DNA from: Acidobacteriota bacterium
Lineage (GTDB): Bacteria; Acidobacteriota; Vicinamibacteria; Vicinamibacterales; SCN-69-37
Reading direction: 5' to 3'
Length of the DNA stretch: 59,957 nt
Assembly (NCBI GenBank): GCA_013203475.1
Contig: JABMNV010000106.1
Coordinates: 1-59,957, forward strand
Below are positions 1-59,957 of the stretch, piece after piece. Below the pieces are notes generated by a model, which saw only the letters and a list, made by a program, of their open reading frames with translations, was not told the origin of the DNA and made no database searches. Position numbers and translations under genes: made by a program. How positions within the stretch are numbered: position 1 is the stretch's first letter; every line of letters begins with the position of its first letter.

Positions 1-19
1 GCCAGCAGTTTATACTGCT

Positions 20-52
20 ACTGCTGGGTGCTATGTGCTGGGTGCTGGGTGC
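20..52. repeat. Short tandem heptamer repeat (GTGCTGG-like)
   Basis: ctgctgg gtgctat gtgctgg gtgctgg gtgc; same unit family as 3725-3846. Confidence 0.7.
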
Positions 53-61
53 ATTGATTAA

Positions 62-907
62 ATGACAAACGCTTTACTTGACGCGCTCAAACACACACCG
101 AACGTCTTGTCGGTCGAGCTTCGCCCGCCGCGGGCCGAGCTGGACTCGCCCACGGGCATGGACGCGTGGATTGACACTTACCACACGGTGCATGGGTTGG
201 TCCGCAACGACATGTTCGTGTTTCTCACCGACAGCGCCGTGGGCGCCAGGGAAGAAAACAACCTGCGGCATCTGGTGATCAACCTCGGCAACGACGTCCC
301 TCGCAGTCACGTCATCCCATTTCTGACGACGAAGCATACGCAGGACTATTGCCTGTCGTATGCCGAACGCGCTCTGCATGAGGGGTTCCCGTCGCTCGTG
401 GTGCTGGGCGGAGACAAGTCCATTGGTCCACCGCGGTGTGTCCCGCACGCATGGCAACTCCGTGAAGACATTCGCCGCCACGTCCCCGATTTGGCGCTGG
501 GGGGATGGGCGAACCCTCATCAGAACCCGGTCACTCAAGTCGGGTATCTCCAGGGTCCGCGCTTCACGGGCGAGCTGTATCTGACGCAAGTGGTCTCGCA
601 CCACGACCTGCCGAAGGTCGAGGCCTTCCTGGGCGAACAGGACGCCGCCGGCGTGACCACGCCAGGCATCTTTGGCGTGTTTTACTACCGCAGCGCCAGC
701 CCAAAGACGTTATCGATTCTCCAGCAGTTCCTCACGGTCCCCGCCGAGGCGCTCACAGCCGAGTTTGCGGCAGGCGAAAGCCCGGAGGCTATCTGCGCGC
801 GATCGATTCGGGAACTGCGACGGGCAGGCGCAAAGCACCTCTATCTGTCGAACCTTCCCATCCGCGGCACTCGGCAAATCCTCGAACGGATCCTCTCGCT
901 CGTCTGA
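62..907 (+). CDS. Methylenetetrahydrofolate reductase-like (MetF/MTHFR fold) protein
   Basis: SVELRPP at N-terminus, TDS motif, LVVLGGD, ANP and TQ motifs typical of the MTHFR family; divergent. Confidence 0.6.
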   Translation: MTNALLDALKHTPNVLSVELRPPRAELDSPTGMDAWIDTYHTVHGLVRNDMFVFLTDSAVGAREENNLRHLVINLGNDVPRSHVIPFLTTKHTQDYCLSYAERALHEGFPSLVVLGGDKSIGPPRCVPHAWQLREDIRRHVPDLALGGWANPHQNPVTQVGYLQGPRFTGELYLTQVVSHHDLPKVEAFLGEQDAAGVTTPGIFGVFYYRSASPKTLSILQQFLTVPAEALTAEFAAGESPEAICARSIRELRRAGAKHLYLSNLPIRGTRQILERILSLV

Positions 908-910
908 TCT

Positions 911-1518
911 CTATGTGAATTCCCGATCCCATGTCCCGGCGAACACGAAGTCCGCCGCGGCCCGCCGGCGGCGCGGGGCCTGCTCGGCCGCCCGGTGTTT
1001 TTATTTTTGAGCACGCCTGGCGAGCCGGGATAACCGATCACCATCACGACCGCTGGCTCAAATCCTTCTGGAACCTGACAGGCCTCACGCGCCGCACTGT
1101 GATCGAACCCTTCCATCTGTCGAATGGCCAAACCCTGTGACTGCGCCTGCAAGGTCAGAAATGCCACAGCCTGGCCCGTGTCGTAATATGCGTGGCGATT
1201 GGCGTCGCCTGTCAGTTCCAATATCAGTTTTACGGCAGTCAGCACCATGACGGGCGCGGTCTGTGCCCACGCCTGTTTGCTCGGCTTGAGCGTGCTGAGC
1301 AGCGCGTCGTAGGCGTGGGGCGACTGGTCGCGATGGGCCACCACGAACCGCCACGGCTGTTCGTTGCAGGAAGATGGCGCCCATCGTGCGGCTTCAAACA
1401 ACTGCCACAAATCGTCGACGGGCACAGACCGATCGGGATCAAATGCTCGTGGACTCCAGCGTTCACGAATCAGGTCGACAACGTCATGGTCGGCCTGCGC
1501 GTGTTTGGGATGCGTCAT
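911..1518 (-). pseudogene. Nitroreductase family protein with a frameshift near 998-1008
   Basis: ERWSPRAF, EAARWAPSSCNEQPWRF, YDTGQA and QMEGF motifs. The native-looking C-terminus HRAAEQAPRRRRAAADFVFAGTWDREFT* lies in another frame and ends at 911. Confidence 0.75.
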
Positions 1519-1545
1519 GGTCACGGTGTCTGTATCATCTGAGGA

Positions 1546-2724
1546 ATGGCCCGATTCCTCGACAACGTTCCTTTCTCCGGCATTATTCGCATTCGCGACA
1601 TGATGTACTCCGTCGAGAAGCCCTTTCGGCTCGATCAGGGCGATGTGAGCTTCGACGCGCCTGAATCCGTGAAGGACGCACTCCGCAAGGGCATTGCCGA
1701 GAACCGAACGCACTACGTGCAAACGACGGGTATTCCGCCGCTGCTCACGCTCCTGACCGAGAAGATGCGGAACACGAACGGCATCCCTATCGGCGGACCG
1801 GAGGAGGTCATGGTCACCAACGGTGGCATCCACGCTCAATACATCGCTTGCCTTGCGCTCCTTGAGCCTGGCGACGAAGTGCTCGTGCCCGATCCGAACT
1901 GGCCTCCCACTGTCAGCAACATCCTGGCAGCACAGGCGGTGCCTGTCCCGTTCCCGGTCTACGAGTCGCTCGGCTGGCGCCCGGACATGGACGAATTGGC
2001 GCGCCTGATCACGCCGAAGACCAAGGCCATTCTCATCAACACCCCGAGCAATCCCACCGGTGGTGTGCTCACCCGTCAAGACCTGGACGCACTGGCTGCG
2101 CTGGTCACTGAGCACAACCTCTGGGTGTTTTCCGATGAGGCTTACGAGGACTTCGTATTCGACGGACACGAACACCTCAGCATCGCGGCGTGGCCCGGTC
2201 TGTACGAACGAACGATTCCGCTCTACACGTTCAGCAAGAGCTACGCGATGACGGGTCTCAGACTCGGTTATCTGGCGATCAAAGATCCCAAGATCCGCGA
2301 GCGGGCGCGCAAGGTGATTTTCTGCACCACGTCCAACGTGTCGTCACTGATTCAGTACGGAGCGGTGGGAGCGCTGGAAGGACCGCAGGATGTGGTTGTG
2401 GCGTTTCGCGACGAGTGCGCCGCGCGCCGAGACATGTTCTACGAGAAACTCCCCCAAGCCTCCAAAGGCCTGCTCACTGGGGCACATCCAGCGGGCGCGT
2501 TTTACGCGTTCGTCAAGATAGACCCGGAGTGGAGATCACCGCTGGCCGACGCCCCTGAGTCACTGTCGTGGGCCATGGCAGAGTTCCTGATCAAACGGGC
2601 CCGAATCGGTTGCATTCCAGGCGCCGACTTCGGCTCGCACGGAGAGGGACACCTGCGGCTCTGCTTCGCCCGAGGGCGCGAAGAACTGGCGGGCGCCCTG
2701 GCGTCCATGGAAGAACATCTGTAG
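1546..2724 (+). CDS. PLP-dependent aminotransferase class I/II (aspartate aminotransferase-like)
   Basis: NTPSNPTG, SDEAY and SKSYAMTGLRLG (PLP lysine) motifs. Confidence 0.9.
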   Translation: MARFLDNVPFSGIIRIRDMMYSVEKPFRLDQGDVSFDAPESVKDALRKGIAENRTHYVQTTGIPPLLTLLTEKMRNTNGIPIGGPEEVMVTNGGIHAQYIACLALLEPGDEVLVPDPNWPPTVSNILAAQAVPVPFPVYESLGWRPDMDELARLITPKTKAILINTPSNPTGGVLTRQDLDALAALVTEHNLWVFSDEAYEDFVFDGHEHLSIAAWPGLYERTIPLYTFSKSYAMTGLRLGYLAIKDPKIRERARKVIFCTTSNVSSLIQYGAVGALEGPQDVVVAFRDECAARRDMFYEKLPQASKGLLTGAHPAGAFYAFVKIDPEWRSPLADAPESLSWAMAEFLIKRARIGCIPGADFGSHGEGHLRLCFARGREELAGALASMEEHL

Positions 2725-2767
2725 GCGAAAAGTCTTGAGATGGCACACGAGCCATGAAGGTCCTGAA

Positions 2768-2970
2768 GAGGACCGCCTTCTCGCGCGCCATGCGCACCAA
2801 CTGCAGCTTGACCTCACCATCGGTGCGCTGTTCCACGTCCTTGGATATGCCGTACCCGTGACGCGTGGCATCGGTCAGCGACAGCAGAATGTGAAGAACG
2901 GCTGGCGTCAGGGGTAGAAACGACCTGGGTGTCTCGGTGGCTGCGAACGATTCGACGATTTTGTTCGCTA
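2768..2970 (-). pseudogene. PadR-family regulator remnant with an internal deletion
   Basis: Translates FLPLTPAVLHILLSLTDATRHGYGISKDVEQRTDGEVKL directly into QLVRMAREKAVL. The GTLY...RRYY core is absent and there is no start codon after the upstream SDR stop. Confidence 0.75.
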
Positions 2971-2977
2971 CGGGTGG

Positions 2978-3718
2978 TTAATACACGTGCCGGCCACCGT
3001 CGACGCGAATCGTCTCCCCGGTAATGAAGTCGGAATCGATCAGGGCGAGAACGGTTTTGGCGATTTCCTCTGCCCCACCCCAGTGCCCAAGCGGCGTGGC
3101 GTCTTCCACGGCCTTGCGTTGTGCCTCCGAGTACTCCGCAGGTGCGAGCACTGGGCCTGGAGCGATGGCGTTGACCAGGATTTTGTCGGCCGCCAGTTCC
3201 AGCGCGAGACCTTCCGTCAGCGCTTTGACGCCAGCCTTCGCCACGTAATACGCCAGATATCCCTTGTACCGAGGGCGTCCGCTGGCCGCGACCCAGTCTG
3301 AGAAGTTGATGATGCGCCCACCGCCTGCCGCGCGCATGTGGGGGGCAGCCGCTCTGGCGCACAAATACGCGCCGCGCAGGTCCACGGCGAGTTGTCGGTC
3401 CCACGCCGCTTCATCCAGATCATCGAATGCGACCGGATCGTAGGTGGACGCCATATTGATAAGCACATCCAGGCGACCAAATTCGCGCGCCGCCGCGTCC
3501 ACCACACTCGCGCAGGATGCGGCGTCACTCACGTCGGCCTGGACCACCAGCGCGCGGCGACCAAGCGCCCGCACTGCCGCTGCCGCCTCGTCGGCTTCAG
3601 ACCGCGACCGGTGATAGGCCAACGCCACGTCGGCGCCCCGCGACGCCAGTGCCGTGGCCACAGCCATCCCCATGCGTGTAGCGCCGGTGATCAGAGCTGA
3701 TTTGTTGGTGAAAAGCAT
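2978..3718 (-). CDS. SDR oxidoreductase, pteridine reductase/FolM-like
   Basis: TGATRMG, INMAS, YYVAK (YxxxK), VNAIAPG and DGGRH motifs. ATG at 3718 preferred because the longer ORF start lies in the repeat tract. Confidence 0.85.
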   Translation of the reverse strand: MLFTNKSALITGATRMGMAVATALASRGADVALAYHRSRSEADEAAAAVRALGRRALVVQADVSDAASCASVVDAAAREFGRLDVLINMASTYDPVAFDDLDEAAWDRQLAVDLRGAYLCARAAAPHMRAAGGGRIINFSDWVAASGRPRYKGYLAYYVAKAGVKALTEGLALELAADKILVNAIAPGPVLAPAEYSEAQRKAVEDATPLGHWGGAEEIAKTVLALIDSDFITGETIRVDGGRHVY

Positions 3719-3724
3719 GAGATC

Positions 3725-3846
3725 AGTGCTCGGTGCTGGGTGCTCAGTGCCCGGTGCGCTGGCGGTTGGGGCACTCCGTAACTCAGCACGTAGCACTCAG
3801 CACGTAGCACCCAGCACCCAGCACGTAGCACGTAGCCCCCAGCACT
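3725..3846. repeat. Inverted arrays of heptamer tandem repeats (GTGCTNN / AGCACNN)
   Basis: gtgctcg gtgctgg gtgctca gtgcccg, a short spacer, then about 10 agcacgt/agcaccc/agcactc units. Confidence 0.85.
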
Positions 3847-3850
3847 GCCT

Positions 3851-4336
3851 CTAATATTTCCCCCGCAACCGCGCCCGGCCGGCTTCTCTGGACGCCCGGG
3901 TCGATTCGCGGTATCCGTCGATCGACCAGTCGCCAGCACCGGTCAGGGTGAGACAGACCAGCGCGCCGATCAGCACGACGCTGAACTCGGTCCCCTGTCC
4001 ACGGTCGGGCGTCCCCATCCAGTTAAGGAAGAAGCCATTCATCAGGTGCACCTTCCAGATAGCGACACCCATGATGATGGTAAGCAGGGGCGACACAAAG
4101 CGTGTCAAAAAACCGACAGCGAGCAGGAGACCGCCGAAAAATTCGACGATACCCACGAATACGGCGAGTGGAAACGCGGGGTTGAGGTTTATTGCGGCGA
4201 AAAACTGGGCAGTAACGTCAGGTCCGCCTACACCTATCCCCGGGCCGGCCCATAGGCCGAACAGCTTGTTTGCTCCGTGTGCGACGAATACCGCAGCCAG
4301 TGCCAACCGCAGCGCCACCAGACCAAGTCCGTTCAA
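3851..4336 (-). CDS. DoxX family membrane protein
   Basis: LRLALAAVFVAHGANKLFG, EFFGG, GAGDWSID; four hydrophobic segments; AGGAGG RBS before TTG. Confidence 0.9.
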   Translation of the reverse strand: MNGLGLVALRLALAAVFVAHGANKLFGLWAGPGIGVGGPDVTAQFFAAINLNPAFPLAVFVGIVEFFGGLLLAVGFLTRFVSPLLTIIMGVAIWKVHLMNGFFLNWMGTPDRGQGTEFSVVLIGALVCLTLTGAGDWSIDGYRESTRASREAGRARLRGKY

Positions 4337-4441
4337 CGCGCCCTCCTGTCAATGGACTATTTTGCCACTTTTCAGGCCTATCGTCTCACTTTCCGGGCTA
4401 TGCTTCGCGATAAATCTAGGTCAAAGAAGCAGGAGACAGCG

Positions 4442-5737
4442 ATGTGGACACGACGACAGTTCCTCAACCGAACCAGCGCAGTGGCCGGAGCCGCTCTGGC
4501 CACCTACAATCCGAACGGTCTTTCACGGCTGCTTGAAGCCAGCGCTGGACAAAATGGCCGTGCGCTTGCGGATGTGACCCGCGACGAGGACTTCTGGCGC
4601 GAGGTGCAGGAGGGCTTCACGCTCGACCGCACGATCATCAACCTGAACAACGGTGGCGTGTGCCCGAGCCCGCGTGCGGTGCATGAGGCATTCAAGCGCT
4701 ACCTCGATATTTCGAATCAGTCACCGGTGTACCACATGTGGCAGGTGCTGGAACCAAACATCGAAAGCGTGCGCCGAGAACTCGCGCGAGACATCGGTGC
4801 CGATCCGGAAACCATTGCGGTCACGCGCAACGCCAGCGAAGCACTGCAAATTGCGCAACTGGGCATCGACCTGAAACCGGGCGATGAAGTGCTGACCACC
4901 AATCAGGACTATGGTCGGATGTTGAACACGTGGGAACAGCGCGTCACCCGCGAGGGCATCAAGCTCACCAAGATCTCATTCCCCGTGCCACCGTCGCAGG
5001 CCGACCTGGTGCAGCGTTTCGAGCGCGCGATCACGCCTGCCACCAAAGTGATCCACTTCTGCCACATCACGAACCTGACAGGGCACATCTTCCCGGTCAA
5101 GGAAATCTGCGCGCTCGCCCGTAGCCGAGGCATCCTCACCATCGTCGACGGCGCCCATGCCTACGCGCACTTTCCGTTCAAGATCACGGACTTCGACTGC
5201 GACTACTACGGGTCGAGCCTTCACAAGTGGCTGCTGGCGCCGATCGGAACCGGTCTGCTGTACGTCCGGCCGGATCGCATCGAGAAGACCTATGCCCTTC
5301 AGCCCGCAGCGATAAAACAGGCTGACAACATCCGCAAGTTTGAAGAAATAGGCACACACCCAGCCGCCAATCACAACGCGGTCGCCGAGGCGCTCGTGTT
5401 CCATCGCGGCATCGGCGCCGACCGGAAGGCGGCGCGTCTGCGCTACCTCAAAGCGCGCTGGGCCAACGAACTCACCACACTCGACCGCATCGAACTGCAC
5501 ACGAGCCTGGACCCGGCGCAATCGTGCGCGATCGGCACAGTCGGCATCAAGGGTATCAAGCCAGGAGACATCGTCTCGAAACTGTGGGCAGACCGCCGCA
5601 TTATCGCCACGCCGATCACGGTCGGCACTGCGGACGCCATGGAATACGCGGGCGTGCGCGTGACGCCGAACGTCTACACCACGCTCGACGAAGTCGATAC
5701 GTTTATTGACATGATGACGAAGCTCGCCAAGAGCTGA
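4442..5737 (+). CDS. Tat-exported aminotransferase class V (isopenicillin N epimerase-like PLP enzyme)
   Basis: MWTRRQFL twin-arginine signal after AGGAG RBS; INLNNG, DGAHA and SLHKWLLAP motifs. Confidence 0.85.
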   Translation: MWTRRQFLNRTSAVAGAALATYNPNGLSRLLEASAGQNGRALADVTRDEDFWREVQEGFTLDRTIINLNNGGVCPSPRAVHEAFKRYLDISNQSPVYHMWQVLEPNIESVRRELARDIGADPETIAVTRNASEALQIAQLGIDLKPGDEVLTTNQDYGRMLNTWEQRVTREGIKLTKISFPVPPSQADLVQRFERAITPATKVIHFCHITNLTGHIFPVKEICALARSRGILTIVDGAHAYAHFPFKITDFDCDYYGSSLHKWLLAPIGTGLLYVRPDRIEKTYALQPAAIKQADNIRKFEEIGTHPAANHNAVAEALVFHRGIGADRKAARLRYLKARWANELTTLDRIELHTSLDPAQSCAIGTVGIKGIKPGDIVSKLWADRRIIATPITVGTADAMEYAGVRVTPNVYTTLDEVDTFIDMMTKLAKS

Positions 5738-5746
5738 TGGTGAGAT

Positions 5747-5766
5747 GGCGGGGCCTAGGCCCCGCC
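5747..5766. repeat. Perfect 20-bp GC-rich palindrome (REP-like or terminator stem)
   Basis: GGCGGGGCCTAGGCCCCGCC, 9 nt after the stop codon; no U-tract. Confidence 0.5.
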
Positions 5767-5858
5767 CGGTAGAGACGCGGGCATTCGATCTCCTCGGTGT
5801 CGGCTGCGTGTTGGCACGAGAGAGGCGAGGCTGCAGGGCTTCGGGGTAGGATCAACTT

Positions 5859-7073
5859 ATGTCTACCCCTCCGAACGTGCACGTTGCTGCTCGAATCCAG
5901 GGCTTTACGTATGCCATTCGCAATGTGGTGGCGGAAGCCAGAAAAGTGGAGGCCGCAGGCCGGACGGTTCGCTATCTGAATATCGGCGATCCTATTCCGT
6001 TCGGCTTCACAACCCCACCACACCTGATCGAAGCCGTGGACCGCACCATGCGCGACGGCGACAACGGCTACACGGCGTCGGTCGGCATCACGCCCGCCCG
6101 CGAAGCCGTCGCCGCAGAGTACGAGTCTCGCGGCATGCCTGTGGGTGTGGACCGCATTATTCTCACAGCCGGCACATCAGAGGGCATCGAACTGGCGCTG
6201 GGCGCGATGGCTGATGCGGGGGATGAAGTGTTGGTGCCCACGCCGACGTATCCGCTCTACACCGCGGTGCTCGCCAAGTTGGGCGCGCGCGCGGTGTTTT
6301 ACCGCACGGACCCGAACAACGGCTGGCTGCCAGACCTGGATGATCTCAAGTCGAAGATGACCGCGTTGACGCGCGCCATCGTCGTGATTGATCCGAACAA
6401 CCCCACCGGCGCACTCTATCCTGAGGCCACGCGCCGCGCGTTGATCGCCGTGTCGAACGAGTCCGGGGTGCCTATCCTCGCCGACGAAGTCTATGGCGAC
6501 CTGAGTTTCGACGGCCCCTGTCCGTTGCTGGGGAGCCTCGATCCGGATGCGGCCATCCTGTCGTTTTCGTCACTCTCCAAAGCCTATGTCGCACCTGGTT
6601 GGCGTGCCGGGTGGCTCACCGTCGGGCGCACCACACGACTCGACGACGTGCTGGCGGGGATCAAGAAACTGGCGGATGGTCGTTTGTGCAGCACCGGGCC
6701 CATGCAGCACGCCGTCACTGCGGCACTGACTGGTGACCGCAGTCATCAGCAAGAGTTTGTTCAGGCGCTGGCGCTCCGTGCCAAGCTGACCACGGACAGA
6801 CTGAACGCCATTCCTGGAATGAGTTGCGTCGCACCACAGGCTGCGTTCTACGCCATGCCGAAAGTAGACCTGCCGCCCGGCGTCACCGATGAAGACTATG
6901 TGCTGGCGCTCCTGCGTGAGACCGGCATCCTTTGCGTGTATGGCTCCGGGTTCGGGCAACCGGCGGGTGATGGGTTCTTCCGCGTGGTCTTCCTGGCGCC
7001 GCCGGATGCACTAGCAGCGATTTACGACGACATTGGTGCATTTACTGGCGACTACCTCTCGAGAATGTCTTGA
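5859..7073 (+). CDS. Aminotransferase class I/II, alanine aminotransferase (AlaA)-like
   Basis: YAIR, LNIGDP, PNNPTGA, ADEVY and SLSKAYVAPGWRAGW motifs. Confidence 0.85.
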   Translation: MSTPPNVHVAARIQGFTYAIRNVVAEARKVEAAGRTVRYLNIGDPIPFGFTTPPHLIEAVDRTMRDGDNGYTASVGITPAREAVAAEYESRGMPVGVDRIILTAGTSEGIELALGAMADAGDEVLVPTPTYPLYTAVLAKLGARAVFYRTDPNNGWLPDLDDLKSKMTALTRAIVVIDPNNPTGALYPEATRRALIAVSNESGVPILADEVYGDLSFDGPCPLLGSLDPDAAILSFSSLSKAYVAPGWRAGWLTVGRTTRLDDVLAGIKKLADGRLCSTGPMQHAVTAALTGDRSHQQEFVQALALRAKLTTDRLNAIPGMSCVAPQAAFYAMPKVDLPPGVTDEDYVLALLRETGILCVYGSGFGQPAGDGFFRVVFLAPPDALAAIYDDIGAFTGDYLSRMS

Positions 7074-7092
7074 CGTTTACGAGGCAACAATC

Positions 7093-7806
7093 GTGAAACT
7101 ATCGGTCATCATGCCCGCCTACAACGAGAGGCGGACCATCCGAGAAATCGTCAGTCGTGTCCTGGCGGCCGAGTTGCCGGACATCGAGAAGGAAATTCTG
7201 ATCGTTGACGACGGGTCGACGGACGGCACACGAGACATCATCGCGGAGATGGATGGCACAGACGGCGTACGGGTGATCTATCAGGGGAGCAATCAGGGCA
7301 AGGGAGCAGCAGTGGCACGAGGCCTTCGAGAAGCCACAGGTGACCTCTTGTTGATTCAGGACGCCGACCTCGAGTACGACCCGGCCGAGTACGCACAACT
7401 CCTGCGGCCCATCCTGCGGGGCGACGCGGAGGTGGTGTACGGCTCACGCTTTCTCGGCTCACCGCACGGTCAGCGGGTGTTGTACTTCTGGCATTCGGTG
7501 GGCAACAAGATGCTTACGCTCCTGTCCAATGCCGTCACGGATCTCAATCTGACGGACATGGAAACCTGCTACAAGGCCATGACGCGGGAAGTAGCCGGCA
7601 AGCTCGACCTTCGCTCCCAGCGTTTTGGAGTCGAGCCTGAAATCACCTGCAAAGTGGCTCGTCTCAAAGTACGTATCTACGAAGTCCCGATTTCGTATCA
7701 CGGGCGCACGTATGCAGAGGGGAAGAAGATCGGCCTGAAGGATGCCGTGCAGGCCGCGTGGACCATTCTTCGCTACGCGCGCTGGTCACCCCGGACAGAC
7801 CACTAG
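7093..7806 (+). CDS. Glycosyltransferase family 2 (polyprenol-phosphate glycosyltransferase-like)
   Basis: SVIMPAYNE, VDDGSTDGT, QDADLEY, TDMETCYK and EGKKIG motifs. Confidence 0.9.
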   Translation: MKLSVIMPAYNERRTIREIVSRVLAAELPDIEKEILIVDDGSTDGTRDIIAEMDGTDGVRVIYQGSNQGKGAAVARGLREATGDLLLIQDADLEYDPAEYAQLLRPILRGDAEVVYGSRFLGSPHGQRVLYFWHSVGNKMLTLLSNAVTDLNLTDMETCYKAMTREVAGKLDLRSQRFGVEPEITCKVARLKVRIYEVPISYHGRTYAEGKKIGLKDAVQAAWTILRYARWSPRTDH

Positions 7807-7813
7807 TCGCCTC

Positions 7814-9781
7814 ATGCGGTCACTCATGACGCGGCGGGGTGGCCTCATCGCGACCGCAACGTACCTGGTCCTGGCGGTTGTCATGACCTGGCCTCTGGCG
7901 CGCGTGATCGATCATGAGATCGCGTCCGACCTTGGCGATCCGGTCTTCAACGCATGGGTCCTGCTCTGGACGGGCGGACAACTGATGGCGTTTCTGGGTG
8001 GAGACGTCACGGCGCTGAGCCGCTACTGGCATGGCAATATTTTCTTTCCCGAGCCATTAACCATCGCCTACTCAGAACATCTTGCCCCTCAGATGTTGCA
8101 AGCGCTTCCCATCCTCGCGGCCACCGACAACGTCGTGCTCGCCTATAACCTCCTGTTCCTGTCAACGTTCGTATTGTCAGGACTCGGCATGTTCCTGCTT
8201 GTGAGAGACATTACGGGAAGACCTGTGGCAGCGCTGGTCGCCGGCATCGCATTTGCCTTCGCACCGTACCGCTTTGCGCAACTCTCGCATCTGCAGGTGC
8301 TGTCGGCACAGTGGATGCCGTTTGTGTTGTACGGATTTCGACGTTTTCTTGAAACGAAGCGCCGACGCGCTCTGGTTGGGGGCTCGGCAGCCCTGGTAGC
8401 GCAGAACCTGTCGTGCGGCTACTACCTGCTGTTCTTTGCGCCCTTCGCGGGCGCGTATGTGCTTTACGAACTGGCTGTCAGACGCCGACTGAAGGATTGG
8501 GCCACGTGGCGTGCGTTCGGTCTCGCTGCGGTCGTCGTGGTCCTTGTCACGCTGCCGTTTCTGTTGCCGTATCTCGAGGTGAGAAATACGGGTGTGGGGG
8601 TGAGGCCGCTCGGTGAGATTCAGAGGTTCTCGGCAGACACGCACGCCTTCGTTACGCCGCCGCGGGTGAGTCTATTCTTGGGCGAACGACTCGCTGGGTT
8701 TGACAAGGGCGAGGGGGCAGCGTTCCCGGGCGCGGCGATTCTTTTGCTGGCGTCAGTGGGAATCCTAGTCGGTCTGTGTGAACGATACAGTCCGGCTCGC
8801 GTGCCGGCGTCACTTTCGCCCTGGCGCCAGGTGGTCGGTGGCGCTCTTCTGGTGCTGCTGGTCGCCCACCTCTACGCATCGACGACCCTGCTGGCGACGG
8901 GCAAGCTTTGGGTGCCATTTGGCCAGAGCTGGACCCTGTACCTCCGCGCGGGCCCGACGTTGCTGTGGACGTTGGTGCTGGCGCTGAGTTGGGACGTGGT
9001 CATGCGACGAACTCGCGAGGCGCGCACGCCGTGGCGGTTTTACACGGTCGCGGCGTTGGTCGCCGCATCGCTTGCCCTGGGACCCCAGATCGCCGTCGAG
9101 GGCCGGCTAATTTCACCAGGACCCTACGCCTGGCTCCTTGACTACCTCCCGGGTTTTGACGGTCTACGTGTCCCTGCGCGATACGTGATGCTCGTCACCC
9201 TGTTCCTGGCGGTACTGGCGGGAATTGGTGCGTCAGCCCTCATCGGACGCGCGCGCCGCTGGGGCACCATCTGCGCCATCGCAGCGGCGGTTTTCATGCT
9301 TGTCGAGGTCTGGCCTGGGCGGTTTCCAACAAACGTACCGCTCACCCAAAGCGATGAAGACAGCGAACGCGGTCTTGAAGTCGCGGCGGGCGAGCTCAGA
9401 GTGGGACGTGACATTCCGCCCATCTACAAGGTCATTCGTGACTCTCCAGGCACAGTCGTGCTCATCGAATTCCCATTTGGTGATCCCGCCTGGGACCTGC
9501 ACTCGGTCTTTTACGCCGGCTACCACCGGCAGAAGCTGGTCAACGGCTTCTCCGGGTTCTTTCCTGACTCGCAGCAGCACCTGATCGAGATGTTGAACTG
9601 GCGAACACGCGAACCAGAAACCGCGTGGCGCGCAGTGTCGGGCTCCGGGGCGACGCATGCACTGGTCCACGAAGCGGCGTTTTCAGACAGTCGGGGCCGT
9701 GACCTGATCGACTGGCTGTTCGCCTCGGGCGCCCGAGAGATATTAGTGGACGGAACCGACCACCTCTTTACGCTGCGCTGA
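7814..9781 (+). CDS. Polytopic membrane protein, probable GT-C (YfhO-like) glycosyltransferase
   Basis: Many TM segments; DLGDP, FFPEP..AYSEH, HLQ, GLRVPARY and VNGFSG motifs; follows the GT2 gene. Confidence 0.6.
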   Translation: MRSLMTRRGGLIATATYLVLAVVMTWPLARVIDHEIASDLGDPVFNAWVLLWTGGQLMAFLGGDVTALSRYWHGNIFFPEPLTIAYSEHLAPQMLQALPILAATDNVVLAYNLLFLSTFVLSGLGMFLLVRDITGRPVAALVAGIAFAFAPYRFAQLSHLQVLSAQWMPFVLYGFRRFLETKRRRALVGGSAALVAQNLSCGYYLLFFAPFAGAYVLYELAVRRRLKDWATWRAFGLAAVVVVLVTLPFLLPYLEVRNTGVGVRPLGEIQRFSADTHAFVTPPRVSLFLGERLAGFDKGEGAAFPGAAILLLASVGILVGLCERYSPARVPASLSPWRQVVGGALLVLLVAHLYASTTLLATGKLWVPFGQSWTLYLRAGPTLLWTLVLALSWDVVMRRTREARTPWRFYTVAALVAASLALGPQIAVEGRLISPGPYAWLLDYLPGFDGLRVPARYVMLVTLFLAVLAGIGASALIGRARRWGTICAIAAAVFMLVEVWPGRFPTNVPLTQSDEDSERGLEVAAGELRVGRDIPPIYKVIRDSPGTVVLIEFPFGDPAWDLHSVFYAGYHRQKLVNGFSGFFPDSQQHLIEMLNWRTREPETAWRAVSGSGATHALVHEAAFSDSRGRDLIDWLFASGAREILVDGTDHLFTLR

Positions 9782-9799
9782 CGGCCATATACTGGGTCT

Positions 9800-10980
<1,181 letters not shown>

Positions 10981-10981
<1 letters not shown>

Positions 10982-12144
10982 TGGTAGAAAAGCCCGATCC
11001 TCCGAAGAGGTTCTTCGACGAATACACGCGCGGGTTTGACCGCACGGAGTTTCAGCGGCTTTTCACGCGTGATACGGCTGATGCGTACCGCTATTTTTCG
11101 CGTGGCCTTGATCTCAACGCACTCGCTTTGGCCCCCTGGTACAAGCGGTGGCCCACTCACGCGCGGCTCTTTTTCATCGCGTTCGCCATGCGTCTGTCGC
11201 CGGCACGACGGGTCTTATACGCCTTCGCGTTGATCTCGGCCGTGATCGGGCTGGTGCAGTTGTTCGACGGCTTCAGCACGGTACGGTTCTTCCTGTTCCC
11301 GTTCACGCTGGAGCTCTACCTGCCCGCGTGGGTGGAAGGCACCTCATGGATGGTGCTCGCGTTTTTCGCTATCCACCTGCTGGTCTTGATGGAGGTAGCC
11401 GATCGCCTGTCGCTCAAAGGCGAACTGGAAGTCGCGCGAGACATTCAGCTTGCCATGTTGCCGTTTGGATTGAAGGAGGCAGGAGACGCGCGGGTCTTCG
11501 GTACGACGCGGCCTGCCAACACGGTCGGCGGCGACTTCTACGACATCCTGCCACTCGAAGACGGGCGACTCCTGGTCGCTTTGGGCGATGTCGCCGACAA
11601 GGGGAGCCCGGCGGCCCTGCTGATGGCCCTCTTACTCGCCATGCTTCGAACGTTAGTGGACGAGGGTCTGGAGTCGACCCGGCTGATCGCCAGGCTCAAT
11701 GTCCAGATTTGCAAGCACAGTCCTGGCTCCCGGTTCATCACGTTCTTCTACGGGTTGTATAACCCGGCCGACGGTTCGTTGGAATACGTCAACGCGGGAC
11801 ACCTGCCTCCGATGGTCAGGCGCACAACGGGGGAAATTGAACGTCTGGAGGGAGGGGGGATGGCCCTCGGGATGTTTGAGAACGCAACCTATGAATCACG
11901 TCGCGCCACTGTCGGCATCGGTGACGCGCTGGTGTTATACACCGACGGAATCACCGAGGCGGAGGACCGCAATGGCGTGGCATTTGAGGACGAGGCGCTT
12001 GAAGCGGTGCTCAGGGACCGACAGGCTGAATCAGATCCCGAGGTGTTGGCGCGCGCCATCATTTCGGCTGTGGAGTCCCATGCGGGCGATCTGCGTTTGG
12101 CAGACGACCTGACGGTCGCGATCTTGACGCGAACCAATAGCTAG
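10981..12144 (+). CDS. Membrane-anchored PP2C (SpoIIE/RsbU-type) phosphatase
   Basis: AR-IQ, VGGDFYD, GDVADKG, NAGH, YTDGITEA and DDLT motifs; TGATG overlap with kbl. Confidence 0.9.
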
Positions 12145-12153
12145 GAGGCTGGC

Positions 12154-14868
12154 GTGTTGACCCGACCCCTTCCATTGCTCGGCATGGTCGCGATGGTCGT
12201 GATGCTTGCCTCTCAGGCCGCACAGGAGCCACAGGTGCGGCCGATGCAGGCCGACGGAGTGCTTCGGCTCCTGACTGACCTCGAGGGAGCGCTATCGACG
12301 AACAACGTGGACGAGCTCGTCAGGCTGGCGTCGACCAGCTTGCCCACGGCCGAGTTCAAGACGTTCGTCCAGTCGTCGTTTGGCGAAGGGCAAGACACCG
12401 CCGCCGTCCGGGAACGTGACCGCCGGCCCGTGGGCGCTGGATTCAGGGTGCTCGTGGAGATGCTGATCGGCCGCGGCGGTGTTGGCAAGATCGGCACGTG
12501 GCAACTGCTCGTGCTGCCAAGACTCGTCCAGCCAGGCGATGACCAAGCCGGTCGTTTCGAACTGGCCGGGATGGCGCCGGTCGCGTCGATTGACGGCTTG
12601 GTCCAGCTCACCCTGGACACCACACAGCAGTACGCCGCGCGCGATTTGGTCTTCACCGGACCAGGGCTGACCGTCCGGATGTCTTCGGGGTCCGTGTTCC
12701 TGGCACGCGTTGAGGCGGGGGCTACCGCGCTGGTCTTCCGAGGCAAGGGCGTCATGCTCTTTGCGCCCGACGATCCGGCCGAGCAGGTGCAGGTGCGTGC
12801 CGTGAGCGGCAAGCCCGCCCTCGAGACCGATCTCAAGTCGGCCTTCATCCGGATCAATCCGGGCGACTTCGACAACCACCTGACGGCGTCGCGGTTGGTG
12901 CCGGTGGTGACAAATCAGGACGATCTCAGGCGCGCCGGCGAGTTATTCGAAGAGTTCAGCCAGAAGAGCTACGCGTTGAATCTTGGCGACCTGACCACCG
13001 AGCGCTGGTCACTATTGCCACCAGTCGGCGACCTGCTCGCAGAGCTTCATACCGACGACTTCGAGACCCTCACCTACGTCCGGGCCAAAGACGATGCGGA
13101 GGACGTGTCGCTGTTTGATCGCGAGAAGGGCCACAACATCTCCGTCTACGCTTCGGCGGAGCGCCTCACGTCGCGAGGTCGGTACTACAACGAGGATGAC
13201 GCCGCGGCGTATGACGTGGAGCACTACGACGTCGATGTTCGAATCGATCCGGAACGCGAATGGATCAGCGGCAGCGGATCGCTGCGTCTCAAGACGAAAC
13301 AGGATGGACTGACCACGCTCTCGCTCAGGCTGGCCCAGTCCTTGACGGTCTCGTCTGTCTCATCACCGCAGTACGGGCGCCTGCTGGCCTTGCGCGTGGC
13401 CGGTCGAAGCAGCGTGCTCGTCAGTCTCCCGGCCGCGGTCCCTGCAGGCACGGAGTTGATCATCGAGATGGCCTACAGCGGTCGGGTCCCCGCACAAATC
13501 ATCGGCAACGAGGCTCTTCTAGTGGGTGCCGACTCTCAGCAAACCAGGCCGTATGCGCCTGAGCGCACAGTCCTGCCTGAACCGCGGTACCTCTACAGCA
13601 ATCGTTCGCACTGGTATCCGCAGGCGTCGGTCACCGACTTTGCCACCGCGTCCCTCAAGATTACGGTGCCCGCGCAATTCCAGGTCGTGGCCTCCGGCAG
13701 TCTCCTGAGTTCTGTTGTGACGCCAACGGTTGAGGAGCCGACGGACAAGGGGGACAGTCACGCCGAACGTGCCGTCAGCTTCTCGGCAGATCGTCCCCTG
13801 CGCTACGTCGCCTGTGTCATTTCGCGTTTTGTCTCCGTGGGCCAGGCACAGGCGACTGTCGCGGCGCTCGCGCCAGCGTCTCCGGGTGTCGGCGACGGCA
13901 GCCCCGGTACCGTCAACATTGATGTTGTGGCGACACCCCGACTGCGGCGTTCCAACGGGGAGCTGCCTGAACGCACGGCAGAGATCGTGGAGTTCTTCGC
14001 CTCACAAATCGGTGAGGCTCCGTATCCAGACTTTACGTTGGCGACCATGGACGACGAGCTGCCAAGCGGTCACAGCCCAGCCTACTTCGCCATCTGGAAC
14101 CAGCCAGTCCTGCCGACAAATCTCACGTGGCGCGACGACCCGGTCTCGCTCGCCGGACACCCGTTCTTTTTCTTGGCACACGAGGTGGCTCATCAATGGT
14201 GGGGACAGGCCATTGGCTGGAAGAACTACCACGAACAGTGGCTGAGCGAAGGGCTCGCCCAGTACTTCGCGGCCCTGTACGCCGGCCACGACCGTGGTCC
14301 GGAGACCGAGCGACGCATGTTCCTCCAGATGCGCGGGTCGGCCCAGGACCTGTCGAAGTACGGCCCCGTCCACCTGGGGTACCGGCTCGGACACGTCCAG
14401 GGCGACGCGCGAATCTTCCGAGGGCTGGTCTACAACAAAGCTGCGGTGGTCCTCCATATGCTCCGCCGGTTCATCGGCGAAGACGTGTTTGCCAAGGGTA
14501 TCCGCCGATTCTATCGGGATAATCGATTCCAGAAGGCGGGCACCGGCGACCTCAGGCAGGCACTCGAGGCAGAGTCCGGCCAGCCGCTGGAGCGGTTTTT
14601 AGAGCGCTGGATTCACGGATTCACACTGCCGGAGCTCAAGCTCTCGTGGCGAATGGCCGACGCCACGCACGTGACCGTTCGGGTGGAACAGCTCGGGGAC
14701 ACGTTTGACCTGCCGCTGACGGTCACCCTTCGACTGGACGGTGGCCAGCAGGAGCAGGTCACCCTGTTGATCACGACCAAGGTTCATGAGACCACGATTC
14801 CAGTGGAGGGCGTGGTTCAGCGCGTGGACACCAGGGACGACATGAGTCTGGTCACGATTCGAAGGTAA
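12154..14868 (+). CDS. Secreted M1-family zinc aminopeptidase
   Basis: Signal peptide; HEVAHQWWG...WLSEG (HExxH-18x-E) and YNKA motifs. Confidence 0.85.
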   Translation: MLTRPLPLLGMVAMVVMLASQAAQEPQVRPMQADGVLRLLTDLEGALSTNNVDELVRLASTSLPTAEFKTFVQSSFGEGQDTAAVRERDRRPVGAGFRVLVEMLIGRGGVGKIGTWQLLVLPRLVQPGDDQAGRFELAGMAPVASIDGLVQLTLDTTQQYAARDLVFTGPGLTVRMSSGSVFLARVEAGATALVFRGKGVMLFAPDDPAEQVQVRAVSGKPALETDLKSAFIRINPGDFDNHLTASRLVPVVTNQDDLRRAGELFEEFSQKSYALNLGDLTTERWSLLPPVGDLLAELHTDDFETLTYVRAKDDAEDVSLFDREKGHNISVYASAERLTSRGRYYNEDDAAAYDVEHYDVDVRIDPEREWISGSGSLRLKTKQDGLTTLSLRLAQSLTVSSVSSPQYGRLLALRVAGRSSVLVSLPAAVPAGTELIIEMAYSGRVPAQIIGNEALLVGADSQQTRPYAPERTVLPEPRYLYSNRSHWYPQASVTDFATASLKITVPAQFQVVASGSLLSSVVTPTVEEPTDKGDSHAERAVSFSADRPLRYVACVISRFVSVGQAQATVAALAPASPGVGDGSPGTVNIDVVATPRLRRSNGELPERTAEIVEFFASQIGEAPYPDFTLATMDDELPSGHSPAYFAIWNQPVLPTNLTWRDDPVSLAGHPFFFLAHEVAHQWWGQAIGWKNYHEQWLSEGLAQYFAALYAGHDRGPETERRMFLQMRGSAQDLSKYGPVHLGYRLGHVQGDARIFRGLVYNKAAVVLHMLRRFIGEDVFAKGIRRFYRDNRFQKAGTGDLRQALEAESGQPLERFLERWIHGFTLPELKLSWRMADATHVTVRVEQLGDTFDLPLTVTLRLDGGQQEQVTLLITTKVHETTIPVEGVVQRVDTRDDMSLVTIRR

Positions 14869-14886
14869 AGGTAGAATTCAAAGGTT

Positions 14887-16656
14887 ATGGAAACGGTCAC
14901 GCTGACGATTGACGGTACCCCGGTCACAGTTGAAAAGGGCACGACGGTTCTGGCGGCGGCGCTCAGGAGTGGCAGCCCGGTGCCGTATTACTGCTACCAC
15001 CCTGGTTTGACGGTCGACGGCTCCTGTCGAGTCTGCATCGTCAAGATCGAGAAGATGGCCAAGCTGCAGACGTCGTGTTCCTCGGTCTGCGCCGACGGCA
15101 TGGTGGTGAGCACGAACACGCCTGACGTCGAGGCCGCGCGGGCCTCGGTTCTTGAGTTTCTGCTGGTGAACCATCCGCTCGACTGCCCTGTCTGTGACAA
15201 AGGCGGTGAGTGCCCACTGCAGGACTATTCCTATGAGCACGGCCCCGAGCGCAGTCGGATGGACTTCCCCCGCCGCGTGTTCGACGGCGAGGGCGTCAAG
15301 GCCGACGTCGACTTTGGACCCACGCTCATGCTCAACCGCAACCGCTGCATCATGTGCACCCGGTGCGTGCGGTTCATGGCAGAGGTCGATGGCGACGCCC
15401 AAATTGGCGTGGCCCAGCGGGGCATACACAGTGAAATTGCCACATTCGATGAGCAGGGCGTCATGTCACTGCTCTCGGGCAACCTCATGGACGTGTGCCC
15501 AGTCGGTGCCATCACGACCAGAGATTATCGATTCAAGTCGCGCCCCTGGGACAACCCGACGGCCGTCGACTCGATTTGCACCGGCTGCGCGAAGGGGTGC
15601 AACACCACCTCGTGGATCAAGGCGAAGCCTGAGTGGGCCAAAGGCGCGCAACTGGTGCGCATGACGCCGCGACAGAACGCCGAAATCAACCAATATTGGA
15701 TGTGCGACATCGGCCGGTTCGACTATCACTGGGTCGAAGGCGACCGACGCCTCTTGCAGCCGCATGTGCGTACGGCGAATGGGTTTGATGCCACACCCTG
15801 GGACGACGCACTGACTGCCGTCAAGGGTGCGGTTGACGCGGCGGGTGCAGCGCAGACACGCATCCTCGCGTCCGGCCACCTGTCACTTGAGGAACTGCAC
15901 GTTCTGAGGCAGTTTGGGGGGCTCACGGGCGGTGTGACCTTCAGTTGGCGATACCGCGAGAAGCCGCAGTCGATGAACACGAAATTCAGAATTCCGGCCG
16001 TGGACGCGCCGAACCTGCGGGGTGTCCGGGACCTCGGGTTCAAAGTCGCGCCCGTTGACGGGCCCGCGGACGTCACGGGGCTGCGCGCAGCCGTTGACAC
16101 CGGTGCGGTGAAGTTGCTCTACGTGATTGACACCGGCCCGGACGGGTCGCTCGGCGACACCGAATGGATTCTTGCGGCGCGTCAGGCCGGCAAGATCTCG
16201 ACCCTCATCGTGCAAGGTGTGCTCAAAACCGAATTGGCCGAAGCCGCGGACATCGTGCTTCCGGGTTGCGCGTCTGTGGAAAAGGACGCGACCTTCACCA
16301 ACATGACCGGCCACGTTCAGGCGTCATCGCGCGTCATTATGCCGCCGGGAGATGCGGTCGAAGACTGGCAGATTCTCTCGAAGGTGGCCCTCGCGCTGGG
16401 CGGCGCTGTCGCGGAAGGATCGGCAAGCGCGATTCGCCAGGCGATTGCTGCCGAACTGGCAAACGTGCCCGGATACGCGGCGCTGGCCGACGTGGTCTTT
16501 TCGCGGCCCGTCGCGGCGAGGCAGTACCTTGAAGCGTCCAATGAATCTGCGCGCGGCAAGTGGGAAGAAATGTTTCTGGCGCCAGTCAAGTTCGGGGACG
16601 ACTTCGGGCCACTGCCCCGTGCTGATGTCTTTCCCCTGCGCCAAGTCGATAGCTAG
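14887..16656 (+). CDS. nuoG: NADH-quinone oxidoreductase subunit G-like Fe-S protein
   Basis: CYHP..CRVC..TSC, HPLDCPVCDKGGECPLQ, RCIMCTRC, CPVGA and CTGCAKGC...C cluster motifs. Confidence 0.85.
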   Translation: METVTLTIDGTPVTVEKGTTVLAAALRSGSPVPYYCYHPGLTVDGSCRVCIVKIEKMAKLQTSCSSVCADGMVVSTNTPDVEAARASVLEFLLVNHPLDCPVCDKGGECPLQDYSYEHGPERSRMDFPRRVFDGEGVKADVDFGPTLMLNRNRCIMCTRCVRFMAEVDGDAQIGVAQRGIHSEIATFDEQGVMSLLSGNLMDVCPVGAITTRDYRFKSRPWDNPTAVDSICTGCAKGCNTTSWIKAKPEWAKGAQLVRMTPRQNAEINQYWMCDIGRFDYHWVEGDRRLLQPHVRTANGFDATPWDDALTAVKGAVDAAGAAQTRILASGHLSLEELHVLRQFGGLTGGVTFSWRYREKPQSMNTKFRIPAVDAPNLRGVRDLGFKVAPVDGPADVTGLRAAVDTGAVKLLYVIDTGPDGSLGDTEWILAARQAGKISTLIVQGVLKTELAEAADIVLPGCASVEKDATFTNMTGHVQASSRVIMPPGDAVEDWQILSKVALALGGAVAEGSASAIRQAIAAELANVPGYAALADVVFSRPVAARQYLEASNESARGKWEEMFLAPVKFGDDFGPLPRADVFPLRQVDS

Positions 16657-17573
16657 ACCCCTCTGCGAAATGGCGTTCGCACGAGCAACGCCTTGGGTCG
16701 AACGCTGATCTCCAGCGTCCCTGACGTCTCGAACACTTCCCCGTCGAGGTGACAGACCATCACGTCGCCCGTGATGGTGGCGCGACGTATCTGGGCTCGC
16801 TCCAGTCCGTGGGCTGGTTGCCGATGACGCACGAACAATCGACGAGCGCGCCAGATCTGTTGGAACGGGTGACCACCTTCTGCGAGCAGCAGATCGAGTA
16901 GTCCGTCATACGGATCGGCGTCGGGCGCCAAGACCGCACCGTTGCCGTACTCGGGTGCATTGGCGAAGGCAATCAGGAACCGGCGGCCCCGTCGCACCTG
17001 TGCCACCTCCAATGCTGGTGCCGGCCCGGACCAACTGACGACGTATGCGGGAGCGCGGTAGGTCCAGACCAATTGGAGGCCCTTAGTCACGTAGCCCAGG
17101 CCGCCGCGCTTGGAGCGAGTCGCAAACAGCTTTCCCACTTCGGCGTCAAAGCCAATACCGGCAATGTTCAGGAAGATCCGGTCGCCCGCATAACCCACAT
17201 CAATAGCGGTGGTGGCTGGCCCCAAGGCGACGTGCAAGGCTGACTCAGCGTCGATGGGCAGCTTCAGCCCTCTGGCGAGCCCATCCCCCGATCCGCACGG
17301 CAGAATGCCAAGCGCGACGGGTCGGCCCACCAGGGCCTGCGCCACCTCATTCACCGTGCCGTCGCCGCCCATGGCGATCACGGTGTCGCACCCGGTGTCG
17401 ACCAAGTGCTGCGCAAGATCGCGCGCGTGACCGCGCCGTTCGGTGACCAGCACCGTCGGCTCAACGCCGTTGATCGACGCGCACGAACGCGCAAACGCCA
17501 CGCGGCGATCGACTTCGCCTGGGCGGCTGCCGCCGCGGCCAGCGATAGGATTAATCACGATTCCGACAGGCAT
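16653..17573 (-). CDS. Diacylglycerol/lipid kinase family (YegS/DgkB)
   Basis: INPIAG, GGDGTVNEV, PCGSGDGLA, GIGFDA, YGNG and DGE motifs. Confidence 0.9.
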   Translation of the reverse strand: MPVGIVINPIAGRGGSRPGEVDRRVAFARSCASINGVEPTVLVTERRGHARDLAQHLVDTGCDTVIAMGGDGTVNEVAQALVGRPVALGILPCGSGDGLARGLKLPIDAESALHVALGPATTAIDVGYAGDRIFLNIAGIGFDAEVGKLFATRSKRGGLGYVTKGLQLVWTYRAPAYVVSWSGPAPALEVAQVRRGRRFLIAFANAPEYGNGAVLAPDADPYDGLLDLLLAEGGHPFQQIWRARRLFVRHRQPAHGLERAQIRRATITGDVMVCHLDGEVFETSGTLEISVRPKALLVRTPFRRGV

Positions 17574-17598
17574 AACGGCGGTGCTATAGTAGCGTCCA

Positions 17599-18783
17599 AT
17601 GCTGAACAAGCGTCGCTTTCTCATGCTGCTTTTGATTGCTTGTCTCGCCGTTGGTGGCACCCTCTTTCAAACCTATCAATTTGAACAGCGCGTCGATCGC
17701 GATCGCGCGGCGGAAGACGCAGTGGTTCAGCAATTGGATGCGACGGCCGACGCCCTGGCCGACGTTCGTTACGCACAAGCGGGGTATGTGGCCGTCGGCC
17801 AGGGCGCCGACTTCTGGATGGCCAGGTTTAACGAGGACCTGGCACGCGTCGAAGGAATGCTCCGCGAACGACAGCGAACCACGGTGTCGAGCGGCGCGCT
17901 GACTCACTACGACGCCGCGATTGAACAACTCGGCGCCTTGCGCAAGTCTGACGGCCGCGCCAGGAACTACGTCGACAATGGTCAGTTGATTCTGGCCTCC
18001 GATGTCATCTTTGTCGAAAGCGGTGAAATCATCGGCCAGATCGCCGGGAATGTCTCGGCCGCGCGTGACACAGAAAGTTTTGAGTCTCGGCGGGCGCTGG
18101 CGGACGTGACTCGTTATCGCCAGGCCGTTGGTGCGTCCGGGCTGGCATTCACACTCCTGGTGGGGATCATCCTTTACGCCAGGATCAAGGTCACTCCGAT
18201 TGAAGAACTGCCCCATGTGGTGGAAACAGCCGAAGATGCCGCGCAGCAAACGACTCCGACTAGCGTGGCAGCCCCAACCGAGGTCACCGGCGTCACCGGA
18301 GTCAAGGAAGCAGCCGATGTCTGTGTTGACTTGGCACGACTGCTCGACGGCCGCGACCTGCCGGTGCTCCTGAGTCGGGCCGCCGCGGCCATCGGAGCCA
18401 AGGGGCTGGTCTTGTGGGTCATCGACGAATCAGGCCAACACCTGCGGGCCTCAATGGCCCACGGGTATTCAGACCGAATGCTGTCGCGGCTGGGTCAGTT
18501 GCCGGTATCTGGTGACAACGCGACGGCGCTCGCCTGCCGGACGCTGCAGTCCCAGGTGGTGCCTGGCGCGTCGGATGAAGCCACTGGCGCGCTGGCCGTG
18601 CCACTCATTGGCGCCACTGGCTGCGTCGGTGTGTTGGCCGCAGAAATCGTGGGCACGGGCACCAGCAGGCACCAACTCCCGATTGCCAGACTGATTGCGG
18701 CCCAGCTCTCGGTGGTCATCCGCCCCGACGCCGCAACGTCCTCGTCGTCGTCTGAGTCCGTGGGCTCCGCCGCGGTCCAGTAG
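17599..18783 (+). CDS. Membrane protein: TM, helical periplasmic domain, TM, GAF-like domain
   Basis: Two hydrophobic segments; C-terminal LAVPLIGATGCVGVLAAE resembles a GAF strand motif; no output domain. Confidence 0.6.
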   Translation: MLNKRRFLMLLLIACLAVGGTLFQTYQFEQRVDRDRAAEDAVVQQLDATADALADVRYAQAGYVAVGQGADFWMARFNEDLARVEGMLRERQRTTVSSGALTHYDAAIEQLGALRKSDGRARNYVDNGQLILASDVIFVESGEIIGQIAGNVSAARDTESFESRRALADVTRYRQAVGASGLAFTLLVGIILYARIKVTPIEELPHVVETAEDAAQQTTPTSVAAPTEVTGVTGVKEAADVCVDLARLLDGRDLPVLLSRAAAAIGAKGLVLWVIDESGQHLRASMAHGYSDRMLSRLGQLPVSGDNATALACRTLQSQVVPGASDEATGALAVPLIGATGCVGVLAAEIVGTGTSRHQLPIARLIAAQLSVVIRPDAATSSSSSESVGSAAVQ

Positions 18784-18885
18784 GCGGTCCGCAGTGCCAC
18801 CGGCAGGCGGCACCGTCTGGCTCCAGACGTCACCCGATGCGTACAGTGTCAGCGCCTTTGCTGGCCCAAACACGGGATTCTAGTA

Positions 18886-18900
18886 CGGCACGCATCTTGA
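18886..18900 (+). promoter_or_regulatory. Putative sigma54 (-24/-12) promoter
   Basis: CGGCACGCATCTTGA versus consensus TGGCAC-N5-TTGC; GG-N10-GA spacing. Confidence 0.5.
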
Positions 18901-18914
18901 TTACTTAGGACATC

Positions 18915-19013
18915 GAAGTCGTTCGACGTCACACGGGGTGCGTCTCTCTCACGACAGGCAGGCGCTGGCATCGCAGCATCTCGTGGGTCTTTGGTTGACG
19001 CTCGAACGGCTTC
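18915..19013 (+). ncRNA. Candidate ~100-nt structured small RNA
   Basis: Stems GAAGUCGUUCGA/UCGAACGGCUUC, CGUCA/UGACG and CACGGGGUGC/GCAUCUCGUG. Three G-U pairs form only on the + strand. Confidence 0.55.
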
Positions 19014-20799
19014 ACTGCGTCAAGATCTTGAGGGCGACAACGGTGGTGTCGTCGTTGCGGGGGAACCCATCTCGATGGGCGTCCACGGCCTCAACGATCG
19101 AGTCGATGATTTCCTTTGCGGTCAGGTGCTTGGTGCTCGCCACGATGTCCAGCAACCGCTCACTGCCAAACTCGTCGCTTTGTCGATTCATCGCTTCCGT
19201 GACGCCATCTGAACAGAAGACGAAGACATCTCCCGACGACAGGGGCAGACTCACCTCGTCATAGGTCATCCCGGAGAACGACCCCAGAGGCACGCCGGGC
19301 GCTTCAATCAGACGACACTCATCGGCAGTGGCGCGAACGGGATACGGCAATCCCGAGTTCGACAGCGTGACCATCTTTCGCTTGAGGTCAAAGATCGCAT
19401 AACACAGCGTGCAGTAGTACTCCTCAAGCTTGCGCTCATGCAGGATCGTGTTGATCGACATCAACACCGCAGCCGGCGACGACCGTTCGGGAACATAGCG
19501 CCGACGGAAGGTGCGGCCACGCACCAACTCTCCGGCAAACACGCTGTACAGCGCGGCGGGAACCCCTTTGCCTGACACGTCACCAAGCGCGATGATCAGG
19601 GTGTTTGACTCTGGTACGAGGTAGTCGTAAAAGTCGCCGCCCAGTTCCAGTGCCGCAGAAAACGACGCGTGAACATCCACGCCCTTTAGGCGCTTTGGCA
19701 ATTTGGTTGGCAGGAGTGCGGCCTGCACACGCCGGGCGAATTTCAGTTCTTTCTCCAGCCGCGCTTCGGTCTCTGAGACCTCTTCGTAGAGGCGGGCGTT
19801 CTCAATGGCGACCGCAGCCTGGCTTGCCAGCAGCGTCAGAATCTCGACGTCTCGTTTGCTGAACGCATCCAGGTCAGGGCTTTCCAAATCGAAGACGCCC
19901 ACGCAGCGGTCCTTGAGCAACATGGGCACCGCCAGTTCCGAGCGCACGTCGTCGACGACCTTGATGTAGCGGGGATCCTTGGACACATCGGGCACCAACA
20001 CGGCCTCACGATGCAGGGCGGCGTAGCCGACCAAGCCCTCGCCCATGGGAATCTTGGGTAATTCGACCCGGTCGCCAAACTGCACGGCCACCTTGATTTC
20101 AAGCTCGTCGGTGGCCTCGTTGAGCAACAGGATTCCGAACGTGCGGTAGTCGACCACCCGACGCGCCAGCTGGGCGATCCGCTCCAGGAGCAGGTCCAGA
20201 TCCATCAACGCGGCCACGTCGCGGCCGATCTCGGCCAGCGTCTCGAACGCCTCGGCGTCGAGGCGCTGCTGCTCAAACAGACGCGCGTTGACAAGCGCCA
20301 AGGCCACGTGAGCACCAAACTGGCGAAGAATGGCCGCGTCTCGCTCAGAATACATGTCGCGCGATCGGCTCAGCACATTGAGGGCACCGATCGACTTCTT
20401 CTTGTGCACAAGCGGCACGGCCATCGTGGAGGCCATGCCTGGGACCAATTCGACGTATTGGGGCTCCAGGCTGATGTCCCCCACCAGCCGAGTCTCCTGC
20501 CTGGTGATCACCTGGCCGACCAGACCGTGAGTCACATGGGGGTGGTAGTGCGAGGTGTCGGGGTAGCCCACGGCGTATCCGATGCTGAGCTCCCCGCGTT
20601 TTTCATCGTGGAGGTAGACCGCAAACGCGTCGAACGGTATGAGGCGGCCGATGAGTTCGGGGATTTTCTCAAGCAACTCGTCCAGATCGATCACGGACGC
20701 CACCCGACGACCCAGGTCGAACAACGTCAACAAGATGTCGCGTTCGCTGGTACCCACAGAGAGGGGAGAGGAGAGACGATCGGTAGAATGCGAACTCAT
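19012..20799 (-). CDS. GAF-GAF-PP2C (RsbU-like) phosphatase
   Basis: Two GAF repeats (SELAVPM, AVAIENARLY); GGDFYD, GDVSGKG, SDGVTEA and DDTT motifs. Confidence 0.9.
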   Translation of the reverse strand: MSSHSTDRLSSPLSVGTSERDILLTLFDLGRRVASVIDLDELLEKIPELIGRLIPFDAFAVYLHDEKRGELSIGYAVGYPDTSHYHPHVTHGLVGQVITRQETRLVGDISLEPQYVELVPGMASTMAVPLVHKKKSIGALNVLSRSRDMYSERDAAILRQFGAHVALALVNARLFEQQRLDAEAFETLAEIGRDVAALMDLDLLLERIAQLARRVVDYRTFGILLLNEATDELEIKVAVQFGDRVELPKIPMGEGLVGYAALHREAVLVPDVSKDPRYIKVVDDVRSELAVPMLLKDRCVGVFDLESPDLDAFSKRDVEILTLLASQAAVAIENARLYEEVSETEARLEKELKFARRVQAALLPTKLPKRLKGVDVHASFSAALELGGDFYDYLVPESNTLIIALGDVSGKGVPAALYSVFAGELVRGRTFRRRYVPERSSPAAVLMSINTILHERKLEEYYCTLCYAIFDLKRKMVTLSNSGLPYPVRATADECRLIEAPGVPLGSFSGMTYDEVSLPLSSGDVFVFCSDGVTEAMNRQSDEFGSERLLDIVASTKHLTAKEIIDSIVEAVDAHRDGFPRNDDTTVVALKILTQ

Positions 20800-20862
20800 T
20801 GGTGGGCTGACGCGCGGGTGGAACTGCTTGCAATTATACTTGGTTCTCCAACAAAGCCGACC

Positions 20863-21318
20863 ATGACCGACTTGAAGCTTCCACTCGACTACACCGCGAT
20901 CGAACGCATCCTGCCCCACCGATATCCGTTTTTGTTGGTGGACCGCATTACCGAGTTCGAGCCCGACACGCGCATCGTCGGCATCAAGAACATCTCCAGC
21001 AACGAGCGGTCACTGGCAAGGTCCCCGGGCCAGCGCCCGGCCATGCCCTCCACCTTGCTGACCGAAGCCGTCGCCCAAGTGGGCGCGATTCTGATCCTTT
21101 CGAAGGAAGAGAATCGCGACAAGCTGATTTTCTTCATGGGTATCGAGCGCGTGCGCTACCGTCGGCCAGTGCATCCTGGCGATGTGGTGCAGATTGAGGC
21201 CATCGTCAAGCGATTGCGGAGTCGGATGGGCGTGCTCAGCGGCACGGCCACCGTCAACGGCAGAGTCGTGTTGACGGGCAAGATGACGTTCGCGTTGGGA
21301 CCTCGGGACGCTAGCTAG
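20863..21318 (+). CDS. FabZ-like hotdog-fold protein lacking the catalytic His
   Basis: LPHRYPFLLVDRI, EAVAQ and RRPVHPGD motifs; FFxGHFP is replaced by RSLARSPG. Confidence 0.8.
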   Translation: MTDLKLPLDYTAIERILPHRYPFLLVDRITEFEPDTRIVGIKNISSNERSLARSPGQRPAMPSTLLTEAVAQVGAILILSKEENRDKLIFFMGIERVRYRRPVHPGDVVQIEAIVKRLRSRMGVLSGTATVNGRVVLTGKMTFALGPRDAS

Positions 21319-22487
21319 ATCGAGCGAAGCATGATCAAGCCGTCCAGGGCGGCGACCCGAGCGCGGGCCGGATCGGGCACAGGCGCGGTCGTATCGGCCA
21401 CGACATAGACCATCTCGTTGCGGGTGGCACTGGCCAGTCCGGCCACGATGGCCCCTCCCCGGGTCAAGGAGTCTGACACCGTGGCCGCCGATTGCTCCGC
21501 GGCTCGCACGAGACAGAGACAACGATGCGCAGACTGTCTGGACGCTACCAGTTCAGGAAAATTGACGGCATTGCGCACGGAGCCGTGCTCCAGAAAATCA
21601 CGAACCTGGTCAGCCACCATCACGGCGCAGTTATCTTCGGCTTCTCCGGTGGACGCGCCCAGGTGTGGCAACGTGATGCACTTGGGATGATTGGTCGTCA
21701 GGGCTGTCGGAAAGTCACTGATGTAGCCATGGGCGTGCCCCATGTCGAGTGCCTCCACCATGGCCGCTTCGTTCACGATACCTTCGCGCGCGAAGTTCAG
21801 CACGACGACGCGCGGCTTCATTGCCTTGAGACGATCGGCGTCGATCAGGTTTCTCGTAGTCGACCCGAGGGGCACATGCGCCGTGACGAAGTCTGCCGTG
21901 CGAAGGGCTTCATCCAGAGAGCGCGCGCGCTGGATGGATGCAGACAATTGCCAGGCGCCGTCAAGCGTGAGGCCTGGGTCATACCCGACCACCCGCATGC
22001 CGAGTACGGCGGCGGCATTCGCCACGCGCCCGCCAATGGCGCCGAGACCGATCACGGCCAGCGTGCGGCCGGGCAGCTCGTAGCCGGCGAACATCTTCTT
22101 CCCCTTCTCCACCGCCGCCTTGAGTTCCTCTGGTGTGCTCGCCGCTTGCACCTGCTCACGCGCAAACAGCGCCGCCGGGACAATTTGCCGACACGACATA
22201 ATGAGAGCCGCAATGACGAGTTCTTTGACCGCATTGGCATTGGCGCCTGGGGCGTTGAAGACGGGAATGCCGCGCGCGGTCATCGCTGTGACCGGGATGT
22301 TGTTGACACCCGCGCCGGCGCGGCCAATCGCCTTCAGAGATGAGCCCAACTCAGCGGTGTGGAGATCAGCGGACCTGAGCAGGATGGCGTCAGGGTTGGA
22401 GAGGTCGGCGCCAGTGGTAAACCGGTCTTTGGGCAGCCGTGCGAGACCGACCGGAGAGATGTTGTTGAGTGTCTGGATGTTGAACAT
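21315..22487 (-). CDS. serA: D-3-phosphoglycerate dehydrogenase with C-terminal ACT-like domain
   Basis: RAGAGVNNI, PGANANAVKEL, GLGAIG, NFAR and PHLGASTGEAEDNC motifs. Confidence 0.85.
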   Translation of the reverse strand: MFNIQTLNNISPVGLARLPKDRFTTGADLSNPDAILLRSADLHTAELGSSLKAIGRAGAGVNNIPVTAMTARGIPVFNAPGANANAVKELVIAALIMSCRQIVPAALFAREQVQAASTPEELKAAVEKGKKMFAGYELPGRTLAVIGLGAIGGRVANAAAVLGMRVVGYDPGLTLDGAWQLSASIQRARSLDEALRTADFVTAHVPLGSTTRNLIDADRLKAMKPRVVVLNFAREGIVNEAAMVEALDMGHAHGYISDFPTALTTNHPKCITLPHLGASTGEAEDNCAVMVADQVRDFLEHGSVRNAVNFPELVASRQSAHRCLCLVRAAEQSAATVSDSLTRGGAIVAGLASATRNEMVYVVADTTAPVPDPARARVAALDGLIMLRSI

Positions 22488-22505
22488 GATGCTTGGCCAA
22501 GACTA

Positions 22506-23456
22506 TCAGGACCCTTTGTATAACACCCGGTCGAAGCGCCGATGGTACGACGTGAAGGGCCCAGCGGTATCGTCAGCGTCAATGTGTTTGTGCACCTGAT
22601 GAATCTTCGCGTCGAGGTCATCAGCCGCGGCCAGGATAAAGGCCTCGACGGTCATCGGCTCGACAGGAGACCCCATCGCTTTGGCACCGTGGTGTGACAG
22701 GACCAGATGTTCGAGCTGAAGCTGGATGTCATAGGGGAATCCGGTCATGGCCTGCGCTGTCTCTCGCACCAGCGACGCCCCCATGGTGATGTGGCCGATC
22801 AGGTTCCCTTCCACGGAATACTCGGTGGTCACGCCATACGACAGCTCATCGAGCTTACCAATGTCGTGCAGGATCGCTCCGGCCACCAACACGTCGCGAT
22901 TGGCACCGTAGGCGTCGGCGAGAAAGATCACCGTGTCGAGAATTTTGAGGACGTGTTCCAGAAGTCCGCCGCGGTAGGCGTGGTGCACCGACTGTGCCGC
23001 TGGCCAGATTCTGAGACGATCGCCCTGCTTCGCCAGAATGCGATTGAGCAACTCACGCACCTCCGGCGTGGTAATCCCCGCCACATGGGCCTCAAGCTCC
23101 TGCCACATCTCATCGAGCGGACGCGGGGCGCAGGGAATACACGACTCCTCACGAAAACCATCAAGCGCGTCGTGCTGCGCGTCAACCCGACGGATCTTGT
23201 CGATGACCAACTCCAACCGCTGATTGAAGAGGTTGCCGCGCGCCTGGATCTTCACGAACTCTCCGGCATCGAACTCGTCCTTCAGCACGTCGACATCCTG
23301 AAAGATTTTGGCCTTGATTTCGCCCGACGTGTCCTGAAGAACGATAGCGAGATAGTTGCCGCTCTTGCCTGAACGCAGTTCCTTTCGAGCGCACAAGAAG
23401 AACCCCCATCCGTTGGAGGTGCCGGTCAGATCAGAGATTTTTGATAGTTGGGTCAT
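22506..23456 (-). CDS. yhaM: YhaM/Cbf1-like 3'-5' exoribonuclease (OB fold + HD)
   Basis: N-terminal OB fold; PAAQSVHHAYRGGLLEH, LHDIGK, GHI, SHHG and DDLDAK motifs. Confidence 0.85.
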   Translation of the reverse strand: MTQLSKISDLTGTSNGWGFFLCARKELRSGKSGNYLAIVLQDTSGEIKAKIFQDVDVLKDEFDAGEFVKIQARGNLFNQRLELVIDKIRRVDAQHDALDGFREESCIPCAPRPLDEMWQELEAHVAGITTPEVRELLNRILAKQGDRLRIWPAAQSVHHAYRGGLLEHVLKILDTVIFLADAYGANRDVLVAGAILHDIGKLDELSYGVTTEYSVEGNLIGHITMGASLVRETAQAMTGFPYDIQLQLEHLVLSHHGAKAMGSPVEPMTVEAFILAAADDLDAKIHQVHKHIDADDTAGPFTSYHRRFDRVLYKGS

Positions 23457-23652
23457 GGGCCAACTGAGTGTACTGCGAGATGTTCACGCGCTCCGAGTGC
23501 CTCACAGACGCGGTGCTTCCGTTTTCTGGACTGGGGTGGTCTTTTGTCCGTACCGTCCTCGATTGGCGCAGGCCGGCTGGCAGCGGCAAACCCGGAGACC
23601 TACGGCCGCCAAAGTCGATGCCTGGATGGCCGTTGGACGACCGTGAAGGCAC

Positions 23653-23897
23653 GTCGTTAATCGCAGTCAGGACAAGGACATGGTCACAACCCTCGGGTGG
23701 TTCATCTGCCACACGTTGACGGTCGACGAGGGTGTCAGGTCCCGCACCGTCCGGACCTGAAGGCCACCCACACCTACGGCGACGATCAGAAGGTCCTGCT
23801 GTCCACCGAGACGATGACCGTCGCCGTGACCGGCAGTTCGTTCACTTACACCTTTCCCGCGCACTCCCTGACGATTCTCCGTGTGAAGGGTGGGTAG
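23653..23897 (+). pseudogene. Fragment of an alpha-L-arabinofuranosidase (GH51) C-terminal domain
   Basis: [13 protein letters not shown] and, in another frame, [11 protein letters not shown]...[17 protein letters not shown]; no catalytic domain. Confidence 0.6.
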
Positions 23898-23986
23898 TGC
23901 CCTCGGGGCTGTAGCGCGCCTGAGCCGAAGGCCCGAAGAACCGTTTGTTCCGGGGCTTGATGAAGAATCCGGGCTAGTATTCCGAT

Positions 23987-24541
23987 ATGCGTACGAATTT
24001 TTCTATTTTGGGGCGGTCACGTGTCCCGCAGTCATTGGTCGCGCTGGCTGGCCTGTTCACGATTTCGTGTGCACCTGCGGCTGATTCGACGGCTGTGGAG
24101 CAGGCGGCGCAGGCGGCTGCACCAACCCCGCCTCCCGCGACTGGATTTCAGGTGGCGCCAGGGCTCCCGCCCCTCCCCACCGCTGGCCTGGCGGCCGCAC
24201 CTCGGTCCGTAGAGACCGTCCGTGCGGTCTACGAATTCGCGGCCAGTCACCCTGAGGTGCTCGACTACGTGCCCTGCTTTTGTGGTTGTGAAAGTGCGGG
24301 CCACAAGAGCAACACCCATTGTTTTGTCGGCGCTCGCAATTCAGAGGGTACCGTCACGCAGTGGGATTACCACGGACTCACTTGAGGGATCTGTATTGAC
24401 GTCGCGCGTGACGCGATGCAAATGTACAACGGTGGTACCTCGGTGAAAGACATTCGATCGTCCATCGACAAGAAATACGCGGGTGCGATGACCCGCACGC
24501 CGACACCGGCACCGCCCGACGGTGGCGGCGATCGGCACTAG
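23987..24541 (+). CDS. PCYCGC-motif lipoprotein, probable selenoprotein (UGA at 24383-24385 = Sec), 184 aa
   Basis: Lipobox TISC; PCFCGC..GHKSN.HCF; WDYHGLT-UGA-GICIDVA continues in frame through IRSSIDKKY and TPTPAPP to TAG at 24539-24541. Confidence 0.85.
24392..24420 (+). promoter_or_regulatory. Bacterial SECIS-like hairpin
   Basis: UGUAUUG-A-CGUC[GCGCGU]GACG-CGAUGCA. The apical loop starts with G, 18 nt after the UGA. Confidence 0.7.
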
Positions 24542-24548
24542 GACTCTC

Positions 24549-26078
24549 GTGGCCAGCGGTCGCCACCCCTCGCTTCCGGACGATGCGTTTTTTCATCTGT
24601 TCGAGGGACTGCGCGAGGGCGTCTACATCGGGTTGATCGGGGCCGACTCCTCCGCAACGTTCGCCGCCAATCCCCACCTCCGGTTGATCCTGGGGTGGGC
24701 CGAAGACGTGGCCACCAGCGAGGTTCGGCCATTTGAAGCCGACCGTTTTGTCGACCCGATCGCACGCGACAGCTTCGTCTCACTGCTCAAGCGGGACGGC
24801 GCCGTTCACGATCACCTGCTCCGCCTCAGACGGGTCGACGGCACGGCGGTGTGGATCGAAGTCACGGCCCGGGCCGGACCGCTCGCTGATTCGCTTCGTG
24901 TGGAAGCCGTGATGCGCGACGTCACCGAGCGGAAGAAGCTCGAGGACCAGGCCCGGGAGGTCTTCCACCAACTCTCACAGGCAGAAAAGCTTGCGGCCCT
25001 GGGACAGACGATGTCCGGCGTCGCGCATGAACTCAATAACCCTTTGGCCACGGTGTTGGCCTGCGCTGAGCGCCTGGCCGGACGCCAACTCGACGACCAG
25101 ACATCACGCGACCTGGACGCGATTCATAACGCCGCCGAACGCGCAGCCCGAATCGTACGAAACCTTCAGACGTTTGCCCGCAAACGGCATACGACACGCA
25201 CGATGGTAGACATCAATCACGTGATGCGCGACACGCTCGCCCTGCGTGCGTATGAACAGCAAGTCGCCAATGTCGTGATCGTTGAGGCCCTGGCGTCGGC
25301 ATTGCCACAGGTGTTTGCCGACCCGCATCAAATTCAGCAAGTACTCCTCAACCTCGTCATCAACGCCGAACACGCGATGCTTGGCGCACACGGTCGTGGC
25401 TTGATGATGCTGCGCTCGTGGCATGAACCTGAGCGCGACGCGGTGCTGCTCGAAGTGAGCGATGACGGCCCGGGTATTCCCGAGGACGTACAGGCCAAGA
25501 TCTTTGATCCGTTCTTTACAACAAAGGCCGTCGGTAAGGGCACCGGGCTTGGGCTGACGGTCGCCTACGCCATCGCTCACGAGCACGGTGGCCGGATCAG
25601 CGTGTCGTCCGTTCCGGGCGGTGGCGCGTCCTTCGTGCTCGAACTGCCGTCAGGTGGCACGCACGTTCGGGCGCCTGAGTCGTCGTCGGCGCCTCCAGCC
25701 GCGGAAGTGCCCGTGGGAACGCGGGCCCTGGTCGTGGAAGACGAACAGGCGCTGGGTGAGGCCGTGGCAGACACGCTCAGGGACGCCGGGTTCGAAGTGG
25801 ATCGTGCGGCCGATGGCGAAGAGGCGATCGCGCACACACAAACGCGCGCCTACGACGTGATCATTTGTGACCTGAAGATGCCGCGCGTGGACGGCATGGA
25901 ATTTTTTGATCATCTCGCGGCCACGGCGCCTGCGCTGACGAAGCGCTTGATCTTCGTGACGGGCGATGTGGCGGGAACCGAAGCGGAAGCGTTTCTTGAA
26001 CGCAGCGGCTGCCATTGGCTGGCCAAGCCGTTCCGGTTACGCGACGTCGTACGTCTGGCGCGTGAAGTGATCGCGTAG
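24549..26078 (+). CDS. Cytoplasmic hybrid histidine kinase (PAS-HisKA-HATPase-REC)
   Basis: RDVTERK, AHELNNPL, QVLLNLVINA, DDGPGI, FFTTK, GTGLGL; receiver VEDE/CDLKMP/KPF. GTG at 24549 after AGGA preferred. Confidence 0.9.
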   Translation: MASGRHPSLPDDAFFHLFEGLREGVYIGLIGADSSATFAANPHLRLILGWAEDVATSEVRPFEADRFVDPIARDSFVSLLKRDGAVHDHLLRLRRVDGTAVWIEVTARAGPLADSLRVEAVMRDVTERKKLEDQAREVFHQLSQAEKLAALGQTMSGVAHELNNPLATVLACAERLAGRQLDDQTSRDLDAIHNAAERAARIVRNLQTFARKRHTTRTMVDINHVMRDTLALRAYEQQVANVVIVEALASALPQVFADPHQIQQVLLNLVINAEHAMLGAHGRGLMMLRSWHEPERDAVLLEVSDDGPGIPEDVQAKIFDPFFTTKAVGKGTGLGLTVAYAIAHEHGGRISVSSVPGGGASFVLELPSGGTHVRAPESSSAPPAAEVPVGTRALVVEDEQALGEAVADTLRDAGFEVDRAADGEEAIAHTQTRAYDVIICDLKMPRVDGMEFFDHLAATAPALTKRLIFVTGDVAGTEAEAFLERSGCHWLAKPFRLRDVVRLAREVIA

Positions 26079-26096
26079 CGTGATCGTAGAAAGTGT

Positions 26097-26846
26097 CTAG
26101 GCGACGGCCTGAGACTCGAAGGCCAGCGCCGGCATCTTCGCGGGCATCAGGGCTGTGCGCAAGCGAGCCACCGCACGGGCATGCAGTTGTGACACGCGCG
26201 ATTCGTTCACGCCAATATCCTTCCCAATCTGCTTCATCGTCGCTTCACGGAAGTAGTAGAGGCTGATAATCCGGCGCTCGCGGGCCGGCAGGGACGCCAA
26301 GGCCGCTCGGACACGCGCACGTGATTCGTTGTCTTCGTATTCCCGATCAGGCGCGGGGGGTTCGCTCGGCACGAGCACTGCGGGCAACGTGGAGCTGTTC
26401 ACCGAATCGTGGTTGGCCATCGGCGAGGTCGACTCGATCGTGCTGATTCGAAGGATCGTGCGTTCGAGTCGGGACTCATCGGCCCCAACTCGCTTGGCCA
26501 GGTCGGAAAGCGTCGGCTCGGCGCCGAGCTCGCGGCGAAGCGATTCGCGGGCGGCCTCAAGCTCACGGCGTTGGCGGCGCACGCCGCGAGGCCAGGCGTC
26601 ACGGCGCAGGGCGTCGATCATGGCACCGCGCACCCGGCGCTCAGCAAACGTCTCAAACTTGATTCCCCGAGCCTCGTCAAAACGGTGCGCCGCGTCCATA
26701 AGGCCAATCACGCCATCCTGGACTAGGTCACTCACGTCGACGGAGTTGGGCATCGTGGACGCCATGCGTCGGGCGAGTGATTCGACGAACGGTAGTGTGG
26801 CGACGACCCGGTCGTGCTGGTGATTGGCAAGTGGCGAACGCTGCAT
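26097..26846 (-). CDS. RNA polymerase sigma factor, FliA/WhiG (sigma28) family
   Basis: DLVQDGVIGL, KFETFAERRVRGAMID and IGVNESRVSQLH motifs; GGAGG RBS. Confidence 0.9.
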   Translation of the reverse strand: MQRSPLANHQHDRVVATLPFVESLARRMASTMPNSVDVSDLVQDGVIGLMDAAHRFDEARGIKFETFAERRVRGAMIDALRRDAWPRGVRRQRRELEAARESLRRELGAEPTLSDLAKRVGADESRLERTILRISTIESTSPMANHDSVNSSTLPAVLVPSEPPAPDREYEDNESRARVRAALASLPARERRIISLYYFREATMKQIGKDIGVNESRVSQLHARAVARLRTALMPAKMPALAFESQAVA

Positions 26847-26896
26847 AGACCCTCCAGGTGAGCCGGCCAGCTAGTTGGCCGAACGCTGCTATGAAG

Positions 26897-26913
26897 GGCA
26901 ACACGGATGCCAA
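26897..26913 (-). promoter_or_regulatory. sigma54 (-24/-12) promoter of the sigma28-family gene
   Basis: Minus strand TTGGCATCCGTGTTGCC: GG-N10-GC, about 50 nt upstream of the ATG. Confidence 0.8.
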
Positions 26914-26975
26914 GTCGATAAGCGAAGAAAGAACAAAACTGTCTTCGGCCGGTGACTTCGCACTAACCGTCTTGT

Positions 26976-26988
26976 TATCAGTGATTTA
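26976..26988 (+). promoter_or_regulatory. IHF binding site
   Basis: TATCAGTGATTTA matches WATCARNNNNTTR; lies between the promoter and the enhancer sites. Confidence 0.6.
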
Positions 26989-27043
26989 AGAGGTTGTTTC
27001 GGGGTGTGAAGGTGTGTGCAACGGCGTGCTTTTTTGGGACGAA

Positions 27044-27092
27044 GTGGTCAATCGTATGACAGGCCGTGAAGGGCGTGGTCAAAAATATGACA
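27044..27092. promoter_or_regulatory. Tandem enhancer (UAS) sites GTCA-N6-TGAC
   Basis: GTGGTCAATCGTATGACA (27044-27061) and GTGGTCAAAAATATGACA (27075-27092), with a 31-bp period. Confidence 0.7.
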
Positions 27093-27335
27093 CTAGGAAG
27101 TCTCTGGGATGGGGATGATTTGGCGAATCTGCTGGCTGGTTCGGATGGCCTCAAGTGCGCCTGCGACCACTTGGGTCGCCCGGGCTCGATGCGTCTCTTC
27201 AGCCAGGCGGTGCTCGAGTAGTTCGGCGTTCGCCAGGATAATCCCGAGTTGGTTATTCAGGCGGTGAAAGAGCTGGTTGAGGTCGCGTTCTGTCGTTGTC
27301 GCGCCAACATCTGCCCGAATGTCTGGTCGAGCCAT
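27093..27335 (-). CDS. Stand-alone HisKA/DHp micro-protein (80 aa)
   Basis: LFHRLNNQLGIILANAELL H-box helix plus a second helix; no ATPase or sensor domain. Confidence 0.7.
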   Translation of the reverse strand: MARPDIRADVGATTTERDLNQLFHRLNNQLGIILANAELLEHRLAEETHRARATQVVAGALEAIRTSQQIRQIIPIPETS

Positions 27336-27342
27336 GATCTGG

Positions 27343-27546
27343 TCAGGCAGACCGATGCAGGTCGAAGGCGCTCGTGGTGGGAGCATGAGCATCGCGCCAC
27401 AGGGAATCTTCGAAGATGCGAACGGACCCGCCGGCCGTTCTGACGTACTGCACCTTGCGGCTGGCGATCCAGTTGTAAATGGTCCGGCGACTGACACCCA
27501 CCACTTCACACGCTCTGGGAATTGAGACGGTCTTCCGTTCAAGCAT
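27343..27546 (-). CDS. Small excisionase/MerR-like (BldC-like) HTH DNA-binding protein (67 aa)
   Basis: ACEVVGVSRRTIYNWIASRKVQYVRTAGGSVRI. Confidence 0.8.
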   Translation of the reverse strand: MLERKTVSIPRACEVVGVSRRTIYNWIASRKVQYVRTAGGSVRIFEDSLWRDAHAPTTSAFDLHRSA

Positions 27547-27556
27547 ACGTCCGGAA

Positions 27557-27584
27557 CTATCGGCCGCCTCGGCGGCGAACTGTA
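27557..27584 (-). promoter_or_regulatory. Putative sigma28-type promoter
   Basis: Minus strand TACA-N16-GCCGATAG versus TAAA-N15/16-GCCGATAA; ends 10 nt before the HTH ATG. Confidence 0.6.
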
Positions 27585-27614
27585 GGTCTGTGTCAAAATA
27601 CCGGCGCGCTCCAC

Positions 27615-29009
27615 ATGTCTGCTGACGAACTTCATCCCCTTCACCTGCTGCTGGTCGACGACGAGGCCGCGTTTCGGGAAGTGATTGCGGAGCGTCTGGC
27701 TGAGCACGGGTATCGAGTTGAGCAGGCGGGCACGGGCGAAGAGGCGCTCGAGCGACTCAACGACTTTGCCTTCGACATTCTCCTGACGGATCTTCGATTG
27801 CCCGGCGTGGACGGGCGGCAAGTGCTCGACGAGGCGTTTGCGCGCTACCCCGACATCATTGCGGTGGTGATTACGGGATTCGGCACTGTGCGCGAGGCGG
27901 TTGAGGTCACCCAACTGGGCGCTGAAGGTTTCATCACAAAGCCGTTTCAGTTCGAGGAATTGGTGCACGCGCTGCACACAGCGGTCGAAAAGCGGCGGCT
28001 GCGCTCAGAGAACGCGTACCTGCGCGAACAACTCCTCACGCGATTTCACCTCGGCGGCATCATTGGCCAGGCCGCGCCGGTGGTGCAGATGCTCGAACTG
28101 ATTCAGACGGTGGCTGTGACGGCAAGCACCGTGCTCATCACAGGAGAGACGGGCACCGGAAAGGAATTGGCTGCGCGGGCGATTCACGACGCCAGTCCGA
28201 GGCGGTTGCAGAAATTTGTGGCGATCAACTGCAGCGCCATTCCAGAGACGTTGCTTGAGGCGGAGTTGTTTGGGCACGTGCGGGGCGCCTTCACGGGCGC
28301 GGTGGCCAATCGGCAGGGCCGGTTGGAGCAGGCTCATCGAGGAACGTTGTTCCTCGATGAGGTGGGCACTATGAGCCTGCCGCTGCAGGTCAAGTTGCTG
28401 CGTGTCCTGCAGTCACGGGAGTTCGAGCGCGTCGGCGAGTCGCAAACCGTCAAGGTGGATGTGCGCGTGATCGCGGCCACCAATTCGGACCTCAAACAAA
28501 TGGTGACTGAGGGCTCCTTCCGCGAGGACCTGTATTACCGGCTCAACGTGATTCCCGTGCACGTGCCCGCGCTCAGGGAGCGCCGGTCGGATGTGCCGTT
28601 GCTGGCGCAGCACTTCCTCGATCGGTTGAGCAAAGAAACACCGTCGCGGGGGAGGGTCACTATCGCCCAGGATACCCAGCAGGCCTTGATGGCCCACTCC
28701 TGGCCTGGCAATGTCCGTCAGTTGGAGAACGTAATGGAGCGCGCGTTTGCCCTATCGCCAGGACGCGCGCAACTCGAGTTGGCCGATTTGCAGGAAGATA
28801 TTCGGGGAAGCGTGGCCCCGTTGACGTCTGAGTCCGTGGCTTTCTCAGCCGAAGGTGTTGACTTCGGCGACTTAGTGGCGCAGTTTGAACATGCACTGAT
28901 TCGACGCGCCCTTGAACACAGCGGTGGAAACAAACGCGTGGCGTCGGATTTGCTGAAGATCAAGCGCACGACCTTGATCGAGAAACTTAAACGCCTGGAG
29001 CGTTCCTGA
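27615..29009 (+). CDS. sigma54-dependent response regulator (NtrC family, REC-AAA+-Fis HTH)
   Basis: VDDE, DLRLP, GETGTGKE, GAFTGA, FLDEVG, FREDLYYRLNV, WPGNVRQLEN and a C-terminal HTH. Confidence 0.95.
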   Translation: MSADELHPLHLLLVDDEAAFREVIAERLAEHGYRVEQAGTGEEALERLNDFAFDILLTDLRLPGVDGRQVLDEAFARYPDIIAVVITGFGTVREAVEVTQLGAEGFITKPFQFEELVHALHTAVEKRRLRSENAYLREQLLTRFHLGGIIGQAAPVVQMLELIQTVAVTASTVLITGETGTGKELAARAIHDASPRRLQKFVAINCSAIPETLLEAELFGHVRGAFTGAVANRQGRLEQAHRGTLFLDEVGTMSLPLQVKLLRVLQSREFERVGESQTVKVDVRVIAATNSDLKQMVTEGSFREDLYYRLNVIPVHVPALRERRSDVPLLAQHFLDRLSKETPSRGRVTIAQDTQQALMAHSWPGNVRQLENVMERAFALSPGRAQLELADLQEDIRGSVAPLTSESVAFSAEGVDFGDLVAQFEHALIRRALEHSGGNKRVASDLLKIKRTTLIEKLKRLERS

Positions 29010-29012
29010 TAT

Positions 29013-29624
29013 ATGCCGCCGCCAAATAGGTTCTGGGTCATCCTGATCGGAGAGACCGCCACATCTTTCAAGGGGAAGGAGCGCGAAGACCTGCTGCCCA
29101 CCTACAAGCAGCTGCAGCGGACACAATCGGGCGTGTCGCTGCGGTGGTTCGAACGCGGCAGAATCTGGGAGTCGCCCGATGCCGCCGAAGGGGCCGCCAA
29201 ACTGGCCCTGACCGAGGGGAGAACCAAACGGCCCAAGGAGTGGCGGCCGGGCGGTGAACACGTCGATCCGAAGGCCCGATTTCAGCTCAGTCGTGATCAG
29301 AAACGCGCAAAATTCAAGAAACGACTGATCGAGGACAGCATCGCCTCGTCGGCGTCTCCATTCGGTCCAAGAAAGCCCAGGGACGACAAGAGCTCGTTTG
29401 AGAAGTCCCCTTTTGAGCGGCGACCGGAGGGGAAGGATCCTGGGGTCCGGGGGTCCGTGGGTCCGGGGGTCCGTGAGTCCATGGGTCCTGGGGTCCGTGA
29501 GCCGAGGCGAGAGCGGCCGTCTGGATCACCAATGGAGAATCCGTTCAAGAAGAGCGGCGCGAGCGGCGGCAGCTCTGGCGGCGGATCCAAGCCACTTAAA
29601 CGTAAAACACCAGCATCTAGATAG
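29013..29624 (+). CDS. Hypothetical basic protein with low-complexity tail
   Basis: ATG 3 nt after the ntrC stop; N-terminal FWVIL...WFERGRIWESP...WRPGGEH region looks folded. Confidence 0.65.
   Translation: MPPPNRFWVILIGETATSFKGKEREDLLPTYKQLQRTQSGVSLRWFERGRIWESPDAAEGAAKLALTEGRTKRPKEWRPGGEHVDPKARFQLSRDQKRAKFKKRLIEDSIASSASPFGPRKPRDDKSSFEKSPFERRPEGKDPGVRGSVGPGVRESMGPGVREPRRERPSGSPMENPFKKSGASGGSSGGGSKPLKRKTPASR
29435..29506 (+). repeat. Octamer tandem repeat (GGGTCCGK) x9 within a CDS
   Basis: ggatcctg gggtccgg gggtccgt gggtccgg gggtccgt gagtccat gggtcctg gggtccgt gagccgag. Confidence 0.8.
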
Positions 29625-29660
29625 TCGCGTTATTGGTCGAATGAGGCACTAAGCGAACAC

Positions 29661-30746
29661 CTAGTCCATTCGGCCTAAATGAAAGAAAACTGCAATCATT
29701 TCTCGAAGCTCAGGAATCGACCTTGCGCTGTTGATCGCCACGCGTAGCTGAGCGCCACCTTCCAGGCCCTTCGTGTACCAGGATCCGAGGGCTCGCAGCT
29801 TGTTAATCACCCAACGTTCACGGCCTCTGGCCTCAGGTGAGGGGCCATCGAAGAGTTGGCCTGGCGCGATGTGCCTGAAGCCAGACGCCTCACTCACCCG
29901 GTCGTCGATCAGCATATCCATATAGTCGAGCAGAAACTGTCCGCGGGCTTCAAACGGAACGGGCTCGGCGTGTCCCCCGAGGGCGGCTGCGGCGGCCTGC
30001 TTGAAGATCCAGGGGTTTCGCAGTGCCCCCCGACCCACCAGAATACCGGCGACGTTTGACTGCCGCAAACGCTCTACAACCTGCTCGGCTTCCACACAAT
30101 CGCCCGATCCAAACACCGGGATCGAGACATCGTCAGCCACGCGGGCAATAAGGCCCCAATCCGACTCGCCGGAGTAGGACTGTGCGGCGGTGCGGCCATG
30201 CACGGCCACGGCAGCGGCGCCGGCTTGTTCGGCCATGCGGGCCATGGTTGGTGCATTGATGTCGTGCTCGTTCCAGCCGGCTCGCATTTTCACCGTCACG
30301 GGAATCTTCACAGCCTTAGCCATCGCACTAATAATGGCGGCCGCGTGAGACGGGTCGCGCATCAGGCTGCATCCCGCATGGTGTTTCGCAATCTTGGGTA
30401 CCGGACATCCCATGTTGATGTCGACGATGTCTGCGCCCATGGCCTCGACGATCTGGGCAGCGTGAGCCATCTTCTGTGGATCGCCGCCGAAGATCTGGAT
30501 TGAGACCGGGCGTTCCTCTTCGGTGTACTCGGCGTACTCCAGCGTGCGGTCGATGCCACGCACCAACCCTTCGGAGCTGACCATCTCAGTCACAACCAGA
30601 CCACAACCACCCTGGCGTTTGACGAGGCGACGAAAGGCCGTGTCGGTCATGCCGGCCATGGGAGCCATGGCGACCGGGGAGTCGAGGCTCACAGAACCGA
30701 TCTTGATCACGGCCGCCTGGCGTCCCGTACTAGTAGGGTTTGACAT
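29661..30746 (-). CDS. dusB: tRNA-dihydrouridine synthase B (NifR3 family)
   Basis: APMAGMTD, TEMVSS, DINMGCP, KMRAGW, HGRT and GRGALRNPWIF motifs. Confidence 0.9.
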   Translation of the reverse strand: MSNPTSTGRQAAVIKIGSVSLDSPVAMAPMAGMTDTAFRRLVKRQGGCGLVVTEMVSSEGLVRGIDRTLEYAEYTEEERPVSIQIFGGDPQKMAHAAQIVEAMGADIVDINMGCPVPKIAKHHAGCSLMRDPSHAAAIISAMAKAVKIPVTVKMRAGWNEHDINAPTMARMAEQAGAAAVAVHGRTAAQSYSGESDWGLIARVADDVSIPVFGSGDCVEAEQVVERLRQSNVAGILVGRGALRNPWIFKQAAAAALGGHAEPVPFEARGQFLLDYMDMLIDDRVSEASGFRHIAPGQLFDGPSPEARGRERWVINKLRALGSWYTKGLEGGAQLRVAINSARSIPELREMIAVFFHLGRMD

Positions 30747-31233
30747 CGGACGCATTCACTTCAACAGACACTCCCTGGCCGATGAGATCCACAGACAGGA
30801 AGAGCCGCGTGCGAGAGCCTTTTCTGACCAGGCGGCCCACCACGCCTTTCAGCGGGCCGTGAGACACCTCGACTTTGTCGCCTTCCTTGATCAAGGGACA
30901 CGGGTCAAACTGGAGCTCGGAGTCAACGAGCTGTCGGATGCCGGACAATTCCTCTTCAGGAATCACTGCCGGGGCGCCGGCTACCGAGACAATGTTAACG
31001 GCTCCCACACACGTGAGCACAACCAGTCGCTGATCTAGCGAGAACTTGGCAAAGCAGTAACCAGGGAACAGCGGCCACTCGACCTGCTTCTTGCGGTCCT
31101 TCCAGTGCGACCACCGCATGACGGTGGGAAGGAAGACGTCGATGCCCTTCTGTTCAAGCTGCTGGCGCACCACCTGCTCGTGGCGCGATCGCGTCCAGAT
31201 GGCAAACCACTCTTCTTGGTCGGTGCTTTCCAC
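30730..31233 (-). CDS. NusG-paralog transcription antiterminator (UpxY/RfaH/LoaP type)
   Basis: WFAIWTRSRHE, WKDRKKQVEWPLFPGYCF and KOW GDKVEVSHGPLKG motifs. Confidence 0.85.
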   Translation of the reverse strand: MESTDQEEWFAIWTRSRHEQVVRQQLEQKGIDVFLPTVMRWSHWKDRKKQVEWPLFPGYCFAKFSLDQRLVVLTCVGAVNIVSVAGAPAVIPEEELSGIRQLVDSELQFDPCPLIKEGDKVEVSHGPLKGVVGRLVRKGSRTRLFLSVDLIGQGVSVEVNASDVKPY

Positions 31234-31243
31234 TTCTTCGAAC

Positions 31244-32344
31244 TCAGGAGATTTTCTTTTTATGCTGTTCGCGATACTGCTCGTAGAGCTTCTTGAGGTC
31301 GTCGTCTTTCCACTCGATGATGGCCAGCTCACGCAGACCCTCGATGAACCTCTGCATCTCGACGTCCTGGCGTTCACCTTGCACTTTGGCGCCCACATCA
31401 ACGCGAACGGTCTCAAAGGGTTCAACCCCCGCGTCTGTTTTTGACTCAACCTTGAGGAGTTGGAAGCCCACGGGTGTGCGAATCGGCTCGGCGATGTCGC
31501 CCGTCTTGAGGGGCGTCAACACGGCCCTCAGGCTCTCAGCGAGTTCGTTCAGATTGAGCGGGCCAATCAATCCACCGTTGGCCTTTGACCCTGATTCCGA
31601 TAACTCTGTGACGAGCGCGGCGAAGTCTTCGCCTTTGAGCGCGCGGGCTCGAGCTGCGAGAATTTTTGCCTGCGCGGCCTCGTCTTCCGCAACGTTGATC
31701 ACCGGTTGCCCCAACTGCGTCTGACTCGGCACGAGGACTGAAATCTCTCGAACGGTAATCATCGTGGGCTTCATGAACTCTTCGGGATGGGCCCGATAAT
31801 ACTGGCGGGCTTCTTCTTCCGTGATTGAAATTCGGGGCGAAACATCCTGCCGGATCACGCCCTGTTGCAAGTAGGCTCGCTCAAAATTTTTCCGCAACTG
31901 GTCCATCGTCAAACCCTGGGAGGCCATCGCAGCTTGGAATGTCGCCTCGTCAAACTGGTTGTCTCTCTTAACTCCGTCAACCATGTCCTTGAACTGAGCG
32001 TCGGTCATGCGCAGGCCAAGCTCGCGACCTCGCTGCACAAGAATCAGCTCGTCAATCGTGTTCGCGAGAATCTCGGGTGTGATTTCGATCAGGGACTGAC
32101 GCAGCGACTCGTCAGTCTGAAGGTCCATCTGCGAGAGCTGACGCTGATTCTGTTCCCTCAGAACATCAATTTGCAGCTGCTCAAGTTCAGTTTTAGTGAA
32201 GATCGCGCCGTTGACCTTGACCAACACACGCTGGAGCACAACAGGACGAGCTTGAGTTTGGGCCGCTGGCGTCTGTGCGGCCAGTATCGCCGTTGAGACC
32301 ACTGCCCCCGCAAGTGCGCACGAGATAATTCGCTTCATCACCAC
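31244..32344 (-). CDS. SurA-like periplasmic peptidyl-prolyl isomerase (parvulin)
   Basis: Signal peptide; LVKVNGAIFT, GEDFAAL, NGGLIG and GFQLLKV motifs. Confidence 0.85.
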   Translation of the reverse strand: MVMKRIISCALAGAVVSTAILAAQTPAAQTQARPVVLQRVLVKVNGAIFTKTELEQLQIDVLREQNQRQLSQMDLQTDESLRQSLIEITPEILANTIDELILVQRGRELGLRMTDAQFKDMVDGVKRDNQFDEATFQAAMASQGLTMDQLRKNFERAYLQQGVIRQDVSPRISITEEEARQYYRAHPEEFMKPTMITVREISVLVPSQTQLGQPVINVAEDEAAQAKILAARARALKGEDFAALVTELSESGSKANGGLIGPLNLNELAESLRAVLTPLKTGDIAEPIRTPVGFQLLKVESKTDAGVEPFETVRVDVGAKVQGERQDVEMQRFIEGLRELAIIEWKDDDLKKLYEQYREQHKKKIS

Positions 32345-32393
32345 ATCTCCAACTATAACCGGTAGCCCGTCATCGAGACCCGTACGCCCAACG

Positions 32394-35300
32394 TCAGCCT
32401 GAGGTTAGTCCCCGACTCAATTCATCGAGCACTTGACGGACACGCTCGAACAACCCACCTGGCGCCCGAGGGTCTGGCGAAGCCTGAGCCAGAATCTCTT
32501 CCCGTGAAAAACCGCTCGACACATCGCCGGACGTGGCACGGGTCGTCCACCATGACTCCCGGCCTGGAGGGGCATCGGGGGTTTTGGTGCGGAATTCCCT
32601 CTTGGGCTTCAGACGGCCAGGCGGCGGAATGGCCGGTTTCTTCGTTTCGGGTACGGACTTGGGCGGTTCGACCGGTCGGACCAGGTCCAACTTGAGCGTG
32701 GCTGGGGGCAGCAGTGTCAGATCGCCGCGGCTCTGAACCATCCGCAACAACCAGACTGGGTCAAGCTTGGCATCCTGTCTGAACTTGAACACCACGCCAG
32801 TCCCTTCGCGGTCGACTGTGTCCAGACCCAGTCGGTCAGACAGGGCTCTAAGCCTAGAATATTCTGCTAAATTCAGCAGAGATTCGGTCGTTGGACCATA
32901 TCTATCAGTAAATTCAGACAAAAGAGAGTCGACCTCTTGCACAGTCCTTGTGCTCGCCATTCGGCGATAGGCTGCCAGGCGTTGGTTCATATCGGTGATA
33001 TAGGATTCTTCGATTCGGAGGTTCAGCTTGAGATTAACGGCTGCACGCCGATCATCCTCAATTTCCTCTCCTTTGAGCTCTCTGATGGTCTCTTCGAGCA
33101 GTTTTGTGTACATATCGAAGCCAACCGCTTCAATGTGTCCGCTCTGCTGACCCCCCAGAAGATTGCCGGCTCCACGGATCTCAAGGTCCATTGCCGCGAT
33201 ACGGAAGCCCGATCCAAGGTCGCTGAATTCACGAATCGCCGCCAGTCGCTGACGAGCAACCGGAGACAGTGTTTGCTCTGGAGGTATCAGTAGATAGGCA
33301 TATGCCCTACGATCAGACCTTCCAACGCGGCCCCTCAATTGATAGAGCTGCGAGAGCCCATATCTGTCGGCCCTATTGATAATGATGGTGTTGGCGTTTG
33401 AAATATCGAGGCCGTTTTCGACGATGGTGGTGGAGACCAGAACGTCGAACTTGTGGTCCACAAACCCCACCATGACTTTTTCTAGTTCACCTTCCGCCAT
33501 CTGGCCGTGGCCAATCCCGATGCGGATGTTCGGCACAAGACGCTGGATGAGGTTGGCGATGGAGAAGATCGACTCCACTCGGTTGTGGACAAAGAAGATC
33601 TGGCCGCCACGGTCAATCTCTGTCCTGATTGCCCGGGTAATCACTTCCTGGTCGAATTTGACGACGTGCGTCTGGATCGACAGCCGGTCCCGGGGTGGTG
33701 TCTCGATGACCGACATGTCGCGAATGCCGACCAATGACATGTTGAGCGTCCGCGGAATGGGTGTCGCAGTCATGGTGAGGACGTCGACTTTCTTTCGAAT
33801 CTGCTTCAGCTTCTCCTTGTGGACCACACCAAATCGCTGTTCTTCGTCCACAACCAGCAGTCCAATGTCTCGAAATGTCACGTCTTTTGATAGCAACCGA
33901 TGGGTGCCCACGATGATGTCGAGTTGACCTGACGCGAGTTTCTCAAGCGTTTCCTGCTGTTCGGTCTTGTTGCGAAAACGGCTGATCATGTCGATGCGGA
34001 CAGGAAATCCAGCGAACCGGTCCTTCAGGGTACGTTCATGCTGGAACGCGAGCACGGTGGTCGGCGCGAGGAACGCGACCTGTTTGCCATCCATGACCGC
34101 CTTGAACGCGGCGCGCATCGCGACTTCTGTCTTACCAAAACCGACGTCGCCGCAAAGCAGGCGGTCCATCGGCATGGTGGACTCCATATCTTTTGAGATT
34201 TCGGCGATCGCTGACTGCTGGTCTGGAGTCAGGTCGTACTCAAAGACGTCGTCAAATTCCTGCTGCCAATGGGTGTCTGACGTGAACGCGTGGCCAACCA
34301 CGGCTTTGCGCGCGGCATAGAGCTTGAGCAGCTCTTCGGCCATGTCGCGCATCGCCTTCTTGACGCGGGTCTTGGCCTTTTCCCAGGTGGCTCCGCCAAG
34401 CCGGTCGAGTTTGGGTGCCGCGCCGCCTGTATATTTCTGCACCAGGTCGAGGCGGTCGAGTGGCACAAACAGTTTGTCTTCACCCGAGTAGCGAAGTTCC
34501 ATGAACTCCTGGTCGTCGCTTCCCGAGCCAATGGCCATCTTCTTGAGGCCAACGAACTTTCCGATGCCGTTGTCGATGTGAACAACGAGATCGCCCACTT
34601 TGAGATCGCGAAAATCAGAGACGAACGTGCGGGCAGCAGACTTTCGTCGTTCGCCAGTGCGGCGTTCTTCTTCGAAAAGATCGGTTTCGGCAAACAGCAG
34701 CAAATTGCCAGTGGGGAGGTGGAAGCCTCGAGACAAATGTCCAGTGGTGACCAGAACGGTGGCACGGGCCAGGTCTTCGTTGTCTCCGATCAAACGGGCG
34801 CGCACCTCGTAGTCGGCCAACAGTTCCACGGTCCGTTCTGCCCGGCCGGCTGATGCGGCAACGAACACCACGGTGTCGCCGCGTTCGCGCGACCGTCGGA
34901 TTTCTTCCACCCAGTCGCCGATGCGACCGCGGTATTCCACGACGGGTTGACAGGGCACATGCAGCTCACCGTCGGTGTCGTCGAGCGAGAGCTGCGTGAT
35001 TCGGCGTCCGCCTTCGAGCCAGGCCTCCAGTTCGGACCAGGGGAGTGCGAAGTGTTCGTACGGCTGTGCGCCAGTGTGACGAGCGGCGGCATCCTCGGCA
35101 CTCGACCGCCACTGTTCTTCCAACCCTCGTCCCCGCGCGGCGACGTCGTCCAATTCGTACACCAGCAGCGTCACTCCGGCATGACGGGCGTAGTCGATGA
35201 AGGTGGCGGTTCGGTCGTGACCAACGGCTGCTGGCGCAGCCGTGTGGCGGACGGCCGCTGGCTCCACCTCTGGCATTAACTCGCGTTGCGGTGTCAGTGT

Positions 35301-35987
35301 GAAGGCGTCAAGGGCGGTGAGCGATCGTTGCGTGGCGGCGTCATAGCGCCGAACGGATTCGATGATGTCGCCGATGAACTCGAGGCGGATCGGCTGAGCT
35401 TCCGATGTCGGGTACAAGTCAACCAGACCGCCACGTACGTGGAACTCTCCGTGTTGGTCCACGGGGTCGGCGGGCGAGAATCCTGCAACGGCCAGGCGTT
35501 CGCTCAGGTCGTGCGGAGAGATTTCGGTGCCTGGCTTGAGGATCAGGCTCGCATCGGCGATACGCGTGGGGTCGCTCAGTCTCGGAGGCAGTGCACGCGC
35601 AGAGGCAATGATGAGCCGGGCGGTGCGGGTGGCCAAAGCCGCCAGGGCTCGAGCCCGAGCCGATGCCACTTCGAGGTGGGGCTCGAGACCGCGGTACGGA
35701 TCAACTTCTTGGGAGGGAAAAGGCAGGACGGCCCGCTCGGCTTGGGAGTCCGAGAGCCCTTTCATTGCACCGAGAAAGAAGCGCGCGTCCCGTGTGAGTT
35801 GCTCAACGTCGGTATCGGTCGGGACAACAAGAACGACGGGACTCTCTTGCGCCAGCGCTGAGGCGTGGAACGCCATCGCACCTGGACCGAGACCGGCCAG
35901 GCGCTGAATCGATCGGGAGAGGCCGGCGCGAGTAGCGGCCGACTTCAGCAGCGATCGGAATGCGAGGGAAGCAGAAGGATGGAGCAC
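32394..35987 (-). CDS. mfd: Transcription-repair coupling factor
   Basis: CarD/RID region; GDVGFGKTEVA, DEEQRFG, TATPIPRT, QLRGRVGR and DLEIRGAGNLLG motifs; TRCF domain. Confidence 0.97.
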   Translation of the reverse strand: MLHPSASLAFRSLLKSAATRAGLSRSIQRLAGLGPGAMAFHASALAQESPVVLVVPTDTDVEQLTRDARFFLGAMKGLSDSQAERAVLPFPSQEVDPYRGLEPHLEVASARARALAALATRTARLIIASARALPPRLSDPTRIADASLILKPGTEISPHDLSERLAVAGFSPADPVDQHGEFHVRGGLVDLYPTSEAQPIRLEFIGDIIESVRRYDAATQRSLTALDAFTLTPQRELMPEVEPAAVRHTAAPAAVGHDRTATFIDYARHAGVTLLVYELDDVAARGRGLEEQWRSSAEDAAARHTGAQPYEHFALPWSELEAWLEGGRRITQLSLDDTDGELHVPCQPVVEYRGRIGDWVEEIRRSRERGDTVVFVAASAGRAERTVELLADYEVRARLIGDNEDLARATVLVTTGHLSRGFHLPTGNLLLFAETDLFEEERRTGERRKSAARTFVSDFRDLKVGDLVVHIDNGIGKFVGLKKMAIGSGSDDQEFMELRYSGEDKLFVPLDRLDLVQKYTGGAAPKLDRLGGATWEKAKTRVKKAMRDMAEELLKLYAARKAVVGHAFTSDTHWQQEFDDVFEYDLTPDQQSAIAEISKDMESTMPMDRLLCGDVGFGKTEVAMRAAFKAVMDGKQVAFLAPTTVLAFQHERTLKDRFAGFPVRIDMISRFRNKTEQQETLEKLASGQLDIIVGTHRLLSKDVTFRDIGLLVVDEEQRFGVVHKEKLKQIRKKVDVLTMTATPIPRTLNMSLVGIRDMSVIETPPRDRLSIQTHVVKFDQEVITRAIRTEIDRGGQIFFVHNRVESIFSIANLIQRLVPNIRIGIGHGQMAEGELEKVMVGFVDHKFDVLVSTTIVENGLDISNANTIIINRADRYGLSQLYQLRGRVGRSDRRAYAYLLIPPEQTLSPVARQRLAAIREFSDLGSGFRIAAMDLEIRGAGNLLGGQQSGHIEAVGFDMYTKLLEETIRELKGEEIEDDRRAAVNLKLNLRIEESYITDMNQRLAAYRRMASTRTVQEVDSLLSEFTDRYGPTTESLLNLAEYSRLRALSDRLGLDTVDREGTGVVFKFRQDAKLDPVWLLRMVQSRGDLTLLPPATLKLDLVRPVEPPKSVPETKKPAIPPPGRLKPKREFRTKTPDAPPGRESWWTTRATSGDVSSGFSREEILAQASPDPRAPGGLFERVRQVLDELSRGLTSG

Positions 35988-36005
35988 GAAAAGCGACTCC
36001 CCATC

Positions 36006-36479
36006 CTAACCCGCTTCTTTCTTGATTTTCGCGATGATCGATGTTGTGGACCAACCTTGTTCGACAGGCATCAGAATGACCGTGCCGCCTCCGGCCTCAA
36101 CGGTATCTCGCCCCACGATCTTGTCCGGCGCCCAGTCGGCGCCTTTGACCAGCACGGCTGGTTGAATGGCGGTGATGATCTCGGCGGGGGTGTCTTCGTC
36201 AAACACGACGACCGCGTCCACGCATCGAAGCGCGTCAAGAATTTCGGCCCGTTCAGTTTCCGGAGTCAACGGGCGCGTCGGCCCTTTGATGGCGCTGACT
36301 GAACGGTCGGAATTGATGGCCACGATAAGCGCGTCTCCTTCGGCGCGAGCCGCCTGAAGATATCGCACGTGGCCAGGGTGCAGCAGATCAAAAACACCAT
36401 TAGTGAACACCACCCGTTTCTGGTCCCGTCTCAGGCGCTCAGCCCACCGGGCGGCCTGATCACGATTTCGGTGAAACAT
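36006..36479 (-). CDS. D-glycero-beta-D-manno-heptose 1-phosphate adenylyltransferase (RfaE domain II)
   Basis: [25 protein letters not shown] and STTSII motifs. Confidence 0.9.
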
Positions 36480-36535
36480 CACGGGAGCTTAACGCGTTTT
36501 GAGAGCTCACATTCACATAAATGGGAGGGCGACCG

Positions 36536-36572
36536 CTCGCGTCGCTCACAGACGGGCAGCCGACAACACGCC
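36536..36572. repeat. Degenerate inverted copy of the 38716-38753 sequence
   Basis: ctcgcgtcgctcacagacgggcagccgacaacacgcc versus reverse complement ctcgcgtcgctcacagtcgggctgcacgacgacgcgcc. Confidence 0.7.
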
Positions 36573-36649
36573 ACCCCACCGAACCGCCGCAGTTGTCTCT
36601 TGCTGGTCCAGGCTACGTGGCCCGAGGCGGGGAAAAGCGTCGACCCTTT

Positions 36650-38641
36650 CTACAGAACGGGGATTCCGAGGCCTAGCAGGTATTCAAACGTCGAATCGTA
36701 GAAGGCAGGAGGGCGTGTCGGATCGGTCATGTCACCCTGCGGCACGAATATGACCATGCCTTGACGTGCGCGAGTAAGTAGAACGCGGTAGGCGTTGCGC
36801 AGATAGGTTCGTCGGTCCTCCTTCTTGACGTTCTGCCACTTGCTGGCCACAAATGAGTGGCCACTCCAGCCATTGTTCGCGAAGCGGAAATCCGCGTCCC
36901 ACGTAACGCAGGCCCAGTCGAGTTCCAAACCCTGGACCTGGAATTCAGTGGCGGCATCCTCCAGGTAGAAACTCGATCGAGTATCGGTTCGATCGTTCAG
37001 GAACCAGTGGACAGGATTAACTTCGACTCGGATGTCGACTGCGTGTGGCTTGAGGCGTTGGGCCCCTGAAGACGCGACCAGGCCATAACGCTCAGAGCCT
37101 CGCGCTTTGCTGCGGATCCAAGCTTTGGCCTGGTTCAGGTCACGAGTGAGAGAAATCGGGTAGCGCGGGAGCACTTGCTTCAGCAGGTTGCTGGCTTCCT
37201 CCCTTTCAAGGTCGAGAACTGCCTTCACGAAACGAGAGACGTTCTCCGCTCGAAAGGATCGCATCGAAACAGACAGGTGCAGACGGTCATCCTTGATGAC
37301 GTTGCCGTGTCCTCCTAGGTGTTGGATGGCTGTTCCAGCGTCGTACTCGGAGTCGGTCAGATTAGGCGAAATGTACGCAGTCCACGCTTGGAACGAACCT
37401 GACACGGCCTCGAGCCATGCAGAGATACCGGCTTCGCCCCGATTGATTTCTTGTCCGCCGCCAACCAAGCAGATCACGACTGCCCAGTCAGAGTGACGGT
37501 CTAGATAGGAAAGAAGAAACTCCGGTTCGGATTGAGTGAACCCGGGTCGCCCCTTCTTCCGTCGCATGAAGTCGGCGGTCATCGAATGATTCCATGCCCG
37601 TTGCGCCTCGTCGAAGATCACGACGTGGTCGCTCGGCGGACTTGGATGGTTCAGTCCCTCATCCCGGAAGTGGTGGACATTTTGAATGAATGCTTTGATC
37701 TTCTGCCGGACGTCGCCCTTCCGGGTCTTGTCCTTCTTCGCGCGAAGACGACGCATCTCATCTCTGGCCAGGGCCTCACTCAGGACCTTGACCAACGGCC
37801 CGTTTCCTGAGAGGAAGATCGCATGAGTTGGACTCGTTTCATCCCGGCGCCTCGTAGCCACATTGAGACCTACCAGAGTCTTTCCGGCACCAGGCACGCC
37901 TGTCACGAAGATGATGGCCTTTTGTCGATCGGTTTTCGCCTTGTCAATGATCTCTTCCACGCCGGTCGAGGTCAGATTCAGATTGCGCGCTCCTGCATCG
38001 TGTCGAGCAATAGCGTCGACCGAGTGTCTGGAATACAAGGCCTGCGCCGCTTCAATGATCGTTGGAGTCGGCTGGTAGGGAGCCTGTGCCCAAATAGCCG
38101 CATCGATGGGTGTTCCAATCGCGGCATCGAGGCCCAACTGAATTGCTGCCCGTAGCTGGGCGCCGCCACCGCCACACGGCATCGGCGGATATACGCCGTC
38201 ATCCGCAGGTGGAAGCAAGCGCGGCTCCAGGTCGTGCAACTCGGTGGCCACAAGAATCGGAATAATTGGCGCAGCATGGCTTGCTCGATGGAAGTTCTTG
38301 AGATCCAGCGCGTAGTCCCAAACCTGGTTATGGTCTGCGGTCCTGATTAGGCGTTCCCCGACCTTGAATTCGATCACGAAAATTGCAGATCCGCTCACGA
38401 GGACGGCGTCGATTCGGCTGCCAACTCGCGGCACGTCGAATTCCAGAAACAGCGTACCAACGAGACCGGAGAGCGCAGACTTCAAGATCTCGATTTCCCC
38501 AGCCCATGCGTCCTTCTGTGCCGGTTCAATTGAGAACACGCTCCTTGTCGTCAGCGTTCCCAGCACGGCCTCCGTCGTCGTCGCCATAAAGTCGGCCACG
38601 GTGGCGGCGTAGTACGCCCGGGAGTATGGGAGCTCTGACAT
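36650..38641 (-). CDS. DUF2075 (Schlafen group 3-like helicase) protein with N-terminal PD-(D/E)xK nuclease-like domain
   Basis: RIDAVL..VIEFK; Walker A GVPGAGKT; Walker B DEAQRAW; QGLELD and YRVLLTRARQG motifs. Confidence 0.85.
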   Translation of the reverse strand: MSELPYSRAYYAATVADFMATTTEAVLGTLTTRSVFSIEPAQKDAWAGEIEILKSALSGLVGTLFLEFDVPRVGSRIDAVLVSGSAIFVIEFKVGERLIRTADHNQVWDYALDLKNFHRASHAAPIIPILVATELHDLEPRLLPPADDGVYPPMPCGGGGAQLRAAIQLGLDAAIGTPIDAAIWAQAPYQPTPTIIEAAQALYSRHSVDAIARHDAGARNLNLTSTGVEEIIDKAKTDRQKAIIFVTGVPGAGKTLVGLNVATRRRDETSPTHAIFLSGNGPLVKVLSEALARDEMRRLRAKKDKTRKGDVRQKIKAFIQNVHHFRDEGLNHPSPPSDHVVIFDEAQRAWNHSMTADFMRRKKGRPGFTQSEPEFLLSYLDRHSDWAVVICLVGGGQEINRGEAGISAWLEAVSGSFQAWTAYISPNLTDSEYDAGTAIQHLGGHGNVIKDDRLHLSVSMRSFRAENVSRFVKAVLDLEREEASNLLKQVLPRYPISLTRDLNQAKAWIRSKARGSERYGLVASSGAQRLKPHAVDIRVEVNPVHWFLNDRTDTRSSFYLEDAATEFQVQGLELDWACVTWDADFRFANNGWSGHSFVASKWQNVKKEDRRTYLRNAYRVLLTRARQGMVIFVPQGDMTDPTRPPAFYDSTFEYLLGLGIPVL

Positions 38642-38700
38642 GAATCGTTCGCTGAGCGCCAGGTTATCACCGCGCAGATTCGTCACGTTTGAATGGACGC

Positions 38701-38908
38701 GGTTTTCATCCGGCCGGCGCGTCGTCGTGCAGCCCGACTGTGAGCGACGCGAGAGCGAAGTGCCAAGAACAGCTCGGAAAGAGGCGATACCGGCGTGTGG
38801 ATGGGGGCCCCCGCGCCCGCGACGCCTGGACGATAGCCTTGGAGTGCTGGTCTTGCCGCGTCGGCGAACCGGAGGGCGGCACGACGACGTGCCGGCCGGA
38901 TAACAACC
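38701..38908. mobile_element. MITE-like element with ~35-bp imperfect terminal inverted repeats
   Basis: 38701-38735 reverse-complements 38874-38908 with 4 mismatches; no transposase and no clear target duplication. Confidence 0.5.
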
Positions 38909-38943
38909 TTCATCGCGGTGTTGAGGCCCACGCCTCGCTACGT

Positions 38944-40272
38944 CTACTTCTGCGGCTTGAACTTGATCGACGACGTGAAGTCCCAGCGGTGTTTTGGACG
39001 ATAGATGCCGCCGTCTTTGATGCGCGACTTGACGCGGAAGGTGTGCAGCATTCGATGGTAGTCGTAGGGGGCACCGTCACGTTTGTGGACGGCAACATCG
39101 AGCTTGTACGTCCCTTCCACGAGATCGAGCGACTCGATGGCCAACGTGACGACAGCCTCTCCTTCGAACCGGTCGGACTCAAGTTCCTCGATGAACGTAT
39201 TGGTGCCGTAGACCATCACGCCATCTGCTGTGAACAGGCCGATGCCAAACACGAAGTCGCGTACAGGCACTGCGGCCCTCACACCTAACATCACGCGCAT
39301 GGCTTCGCCCGTGTGAAACACCTGGGTCGGCTGACCGTCGGCACTTTGAAATTCCACGGTCGTGATCTCCACGCCGCCCGAACCCCAACGCCCCGCACCT
39401 GCCTGCGTCATGTCGCCGGCGTAATCGTCGGCCGCCGCCACCGGTCCTTCGGGGCTAGCTTGACCCGCTTCGCCCGCCTGGGTTTTTGCCTTCTGGTCAG
39501 ATGAGACAAGAAAACGCTCTTCCTGACGAGCGACGTCAGTGACGTACGTCCCGATCACACGCGTCGGATCACCTTCGGCCTTCATCTGTCCGGCGTCGAG
39601 CCACACGGCCTCATCGCAGAATCGCTCGACCAACCCGAGCGAGTGCGTGACGAGCAAGATCGTCTTGCCGCGCCGCTTGAACTCGCCAAACTTGTCGAGG
39701 CACTTGTGGGTGAAGCCCTCATCGCCGACCGCGAGCACTTCGTCCACGAGTAACACGTCCGGGTCCACGTGAATAGCCACAGCGAAACCGAGGCGCATGT
39801 ACATGCCGGACGAATAGGTCTTCACCGGCGCATCAATAAACTCGGTGAGTTCAGCGAACTCGACGATTTCATCAAAGCGCTTCGTGATCTCTTTCTTCGT
39901 CAGGCCCAGCATGATGCCGTTGATGAAGACGTTCTCTCGGCCGGAGATCTCAGGATGAAAACCGGCGCCCAACTCAATCAGGGCCGAGATGCGCCCATTG
40001 ACGTCGACCTTTCCAATCGTCGGCTTCGTGATGCCGGCGACCAGCTTGAGCGCCGTACTCTTGCCTGAGCCGTTCCGCCCGACCACACCAAACGTGCAAC
40101 CCTTTGGCACCGTGAACGACACGTCGCTGAGGGCCTGAAACGTCTCGTCGGGCCGAAGCTGACGGACAAGGTCACCAGATAACAAAGCGCTCTTCAGTGT
40201 GGAAAACTGTTTGCCGCCGTACCGACGGTAGATCTTGGTCACGTTCGTGAGCGTAATGGCCGTCTGACTCAT
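38944..40272 (-). CDS. wzt: Polysaccharide ABC exporter ATPase Wzt with C-terminal carbohydrate-binding domain
   Basis: GRNGSGKST, LGAGFHPEISGREN, YSSGMYMRLGF and DEVLAVGD motifs; Wzt_C domain. Confidence 0.85.
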   Translation of the reverse strand: MSQTAITLTNVTKIYRRYGGKQFSTLKSALLSGDLVRQLRPDETFQALSDVSFTVPKGCTFGVVGRNGSGKSTALKLVAGITKPTIGKVDVNGRISALIELGAGFHPEISGRENVFINGIMLGLTKKEITKRFDEIVEFAELTEFIDAPVKTYSSGMYMRLGFAVAIHVDPDVLLVDEVLAVGDEGFTHKCLDKFGEFKRRGKTILLVTHSLGLVERFCDEAVWLDAGQMKAEGDPTRVIGTYVTDVARQEERFLVSSDQKAKTQAGEAGQASPEGPVAAADDYAGDMTQAGAGRWGSGGVEITTVEFQSADGQPTQVFHTGEAMRVMLGVRAAVPVRDFVFGIGLFTADGVMVYGTNTFIEELESDRFEGEAVVTLAIESLDLVEGTYKLDVAVHKRDGAPYDYHRMLHTFRVKSRIKDGGIYRPKHRWDFTSSIKFKPQK

Positions 40273-41057
40273 ACGGCCTCGGCAAACGAATCGCGCAGGC
40301 GGTCGAACACCCAGTACGCCAGCAAGAACAACACCACCGACGCAGCACCCAGCGCGAGCAACCACCACTTGTGGCCAAACGGTCCGTCGAAGAAGAGGAC
40401 CTCCTGATACGAAATGGCCAGATGCGTGAATGGATTCCAGTTGAAGTACTTCATGTACTCCGGAAACTGCTGATACGAATAAATGATCGGCGTCGCAAAA
40501 AACCAGAACGTCAGGAGATTGGAGACCAGATCCTTCACATCACGGAAGTGAACCGCCAGCGCAGACAGAAGCAGAGACAGACCGGCGGTAAACAGCAACT
40601 GGACGCCGACGATCACCACGAACCATGGCAGTTCCCACCAGTCGGGCGTGACGGCGTAGTACGCCATGAACCCGATCAAAATGGGCAAGCCCAACAGAAA
40701 GTGCACCATGTTCGACAGGATGGTGACAAACGGCAACACCTCGGCCGGGAACAACACCTTCTTGATGAGATTTCCACCGGAGATCAACGATCCTGTTGCT
40801 TCCCCCAACGACGACGAAAACCAGGTCCACGGCAGTAGAGCTGTGAACATGAACACCGCATAGGGTTGAAGGCCTTCGGCCCTGTTCTGCAGCAGATAGG
40901 TGAACACAAAGTTGTAGATGGTTAACAGCAGGAGCGGGTTCACGAACGACCAGAAGTACCCGAGCACTGATCCTCGATACCGCGCCTTCAGGTCGCGCGC
41001 CACCAAACTCTGAATCAGGCCTCGGTACTTCGGCAGCTGCCTGAGGTTATGCCACAT
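40269..41057 (-). CDS. wzm: Polysaccharide ABC exporter permease Wzm
   Basis: RDLKARYRGSVLGYFWSFVNPL, LIKKVLFP and FATPIIY motifs. Confidence 0.85.
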   Translation of the reverse strand: MWHNLRQLPKYRGLIQSLVARDLKARYRGSVLGYFWSFVNPLLLLTIYNFVFTYLLQNRAEGLQPYAVFMFTALLPWTWFSSSLGEATGSLISGGNLIKKVLFPAEVLPFVTILSNMVHFLLGLPILIGFMAYYAVTPDWWELPWFVVIVGVQLLFTAGLSLLLSALAVHFRDVKDLVSNLLTFWFFATPIIYSYQQFPEYMKYFNWNPFTHLAISYQEVLFFDGPFGHKWWLLALGAASVVLFLLAYWVFDRLRDSFAEAV

Positions 41058-41835
41058 CGCCCGAACCGCCGATTTCCACGAGAACCACGGTGATGTTATC
41101 CGGCCCGCCGGCAGCATTCGCTGCAGCGACAAGGGCGTCGGCCGTCTGTTTCAGGTCCTGGGGTCCACCTGCCACAATCGCTTCAATGTCCTTGTGTGGT
41201 ACCACCGAAGACAAGCCGTCGGAGCACACCAGCAGGCGATCGCCAGGCTCGACCACGACCTCTGTGATCTCGACTTCAGGGTCATCACCGCCGGAGATGG
41301 CTCGGGTGACGACGTTGCGCCATGGATGGTGCTGTGCATCTTCGTTGGTCAGGACGCCGGCGCGGACTTGCTCTCCGACCCATGAGTGATCGTGTGTCAA
41401 CTGACGCAGATGCCCCTCGCGCCACTGATACACACGACTGTCGCCAACATGAGCGATATGGGCCTTGTCATCATCGCTGAGTAAGAGTGCAGCCACCGTT
41501 GTGGCCATCCCCTTGAGCGCCACGTTGCCGGCGATCGCCGAAGCGACTTTCCGGTTGGCCAGACGAATGGATGCGATCAGTCGATTCGCGGCGAGTGATC
41601 GTGCGGCTTCAAAGGGAAAGGGCCACGTCTGATTCAGATCAGCGTCACGAGTGTCTGAGATGAACGCTTCGATGACCTCTGCGGAAATACCGGAAGCCAC
41701 TTCGCCGGCCTCGTGCCCGCCCATGCCATCGGCCACTATGTAGAGCCCAAGATCGGGACGCTCACGGAAGGCGTCTTCGTTTCCCTCCCGTCGCAGGCCC
41801 GTGTGGGTGACGGCGGCCGAAGACATATGCAGCAT
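41047..41835 (-). CDS. Ser/Thr protein phosphatase PP2C (Stp1/PrpC)
   Basis: GLRREGNED, VADGMGGH, HVGDSR, CSDGL and GGPDNIT motifs. Confidence 0.92.
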   Translation of the reverse strand: MLHMSSAAVTHTGLRREGNEDAFRERPDLGLYIVADGMGGHEAGEVASGISAEVIEAFISDTRDADLNQTWPFPFEAARSLAANRLIASIRLANRKVASAIAGNVALKGMATTVAALLLSDDDKAHIAHVGDSRVYQWREGHLRQLTHDHSWVGEQVRAGVLTNEDAQHHPWRNVVTRAISGGDDPEVEITEVVVEPGDRLLVCSDGLSSVVPHKDIEAIVAGGPQDLKQTADALVAAANAAGGPDNITVVLVEIGGSGDVA

Positions 41836-41843
41836 CTTGATAG

Positions 41844-42275
41844 TTAACGGCGCATGCGCGCATGTTGTGACACCTGGAGTCGCGTAATGGCGCGCAACAA
41901 GGCCAGGCGTGCCCGTTCAAAGTCCATATCGACACTACCCTTGGCCGCCTCCGCCAACAGATCCTCGGCTCGACGTTTTGCCGCCTCGGCACGCTCCAGA
42001 TCGATGTCGTCTGCCTTCTCGGCGATGCGCGCGAGAATCGTCACGCTACTTGGAAGAATTTCAGCAAAGCCAAATCCCACAAATCCGTGGAACGTCTCCG
42101 TGCCCTTCCGGTACCACATCTCGCCCACCTTCAGAGCGACGAGCAGAGGCGTGTGACCAGGAAGGACTCCAAGAAACCCTTCCTCGCCAGGCAACTGCAA
42201 CTCGTCCACTTCGTCGTGGACGATCGAGCGCTCCGGTGTGACGAACTCAAGACGTAACGTCGTGGGAATAGCCAT
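41844..42275 (-). CDS. atpC: ATP synthase F1 epsilon
   Basis: VTPER and GVLPGHTPL motifs; operon position. Confidence 0.95.
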   Translation of the reverse strand: MAIPTTLRLEFVTPERSIVHDEVDELQLPGEEGFLGVLPGHTPLLVALKVGEMWYRKGTETFHGFVGFGFAEILPSSVTILARIAEKADDIDLERAEAAKRRAEDLLAEAAKGSVDMDFERARLALLRAITRLQVSQHARMRR

Positions 42276-42281
42276 GAATCT

Positions 42282-44608
<2,327 letters not shown>

Positions 44609-44612
44609 CTTT

Positions 44613-46127
44613 CTAGACCATCGTCGCGAACTGCTTGCCGAACTCCTCGAGCGCTGACTCAAGTGCGCCCTTGGTGTCGTCGTCAAGAATCTTCTTTTCG
44701 CGAATTGCCGTCAGCACCTCGGCACGTTGCGCTTCAAGGAAGCGGTATAGCTCGACTTCGTACTCGCGAAGTTTTTCGACGTCGATTGAGTCCAGGTACC
44801 CTTTTGTCGCCGCGAAAATGATAGCCACCTGCTTCTCAACAGGCAGCGGTTGATACTGCGACTGCTTGAGTACTTCAGTCAGGCGTCGACCGCGGTTGAG
44901 TTGCTTCTGGGTGGCCGGATCGAGATCACTGCCGAACTGGGCAAAGGCTGCAAGCTCGCGGTACTGGGCAAGGTCGAGACGCAGGCTGCCGGCCACCTGG
45001 CGCATGGCCTTGATCTGGGCGGAGCCGCCGACGCGCGAGACCGAGTTGCCGACGTTGATGGCGGGGCGGAAGCCCTGGTTGAACAGGTCGGCTTCAAGAA
45101 AAATCTGGCCGTCCGTAATGGAGATCACGTTGGTCGGGATGTAGGCTGAAAGGTCGCCCGCCTGCGTCTCGATGATCGGGAGCGCCGTCAGCGAGCCCCC
45201 CCCAAGATCGTTGTTGAGCTTGGCTGCCCGTTCGAGCAAACGGGAATGCAGGTAAAAGACGTCGCCCGGGTAGGCTTCGCGGCCTGGCGGCCGACGGAGC
45301 AACAATGAAATTTCACGGTAAGCCTGCGCGTGCTTCGAAAGGTCGTCGTACACCAGCAGGGCATGGCGACCGCTGTCGCGGAAGTACTCACCAATGGTGC
45401 AGGCCGAATACGGGCTGATGTAGAGCATCGGTGCGGGGTCGGAAGCACCAGCCGCAACGACGATGGTGTATTCCATTGCGCCGGCCTCTTCGAGTATGCG
45501 AACCACCTGCGCGACCGTCGACTGCTTCTGGCCGATCGCGTTATAGATGCAGATAACGCCAAGGCCCTTCTGATTGATGATGGCGTCAATGGCGACTGCG
45601 GTCTTGCCTGTCTGACGGTCGCCAATGATCAATTCACGCTGACCTCGGCCGATGGGCACCATGCCGTCGATGGCTTTCAGCCCCGTCTGCATCGGCTCTT
45701 TGACCGGCTGCCGATCGACCACGCCGGGCGCAAGGCGCTCAATTGGCATCTGTTTTTTCGCCGTGATCGGTCCCTTGCCGTCAATCGGCTGACCGAGCGA
45801 GTTCACGACTCTGCCAAGCATCTCGTCGCCGACCGGCACCGAGATGATGCGGCCCGTGCGCTTGACGATGTCGCCTTCCTTGATCAGGGTCGAACGGCCC
45901 AGAAGCACGGCGCCAACGCTCTCTTCTTCAAGATTGAGCGCGATGCCGAAGAGCCCGTTGGGGAACTCCAGCATTTCGCCGGCCATGGCGCCTTCGATGC
46001 CATGGATGCGTGCGATACCGTCGCCCACGGATATCACAGAGCCCACTTCCGCAACGTCAATGTCAACGGCGTAGTTGCCAATCTGGTCGCGGATGATTTT
46101 TGAGATTTCTTCGGCCTTGATCTGCAT
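44613..46127 (-). CDS. atpA: ATP synthase F1 alpha
   Basis: GDRQTGKT and [15 protein letters not shown] motifs. Confidence 0.98.
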
Positions 46128-46150
46128 CGTGTCCTCGCGGGAGAGCTGTC

Positions 46151-46708
46151 TTACACGGCGTCCAGCAGTTGCTGGCGCATTATTTCAAGCTGGCGTGCCA
46201 CGCTGGCGTCGTACACCGTGCTGCCGACACGGGCGACAATGCCGCCCATGATGGCCGGGTCAACCGCTTCCTGCAGCTGGACGGTGGCACCGGTCGCGCC
46301 AGCCACGGCACTAAGTGCCGTCGCAAGGGCGTCGCGTTTGCCATCGGGCAGCGTGTCGGCGGTCACGATCGTTGCCTGAACGATCTTGCGGTGCGCCATC
46401 AGACGCGCGGAATAATCGGTGGCCACATCACGCACCGCACCAAGACGGTCGCGGTCAGCCAGCATTAACAGGAGGCGACTCACTTCCCCGGACACGTCGC
46501 CGGATGCGGACAACAGGGCTTCGACCAGGGTGCGCTTCTTGGCGGCAGGGATCACGGGAGACGCCAGCGCCTGCTGCAGTTCGGCATTGCCTTCGAGTAA
46601 GGCGACAAACCCGTTGAGGTCTGTCTCGGCTTTCGAGAGGTCCGCAGTTTTTTCCACGACCTCGAACAGGACCTTGGCGTAGCGTCGCGCGGCCGAGCGG
46701 GCGCTCAT
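46151..46708 (-). CDS. atpH: ATP synthase F1 delta
   Basis: ARRYAK and [14 protein letters not shown]...DAS motifs. Confidence 0.93.
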
Positions 46709-46860
46709 AGGCGGACTCCCACGGCTTCACGCACGGTGGGCAGGCCTGAAAAGGCTGCACCTGAGCGAAATGTGGTCGCGTTGTCGCCGTTAAGGTCTAT
46801 GAGGTCGTTGAGCACGTATGGGCCTCCGCCAGGGCTGATCTGCCACTAGCAAACCGACCA

Positions 46861-46890
46861 TTTATACCACTCCAGAGCGAGCCCGGGCAA
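46861..46890 (-). promoter_or_regulatory. Putative sigma70 promoter for atpHAGDC
   Basis: Minus strand TTGCCC-N18-TATAAA with TG extension; implies a leader of about 150 nt. Confidence 0.45.
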
Positions 46891-46919
46891 GGCTCAGACG
46901 TCTGGGTGGTTGGCCGAAG

Positions 46920-47963
46920 CTAGGTTAAACGGACAAGGACTCCTGCTGATTCTCGAACGGTCACCACCCCAACGTGGGCCGCAGGCAGCCCGGAGGCTAC
47001 CAATTGAGCGAGAAAAGCCGGAGCCTCCGTGGGAGAAACCGTGAACAGGAGGCCACCAGACGTCTGAGGGTCCATGCAGAGCAAGGCCAGTTCGGGCCGA
47101 ACCGTCGTCTCGACTCTGGTCCGGTCAAAGTGTTTCAGGTTTGACCGCCCCCCGCACGGGAGGTTTTCTGCGGCCAACTCGGCCGCCCCAGTCAAGAGAG
47201 GCAAGTGGTTGGTATTGAACACTAACGTGGTTTGACTGGCAGCGGCGACCTCGGTCGCGTGTCCTGAGAGCCCGAAACCGGTGATATCGGTACAGGCGCC
47301 GATACTACCTGCTGGCAGAGCTCTCGCGATTCGAGCGGCCTCGTTGTTCATGCTGACCATGGATGTGATGGCGCTCGCCAGTTGTTCAGGCGTCGAGCGC
47401 TCAAAGCGGGTGGCTCGCACAATCACGCCGGTTCCCAGGGGCTTCGTTAGAATCAGGACGTCGCCAACCCTCGCTCCGGCATTGGAAAAAATGCGGTCTG
47501 GATGGACATGCCCAGTGACTGAGTAGCCGAATTTGACCTCGGGGTCGGTCACCGTGTGGCCACCGAGCAGCGCGACCCCAGCCTCCCGGAGTTTGTCTGA
47601 CCCGCCCCTGAAGATCTCGCGGATGACCTCGGGCGTTGGGCCATCTTTTGGAAACGCCGCGATCGCCAGGGCGGTTCTGGGCTCGCCGCCCATGGCATAG
47701 ACATCACTGAGAGCATTGGCAGCGGCGATCTGCCCGAAGACGTAGGGGTCATCCACAATCGGAGTGAAGAAGTCGACGGTCTGCACTAGTGCCGAATCCG
47801 CTGACCACCGAAACACTCCAGCGTCGTCAGCGGTCTGGAAGTCGATGAGAACGCGGTCATTGACAGTGTCGGAACGCAGGCCGGACATGATTTGTTCGAG
47901 TTCGGCTGCCTGAAACTTGCTGGCGCATCCCGCGCAGTCGGCGTAGTCGGTGAGTTTCTTCAT
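46920..47963 (-). CDS. selD: Selenide, water dikinase (selenophosphate synthetase)
   Basis: LT..CAGCASK, DDAGV, TVDFFTP, NALSDVYAMGG, GGHT, TDITGFGL and DPQTSGGLL motifs. Confidence 0.93.
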   Translation of the reverse strand: MKKLTDYADCAGCASKFQAAELEQIMSGLRSDTVNDRVLIDFQTADDAGVFRWSADSALVQTVDFFTPIVDDPYVFGQIAAANALSDVYAMGGEPRTALAIAAFPKDGPTPEVIREIFRGGSDKLREAGVALLGGHTVTDPEVKFGYSVTGHVHPDRIFSNAGARVGDVLILTKPLGTGVIVRATRFERSTPEQLASAITSMVSMNNEAARIARALPAGSIGACTDITGFGLSGHATEVAAASQTTLVFNTNHLPLLTGAAELAAENLPCGGRSNLKHFDRTRVETTVRPELALLCMDPQTSGGLLFTVSPTEAPAFLAQLVASGLPAAHVGVVTVRESAGVLVRLT

Positions 47964-47970
47964 GAAGGAC

Positions 47971-48855
47971 CTATGGCTTGGTCAGGGCTTCGTAGATCCG
48001 TTGCAGTTCTTCCTCGCTGGTGAAGTCGATCTCGATACGGCCGCCCCGGGATTTTCGAATGATGCGGACACGGGTACCAAGCGCCATCTTCAGGGCATCT
48101 TCGGCGGCGCGGGTGTTGGCGTCCACTTTGGGAGCTTCTGGTTTGTCGGATCGTGATGTTGTCTCGCGCTTGACGAGTGCTTCGGTTTCACGGACAGACA
48201 AACCACGGGCAATCACGTCGCGACCCACGCGGCGCTGCGCCGCCTCGTCGGTCAGCGACAGCAGTGCTCGGGCGTGCCCCATCCCCATGGCGCCTTCTGA
48301 CAAGGCCGTGCGAACTTCGGCGGGCAGCCGCAGCAGGCGCATGTAGTTGGCAACGGTCGCGCGGTTCTTGCCGACCTGAATCGCGATGGACTCCTGCGAG
48401 AGTTCCAAGTCGTCCGTGAGTTTTCGATAGGCCTGGGCTTCTTCAATCGGATTGAGATCCTCGCGCTGGATGTTCTCAATCAGCGCCACTTCAAGGAGCT
48501 TGTCGTCGGGCACGTCCTTGACGACGACCGGAACCTTCAGAAGCCCGGCGCGCTGCGACGCTCGCCACCGACGTTCGCCAGCGACGATTTCGTACTGGTC
48601 ACCCACTCGCCGGACGATGATGGGTTGGATGACGCCGTTGGCCCGAATTGACTGTGCTAATTCTTCAAGGCGGTCGTCGTCCAACCGCAGGCGAGGCTGA
48701 CTCGGGTTGGGCGAGAGCAGATCGATATCGAGTTCCGTCGGTTTACCTCGATCGCTCAGCGGTTCGGCCGACTGCGGCGCGCGGGACGGAGGAGGAACGT
48801 TATCGCGGATCAGTGCACTGAGACCGCGTCCAAGGGCGGGGCGTTTGGTGGCCAT
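47971..48855 (-). CDS. parB: Chromosome partitioning protein ParB
   Basis: LGRGL, GERRWRA and ENIQREDL motifs. Confidence 0.96.
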   Translation of the reverse strand: MATKRPALGRGLSALIRDNVPPPSRAPQSAEPLSDRGKPTELDIDLLSPNPSQPRLRLDDDRLEELAQSIRANGVIQPIIVRRVGDQYEIVAGERRWRASQRAGLLKVPVVVKDVPDDKLLEVALIENIQREDLNPIEEAQAYRKLTDDLELSQESIAIQVGKNRATVANYMRLLRLPAEVRTALSEGAMGMGHARALLSLTDEAAQRRVGRDVIARGLSVRETEALVKRETTSRSDKPEAPKVDANTRAAEDALKMALGTRVRIIRKSRGGRIEIDFTSEEELQRIYEALTKP

Positions 48856-48868
48856 GAGTCAGGAAACC

Positions 48869-49672
48869 TCAGTGAGTGGTGCGCGTGGCAGCGGAAAGAT
48901 CGCGGGAAAGAAATTCGCGGGCCAGGGCCACATAGGCTTCGGCACCGCGGGAACGAGCGTCATACAGGATGACCGGCACTCCATGACTGGGCGCCTCGCC
49001 CAGGCGGATATTTCGTGGAATCACGGTCTTGAACACTTTGTCGCCGAAGTACTCACGGATGCTTCCGCCCACCTGCTGGCCTAAATTGGTGCGGTCGTCG
49101 TACATCGTGAGCAGCACCCCTTCCACGTCAAGGCCCGGATTTAGTGACGAGCGCACGCGGTCGAGGGTCGCCATCAGGTCGGCAATGCCCTCAAGGGCGA
49201 AGTACTCACAATTGAGAGGAATCAGCACGGTGTCGGCTGCCACGAGTGCGTTCAATGTGAGGAGTCCAAGCGATGGAGGCGTGTCGATGAAGATGTAGTC
49301 GTACTCGCCGCGCAGGGCGTCCACGAACTTGCGCATCCGTTGGTCGCGGTCCGCCAACATGACGAGCTCGATTTCCGCGCCCGTCAGATCGCGATTGGCT
49401 GGCACGAGAAAGAGGTGGTCGACTCCGGTGGCCAGCACGTAGTCGGCCGCTGGCAAGACGTCAGTCGTCAGTGCGTCATAGACCGTGCCGGCCGGTGATG
49501 ACTGTCCTTTGAGGCCAACTCCGGACGTGAGATTTGCCTGTGGGTCGAGGTCAATTAGCAGCACACGGCGGTCAGCCATGGCGAGGGAGGCCGACAGGTT
49601 GATGGCCGTCGTGGTTTTAGCCACGCCGCCTTTTTGATTGGACACAGCAATGACTCTTGTGTTTTTGGCCAT
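48869..49672 (-). CDS. parA: Chromosome partitioning ATPase ParA/Soj
   Basis: NQKGGVAKTT, DLDPQAN, DTPPSLG and EAPSHG motifs. Confidence 0.96.
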   Translation of the reverse strand: MAKNTRVIAVSNQKGGVAKTTTAINLSASLAMADRRVLLIDLDPQANLTSGVGLKGQSSPAGTVYDALTTDVLPAADYVLATGVDHLFLVPANRDLTGAEIELVMLADRDQRMRKFVDALRGEYDYIFIDTPPSLGLLTLNALVAADTVLIPLNCEYFALEGIADLMATLDRVRSSLNPGLDVEGVLLTMYDDRTNLGQQVGGSIREYFGDKVFKTVIPRNIRLGEAPSHGVPVILYDARSRGAEAYVALAREFLSRDLSAATRTTH

Positions 49673-49875
49673 GTGACAGATTAAATAATACCTCTAGATT
49701 CCGTGATGGACCTCTATTGTCGGCGGAAGGCTTGTCTAGGTCAAGCATGAAGGGTCCTTCAACACCAACGCTGCCTTGGCTTGCTTGTAGGAAGACGGCA
49801 CCAAACCAGGTAAGCAACGCCTCTGGGCCGCGCACCTTTCAATCGCTGGGCCCAAAGCATGAAGGGCTAGACAAG

Positions 49876-49891
49876 TGTTCCACGTGGAACA
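49876..49891. promoter_or_regulatory. parS centromere site
   Basis: TGTTCCACGTGGAACA, a perfect match to the established parS consensus, next to parAB. Confidence 0.93.
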
Positions 49892-49915
49892 CGCAGGGGA
49901 CCTGTCGCCCACCTA

Positions 49916-50023
49916 TTCACGTCTTCACGCCTCGTGTGCTCACCAGTGCAGAGAAGGCATGGAGCCATCAAGCACCAGGACCTTTCAGAAACGGCCTCTT
50001 CACGCCTTCACGCCTCGTGTGCT
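49916..50023. repeat. 25-bp direct repeat pair
   Basis: ttcacgtcttcacgcctcgtgtgct (49916-49940) and ttcacgccttcacgcctcgtgtgct (49999-50023). Confidence 0.75.
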
Positions 50024-50036
50024 TTTGCTTTTGCAA

Positions 50037-50292
50037 CGAGTGGCCTGTACCAGTCAGAAGTACAGTGCCTTTGCGACGGGGCATCCCGCCTGGCGGCGTT
50101 GCTCCTCGCGCAAATACGGCCAGTATTCTTACTCGTCGCGCCTAACCGGGCGGGCGATACAGGCCACTCGTGAGCCGAGTCAGAAGTTCTCCGCGATATT
50201 CAGGCGCGCGGCACCATACGGGGAAAGGCACGACGAATGAAAATACTGCCGGTATTTGAGCGAGGAGCGACGACACCCTTTTGGATGTCCCG
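50037..50292. repeat. Nested palindromic (REP-like) repeat cluster
   Basis: 13-bp perfect IR cgagtggcctgta/tacaggccactcg (50037-50049, 50158-50170). Two inverted ~75-bp units share gctcctcgc.caaatac...cagtatt....tcgtcg. Confidence 0.7.
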
Positions 50293-50360
50293 CCAGGAAG
50301 GATGAGTTTTACAGCCTCCGTGCCGTCATAAACACGAAAACAACGCGATAAGTCCTTATT

Positions 50361-51026
50361 TTAGAACAACTTAGCGTTCTTGTCTAATATCCACAACTGG
50401 CTTCCTAACGCAGAAACAAGGGGTTCTTTGTGTCCGGAAGTGAACGATGCACTAAAATCCAGTTTCGCCGACGCTTCTGCGCCAAACCAGAATAGGCGGC
50501 CGCCTGGGCGAAGAAACGCCTGAATACTGCTCATCAACCGCCGGTCGGGACGCACAGCTCGTGCCGTCACCACATCAGCCGCTTCGTGCAATTCGCTGCG
50601 CGACAGAAGTTCTTCCAGTCGGCAGTTCTCAACCGTCGCGTGTGGCATCGCCAGTTGCCTGATCACTTCCTGGAGGAACGCGCACTTCCTAACCTTGACC
50701 TCCACCATGACCAACCGGACCGGCCTCTGGTTTTCGGCCATCAGCGCGAATGGGATAGCCGGTGACCCGCCACCACTTCCGACATCAATGACTAACTTGT
50801 CATCATGGCCCAGTCGACGCGCTGCCATAACAGGCTCCACAATCAGCCGATCGACGGCATCATCTGACAGTGGGTCGACAGAAAGAGCTGTCAGGTTCAT
50901 CTTCTTGTTCCACCGCGCGAGCAACTCGACGTAGGCGGCAAGGCTGGAGACCTGCTCCTGCGACGCAACGCCTCCAGCGCGCGTGATTCGCCTATTCACC
51001 CGCGCCACGGTATCCCGCTCAGCCAC
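50361..51026 (-). CDS. rsmG: 16S rRNA m7G527 methyltransferase
   Basis: [21 protein letters not shown] and VTARAV motifs; follows mnmG. Confidence 0.9.
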
Positions 51027-52854
51027 GGCGTCCTCCGCGCGCCACCCGCGAGGCCACAATGGCCACAGCGGCGGGTGTGACACCAGGAATGCGCGACACC
51101 TGGCCAATAGTGGTCGGGCGGACTGTCGAGAGCCGTTCCACCATCTCTCTCGAGAGGCCAGGGATTCCTTCGTAGTCGAGACCGTCGGGAATACGGCGAT
51201 CGTGCTGACCCTCCACCCGTACGCGCTGCGCGTCATCTCGCTTGAGGTAGCCGCGGTACTTGCACTCGGCCTCGACCGTCGCCGCATCAATTTCACGTAC
51301 ACCGCCGGTCTCAAACCCGTAGCCAGCCGCGACCACGGCCGCCATCCGAACAAGAGGACGCCCCAACGCCTCAGCGGCCGTGCTCGTGATGCCGTCGACC
51401 ACCACGCGAGTCGCCTCTGCGCTCGTGCGGTTCCGCTCCAACCGCGCCATGCGCGCCGAGAACCGTGCCCACTGCTCGTCACTGACGAGTCCAAGGTCAC
51501 GACCAACACCGCACAGCCTCACGTCGGCGTTGTCGATCCGCAGCCTCAGCCGATGCTCGGCCCGCGACGTAAACATTCGGTACGGCTCGAGGCACCCACG
51601 TGTAACGAGGTCATCGATCAGAATGCCAATGTACGCCTCGTCGCGTCGCAACACCACGGCGCCGGCCCGGCAAGCCGAACAGGCCGCATTGATCCCGGCC
51701 ATCACTCCTTGGGCCGCCGCCTCTTCGTACCCCGACGTGCCATTAATCTGCCCGGCAAAGAACAGGCCTGGCACTCGCTTCGCCTCAAGCGACCCGTGAA
51801 GTTCTGTCGGTTGAATGAAGTCGTATTCCACGGCGTACGCATGGCGCAGCACGACCGCGTCCTCAAGTCCGGGCATCGCGTGCACAATGGCGTCCTGGAT
51901 CTCAGGAGGCAGGCTCATCGACATACCATTGACGTAGATCTCATCCACGTCCAAGCCTTCCCGCTCAAGAAAAATTTGGTGTCGCTCCTTGTCCGGGAAG
52001 CGCATAACCTTGTCCTCAAGCGAGGGACAATACCTCGGGCCCACGCCTGAAATCTGTCCGTTGTACAGAGGCGACCGACCGATATGCTCGCGGACCAACT
52101 GATGCACCTCGTCCGTGGTGTGGACGATATGGCAGGACATTTGAGGACGGTCGATTCGCTCGGTTGAGAACGAAAACGGCACAATGGACTCGTCGCCCAA
52201 GTCCTCCTTGAACCGACTGAAATCAATGCTCTTGCGATCAAGCCGCGGGGGAGTTCCTGTTTTGAGCCGCCCCATCTCAAAACCAAATCCGCGCAGCGAC
52301 TCTGCCAGATGGTGCGTGGGTGGCTCCCCAGCCCGCCCCGCCGGACGCTGGGAATCACCGATGTGCACGAGCCCATTCAAAAACGTCCCGGTCGTCACCA
52401 CCAGTGCGCGACACGAGACGTGCTCGCCATCCTCGAACTCCAGTCCCGTCACTGTGCCCTGATCGACCAGAACACGACCGGCCCGACGAAACAGCCAACT
52501 GATGTTCTTGTGCGTGGCCAACGCGTTCTTCACCCAGGCGCCGTACTGCCTCTTGTCCGCCTGTGCGCGTGGCGACCAGACCGCGGGACCACGACTGCGA
52601 TTGAGCAACTTGAACTGCAACCCAGTCGCGTCGATCGCACGGCCCATCAAGCCGCCTAACGCATCAATCTCTCGAACGAGATGTCCCTTTGCCGTGCCGC
52701 CAATTGCCGGATTACACGGCATCAGCGCGACCGTCTCTTCCGAGAGCGTACATAACCCAACCCGGCACCCCATCTGCGCGGCGGCCCAGGCCGCCTCCAC
52801 CCCCGCGTGTCCGGCACCAATCACCACTACGTCGTAGTCGTGGGACGTCTTCAT
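51019..52854 (-). CDS. mnmG: tRNA U34 carboxymethylaminomethyl modification enzyme GidA
   Basis: [31 protein letters not shown] and [12 protein letters not shown] motifs. Confidence 0.97.
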
Positions 52855-54245
52855 TTGCCGATACAGAACCGGCTGAAAATGTGTTCGAGCAGTTCGTCTG
52901 CTGTGCGTCGACCGGTCACCGCCTCGAGCGCGTCCCGAGCCTCGCCCAACTCGGCAAGCACCAATTCTTCGGTGCCCCCTTCGCCCAGGTTCTTCCGCGC
53001 GCGTTCCACTGCGACTAACGCGCGCTCCAGTTGCTGCACATGCCGTTGATTAGAGACCATCGGTGTGTCTCGCTCGACTTGACCTCCCGCCATCGCCGCG
53101 ACCACAGTGGCTCGCAACGCCTCAAGTCCGGCACCAGTCACGGCTGATACCAACTGCGGCACCTCTCCCGGGCGACTCCCGGACCACTCTAGTGGTGCGT
53201 CTGACAAGTCGCTCTTGTTTCCCACGACCAATCGAGGGCCACTCACGGCCTCCAATAAACGCCGGTCGTCCTCGCCCAGGGGTTGGCTCGCGTCAAACAC
53301 CAACAACGTCAGAGCCGCCACGGCGCGCGCTTGAACGGCGCGCCGAACACCTTCTTCCTCGATCGCGTCCACCGACTCACGCAACCCGGCAGTGTCAACC
53401 AGCGTCACTGGAACTCCAAGAATGTCCACGTGTTCTGTCAGCACATCTCGAGTGGTCCCAGCCATGGGGGTGACGATGGCTCTCGACGCTCCAACAAGAG
53501 CGTTGAACAGACTCGATTTACCAACATTGGGACGGCCGGCAATCACGACCATTCGGCCCTCTCGAATCACCCGGCCTCGACGACCATCTGACACCAACCT
53601 TGAGAGTGCCGACTCCAAGAGGTCGAGATCAGCTGTCACCTCACGGCGTGTGATGAAGTGAAACCCTTCATCGGGAAAATCAAGTGACGCCTCAAGCTTG
53701 GCAGCCAGGCTGAACAACTGTTCCTCAATCTCACGGACCGCCGTCGTCAGAGTCCCTTCGAGTTGGTCCATGGCGACGCGCGCTTGAAGGGGAGTGACCG
53801 CGTGAATCAAATCGGCCACGGCTTCGGCTTGAACAAGATCAAGGCGTTCGTTCAAATAGGCGCGCAGCGTGAACTCGCCTGGTTGCGCCAACCGCGCTCC
53901 CTCCAGGCACGCCAGGTCTACAATTCGCTGCAAGAGCCAGGGACTGCCGTGTCCGGAGATTTCGACCACGTCTTCGCCCGTGTATGAGTGAGGCGCAGCG
54001 AACCAGGTCACCACCACTTGATCCACTGATTGGTCTGCTGTCGTCTGGTCCACCAGCGCGCTGGTGTTCGAGTGGACCACGGCCAGTGTCGCGTGGCGGG
54101 CTTCGAATCGCGCCGGGCGGTGGGTTAGTCGTTGGGTGATGGCTGTCGCGTCAGGGCCTGACAATCGCACAACGCCCAGTCCACCTCGGCCCGGTGGGGT
54201 GGCGACTGCCACGATGGTGTCCGCGGTGGAAAAGGCGACGTCCAC
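52851..54245 (-). CDS. mnmE: tRNA modification GTPase TrmE
   Basis: [18 protein letters not shown] and NKSD motifs; C-terminal FCIGK. Confidence 0.97.
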
Positions 54246-54260
54246 GGCGGTCTCTCTCCT

Positions 54261-54722
54261 CTACGTCTGGGCGGACACGGAAATGACGACCGTTTTCAGA
54301 AAATCTTCACCCACACTCACGGTGCCCATTCCAGGTTCGTCGGCGACCGTCAGGTGCACAAGGCGACGCTCGTAGGGATTAAGGGGGCCCATCTCCTGGG
54401 CTATTCCTGAGTCGCGCGCTTTCTCCATCAGGCTTTGCGCCATCTGCCGCAACTCGTCATCCTTCGCCTTGCGAAACCCCTGGACGTCAACGATGTAGTG
54501 ACGGTCACCACGCTCTTCACGACGAAAGGCGGTATTGACGATCACCTGTAGTGCGTCGATCGTTTCACCCTGCCTCCGGAGCAATGTGTCTGCGCCTTCT
54601 CCGGTGATATTCACCCGAGCCGCGTCAGGGGTCTCATCAAGCGCCACGTCGAGCGACAGGCCCATCGCGCCAAGGACGTCAGTCAGAAAATCAAGTACTC
54701 GTGCATCAAGTTCTGGGTTCAT
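54261..54722 (-). CDS. jag: Jag/KhpB RNA-binding protein (KH + R3H), lacking Jag_N
   Basis: GETIDALQ and NPYERRLVH motifs; synteny. Confidence 0.85.
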   Translation of the reverse strand: MNPELDARVLDFLTDVLGAMGLSLDVALDETPDAARVNITGEGADTLLRRQGETIDALQVIVNTAFRREERGDRHYIVDVQGFRKAKDDELRQMAQSLMEKARDSGIAQEMGPLNPYERRLVHLTVADEPGMGTVSVGEDFLKTVVISVSAQT

Positions 54723-54735
54723 CTCGTGTCCTCTG

Positions 54736-56508
54736 CTACTTTCCCTGTGCCTTTGGTGTTGCGGCCCGGCCGGCCTGTTTTGCCCGGCGTTCGGCGCTTG
54801 TGCCGCCCAGGGCCTCAGGCCCCGTTGAGCCTGGCTTGCTCGGCGATCCGATCATGCGGTTGGTCATGAACTGCTGCCCCACCGTCATGATGTTGCTCAT
54901 CAGCCAGTAAATCACAAGCCCAGCGGGCGCCCACAGGAACATGACCATGAAGATCAGGGGCATGAACATGAAGATCTTCTGTTGTGCGGGGTCCGCCGTA
55001 GAAGGCGTCATTTTTTGCTGCACAAACATCGTCACTCCCATCAACACCGGTGTGATGTAGAGCGGGTCCATCTGGGAGAGGTCAGTAATCCAACCAAAGA
55101 ACGGTGCGCCGCGCAGTTCGATGGCGACAGACAACATGGCGTAAAACGCAAACAACACCGGCATCGTCAGCAACATGGGCACACAACCACTGGCTGGGTT
55201 GACGCCCCGTTGTTTATAGAGCGCCATCATCTCGGTGTTCATTTTCTGGCGATCAGGATCAGTGATCTTCAGCTTTTCGTAGCGCTTCTGAATCGCCTTC
55301 ACCTCAGGCTGAATCTCCTGCATCTTGCGCATCGACACCATGCTGCGATGCCGCAGTGGAAACATGATCGCGTTCAGGATGATTGTCAGGAGCACGATCG
55401 ACCACCCGAAGTTGCCGACGTAGGTATTGATCCACTTGAGCGACTGCAGAAGGGGGACCACCAGCCACGCGAAGATCCCAAAGTCAATGGCGCGCACCAG
55501 TTGGGTGTCGACAGCCTTCAACACATCGAAGTCTTTCGGTCCGACGAAGAAGGGCATGTTCATCGCGCCAGGCGTCGACACGCTGTAGGAGACAAACGAA
55601 CGTTCTGTCACGCCCGTCTCGGTCGCATCTGGTTCGGGCGTCGGCAACGTGACGGGCTGGAACTCCATGCGCACACTGCGAGTGCCAGGTATCGCCGCTG
55701 ACAGGAAGTACTGATCTCCAACCCCGGCGAAACGCATAACGCCTTCATACGCCGGTTGCTCGAGTAATGAACTCGCACTGGGGCGCTCGACGCTGCCGTC
55801 CTTGTGAAACACAGCAGCCGACGGGTACGCGGCCGTCATCCGGCCACCCGTCGAATAGCCGATACCTACGGCGGGGCCAAACTTGAGGGTCACCGGCCGC
55901 GCCACGCCTTGCACGTCTACCGAGGCGTCAACCGTCATCATGTAGGGCATGCCGTCAGGCTGAAAATGGAAACTTTTCCGTGCCGTCAGGCCTGTCTCGT
56001 CCTGATACTCAAAGCTCAATGTCCCCGGCGCAGCTCCCAGAGACAAAGGGCCCAGCGAGCTTGGCTTGAACTTGGCCACCGACAACACGGCTGACACGGC
56101 GTCCTGGTCAGTCGCCAGGGTAAAAGGGTGTGGATAGTTGGCTGGCAGTTGCGGCGGGATCAAATCGAGCGGCTCGCCATTGGTATCGAAGTATTTCTTC
56201 AACCGCCAACTTTTGATCGTTGCGCCCTCTGTTGAAAATACGGCGTAGACCGTGTCGGTGTTCACGATGATGTCGCGAGCCTCGGTGTCGCCGACAAGGG
56301 TCGCAGGCATCTCGATTGGAGCCGGTGTGATCGCGGCCACCTCTGGTGCCGCTGGCGTCGCAGCGCCTTGCGTCAGCGCCGCAGGCGCCCCTGCAGGCCC
56401 GGTGGGCGCAGCGGCCGGCGGGGCCACTTGCGGAGGCACGATATAGTTCTGGTAGACCGCGAGAATGCCGAACGACAAAACAATTGCGAGGAAGACGCGC
56501 TTTTCCAT
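54736..56508 (-). CDS. yidC: Membrane protein insertase
   Basis: MEKRVFLA, IDFG, NFGWSI, NPASGCVPM and PAGLVIYW motifs. Confidence 0.96.
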   Translation of the reverse strand: MEKRVFLAIVLSFGILAVYQNYIVPPQVAPPAAAPTGPAGAPAALTQGAATPAAPEVAAITPAPIEMPATLVGDTEARDIIVNTDTVYAVFSTEGATIKSWRLKKYFDTNGEPLDLIPPQLPANYPHPFTLATDQDAVSAVLSVAKFKPSSLGPLSLGAAPGTLSFEYQDETGLTARKSFHFQPDGMPYMMTVDASVDVQGVARPVTLKFGPAVGIGYSTGGRMTAAYPSAAVFHKDGSVERPSASSLLEQPAYEGVMRFAGVGDQYFLSAAIPGTRSVRMEFQPVTLPTPEPDATETGVTERSFVSYSVSTPGAMNMPFFVGPKDFDVLKAVDTQLVRAIDFGIFAWLVVPLLQSLKWINTYVGNFGWSIVLLTIILNAIMFPLRHRSMVSMRKMQEIQPEVKAIQKRYEKLKITDPDRQKMNTEMMALYKQRGVNPASGCVPMLLTMPVLFAFYAMLSVAIELRGAPFFGWITDLSQMDPLYITPVLMGVTMFVQQKMTPSTADPAQQKIFMFMPLIFMVMFLWAPAGLVIYWLMSNIMTVGQQFMTNRMIGSPSKPGSTGPEALGGTSAERRAKQAGRAATPKAQGK

Positions 56509-56524
56509 GTGAGGTAACGAAAGA

Positions 56525-56809
56525 TCAGGACCGTGTCGAGCGTGAATTGCCGGGCACAGGATCAATCCCGTGGGGCCCGAACGGATGACATTTGAGAACG
56601 CGGCGCAGGGAGAGCCACCCCCCGCGCAAGAGACCATGTTGCTCCAGGGCGGAGACCGCATAATGAGAGCACGAGGGCTCAAATCGGCACGCGCCGCCAG
56701 CGAACGGAGAGAGTAGCAATTGATAGGTGTGAACAACGGTCACGCCGACACGCACTCCCAATCGTCGGGACCATGTGTTGGCGCGGACCGGCATCGCGTG
56801 TGACCTCAC
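56525..56809 (-). CDS. yidD: Membrane protein insertion efficiency factor
   Basis: YQLLLSP, CRFEPSCSHY and RVLKCHPF motifs; start uncertain (GTG 56809 or ATG 56794). Confidence 0.9.
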   Translation of the reverse strand: MRSHAMPVRANTWSRRLGVRVGVTVVHTYQLLLSPFAGGACRFEPSCSHYAVSALEQHGLLRGGWLSLRRVLKCHPFGPHGIDPVPGNSRSTRS

Positions 56810-57168
56810 GCCTGGCCTCTGATTCTTGTGAGAGCCGTACAAAAATCCTCGTCCACCGCCGCGAATGGCGCCCCTAGCATTGCGCGGCGGGGAATGGCTA
56901 CCAAATCAAGTCCTTTGAGTCCACGCTCACCCACGGTATCGGGTTCCGAGTGACGGAAGATTTCGCGTAGGCGCCGTTTGGCGCGATTTCTGGCCACGGC
57001 GTTGCCAAATTTCCGGGACGCGATAAGTCCCAGACGATCATGGCCGTGTTCGTTGACCAACCCCAGCAAGGTGACGTACTTCGTGGCCACGCGGTGACCA
57101 CGTTCCTGAACCGGCAGAAACTCTGGCCGGGACTTCAGTCGAACCGATGGACGAAAACGCTGTGACAT
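56806..57168 (-). CDS. rnpA: Ribonuclease P protein component
   Basis: RLGLIASRKFGNAVARNRAKRRLRE (RNR motif). Confidence 0.95.
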   Translation of the reverse strand: MSQRFRPSVRLKSRPEFLPVQERGHRVATKYVTLLGLVNEHGHDRLGLIASRKFGNAVARNRAKRRLREIFRHSEPDTVGERGLKGLDLVAIPRRAMLGAPFAAVDEDFCTALTRIRGQA

Positions 57169-57213
57169 GGGAGCGCCGCGGCGTCTTTCTCGACGCCGGG
57201 AGCTGGCTACCAG

Positions 57214-57357
57214 CTAGCGGGTGGAAACCGTCAGGCGTTTACGCCCTTTGGCGCGGCGACGCTTCAGTACAAGACGGCCGTTTTTGGTGCGCATCCGCAC
57301 GATGAAGCCGTGCGTGCGACGACGGCGGCGAACATTAGGTTGAAAAGTACGCTTCAT
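57214..57357 (-). CDS. rpmH: 50S ribosomal protein L34 (47 aa; below the ORF-track cutoff)
   Basis: [47 protein letters not shown]. Confidence 0.98.
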
Positions 57358-57476
57358 CAGACTCCCTCTCGGAGCGTCCTTCCTCCACTCTGGAGAAACA
57401 CTGATGCTACTGGAGGCGGGAAAAGCCTGTCAACGTACGATGTCTGAAGCGTATGCTTAAAGTCGTTCGCTTCGGG

Positions 57477-57508
57477 TTTTCCACAGGTGTGGAAAAAACT
57501 GTGGAAAA
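57477..57508. promoter_or_regulatory. Cluster of three DnaA boxes upstream of dnaA
   Basis: TTTTCCACA 57477-57485; TGTGGAAAA 57488-57496 and 57500-57508. Confidence 0.85.
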
Positions 57509-57719
57509 CAAGGGGTTTTCGCAGTCTTAGGCCAAAAAATGCAGTCTTTTCAAGTGGTTCCGTGAGGCGAAAGTGTGAAAATACTTACTGAGTAAGGGTT
57601 TTGGTGGGCCATATTCTCGAAACGCTTGCTGCAAAGGTGTTTCATAAGGGCGAAAGCTCAGAAACGCCCGTGTAACAAGGGTCCATGGATCCTCTTTGGA
57701 TTGTCGCGGCAAGGCAGAA

Positions 57720-59111
57720 ATGACGAACACTGTTTGGGATGCTGTTCTCGGGCGTATCGAGACCAAAGTTAACCGTTTCAGCTACTTCAGCTGGTTCCAC
57801 ACCACCCGGCTTCTCAGGGATGGCGGCACGCTTCTGGTTATCCAGGTGCCTAACCCGATGGCGGCTGAGTGGCTGACTACGCATTATCCAGCCCTGATAG
57901 AGGAAGCTCTGGCAGAAATAGGCCGGCCTGGTGTGCAGGTGGCATATGAACCTGCCGAGCCAGGTGACTCCAAGGCGGCCCTGCCGACGCCGTTCACCCC
58001 AGGAGAGTCGTCGCTCGAGGCCGAAAACGCGGAAACGGCAGGTAATGCGAAAAGCCTCGCTCTGGTAGAGGGGGATTCCGAGGGAGGAAAGAGCGCCTTT
58101 GGTCTGAGTCCGCGCTATACGTTCGACACTTTTATCGTGGGCGGATCAAACCAGTTTGCGGATGCTGCGTGCAGGGCCGTGGCTGAAGCCCCTTCTCGCT
58201 CCTACAATCCTCTGTTTATCTACGGAGGAGTGGGCCTTGGAAAGACACACCTGATGCATGCCATCGGGGACTACGTTCTTCAGCATCATCCTGGACTCAA
58301 ACTGACGTACGTTTCGTCGGAGCGGTTCATGAACGAGGTCATTAACGCGCTGCGTTATGACCGAATCCTTGAATTTCGCGAAAAATATCGCAGCGTGGAT
58401 GTTCTGCTTATTGACGATATTCAGTTTATTGCTGGCAAAGAGCGCACGCAGATGGAGTTCTTCCATACGTTTAACGCGCTGTATGACTCCCAAAAACAGA
58501 TTGTTCTCAGCAGTGACTGTCCTCCTCATCAGATTGCCCAACTGGAAGAACGGTTGCGCTCGCGATTTGAGTGGGGGTTGACGGCTGATATCCAGGCCCC
58601 TGACCTGGAGACCAAAATCGCCATCCTTACCCGCAAGGCTGATAGCGAAGGGGTCTCACTGCCCGACGATGTGGCGTTGTATATCGGTGGACGGATTAAA
58701 TCGAACATCCGTGAACTGGAAGGCGCATTGATCCGGCTATTGGCCTACGCCTCGCTCACCGGGCGCGATCTTTCCATGAGTCTGGCGCAAGAGGTGCTCC
58801 GTGACATTCTTCGCCAAGACGAACGGGCGATCACCATTGAGGGCATCCAGAAGTTCGTCGCCGATTACTACCAAATGAAAATAATCGAGCTCAAATCAAG
58901 GAACAACTCGAAATCCGTGGCTCTGCCTCGGCAGGTGGCGATGTATCTTTGCAAGAAACTCACAAAAGCTTCCCTTCCAGAAATTGGGAAAAGCTTTGGC
59001 GGCAAACACCACTCCACTGTTATTCACTCCATCCGAAAAGTCGAAGACCTGCGGGGTAAGGATGAGGTTTTCAACAACCAAATCAACACCCTTCTCCAGT
59101 CACTGCAGTAG
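57720..59111 (+). CDS. dnaA: Chromosomal replication initiator
   Basis: YTFDTF, GGVGLGKTHL, DDIQF, RELEGAL and HSTVIH motifs. Confidence 0.98.
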   Translation: MTNTVWDAVLGRIETKVNRFSYFSWFHTTRLLRDGGTLLVIQVPNPMAAEWLTTHYPALIEEALAEIGRPGVQVAYEPAEPGDSKAALPTPFTPGESSLEAENAETAGNAKSLALVEGDSEGGKSAFGLSPRYTFDTFIVGGSNQFADAACRAVAEAPSRSYNPLFIYGGVGLGKTHLMHAIGDYVLQHHPGLKLTYVSSERFMNEVINALRYDRILEFREKYRSVDVLLIDDIQFIAGKERTQMEFFHTFNALYDSQKQIVLSSDCPPHQIAQLEERLRSRFEWGLTADIQAPDLETKIAILTRKADSEGVSLPDDVALYIGGRIKSNIRELEGALIRLLAYASLTGRDLSMSLAQEVLRDILRQDERAITIEGIQKFVADYYQMKIIELKSRNNSKSVALPRQVAMYLCKKLTKASLPEIGKSFGGKHHSTVIHSIRKVEDLRGKDEVFNNQINTLLQSLQ

Positions 59112-59340
59112 GTTTTTCCACAACCTCCCCCTGTGCGGCACTGTGGACATCCTGTGTAAAAATAACAAACCCTTTTTTTCAGCAGAACACGTCCAGGATC
59201 TGCACGCCGTTACCCGCAGAAACATGCACAGCTTAACCTGTTGATAATTAGGGGGTAATCGTCAAAATTTGGATTACCAACAGGCCCTTATTACTGTTAT
59301 AATTATCTGTCTTTTTGATCTTCCTAAGGTAAGTTCGATC
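59112..59340. other. oriC (dnaA-dnaN intergenic): DnaA boxes, DnaA-trios, AT-rich unwinding element
   Basis: TTTTCCACA 59114, TGTGTAAAA 59153, TGTTGATAA 59239; TTACCAACA 59274 followed by GGCCC and TTA TTA CTG TTA TAA TTA. Confidence 0.8.
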
Positions 59341-59381
59341 GTTCCCATTTTGGAGCGTTCGAGAAAGAGGTCGCCCCGCTC

Positions 59382-59957
59382 ATGGAGCTAGTGGTTCGCA
59401 AGAACGATCTGCTGAAAGAACTTTCCCTCCTGCAAGGCATCGTTGAACGCAAGAACACGATTCCGATCTTGGCGAATGTCTTGATCGAAGCTGCTGATGG
59501 CGTCGTGTCGCTATTAGCCACGGATCTTGACGTCGCGCTGCGCACCCGCTGTGAGGCAACGGTTTCGAAACCTGGCACGTTGACCCTGCCGGCCAAGAAA
59601 CTCTTCGAAATTGTGAACGCCTTGCCTGATACCGACATTCGCATTGAAGCGGACAAGGGTGGAAAAAGCGTCACGGTCGCCGCAGACCGCTTCGAGTCAA
59701 AGCTGCAGACTTTGCCCGCCAGCGAGTTTCCGACGCCTCCACAGGAGTCTGAGGGCGTCCAGGCGTCCATTCCTGGCGGGGCACTGAAGCGGATGATCTC
59801 TCACACCCGGTTCGCAATAACCAGCGAAGACACCCGGTATTTCCTGAATGGCGCCCAACTGGTTTTGCGGCCCGAGTCACTCAGTATGGTGGCGACCGAC
59901 GGCCACCGCCTCGCACTGGTGACCGTCAACGAGCCCTCAGGTGCCACAGAGCCAGCC
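59382..59957 (+). CDS. dnaN: DNA polymerase III beta clamp (truncated by the window end)
   Basis: MELVVRKNDLLKEL...ERKNTIPILANVL, ATDLD, EDTRYFLNG and VATDGHRLA motifs. Confidence 0.96.
   Translation, partial: MELVVRKNDLLKELSLLQGIVERKNTIPILANVLIEAADGVVSLLATDLDVALRTRCEATVSKPGTLTLPAKKLFEIVNALPDTDIRIEADKGGKSVTVAADRFESKLQTLPASEFPTPPQESEGVQASIPGGALKRMISHTRFAITSEDTRYFLNGAQLVLRPESLSMVATDGHRLALVTVNEPSGATEPA

Follow-up and report, generated by a model that had tools for sequence, protein, structure and literature searches.

An undescribed structured RNA family of the Vicinamibacterales behind a conserved, putatively sigma-54-dependent promoter box

GlmY/GlmZ (with GlrR) and CrcZ (with CbrB) are sigma-54-dependent small RNAs of the Gammaproteobacteria. 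Like Qrr, they either work together with Hfq or sequester RapZ or Crc, and in each of these circuits a two-component system works through an NtrC-type activator on a sigma-54 promoter that produces a small RNA. A different class of noncoding element is represented by the Weinberg-type motifs, such as Acido-1 of Acidobacteria, which are conserved, covarying intergenic motifs that often lie 5' of one gene family. The LuxO/sigma-54/Qrr circuit is set out in a preprint (bioRxiv 10.1101/2021.07.01.450815). Closer to the subject of this report is Pxr of Myxococcus and related myxobacteria, which has been seen as an RNA (PMC5568312). In that paper, pxr is a lineage-specific, intergenic gene with a coding region of 108 nt; a sigma-54 promoter appears to drive its transcription, the NtrC-like gene nla19 stands immediately 5' of it, and the RNA is predicted to form three stem-loops (PMC5568312).

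The window analysed here, meaning the whole 59,957-nt stretch of DNA from an acidobacterial genome, carries a member of an undescribed, single-copy family of structured RNAs of about 100 nt found in the order Vicinamibacterales. Members of this order (Acidobacteria subdivision 6) abound in soils and waters, but almost no genetics exists for them. In its predicted logic the element has Pxr as its closest analogue, followed by Qrr/LuxO, GlmY and CrcZ. Both are about 100 nt long, confined to one lineage, intergenic, preceded by a sigma-54-type promoter (apparent for Pxr, predicted in our case), and linked to a gene for an NtrC-like enhancer-binding protein (bEBP). Pxr differs in its three predicted stem-loops, whereas the present element forms one rod that ends in a large loop, and in lying directly 3' of its bEBP gene, whereas the candidate bEBP here is 4–18 kb away. 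The two share no sequence or model similarity, and Pxr has been detected as RNA, while the present element is known from sequence alone. With Qrr, GlmY/GlmZ and CrcZ the element would share the chain from two-component system through NtrC-type activator and sigma-54 promoter to small RNA, but it belongs to another phylum, is not homologous, and folds differently, and neither Hfq nor CsrA was found in its 95.8%-complete genome. It resembles the Weinberg-type motifs as a conserved, covarying intergenic element, and differs from them in persisting without a downstream gene, in having a conserved box of its own, and in matching nothing in Rfam 15. We found no published link between Vicinamibacterales and small RNA, or between Acidobacteria, sigma-54 and sRNA, and the main text of two 2026 preprints mapping noncoding families mentions neither Vicinamibacterales nor sigma-54.

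The element occupies a 228-bp gap between two convergent genes. The upstream ORF (17599–18783, + strand, 394 aa, TAG stop at 18781–18783) has an N-terminal hydrophobic stretch and a weak Pfam match to GAF_3, and forms part of a conserved gene block described below. The facing gene (19012–20919, − strand, 635 aa) ends in TCA at 19012–19014, which is TGA on its own strand. Its Pfam architecture of GAF, GAF and SpoIIE/PP2C agrees with the RsbU-like assignment made in the first-pass annotation, a model's reading of the bare sequence. The same annotation saw no plausible coding sequence after the promoter, and none was seen among the + strand ORFs, since the only ones 3' of the box (18938–19264 and 18991–19212) both run antisense to the PP2C gene. 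A simple scan of positions 18500–19300 returned neither a sigma-70-like promoter nor a terminator-like site, defined as a GC-rich hairpin followed by a T-run.

Within this gap, a sigma-54-type box, CGGCACGCATCTTGA (18886–18900, + strand; GG at 18887–18888, TTGA at 18897–18900), precedes a long rod (18915–19013), the arrangement that had first drawn attention to the locus. Folding recovered the 12-bp, 5-bp and inner 10-bp stems originally proposed. The outer helix, P1, pairs 18915–18931 with 18996–19013 and consists of a 12-bp stem (18915–18926 with 19002–19013) and a 5-bp stem (18927–18931 with 18996–19000) separated by a bulged C19001. The inner helix, P2, pairs 18932–18941 with 18976–18985 over 10 bp and closes an apical loop (18942–18975) that carries the conserved core AGGCAGGCGCTGGCATCGC at 18956–18974. 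Read directly from the sequence, the rod contains three non-Watson-Crick pairs, of which the 12-bp stem holds one and the 10-bp stem the other two, and all three are G-U on the + strand, as had been reported. Although the last two bases of the P1 3' arm overlap the PP2C stop codon, which preserves that much of the earlier claim that the 3' end of the RNA touches it, only 3 of the 10 nt after P1 are T; the window copy thus has no U-rich tail, and the position at the stop codon marks the end of the helix rather than a mapped end of the RNA. The + strand fold of 18912–19013 has a predicted energy of −43.6 kcal/mol, compared with −33.0 ± 3.6 in shuffled sequences (z = −2.93; 2 of 200 shuffles reach the same energy). 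The − strand fold of the rod is also better than its shuffles (z = −3.15), so energy alone does not give the strand.

The element recurs throughout the order. BLAST of the gap against its own assembly (G000; 3.58 Mb in 264 contigs, 95.8% complete) found only the query itself, the next match being 36 nt long (E = 0.0045) and located inside an ORF on another contig (G000:C70). Across G000 and 40 relatives the gap matched 33 of 41 genomes, including 17 of the 19 sampled genomes of the window's genus, and conservation sets in right at the box (window position 18883) and stops with the rod. When 19 of these BLAST relatives were aligned, ACGGCAC-N5-CTTGAT was unchanged and was followed by about 12 variable bases and then by stems around an unchanged AGGCAGGCGCTGGCATCGC. 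Scanning for this 19-mer core with one genome per species gave at least 120 loci, and those listed were almost all titled Vicinamibacterales or Acidobacteriota MAGs. A covariance model of 96 positions and 25 pairs, R1, has its sole match in the window's genome at 18914–19014 of the + strand (70.4 bits, E = 1.9e-11, model positions 1–96). It found exactly one full-length match in each of 121 of the 151 genomes of the order, representing 64 of 79 genera, and none in the 11 genomes of one family of the order. A phylum-wide sample of 151 genomes gave 7 matches. Every one of them falls within the 11 sampled genomes that belong to the order, G000 being one of the 11, and R1 found nothing in the 140 other Acidobacteriota genomes. 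In the RNA-negative genomes G033 and G053, the syntenic block held no divergent copy, with a best R1 score of 16 bits. BLAST and R1 both place a single copy in G000, and each positive genome likewise has one, which rules out a dispersed repeat of the REP or MITE type.

Comparison with known RNA families gave no counterpart. Rfam 15 returned nothing convincing over the gap at E ≤ 10, and across the entire window no family reached its gathering score; the match to the Acido-1 model stayed far below that score (15.7 bits, where 50 are needed) and lies beyond the element, on the opposite strand. Both 6S RNA (RF00013) and SRP RNA (RF00169) were considered and rejected, as neither matches at the element. 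In G000 the 6S RNA lies on another contig (G000:C135). Canonical SRP RNA was found elsewhere in 21 of 26 genomes, G000 among those searched, and lies far from the element in relatives (in G034 at 136,611, with the element at 421,456); no SRP RNA match was obtained in G000, most likely because of its incomplete assembly.

To examine covariation, 125 sequences were aligned with MAFFT by sequence alone and the structure was derived with RNAalifold; both this sample and the one used for promoter statistics were picked by the exact 19-mer and the box pattern. RNAalifold returned 24 pairs, 19 of them with compensatory changes. Both helices show strong covariation, with 19 of the 21 aligned pairs, comprising all 12 of P1 and 7 of 9 of P2, changing on both sides. 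Standard pairs fill 95.8% of P1/P2 cells compared with 83.3 ± 0.4 in shuffles (0 of 500 reach the observed value), 342 cells over the 21 pairs are changed on both sides compared with 90.5, and the covariation score of P1/P2 is 0.484 compared with 0.241. As a control, sliding the partner by 1–3 columns left pairing in 37–47% of cells. Individual pairs are swapped outright, as in one that is CG in 48 sequences, GC in 43 and GU in 12, or another that is AU in 40, GC in 33, CG in 23 and GU in 21. Among 2625 cells, 297 are G-U or U-G and 34 are A-C or C-A. Because G-U outnumbers A-C across the family, the RNA is read from the + strand, which is also the strand of the box, and the argument that the first-pass annotation had based on three wobble positions extends to the whole family. 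A mutual-information scan of the family alignment for extra helices or a pseudoknot yielded no further pairs. The element is very probably a structured RNA maintained by selection on the + strand.

The sigma-54 consensus is TGGCACG-N4-TTGCW, in which GG and TTGC elements stand at a fixed spacing. A box of equal spacing is present in 111 of the 120 listed core loci, 57–69 nt 5' of the core, except that in one of these loci, which has an insertion, the distance is 94 nt. Two further true members have a box with one changed letter (L085, 91 bits; L054, 44 bits, with a decayed P1), and the remaining 7 core loci, which have no box, were set aside as chance core matches in other phyla. For promoter statistics, 110 loci with enough flank were anchored on GG, some positions being fixed by the pattern used for selection; in these the family box reads GGCACG-N4-TTGAW. 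The free position after GGCAC is G in 89 of the 110 loci and the position after the −12 base is A or T in all 110, both in agreement with the sigma-54 consensus, and the flanks of the box carry only 0–0.2 bit of information. The −12 base itself is A in 93 loci, G in 9, T in 7 and C in 1 (n = 110), and the window has A, not the canonical C. Of 21 members fetched independently, 3 have the canonical TTGC (GGCACGGAACTTGC), and these belong to a single other family of the order.

The position of the box relative to the RNA is equally regular, so that the −24/−12-type promoter element that had been noted in the window is conserved in relatives at a fixed distance from the first helix. P1 begins 26–27 nt from GG, constantly and without gaps in the 110 loci, and the 11 nt between box and P1 are not conserved. 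This fixed distance puts the predicted transcription start 1–3 nt before P1, at about 18912 in the window, the position that follows from the usual sigma-54 geometry with the G of TTG at −13. The box pattern is rare in G000 (37 matches in 7.2 Mb, both strands counted), and its matches are intergenic in 5 of 15 cases for TTGA and 4 of 8 for TTGC, compared with an intergenic share of about 10% of the genome, although these numbers are small. The genome encodes RpoN (one Sigma54_DBD match, 209.5 bits) and has 14 matches to Sigma54_activat, the bEBP ATPase domain, one of them inside the window. Since rpoN is also kept in all five RNA-negative genomes tested, its co-occurrence with the RNA says nothing either way. 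Sigma-54 probably drives transcription of the RNA.

The best candidate for a cognate activator is an NtrC-type response regulator (27522–29009, + strand) with receiver, Sigma54_activat and HTH_8 domains in Pfam. It is preceded by a sigma-70-family sigma factor (26097–26846, − strand; Pfam) and by a hybrid histidine kinase (24522–26078, + strand; HisKA, HATPase_c and receiver in Pfam), a candidate sensor with orthologues in the matching block of G034, G038 and G053. A strong match to the regulator was present in 44 of 46 RNA-positive genomes searched, on the same contig as the RNA in 33 and on different contigs in the other 11. When the same-contig genomes were compared by eye, the regulator lay 4–18 kb from the RNA in 31 of 33, downstream and in matching orientation in 30 of these and on the other side in one; the two exceptions have it at 31 kb and 100 kb. 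Five genomes examined separately showed the linkage likewise. The block common across families consists of a membrane protein, the RNA, in places the lipoprotein discussed below, the convergent PP2C gene, fabZ, an HD-OB protein, a PCYCGC protein, the kinase, the sigma factor and the activator, and in G024 and G020 an extra gene stands between the upstream neighbour and the RNA. Among RNA-negative genomes, 12 of 15 still have the regulator, and G053 keeps the whole block without the RNA, so the linkage between bEBP and RNA may be plain synteny. The regulator may activate the RNA promoter, and the kinase may be linked to the RNA.

Several motifs upstream of the box could serve such an activator. 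A palindrome, TGCC-N10-GGCA (18795–18812), centred about 108 nt before the predicted start, is a candidate bEBP site, and TG(C/G)CC-N8-GG(C/G)CA strings were seen by eye at the matching place in about half of the genus-level relatives. A second palindrome, CGTCTGG-CT-CCAGACG (18814–18829), centred at about −90, is a candidate enhancer site; its 2-nt centre is too short for the loop of an RNA hairpin. The motif CGTCAYC-N4-GCGTACAG (18828–18846, + strand) is conserved in a sub-clade, being present in the window, L018 and L020–L025 at equal distance from the box. Across the family, CGTC-N6-14-GACG occurs upstream of the box, between −110 and −35 from GG, in 49 of 110 loci, ending 35–85 nt before GG. 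In 43 of them the spacer is exactly 10, CGTC-N10-GACG being the family-wide counterpart of the second palindrome. Shuffles yield 2.2 occurrences and a control region farther from the box yields 6; the window's clade has the three motifs described above instead. In position and symmetry, the upstream palindromes fit enhancer sites.

The genes that follow the RNA raise the question of whether it acts in cis. In 67 of the 120 listed core loci, a small lipoprotein gene lies downstream in the same (+) sense as the RNA. Its start codon is often 15–40 nt from P1 and accompanied by a Shine-Dalgarno-like string, and because this gap leaves no room for a separate promoter, the RNA must there form the 5' leader of the lipoprotein mRNA. 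The protein has a signal peptide and lipobox followed by ...NPGRYxDKTVxVxGVVTSSWGxPLVP..., and its OB-fold matches are sub-threshold (PF01336, E = 2e-4; NirD/YgiW/YdeI stress OB-fold, E = 3e-3). The convergent PP2C gene adjoins the RNA in 21 of the 120 listed loci, as it does in the 10-kb loci compared, and fabZ, recognised by the motif ERILPHR, comes next in 8 of 106 aligned members; 22 of the 120 listed loci, the 7 chance loci among them, have neither a lipoprotein nor a PP2C gene next.

This neighbourhood is a reason to regard the RNA as acting mainly in cis, as the 5' leader of the OB-fold lipoprotein gene, be it by attenuation, by binding a protein or by sensing a ligand, and the window copy as an orphan left by gene loss. 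The T-rich stretch after P1, averaging 5.0 T per 10 nt in 58 lipoprotein loci compared with 4.1 in other contexts, could on that account be a regulated terminator, and the finding of neither a trans target nor Hfq points the same way. However, the window and at least 29 further loci do not show the constant position ahead of one gene family that a leader would have. No lipoprotein gene turned up in G000 or, with the query used, in G008 and G038, and G016 and G034 have only paralogues of 39–41% identity elsewhere, without a box. Even so, helices, box and core are intact in the window's genus (17 of 19 genomes matched) without a linked gene, and the RNA is kept at the 21 convergent-PP2C loci and about 8 fabZ loci. 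It is, moreover, a simple rod with a large terminal loop, lacking a multi-helix junction or extra covarying pairs. A primary role as leader therefore seems rather unlikely, though it deserves to be taken seriously. That RNA, box and loop stay intact where the lipoprotein gene is missing is the main argument for a function of the RNA's own, and we lean slightly towards a function independent of that gene.

Doubt could also be directed at the box, which might be a conserved RNA or DNA motif of other function, with the rod belonging to, or processed out of, the upstream gene's 3' UTR, or else transcribed from another type of promoter. The A that most members carry at −12 in place of C would be accommodated by such a view, as would the persistence of rpoN and the bEBP in RNA-negative relatives. 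It is nevertheless improbable, for the constant GG-N8-TTG spacing fits sigma-54-type promoters only, the consensus is matched at the free positions G(+5) and W(+14), the 11 nt between box and P1 are unconserved as expected of a −12 to +1 spacer, and three members have canonical TTGC. In addition, no sigma-70-like site was found in 18500–19300, and the distance from box to P1 stays constant where the upstream neighbour varies (G024, G020). It is scarcely credible that the element is a bidirectional terminator hairpin, a DNA palindrome or a REP/MITE repeat, as might be proposed from its position between convergent genes and from the better-than-shuffled folding of both strands. Against this, the element occurs once in G000 and in every positive genome, lacks a T-run, conserves its loop over 64 genera while the stems covary, favours G-U over A-C by 297 to 34, and precedes a co-directional gene in most loci.

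Within the apical loop, the universally kept part of the core is the 13-mer GGCAGGCGCTGGC (18957–18969), written GGCAGGCGCUGGC in RNA context. All 19 BLAST relatives carry the full 19-mer, and its invariance in the larger alignment is due partly to the search with that 19-mer. Among 21 lower-scoring R1 matches fetched without the 19-mer filter, 11–18 core letters survive in 20, the 3' UCGC being variable, and in one (G108) the core could not be recognised; 18 of the 21 retain the complete 13-mer. GGCA units make up the loop (AGGCAGGCGCUGGCA), and some lineages have a second CUGGCAGGGC in the 3' linker. The loop string CUGGCA resembles the −24 element read by sigma-54.

Searches for a base-pairing partner gave no candidate. 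At BLAST sensitivity, no conserved site complementary to the loop was found in G000 and its relatives, and complementary words of at least 10 nt occur at 339 places in G000, none of which stands out. Second BLAST matches in G023, G024 and G030 were discarded as conserved targets because they fall in unrelated ORFs. The lipobox-coding part of the linked lipoprotein mRNA was also dismissed as a pairing partner of the loop, at −25.5 kcal/mol compared with −25.0 for shuffled loops, and pairing with 2698 crude translation-start regions was within the range of 5 shuffled loops. A loop of GGCA units is no less compatible with a protein site than with a base-pairing seed. The RNA could then sequester a regulator of the neighbouring circuit of PP2C phosphatase, sigma factor, kinase and NtrC-type activator, although we think it distinctly unlikely that it is a protein-titrating decoy rather than a base-pairing sRNA. 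Were it a decoy, the CUGGCA string would allow feedback on its own sigma-54 circuit.

Together, these observations make it reasonably likely that the element is an RNA gene of about 100 nt in the Vicinamibacterales, driven by sigma-54 and a bEBP, with the loop as its working part and a function of its own in trans. We hypothesize that RNA polymerase with sigma-54 binds the GGCACG-N4-TTGAW box at 18886–18900, and that an NtrC-type enhancer-binding protein, for which the regulator at 27522–29009 with the hybrid kinase at 24522–26078 is the best candidate, opens the complex from the palindromes 60–110 bp upstream. Transcription would begin near 18912, 1–3 nt ahead of P1, and the RNA would fold into the two-helix rod of P1 and P2, displaying an apical loop of 26–35 nt with the nearly unchanging GGCAGGCGCUGGC, which a conserved partner, either a protein or another RNA, may recognise. 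In most relatives the transcript would continue into the small OB-fold lipoprotein gene, making the RNA a 5' leader as well. In G000, which lacks the lipoprotein gene and carries the RNA by itself between two convergent genes, the RNA would exert a function of its own in trans. The original proposal of a novel sigma-54-dependent sRNA is thus supported in part. The comparison with Rfam, the copy number, the covariation, the family-wide G-U excess and the conservation of the box all spoke for it, as did the presence of rpoN and bEBP genes; it is qualified by the A at −12 where C is canonical, and by the position of the RNA as a 5' leader in 67 of the 120 listed loci.

The RNA family offers an entry point into sigma-54 signalling and RNA regulation in the Vicinamibacterales, as its promoter can be tested, it has a candidate two-component activator and its loop is sharply delimited, and the covariance model R1 could seed an Rfam family. 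The element would also provide a further, independent instance, from a different phylum, of the circuit of NtrC-type regulator, sigma-54 promoter and small RNA already known from Vibrio, enterobacteria, Pseudomonas and Myxococcus.

Members of the RNA family are denoted here as numbered loci (L). In some lineages the 3' linker between the inner helix P2 and the outer helix P1 contains an insertion, CUGGCAGGGC (L039, L072, L127, L155, L159, L186, L192, L195-L197, and L199), which resembles a duplicate of the GGCA units of the loop. In L035 and L038, an insertion of ~25 nt with its own small hairpin (CCGGCA...TGTCGG) lies in the apical loop between the P2 5' arm and the core, demonstrating that inserted sequence can be accommodated on the 5' side of the loop. 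At L054, P1 has decayed, the sigma-54-type promoter-like box reads CTGA instead of TTGA, and the covariance-model score is 44 bits; this locus is possibly a dying copy of the RNA.

Upstream of the box, an AGGTCA word recurs 6 nt before the CGTC-N10-GACG palindrome at many loci in L039-L149, and may mark a second protein site. A pattern scan of the window's own assembly (G000) for GGCA[CT][GA]-N4-TTG[AC]W returned further intergenic matches, which are candidate sigma-54 promoters, at C21:2900(-), C39:25(+), C54:21148(-), C72:95(+), C230:1732(-), C232:24113(-), C246:20591(+), and C246:33181(-). The -12 base is A in half of these, as it is in the box of the RNA.

Partial complementarity to the RNA loop (-30.9 kcal/mol) is found in UGCCAGCGCCAGCC, a sequence in the 5' UTR of a further bEBP gene of the response-regulator type (G000:C119:10603-12003). 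Because this duplex energy falls within the range of shuffled controls, the pairing is probably due to chance.

Among known RNAs, 6S RNA is encoded at C135:9793-9977 of G000. Bacterial small SRP RNA had no match in the whole G000 assembly and was present in 21 of the 26 genomes searched, G000 included; the missing match in G000 most likely reflects an assembly gap.

Adjoining the RNA is a conserved gene block (window 19012-29009) consisting, in this order, of a GAF-SpoIIE phosphatase (-), a 2-hydroxyacid dehydrogenase (-), an HD+OB protein similar to YhaM-type exoribonucleases (22506-23456, -), a PCYCGC protein (+), a hybrid kinase (+), a sigma factor of the sigma-70 family (249 aa; 26097-26846, -), and an NtrC-type activator (+). 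The gene order is common to several families within the Vicinamibacterales, and the block may constitute one signalling module.

Follow-up and report, generated by a model that had tools for sequence, protein, structure and literature searches.

A compact signaling cassette, as judged by its gene set and by its synteny across the order, is encoded by a soil acidobacterium that lacks flagella (Table 1). Sequence and comparison support the gene set and its synteny, the conservation of promoters and activator sites, and the independence from flagella. The cassette is confined to one order, probably the Vicinamibacterales. We lean toward the view that it is self-contained and would turn on a repurposed, non-flagellar sigma factor of the sigma28 family.

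Table 1. Features of the cassette (positions within the window, which is the whole stretch of 59,957 nucleotides that was analyzed)
Feature	Positions	Strand	Basis or remark
Soluble hybrid histidine kinase	24522-26078	+	HisKA (47.8 bits), HATPase_c (86.1), and C-terminal Response_reg (73.8), all above Pfam cutoffs
FliA/WhiG-family (sigma28-type) sigma factor	26097-26846	-	TIGR02479 (FliA_WhiG), 196.8 bits versus cutoff of 189.6
Sigma54 (-24/-12) promoter, TGGCAT-N5-TTGCC, TGGCATCCGTGTTGCC	26897-26912	-	Read in sequence
AT-rich block, two overlapping one-mismatch matches to the IHF consensus	26976-26999		Between activator sites and promoter
Three direct repeats, (G/T)CAC(A/G), 10-bp period	27005-27029	-	Candidate protein-binding site
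Two GTCA-N6-TGAC palindromes	27047-27060, 27078-27091		Predicted activator sites, centers 31 bp apart
DHp-only protein, 80 aa, H-box FH24xLNNQL	27093-27335	-	Helical hairpin; no Pfam family
HTH protein, 67 aa	27343-27546	-	PF12728 (HTH_17), 34.7 versus 27; TIGR01764 (excisionase), 36 versus 28.8
Sigma28-type promoter, TACAGT-N14-GCCGATA	27558-27584	-	Predicted from sequence
NtrC-type sigma54 activator	27615-29009	+	Response_reg, Sigma54_activat (243.6 bits), HTH_8
Basic protein, 203 aa	29013-29624	+	4 nt downstream of the activator gene

Gene content and synteny

The original prediction named five genes (kinase, sigma factor, DHp-only protein, HTH protein, and activator), and all five are present. 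They are also syntenic in relatives: all five were found at 26 of 30 loci centered on the sigma gene, while three of the other loci are truncated where a contig stops and one has no HTH gene. The activator gene is syntenic at 26 of these 30 loci and at all 29 loci centered on the DHp gene, where the other neighbors were the sigma gene (28 loci), the HTH gene (26 loci), and the 3' end of the kinase gene (25 loci). Among other genomes of the order, 34 of 36 have the sigma factor and 30 of 36 have the DHp protein. The two further genomes from the class lack both, and the remainder of the 401 sampled genomes yielded no orthologs of either. The flanking genes, including housekeeping genes, are syntenic too, so part of the cassette's synteny is that of a conserved neighborhood.

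The kinase is a hybrid kinase as predicted, but the PAS domain ascribed to it appears only below threshold: its N terminus is weakly PAS-like (PAS_9, E = 0.044, 14.5 bits versus a cutoff of 27). Its best alignments in NCBIfam are to EspC- and CckA-type hybrid kinases, below the cutoffs for those families. It has no Hpt domain, and the whole genome gave no Hpt match either. The kinase's start codon is uncertain because its relatives align from residue ~23-31. In relatives, the kinase gene is convergent with the sigma gene. The activator, whose gene is divergent from the HTH gene, has a receiver domain, an AAA+ domain with GAFTGA, and a Fis-type HTH; it scores below the equivalog cutoffs of AtoC, NtrC, and others. 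The genome also encodes rpoN.

The DHp-only protein

The DHp-only protein belongs to a family of 3,674 clusters, every one of which is annotated as hypothetical. Its identification as a DHp domain rests on weak homology. When it was compared with the neighboring kinase by hhalign, histidine aligned to histidine (probability 58%, E = 9.6e-5). Among 48 diverse members of the family, His24 is invariant, and 14 have sub-threshold matches to HisKA; none reaches the Pfam cutoff. A comparison with PDB sequences gave no match. AF2 models the protein as a hairpin (pLDDT 85). A fold search with this model placed ZraS (6lgq, a kinase in a kinase-regulator complex) and the DHp domain of GacS at the top, with E-values of 0.58 or worse, which are not significant. 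Whereas the phospho-histidine of kinases is usually followed by an acidic residue, this family has HR, HL, or HQ instead.

When two copies of the DHp protein were modeled together with the receiver of the activator, the predicted complex scored 0.62, versus 0.00 for the best of three controls, which do not address receiver preference (resemblance to solved kinase-regulator complexes may suffice to pass). Of 80 solved complexes, 58 attain this score, as do 2 of 110 mismatched pairs. Agreement between runs is at least 93% of contacts, and the partner has a pLDDT of at least 84. His24 and helix 1 contact three parts of the receiver: its helix 1, the loop that follows Asp60, and the beta5-alpha5 loop.

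We examined three genomes that lack the DHp gene. In one of them (G367), the kinase has no receiver domain either, and the remainder of the cassette is kept; the other two (G223 and G038) retain the kinase's receiver. An IS256-like transposase ORF occupies the place of the DHp gene in G038. Gene losses thus give a relay mixed support, with joint loss in one of the three genomes.

The DHp protein had been proposed to act in feedback. Its predicted sigma28-dependent expression means that it would still be part of a feedback loop, and to that extent the proposal stands. As a pure feedback element it fares less well, given the invariant histidine, the predicted docking, the lack of an Hpt match, and the G367 locus; a phosphotransfer role, with the activator's receiver as partner, seems the better fit. 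We give about even odds to the more specific idea that it is the minimal phosphotransfer step of a relay.

Alternatively, the DHp-only protein might be a brake, produced only once the sigma factor is active, that sequesters or dephosphorylates the activator's receiver or that enters mixed four-helix bundles with the kinase's DHp domain; such negative feedback would limit sigma activity to a pulse. This is less likely, but we take it seriously. It would fit a gene that lies under a sigma28-type promoter, downstream of the step being acted on, and the predicted docking suits sequestration as well as transfer. Also, two genomes lost the DHp gene with the hybrid kinase intact, as would be tolerated for a dispensable modulator, and the fold matches include a solved case of regulatory DHp-DHp pairing (RetS-GacS, 7n0e). 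However, neither sequestration nor heterodimerization needs an invariant histidine. The acidic residue after the histidine, which matters for the phosphatase activity of HisKA proteins, is not conserved in the family. Furthermore, the hybrid kinase has no Hpt protein in this genome to work with, and G367 is without both the kinase's receiver and the DHp gene.

The DHp-like protein could also be an anti-sigma factor, that is, a functional analog of FlgM or RsiG that caps the activity of the sigma factor, but this seems improbable. Anti-sigma genes are commonly controlled by their own sigma factor, and this protein is small and helical, is encoded next to the sigma gene, and has that sigma factor's type of promoter; also, no FlgM homolog was found in the genome. 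Against this, the part of it that is most strongly conserved is a kinase H-box in which the histidine is invariant, nothing in it is FlgM-like (there is no Pfam match), and its predicted partner surface is the canonical face for docking to receivers. Reading its sequence, we did not find what we take to be the c-di-GMP motif of RsiG.

Promoters and activator sites

All cis-element frequencies below refer to 56 related, non-identical loci from many families of one order, unless stated otherwise. We consider the elements to be more than chance matches because they are conserved at orthologous positions in relatives.

The -24/-12 promoter expected ahead of the sigma gene is there, ~50 nt ahead of the ATG, with a GGAGG ribosome-binding site downstream of it. 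The motif TGG[CT]A[CT]-N5-[CT]TGC occurs upstream of the sigma gene at 30 of 30 loci and, in the non-identical set, at 52 of 56. Both of the expected palindromes are likewise found, ~140-180 bp upstream of this promoter, with the distal one abutting the stop codon of the DHp gene. At least one palindrome is present at 52 of the 56 loci and at least two at 41. The 3.58-Mb genome contains just two such pairs (the reversed control gave none), and the cassette's pair is probably the only intergenic one: the other, on contig C250, was judged likely to be coding. An IHF site had been proposed as well. The AT-rich block does recur in relatives, but its matches to the IHF consensus are imperfect, and the window shows no enrichment for the consensus (16 occurrences versus 13.65 expected). 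Chains of at least three phased (G/T)CAC(A/G) repeats occur at 22 of the 56 loci, most of which belong to the same family; to assign these repeats to the HTH protein would be speculative.

The HTH gene is the first of the HTH/DHp pair that the sigma factor is predicted to drive. The HTH protein had been described as BldC-like, which holds at the level of the HTH_17/excisionase superfamily but not for the BldC family (18.1 bits versus 77 for the BldC model); instead, it belongs to the excisionase family. Among solved structures, the nearest sequence is the phage Xis protein Gp37 (4j2n, E = 0.0033).

The sigma28-type promoter predicted ahead of the pair was found at 54 of 56 loci. The strict form is present at 26 loci, and 28 of the other 30 have CTAnnn-N16-17-CCGATA. 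In a genome that lacks the HTH gene (G030), the promoter sits directly ahead of the DHp gene. The -10 box (GCCGATAG) ends 10 nt ahead of the HTH ATG, which implies that the mRNA is leaderless or nearly so in this genus. Because TACAGT also occurs in the genus as a -10-like box close to the start codons of unrelated genes, the assignment of the -35 box rests on its fixed spacing to CCGATA.

This double role of TACAGT raises the question of whether we have over-read the wiring: TACAGT or TAAAGT might serve as the -10 box of a housekeeping promoter, with CCGATA as an operator or as an element of the leader, and the gene order might persist only through conservation of the whole neighborhood. In relatives, TACAGT does lie 7-30 nt ahead of the start codons of an unrelated activator gene, in the manner of a -10 box, and the flanking housekeeping genes share the synteny. 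We nevertheless consider this very unlikely. In many families, the distance between the two blocks is constant although the spacer and the leader vary, and CCGATA with its upstream CTA-type block recurs ahead of an unlinked gene family (see below). Also, the core genes remain together in genomes whose flanks are rearranged (G033, G358, and G020).

A sigma factor separate from the flagellar FliA

The original prediction noted that the window contains no flagellar, chemotaxis, or flgM gene. This is borne out genome-wide: in the genome, which is 95.8% complete, we found no match for any of six markers of flagella or chemotaxis (Flagellin_N, FHIPEP [FlhA], FliG_C, FlgM, CheW, and Hpt). The cassette's sigma factor is the only copy of TIGR02479 above the cutoff in the genome. 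Its orthologs of 60-87% identity are found only within the same order; in the rest of the phylum, identity is at most 43%. In a tree, the cassette sigma factors form their own clade, with 100/100 support and a long stem.

Of 41 relatives, 38 have an ortholog of the sigma factor, and in 27 of those 38 no flagellin was found. All 12 of the flagellin-bearing genomes have an additional FliA paralog (~41% identical), which shares a contig with flagellin genes in 9 of the 12. The promoters differ too. Flagellin promoters have TAAAGA-N~15-yCGATTAC in 11 of 11 cases and CCGATA in none, so the -10 box of the flagellar paralog is CGATTAC whereas that of the cassette sigma factor is CCGATA. The regulon of the cassette sigma factor does not seem to be purely flagellin and chemotaxis genes. 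The absence of the markers, the additional FliA of flagellin-bearing relatives, the different -10 box, the restriction to one order, and the separate clade strongly support the reading of this sigma factor as a separate, order-specific, non-flagellar paralog. Although the sigma factor passes the FliA/WhiG family model, and although polar flagellates routinely place fliA under an activator and sigma54, the reading of the cassette as ordinary or vestigial flagellar or chemotaxis regulation, with a sigma factor that is simply FliA, is scarcely credible: it is contradicted by the 27 relatives without detectable flagellin and the marker-free source genome, by the separate FliA beside flagellin genes in flagellated relatives, by the different -10 box of the flagellin promoters (11 of 11), and by the separate, long-stemmed clade.

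Outputs

A genome-wide scan for the regulon recovered the cassette's own site but no enrichment. TACAGT-N14-GCCGATA has one exact match, the HTH promoter, and four one-mismatch matches (versus 13 in the control). GCCGATA occurs 24 times in non-coding upstream DNA, versus 20.7 +/- 10.3 for permuted heptamers. Just one further conserved target was found, a gene unlinked to the cassette that encodes a secreted protein. In this family of 150-aa proteins, 21 of 28 upstream regions contain a forward CCGATA box, and none of the 28 has the box on the opposite strand. The box recurs there with a CTA-type block ~24 nt upstream. In the scheme proposed below, the outputs are the excisionase-type HTH protein, which is probably a secondary regulator, and one or more small secreted proteins whose genes lie elsewhere in the genome. 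The proposal that the cassette governs a non-flagellar cell-state program holds for its non-flagellar part; with a small secreted protein as the sole extra target, the cell-state or developmental part is without support.

Proposed mechanism

We propose that the soluble hybrid kinase would sense a cytoplasmic cue, autophosphorylate, and pass the phosphate to its own receiver domain. The DHp-only protein, as a dimeric four-helix bundle, would take the phosphate on His24 and hand it to the activator's receiver. The activator, bound to the two GTCA-N6-TGAC sites, would then act with sigma54 to open the -24/-12 promoter of the sigma gene, and the new sigma factor would transcribe the HTH and DHp genes from the CTAnnn-N16-17-CCGATA promoter. 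From the DHp gene to the sigma gene, the minus strand has no terminator-like site, so the sigma factor probably reads through into its own gene. The extra DHp protein and extra sigma factor would reinforce the switch, as positive feedback. If the cascade requires the DHp protein ahead of the sigma factor that drives its gene, basal expression must be assumed.

The original prediction had the kinase acting through the activator, sigma54, and the sigma factor on the HTH and DHp genes. From the activator onward, this is supported by promoters and sites conserved across about 56 loci, and we are fairly confident of a transcriptional cascade of this kind, considered alone. Every step of binding and phosphotransfer is inferred, as are the physiology and the way in which the feedback acts; for the whole chain from kinase to outputs, we are somewhat inclined to accept it.

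A possible sixth member

The 203-aa protein encoded just behind the activator has no match in Pfam or NCBIfam. An ORF for it follows the activator gene at 6 of 12 extended loci, with 42-68% identity, and weakly in G223. It is possible that this protein is a sixth, less conserved member of the cassette.

A conserved cassette of five regulatory genes

The five genes of the cassette lie within 4.5 kb (see the table below), and most of them fit known families. The original prediction began with a PAS hybrid kinase. The hybrid kinase is clear, but the PAS part is sub-threshold only, with an N terminus that is weakly PAS-like (PAS_9, E = 0.044). The sigma factor narrowly clears NCBI's FliA/WhiG model (196.8 bits versus a cut-off of 189.6); regions 2 and 4 exceed their Pfam cut-offs, and region 3 is below its own (22.5 versus 25.3). 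The small helix-turn-helix (HTH) protein had been described as BldC-like. It fails the BldC family model (NF033787), at 18.1 versus 77 bits, and instead clears the cut-offs for the excisionase family (36 versus 28.8 for TIGR01764 and 34.7 versus 27 for PF12728). The activator matches PF00072, PF00158, and PF02954 with 87.2, 243.6, and 41.4 bits, respectively, and GAFTGA is present in its translation, which places it in the NtrC class. It falls below the cut-off of every named equivalog that we considered (NtrC, AtoC, ZraR, and others); the best scores were 433 versus 714 for AtoC and 398 versus 558.6 for NtrC. By these scores, it belongs to the bacterial enhancer-binding family but is not one of the named regulators. 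The basic 203-aa protein that follows the activator is retained in 6 of 12 extended loci.

Features of the cassette, its neighborhood, and a candidate distant target
Feature	Position	Strand	Remarks
GAF-GAF-SpoIIE (PP2C) phosphatase	19012-20808	-	retained close by in 7 of 12 extended loci
Hybrid histidine kinase	24522-26078	+	HisKA, HATPase_c, and C-terminal receiver in one protein; no Hpt
FliA/WhiG-type sigma factor	26097-26846	-	TIGR02479; convergent with the kinase gene
-24/-12 site, TGGCAT-N5-TTGCC	26897-26912	-	
AT-rich block	26976-26999		two one-mismatch matches to the IHF consensus
Three (G/T)CAC(A/G) repeats	27005-27029		10-bp phase
Two GTCA-N6-TGAC palindromes	27078-27091 and 27047-27060		candidate activator sites
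DHp-only ORF, 80 aa	27093-27335	-	upstream of the sigma gene on the same strand; no family
Excisionase-type HTH protein, 67 aa	27343-27546	-	TIGR01764 / PF12728
NtrC-type sigma54 activator	27615-29009	+	divergent from the HTH gene across 68 bp; receiver, AAA+ with GAFTGA, Fis-type HTH
Basic protein, 203 aa	29013-29624	+	begins 4 nt after the activator gene; no family; N-terminal ~100 aa conserved, basic Gly/Pro-rich tail
Secreted, Cys-containing protein, 150 aa	contig C133:18465-18917 (= L151:2466-2918)	-	no Pfam family; one relaxed motif match upstream

The cassette proved to be syntenic across relatives: all five genes are found together in 26 of 30 loci centered on the sigma factor, and of the four incomplete loci, three run off the end of a contig and one has no HTH gene. 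Around the 80-aa gene (29 loci), the activator was present in all 29, the sigma gene was adjacent in 28, and the HTH gene and the 3' end of the kinase gene were found in 26 and 25. The flanks are often syntenic as well (FabZ-like, Dus, NusG-like, SurA-like, Mfd, and the GAF-GAF-SpoIIE phosphatase), and where they are rearranged, the core of the cassette remains together.

We then considered 401 genomes from across the phylum, including 36 other genomes of the same order and 2 other genomes of the class. Sigma orthologs at 60-76% identity (up to 87% within the genus) are present in 34 of the 36 genomes of the order. Outside the order (in the two class genomes and throughout the remaining orders), no match to the sigma factor exceeded 43% identity. 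Similarly, the 80-aa protein is found in 30 of the 36 genomes, and elsewhere we saw just four weak matches inside long open frames. Close homologs carry the source labels Vicinamibacterales or Acidobacteria, and from these names the host order is probably Vicinamibacterales. This order is common in soil and has been little studied; a cassette that is present in nearly every one of its genomes could serve as an entry point to its physiology. One genome of the same genus (G016) also contains, at a contig end (G016:C6:35-745), a second, degraded cassette sigma factor (46-64% identity, with in-frame stops) along with a copy of its sigma28-type promoter.

A putative phosphotransfer protein

The 80-aa protein belongs to a family of 3,674 clusters at 90% identity, all of which are annotated as hypothetical and have no Pfam assignment. 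(We dismissed Pfam matches to VMAP-M2 and Val_tRNA-synt_C as noise.) At 50% identity, there are 318 representatives, and the 150 listed range from 55 to 182 aa. His24 is invariant in 48 of 48 diverse members, within the motif FHxLNNQLGIILANAELL, and profile alignment with hhalign places it on the H-box histidine of the neighboring kinase (probability 58%, E = 9.6e-5). None of the 48 members reaches the Pfam cut-off for HisKA/DHp (PF00512); 14 have weak HisKA matches (best E = 8.2e-4), and the window's own protein has none. The AlphaFold2 model is a two-helix hairpin (helices 10-43 and 47-73, pLDDT 85.4) with the conserved histidine on helix 1, which is the structure expected of a DHp domain. 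In the PDB, its fold best matched DHp regions from ZraS, GacS, and the kinase of a kinase-regulator structure (6lgq); the E values were no better than 0.58, which is to be expected of a hairpin. A sequence search of the PDB gave nothing meaningful. No Hpt domain (PF01627) was detected, either in the 80-aa protein or in the rest of the genome.

When two copies of the DHp-only protein were modeled with the receiver of the activator, the complex scored 0.62, versus 0.00 for the best of three controls. Of 80 solved complexes, 58 attain this mark, as do 2 of 110 mismatched pairs. The runs agreed on at least 93% of contacts, with partner pLDDT of at least 84. In the model, His24 and helix 1 contact helix 1 of the receiver, the loop after the acceptor aspartate, and the beta5-alpha5 loop. 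This is the canonical geometry for transfer, which the predictor may have taken over from solved complexes. The model supports docking but not specificity.

Three relatives lack the 80-aa gene at its usual place. In G367 (L203, G367:C1 7671-8807, minus strand), the kinase stops just after the ATPase domain and has no receiver, and the DHp gene is missing; the HTH, sigma, and activator genes, the palindromes, and the -24/-12 site are all retained. The G367 cassette can be viewed as a natural two-component version. In G223, the 80-aa gene is missing and the kinase receiver is kept. In G038 (L105, G038:C3 10827-12191, minus strand), a 454-aa transposase ORF, which we call IS256-like from reading the sequence, lies between the HTH and sigma genes where the DHp gene would be. 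Gene loss is thus mixed evidence for a relay, with one joint loss of the DHp gene and the kinase receiver.

Taken together, the invariant histidine, the lack of an Hpt domain, the docking model, and the co-loss in G367 suggest that the DHp-only protein may be a phosphotransfer step between the kinase receiver and the activator; we see the case for this as evenly balanced. The protein might instead act as a brake on the activator or the kinase, a role that would also fit with docking onto the receiver; we consider this rather unlikely, given the co-loss in G367. An anti-sigma function, for a protein encoded beside a sigma factor, is very unlikely: its predicted partner surface is the canonical face for docking receivers. 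The known anti-sigma factor FlgM (PF04316) has no Pfam match in the cassette or in the genome. The unannotated family, with its thousands of clusters, resembles a minimal phosphotransfer module; if the phosphotransfer reading is correct, it would broaden the range of phosphorelay proteins that are known.

Regulatory sequences within the cassette

The 246-bp gap 5' of the sigma gene contains, in minus-strand order, the two palindromes, the CAC repeats, the AT-rich block, TGGCAT-N5-TTGCC, and a GGAGG ribosome-binding site. We compared 56 non-identical loci of relatives that have the sigma gene next to the 80-aa gene. Of these, 52 contain the -24/-12 site; one palindrome or more lies upstream of it in 52 loci, and two or more in 41. 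The phased CAC repeats are less widespread (22 of 56 loci). All of the loci with three or more of these repeats have the HTH gene (22 of 52 with it and 0 of 4 without it, although just four loci are without it), and a connection between the HTH protein and the repeats is a guess. The only other place in the 3.58-Mb genome where the palindrome pair occurs is on contig C250, in what is probably coding DNA, and we set it aside.

The second promoter is upstream of the HTH gene. FliA and WhiG recognize promoters with the consensus TAAA-N15-GCCGATAA; here, we found CTACAGTT-N12-GCCGATAG, ending 10 nt from the ATG, and this sigma28-type pattern occurs just once in the genome. The strict pattern is present in 26 of the 56 loci. 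Of the other 30, 28 have a CCGATA box before the HTH gene (or before the 80-aa gene if HTH is absent), always with CTAnn upstream at a fixed distance. The form of the promoter across the order is therefore CTA(A/C)(A/T)n-N16-17-CCGATA. It precedes the HTH/DHp pair in 54 of 56 loci, and such a block also precedes members of a second gene family, in 21 of 28 upstream regions. In G030, which has no HTH gene, the promoter is directly 5' of the 80-aa gene. We infer that the cassette sigma factor uses these CCGATA-type promoters. We saw no terminator-like site on the minus strand in the stretch that separates the 80-aa and sigma genes, so read-through could allow the sigma factor to regulate itself.

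A larger regulon, as might have emerged from a genome-wide scan for the motif, was not apparent. The strict pattern had 34 matches in 41 genomes, almost all of them the cassette's own site, versus 12 for the backwards control. In the window's own genome, a scan that allowed mismatches found no enrichment, and a relaxed pattern had 4 matches versus 6 in the control. GCCGATA occurs 24 times in non-coding upstream DNA, versus 20.7 +/- 10.3 for 30 permuted heptamers (with a crude gene call). That the promoters have been over-read is highly improbable: conservation among relatives makes the elements more than chance matches.

The cassette sigma factor is separate from flagellar FliA

The host seems to lack flagella: in the 264-contig assembly, which is 95.8% complete, there were no matches for Flagellin_N, FHIPEP, FliG_C, FlgM, CheW, or Hpt. 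The genome does contain rpoN. More broadly, the cassette sigma factor has an ortholog in 38 of 41 relatives, and flagellin was not detected in 27 of those 38. All 12 genomes with flagellin contain an additional paralog of the sigma factor, with about 38-42% identity, and in nine of them, this paralog shares a contig with flagellin genes. A second FliA of about 41% identity beside flagellin genes was noted in G028, G026, G038, G024, G023, G032, G013, G034, and G025 (loci L140-L150 and L182-L190). The flagellin promoters have a different -10 box from the cassette's CCGATA(G/C): all 11 that we inspected match TAAAGA-N~15-(C/T)CGATTAC, and none contains CCGATA. This difference suggests that there are two insulated sigma28-type regulons in one cell. 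A FliA that is flagellar in function would co-occur with flagellar and chemotaxis genes and control them; by this definition, the cassette sigma factor is not a flagellar FliA.

A tree of 42 sequences has three groups: the sigma factors of the cassette, the flagellar FliAs of the order, and the FliAs of other orders (support values 100/100, 100/97, and 98/90, respectively). The cassette clade has a stem of about 2.3 changes per site and short internal branches. With three groups and no outgroup, this tree does not show whether duplication within the order gave rise to the cassette sigma factor; the software also warned of long-branch effects. That the cassette is a flagellar remnant, as its FliA-like sigma factor might suggest, is the least credible alternative, since flagellated relatives have the cassette beside a true flagellar FliA. 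Where both are present, the diverged -10 box could keep the regulons apart, and the cassette would offer a clean natural case of the duplication, rewiring, and insulation of a sigma factor.

Proposed wiring and comparison with known systems

The best-supported wiring, which we consider likely, is that the kinase acts on the activator, which with sigma54 would drive the sigma28-type sigma factor, which in turn would drive the HTH and DHp genes. This order of steps was part of the original prediction; what changes is the role of the DHp-only protein, from a feedback element to a putative phosphotransfer step. Phosphate would then pass from the kinase receiver to His24 of the hairpin and on to the activator. 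Because the DHp gene is driven by the sigma28-type promoter, such a step would close a positive loop. A more specific version is possible but somewhat doubtful: the 80-aa protein would be the smallest histidine phosphotransferase, a bare DHp hairpin joining a hybrid kinase to a sigma54 activator, and the positive-feedback phosphorelay could be a bistable switch that takes cells of the order into a non-flagellar state, via a repurposed FliA paralog with altered promoter specificity.

Cascades from sigma54 to sigma28 are textbook flagellar regulation, and to our knowledge, the non-flagellar sigma28 factors described so far are mainly those of Streptomyces and Chlamydia. The cassette would be a case, in a third phylum, of the entire cascade detached from flagella. 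We found nothing on this cassette in the main texts of papers on sigma factors of Vicinamibacter, on FliA, sigma28, and WhiG in non-flagellated bacteria, on FliA, RpoN, and enhancer-binding proteins in Acidobacteria, or on stand-alone DHp phosphotransferases. The sigma54-to-FliA tiers, the WhiG1/WhiG2 split, and the CckA-ChpT-CtrA relay are already known; the features that would set the cassette apart are its non-flagellar use, the control by sigma54, and the single-domain transfer protein.

In polar flagellates such as Vibrio, Pseudomonas, Legionella, and Campylobacter, FlrBC, FleSR, or FlgSR act with sigma54, followed by FliA. In the cassette, too, a sigma28-family sigma factor is placed below a two-component kinase, an NtrC-type activator, and sigma54, and it would recognize a TAAA-type -35 and a CCGATA-type -10. 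However, the cassette kinase is of the hybrid type, there is a DHp-only protein instead of an Hpt, the genome lacks flagellar, chemotaxis, and FlgM genes, and the sigma factor is separate from the order's flagellar FliA, with a different -10 box. The cassette's HTH protein shares a single small HTH_17 domain with the excisionase- and BldC-type proteins, which are small and MerR-like; the nearest solved sequence is phage Xis (4j2n), and BldC itself is excluded by its family model.

ChpT and Spo0B also bear a degenerate catalytic-like domain. The 80-aa protein does not have this arrangement of a DHp-like bundle with a C-terminal catalytic-like domain: it is a bare two-helix hairpin with about 60 ordered residues, the acidic residue after the histidine is lost, and transfer is putative. 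The likeness to CckA-ChpT-CtrA (PMC9981736) and to Spo0B is in a CckA/EspC-type hybrid kinase without Hpt and a dimeric DHp-like protein with a transfer histidine that docks receivers canonically, which is predicted here.

Actinomycetota have both flagellum-linked (WhiG1) and non-flagellar (WhiG2) clades in one phylum, according to PMC13595943. That paper gives three known targets for WhiG of Streptomyces venezuelae, two of which are regulators (whiH and whiI), and describes post-translational control of WhiG2 by the c-di-GMP-armed anti-sigma factor RsiG. WhiG is thus a precedent for the co-option of a flagellar-type sigma factor to a non-flagellar role and for a small, regulator-led regulon (PMC13595943). 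Unlike WhiG2, the cassette is in another phylum and is apparently controlled at transcription, by sigma54 and the activator, and neither RsiG nor FlgM was seen. Chlamydia, which are not flagellated, have a sigma28-family sigma factor and a sigma54/NtrC-type pair, CtcB/CtcC, for late non-flagellar genes (PMC7482065, PMC12282069). We saw no sign in these sources that sigma54 transcribes the sigma28 gene. Chlamydia are not known to have a DHp-only protein, and their activator is of another type, in unrelated organisms.

Candidate targets elsewhere in the genome

The 150-aa secreted protein appears to be a second conserved target of the cassette sigma factor. Upstream of its homologs in relatives, CCGATA is present on the forward strand in 21 of 28 regions and on the opposite strand in none, and CTAAAG, CTACAG, or TATAGA often lies about 24 nt 5' of the box. 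This promoter is also found in genomes without flagellin. Among named Atlas clusters, those closest to it are lipocalin-like and score under 0.9, which is a lead only. Some genomes have several paralogs of the protein. Its gene is divergent from one that, from reading the sequence, resembles peptide deformylase.

Two other candidates were rejected. A match on contig C174, which is 5.7 kb and possibly phage-like (a guess from reading the contig), is in apparently coding DNA. A second NtrC-type activator gene, on contig C146, has a promoter match with one mismatch, but its GGCGATA is not conserved in 27 relatives, and the TACAGT there behaves like a -10 box. Upstream of this second activator (loci L112-L139; own copy C146:1589-2998), many relatives have CTACAGTG at a distance of 7-30 nt from the start codon. 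Similarly, TATAAT is 5-8 nt before the start codon of the def-like gene. Together, these start-proximal boxes suggest that mRNAs in this genus often have a short leader or none, with a TAnnnT -10 box.
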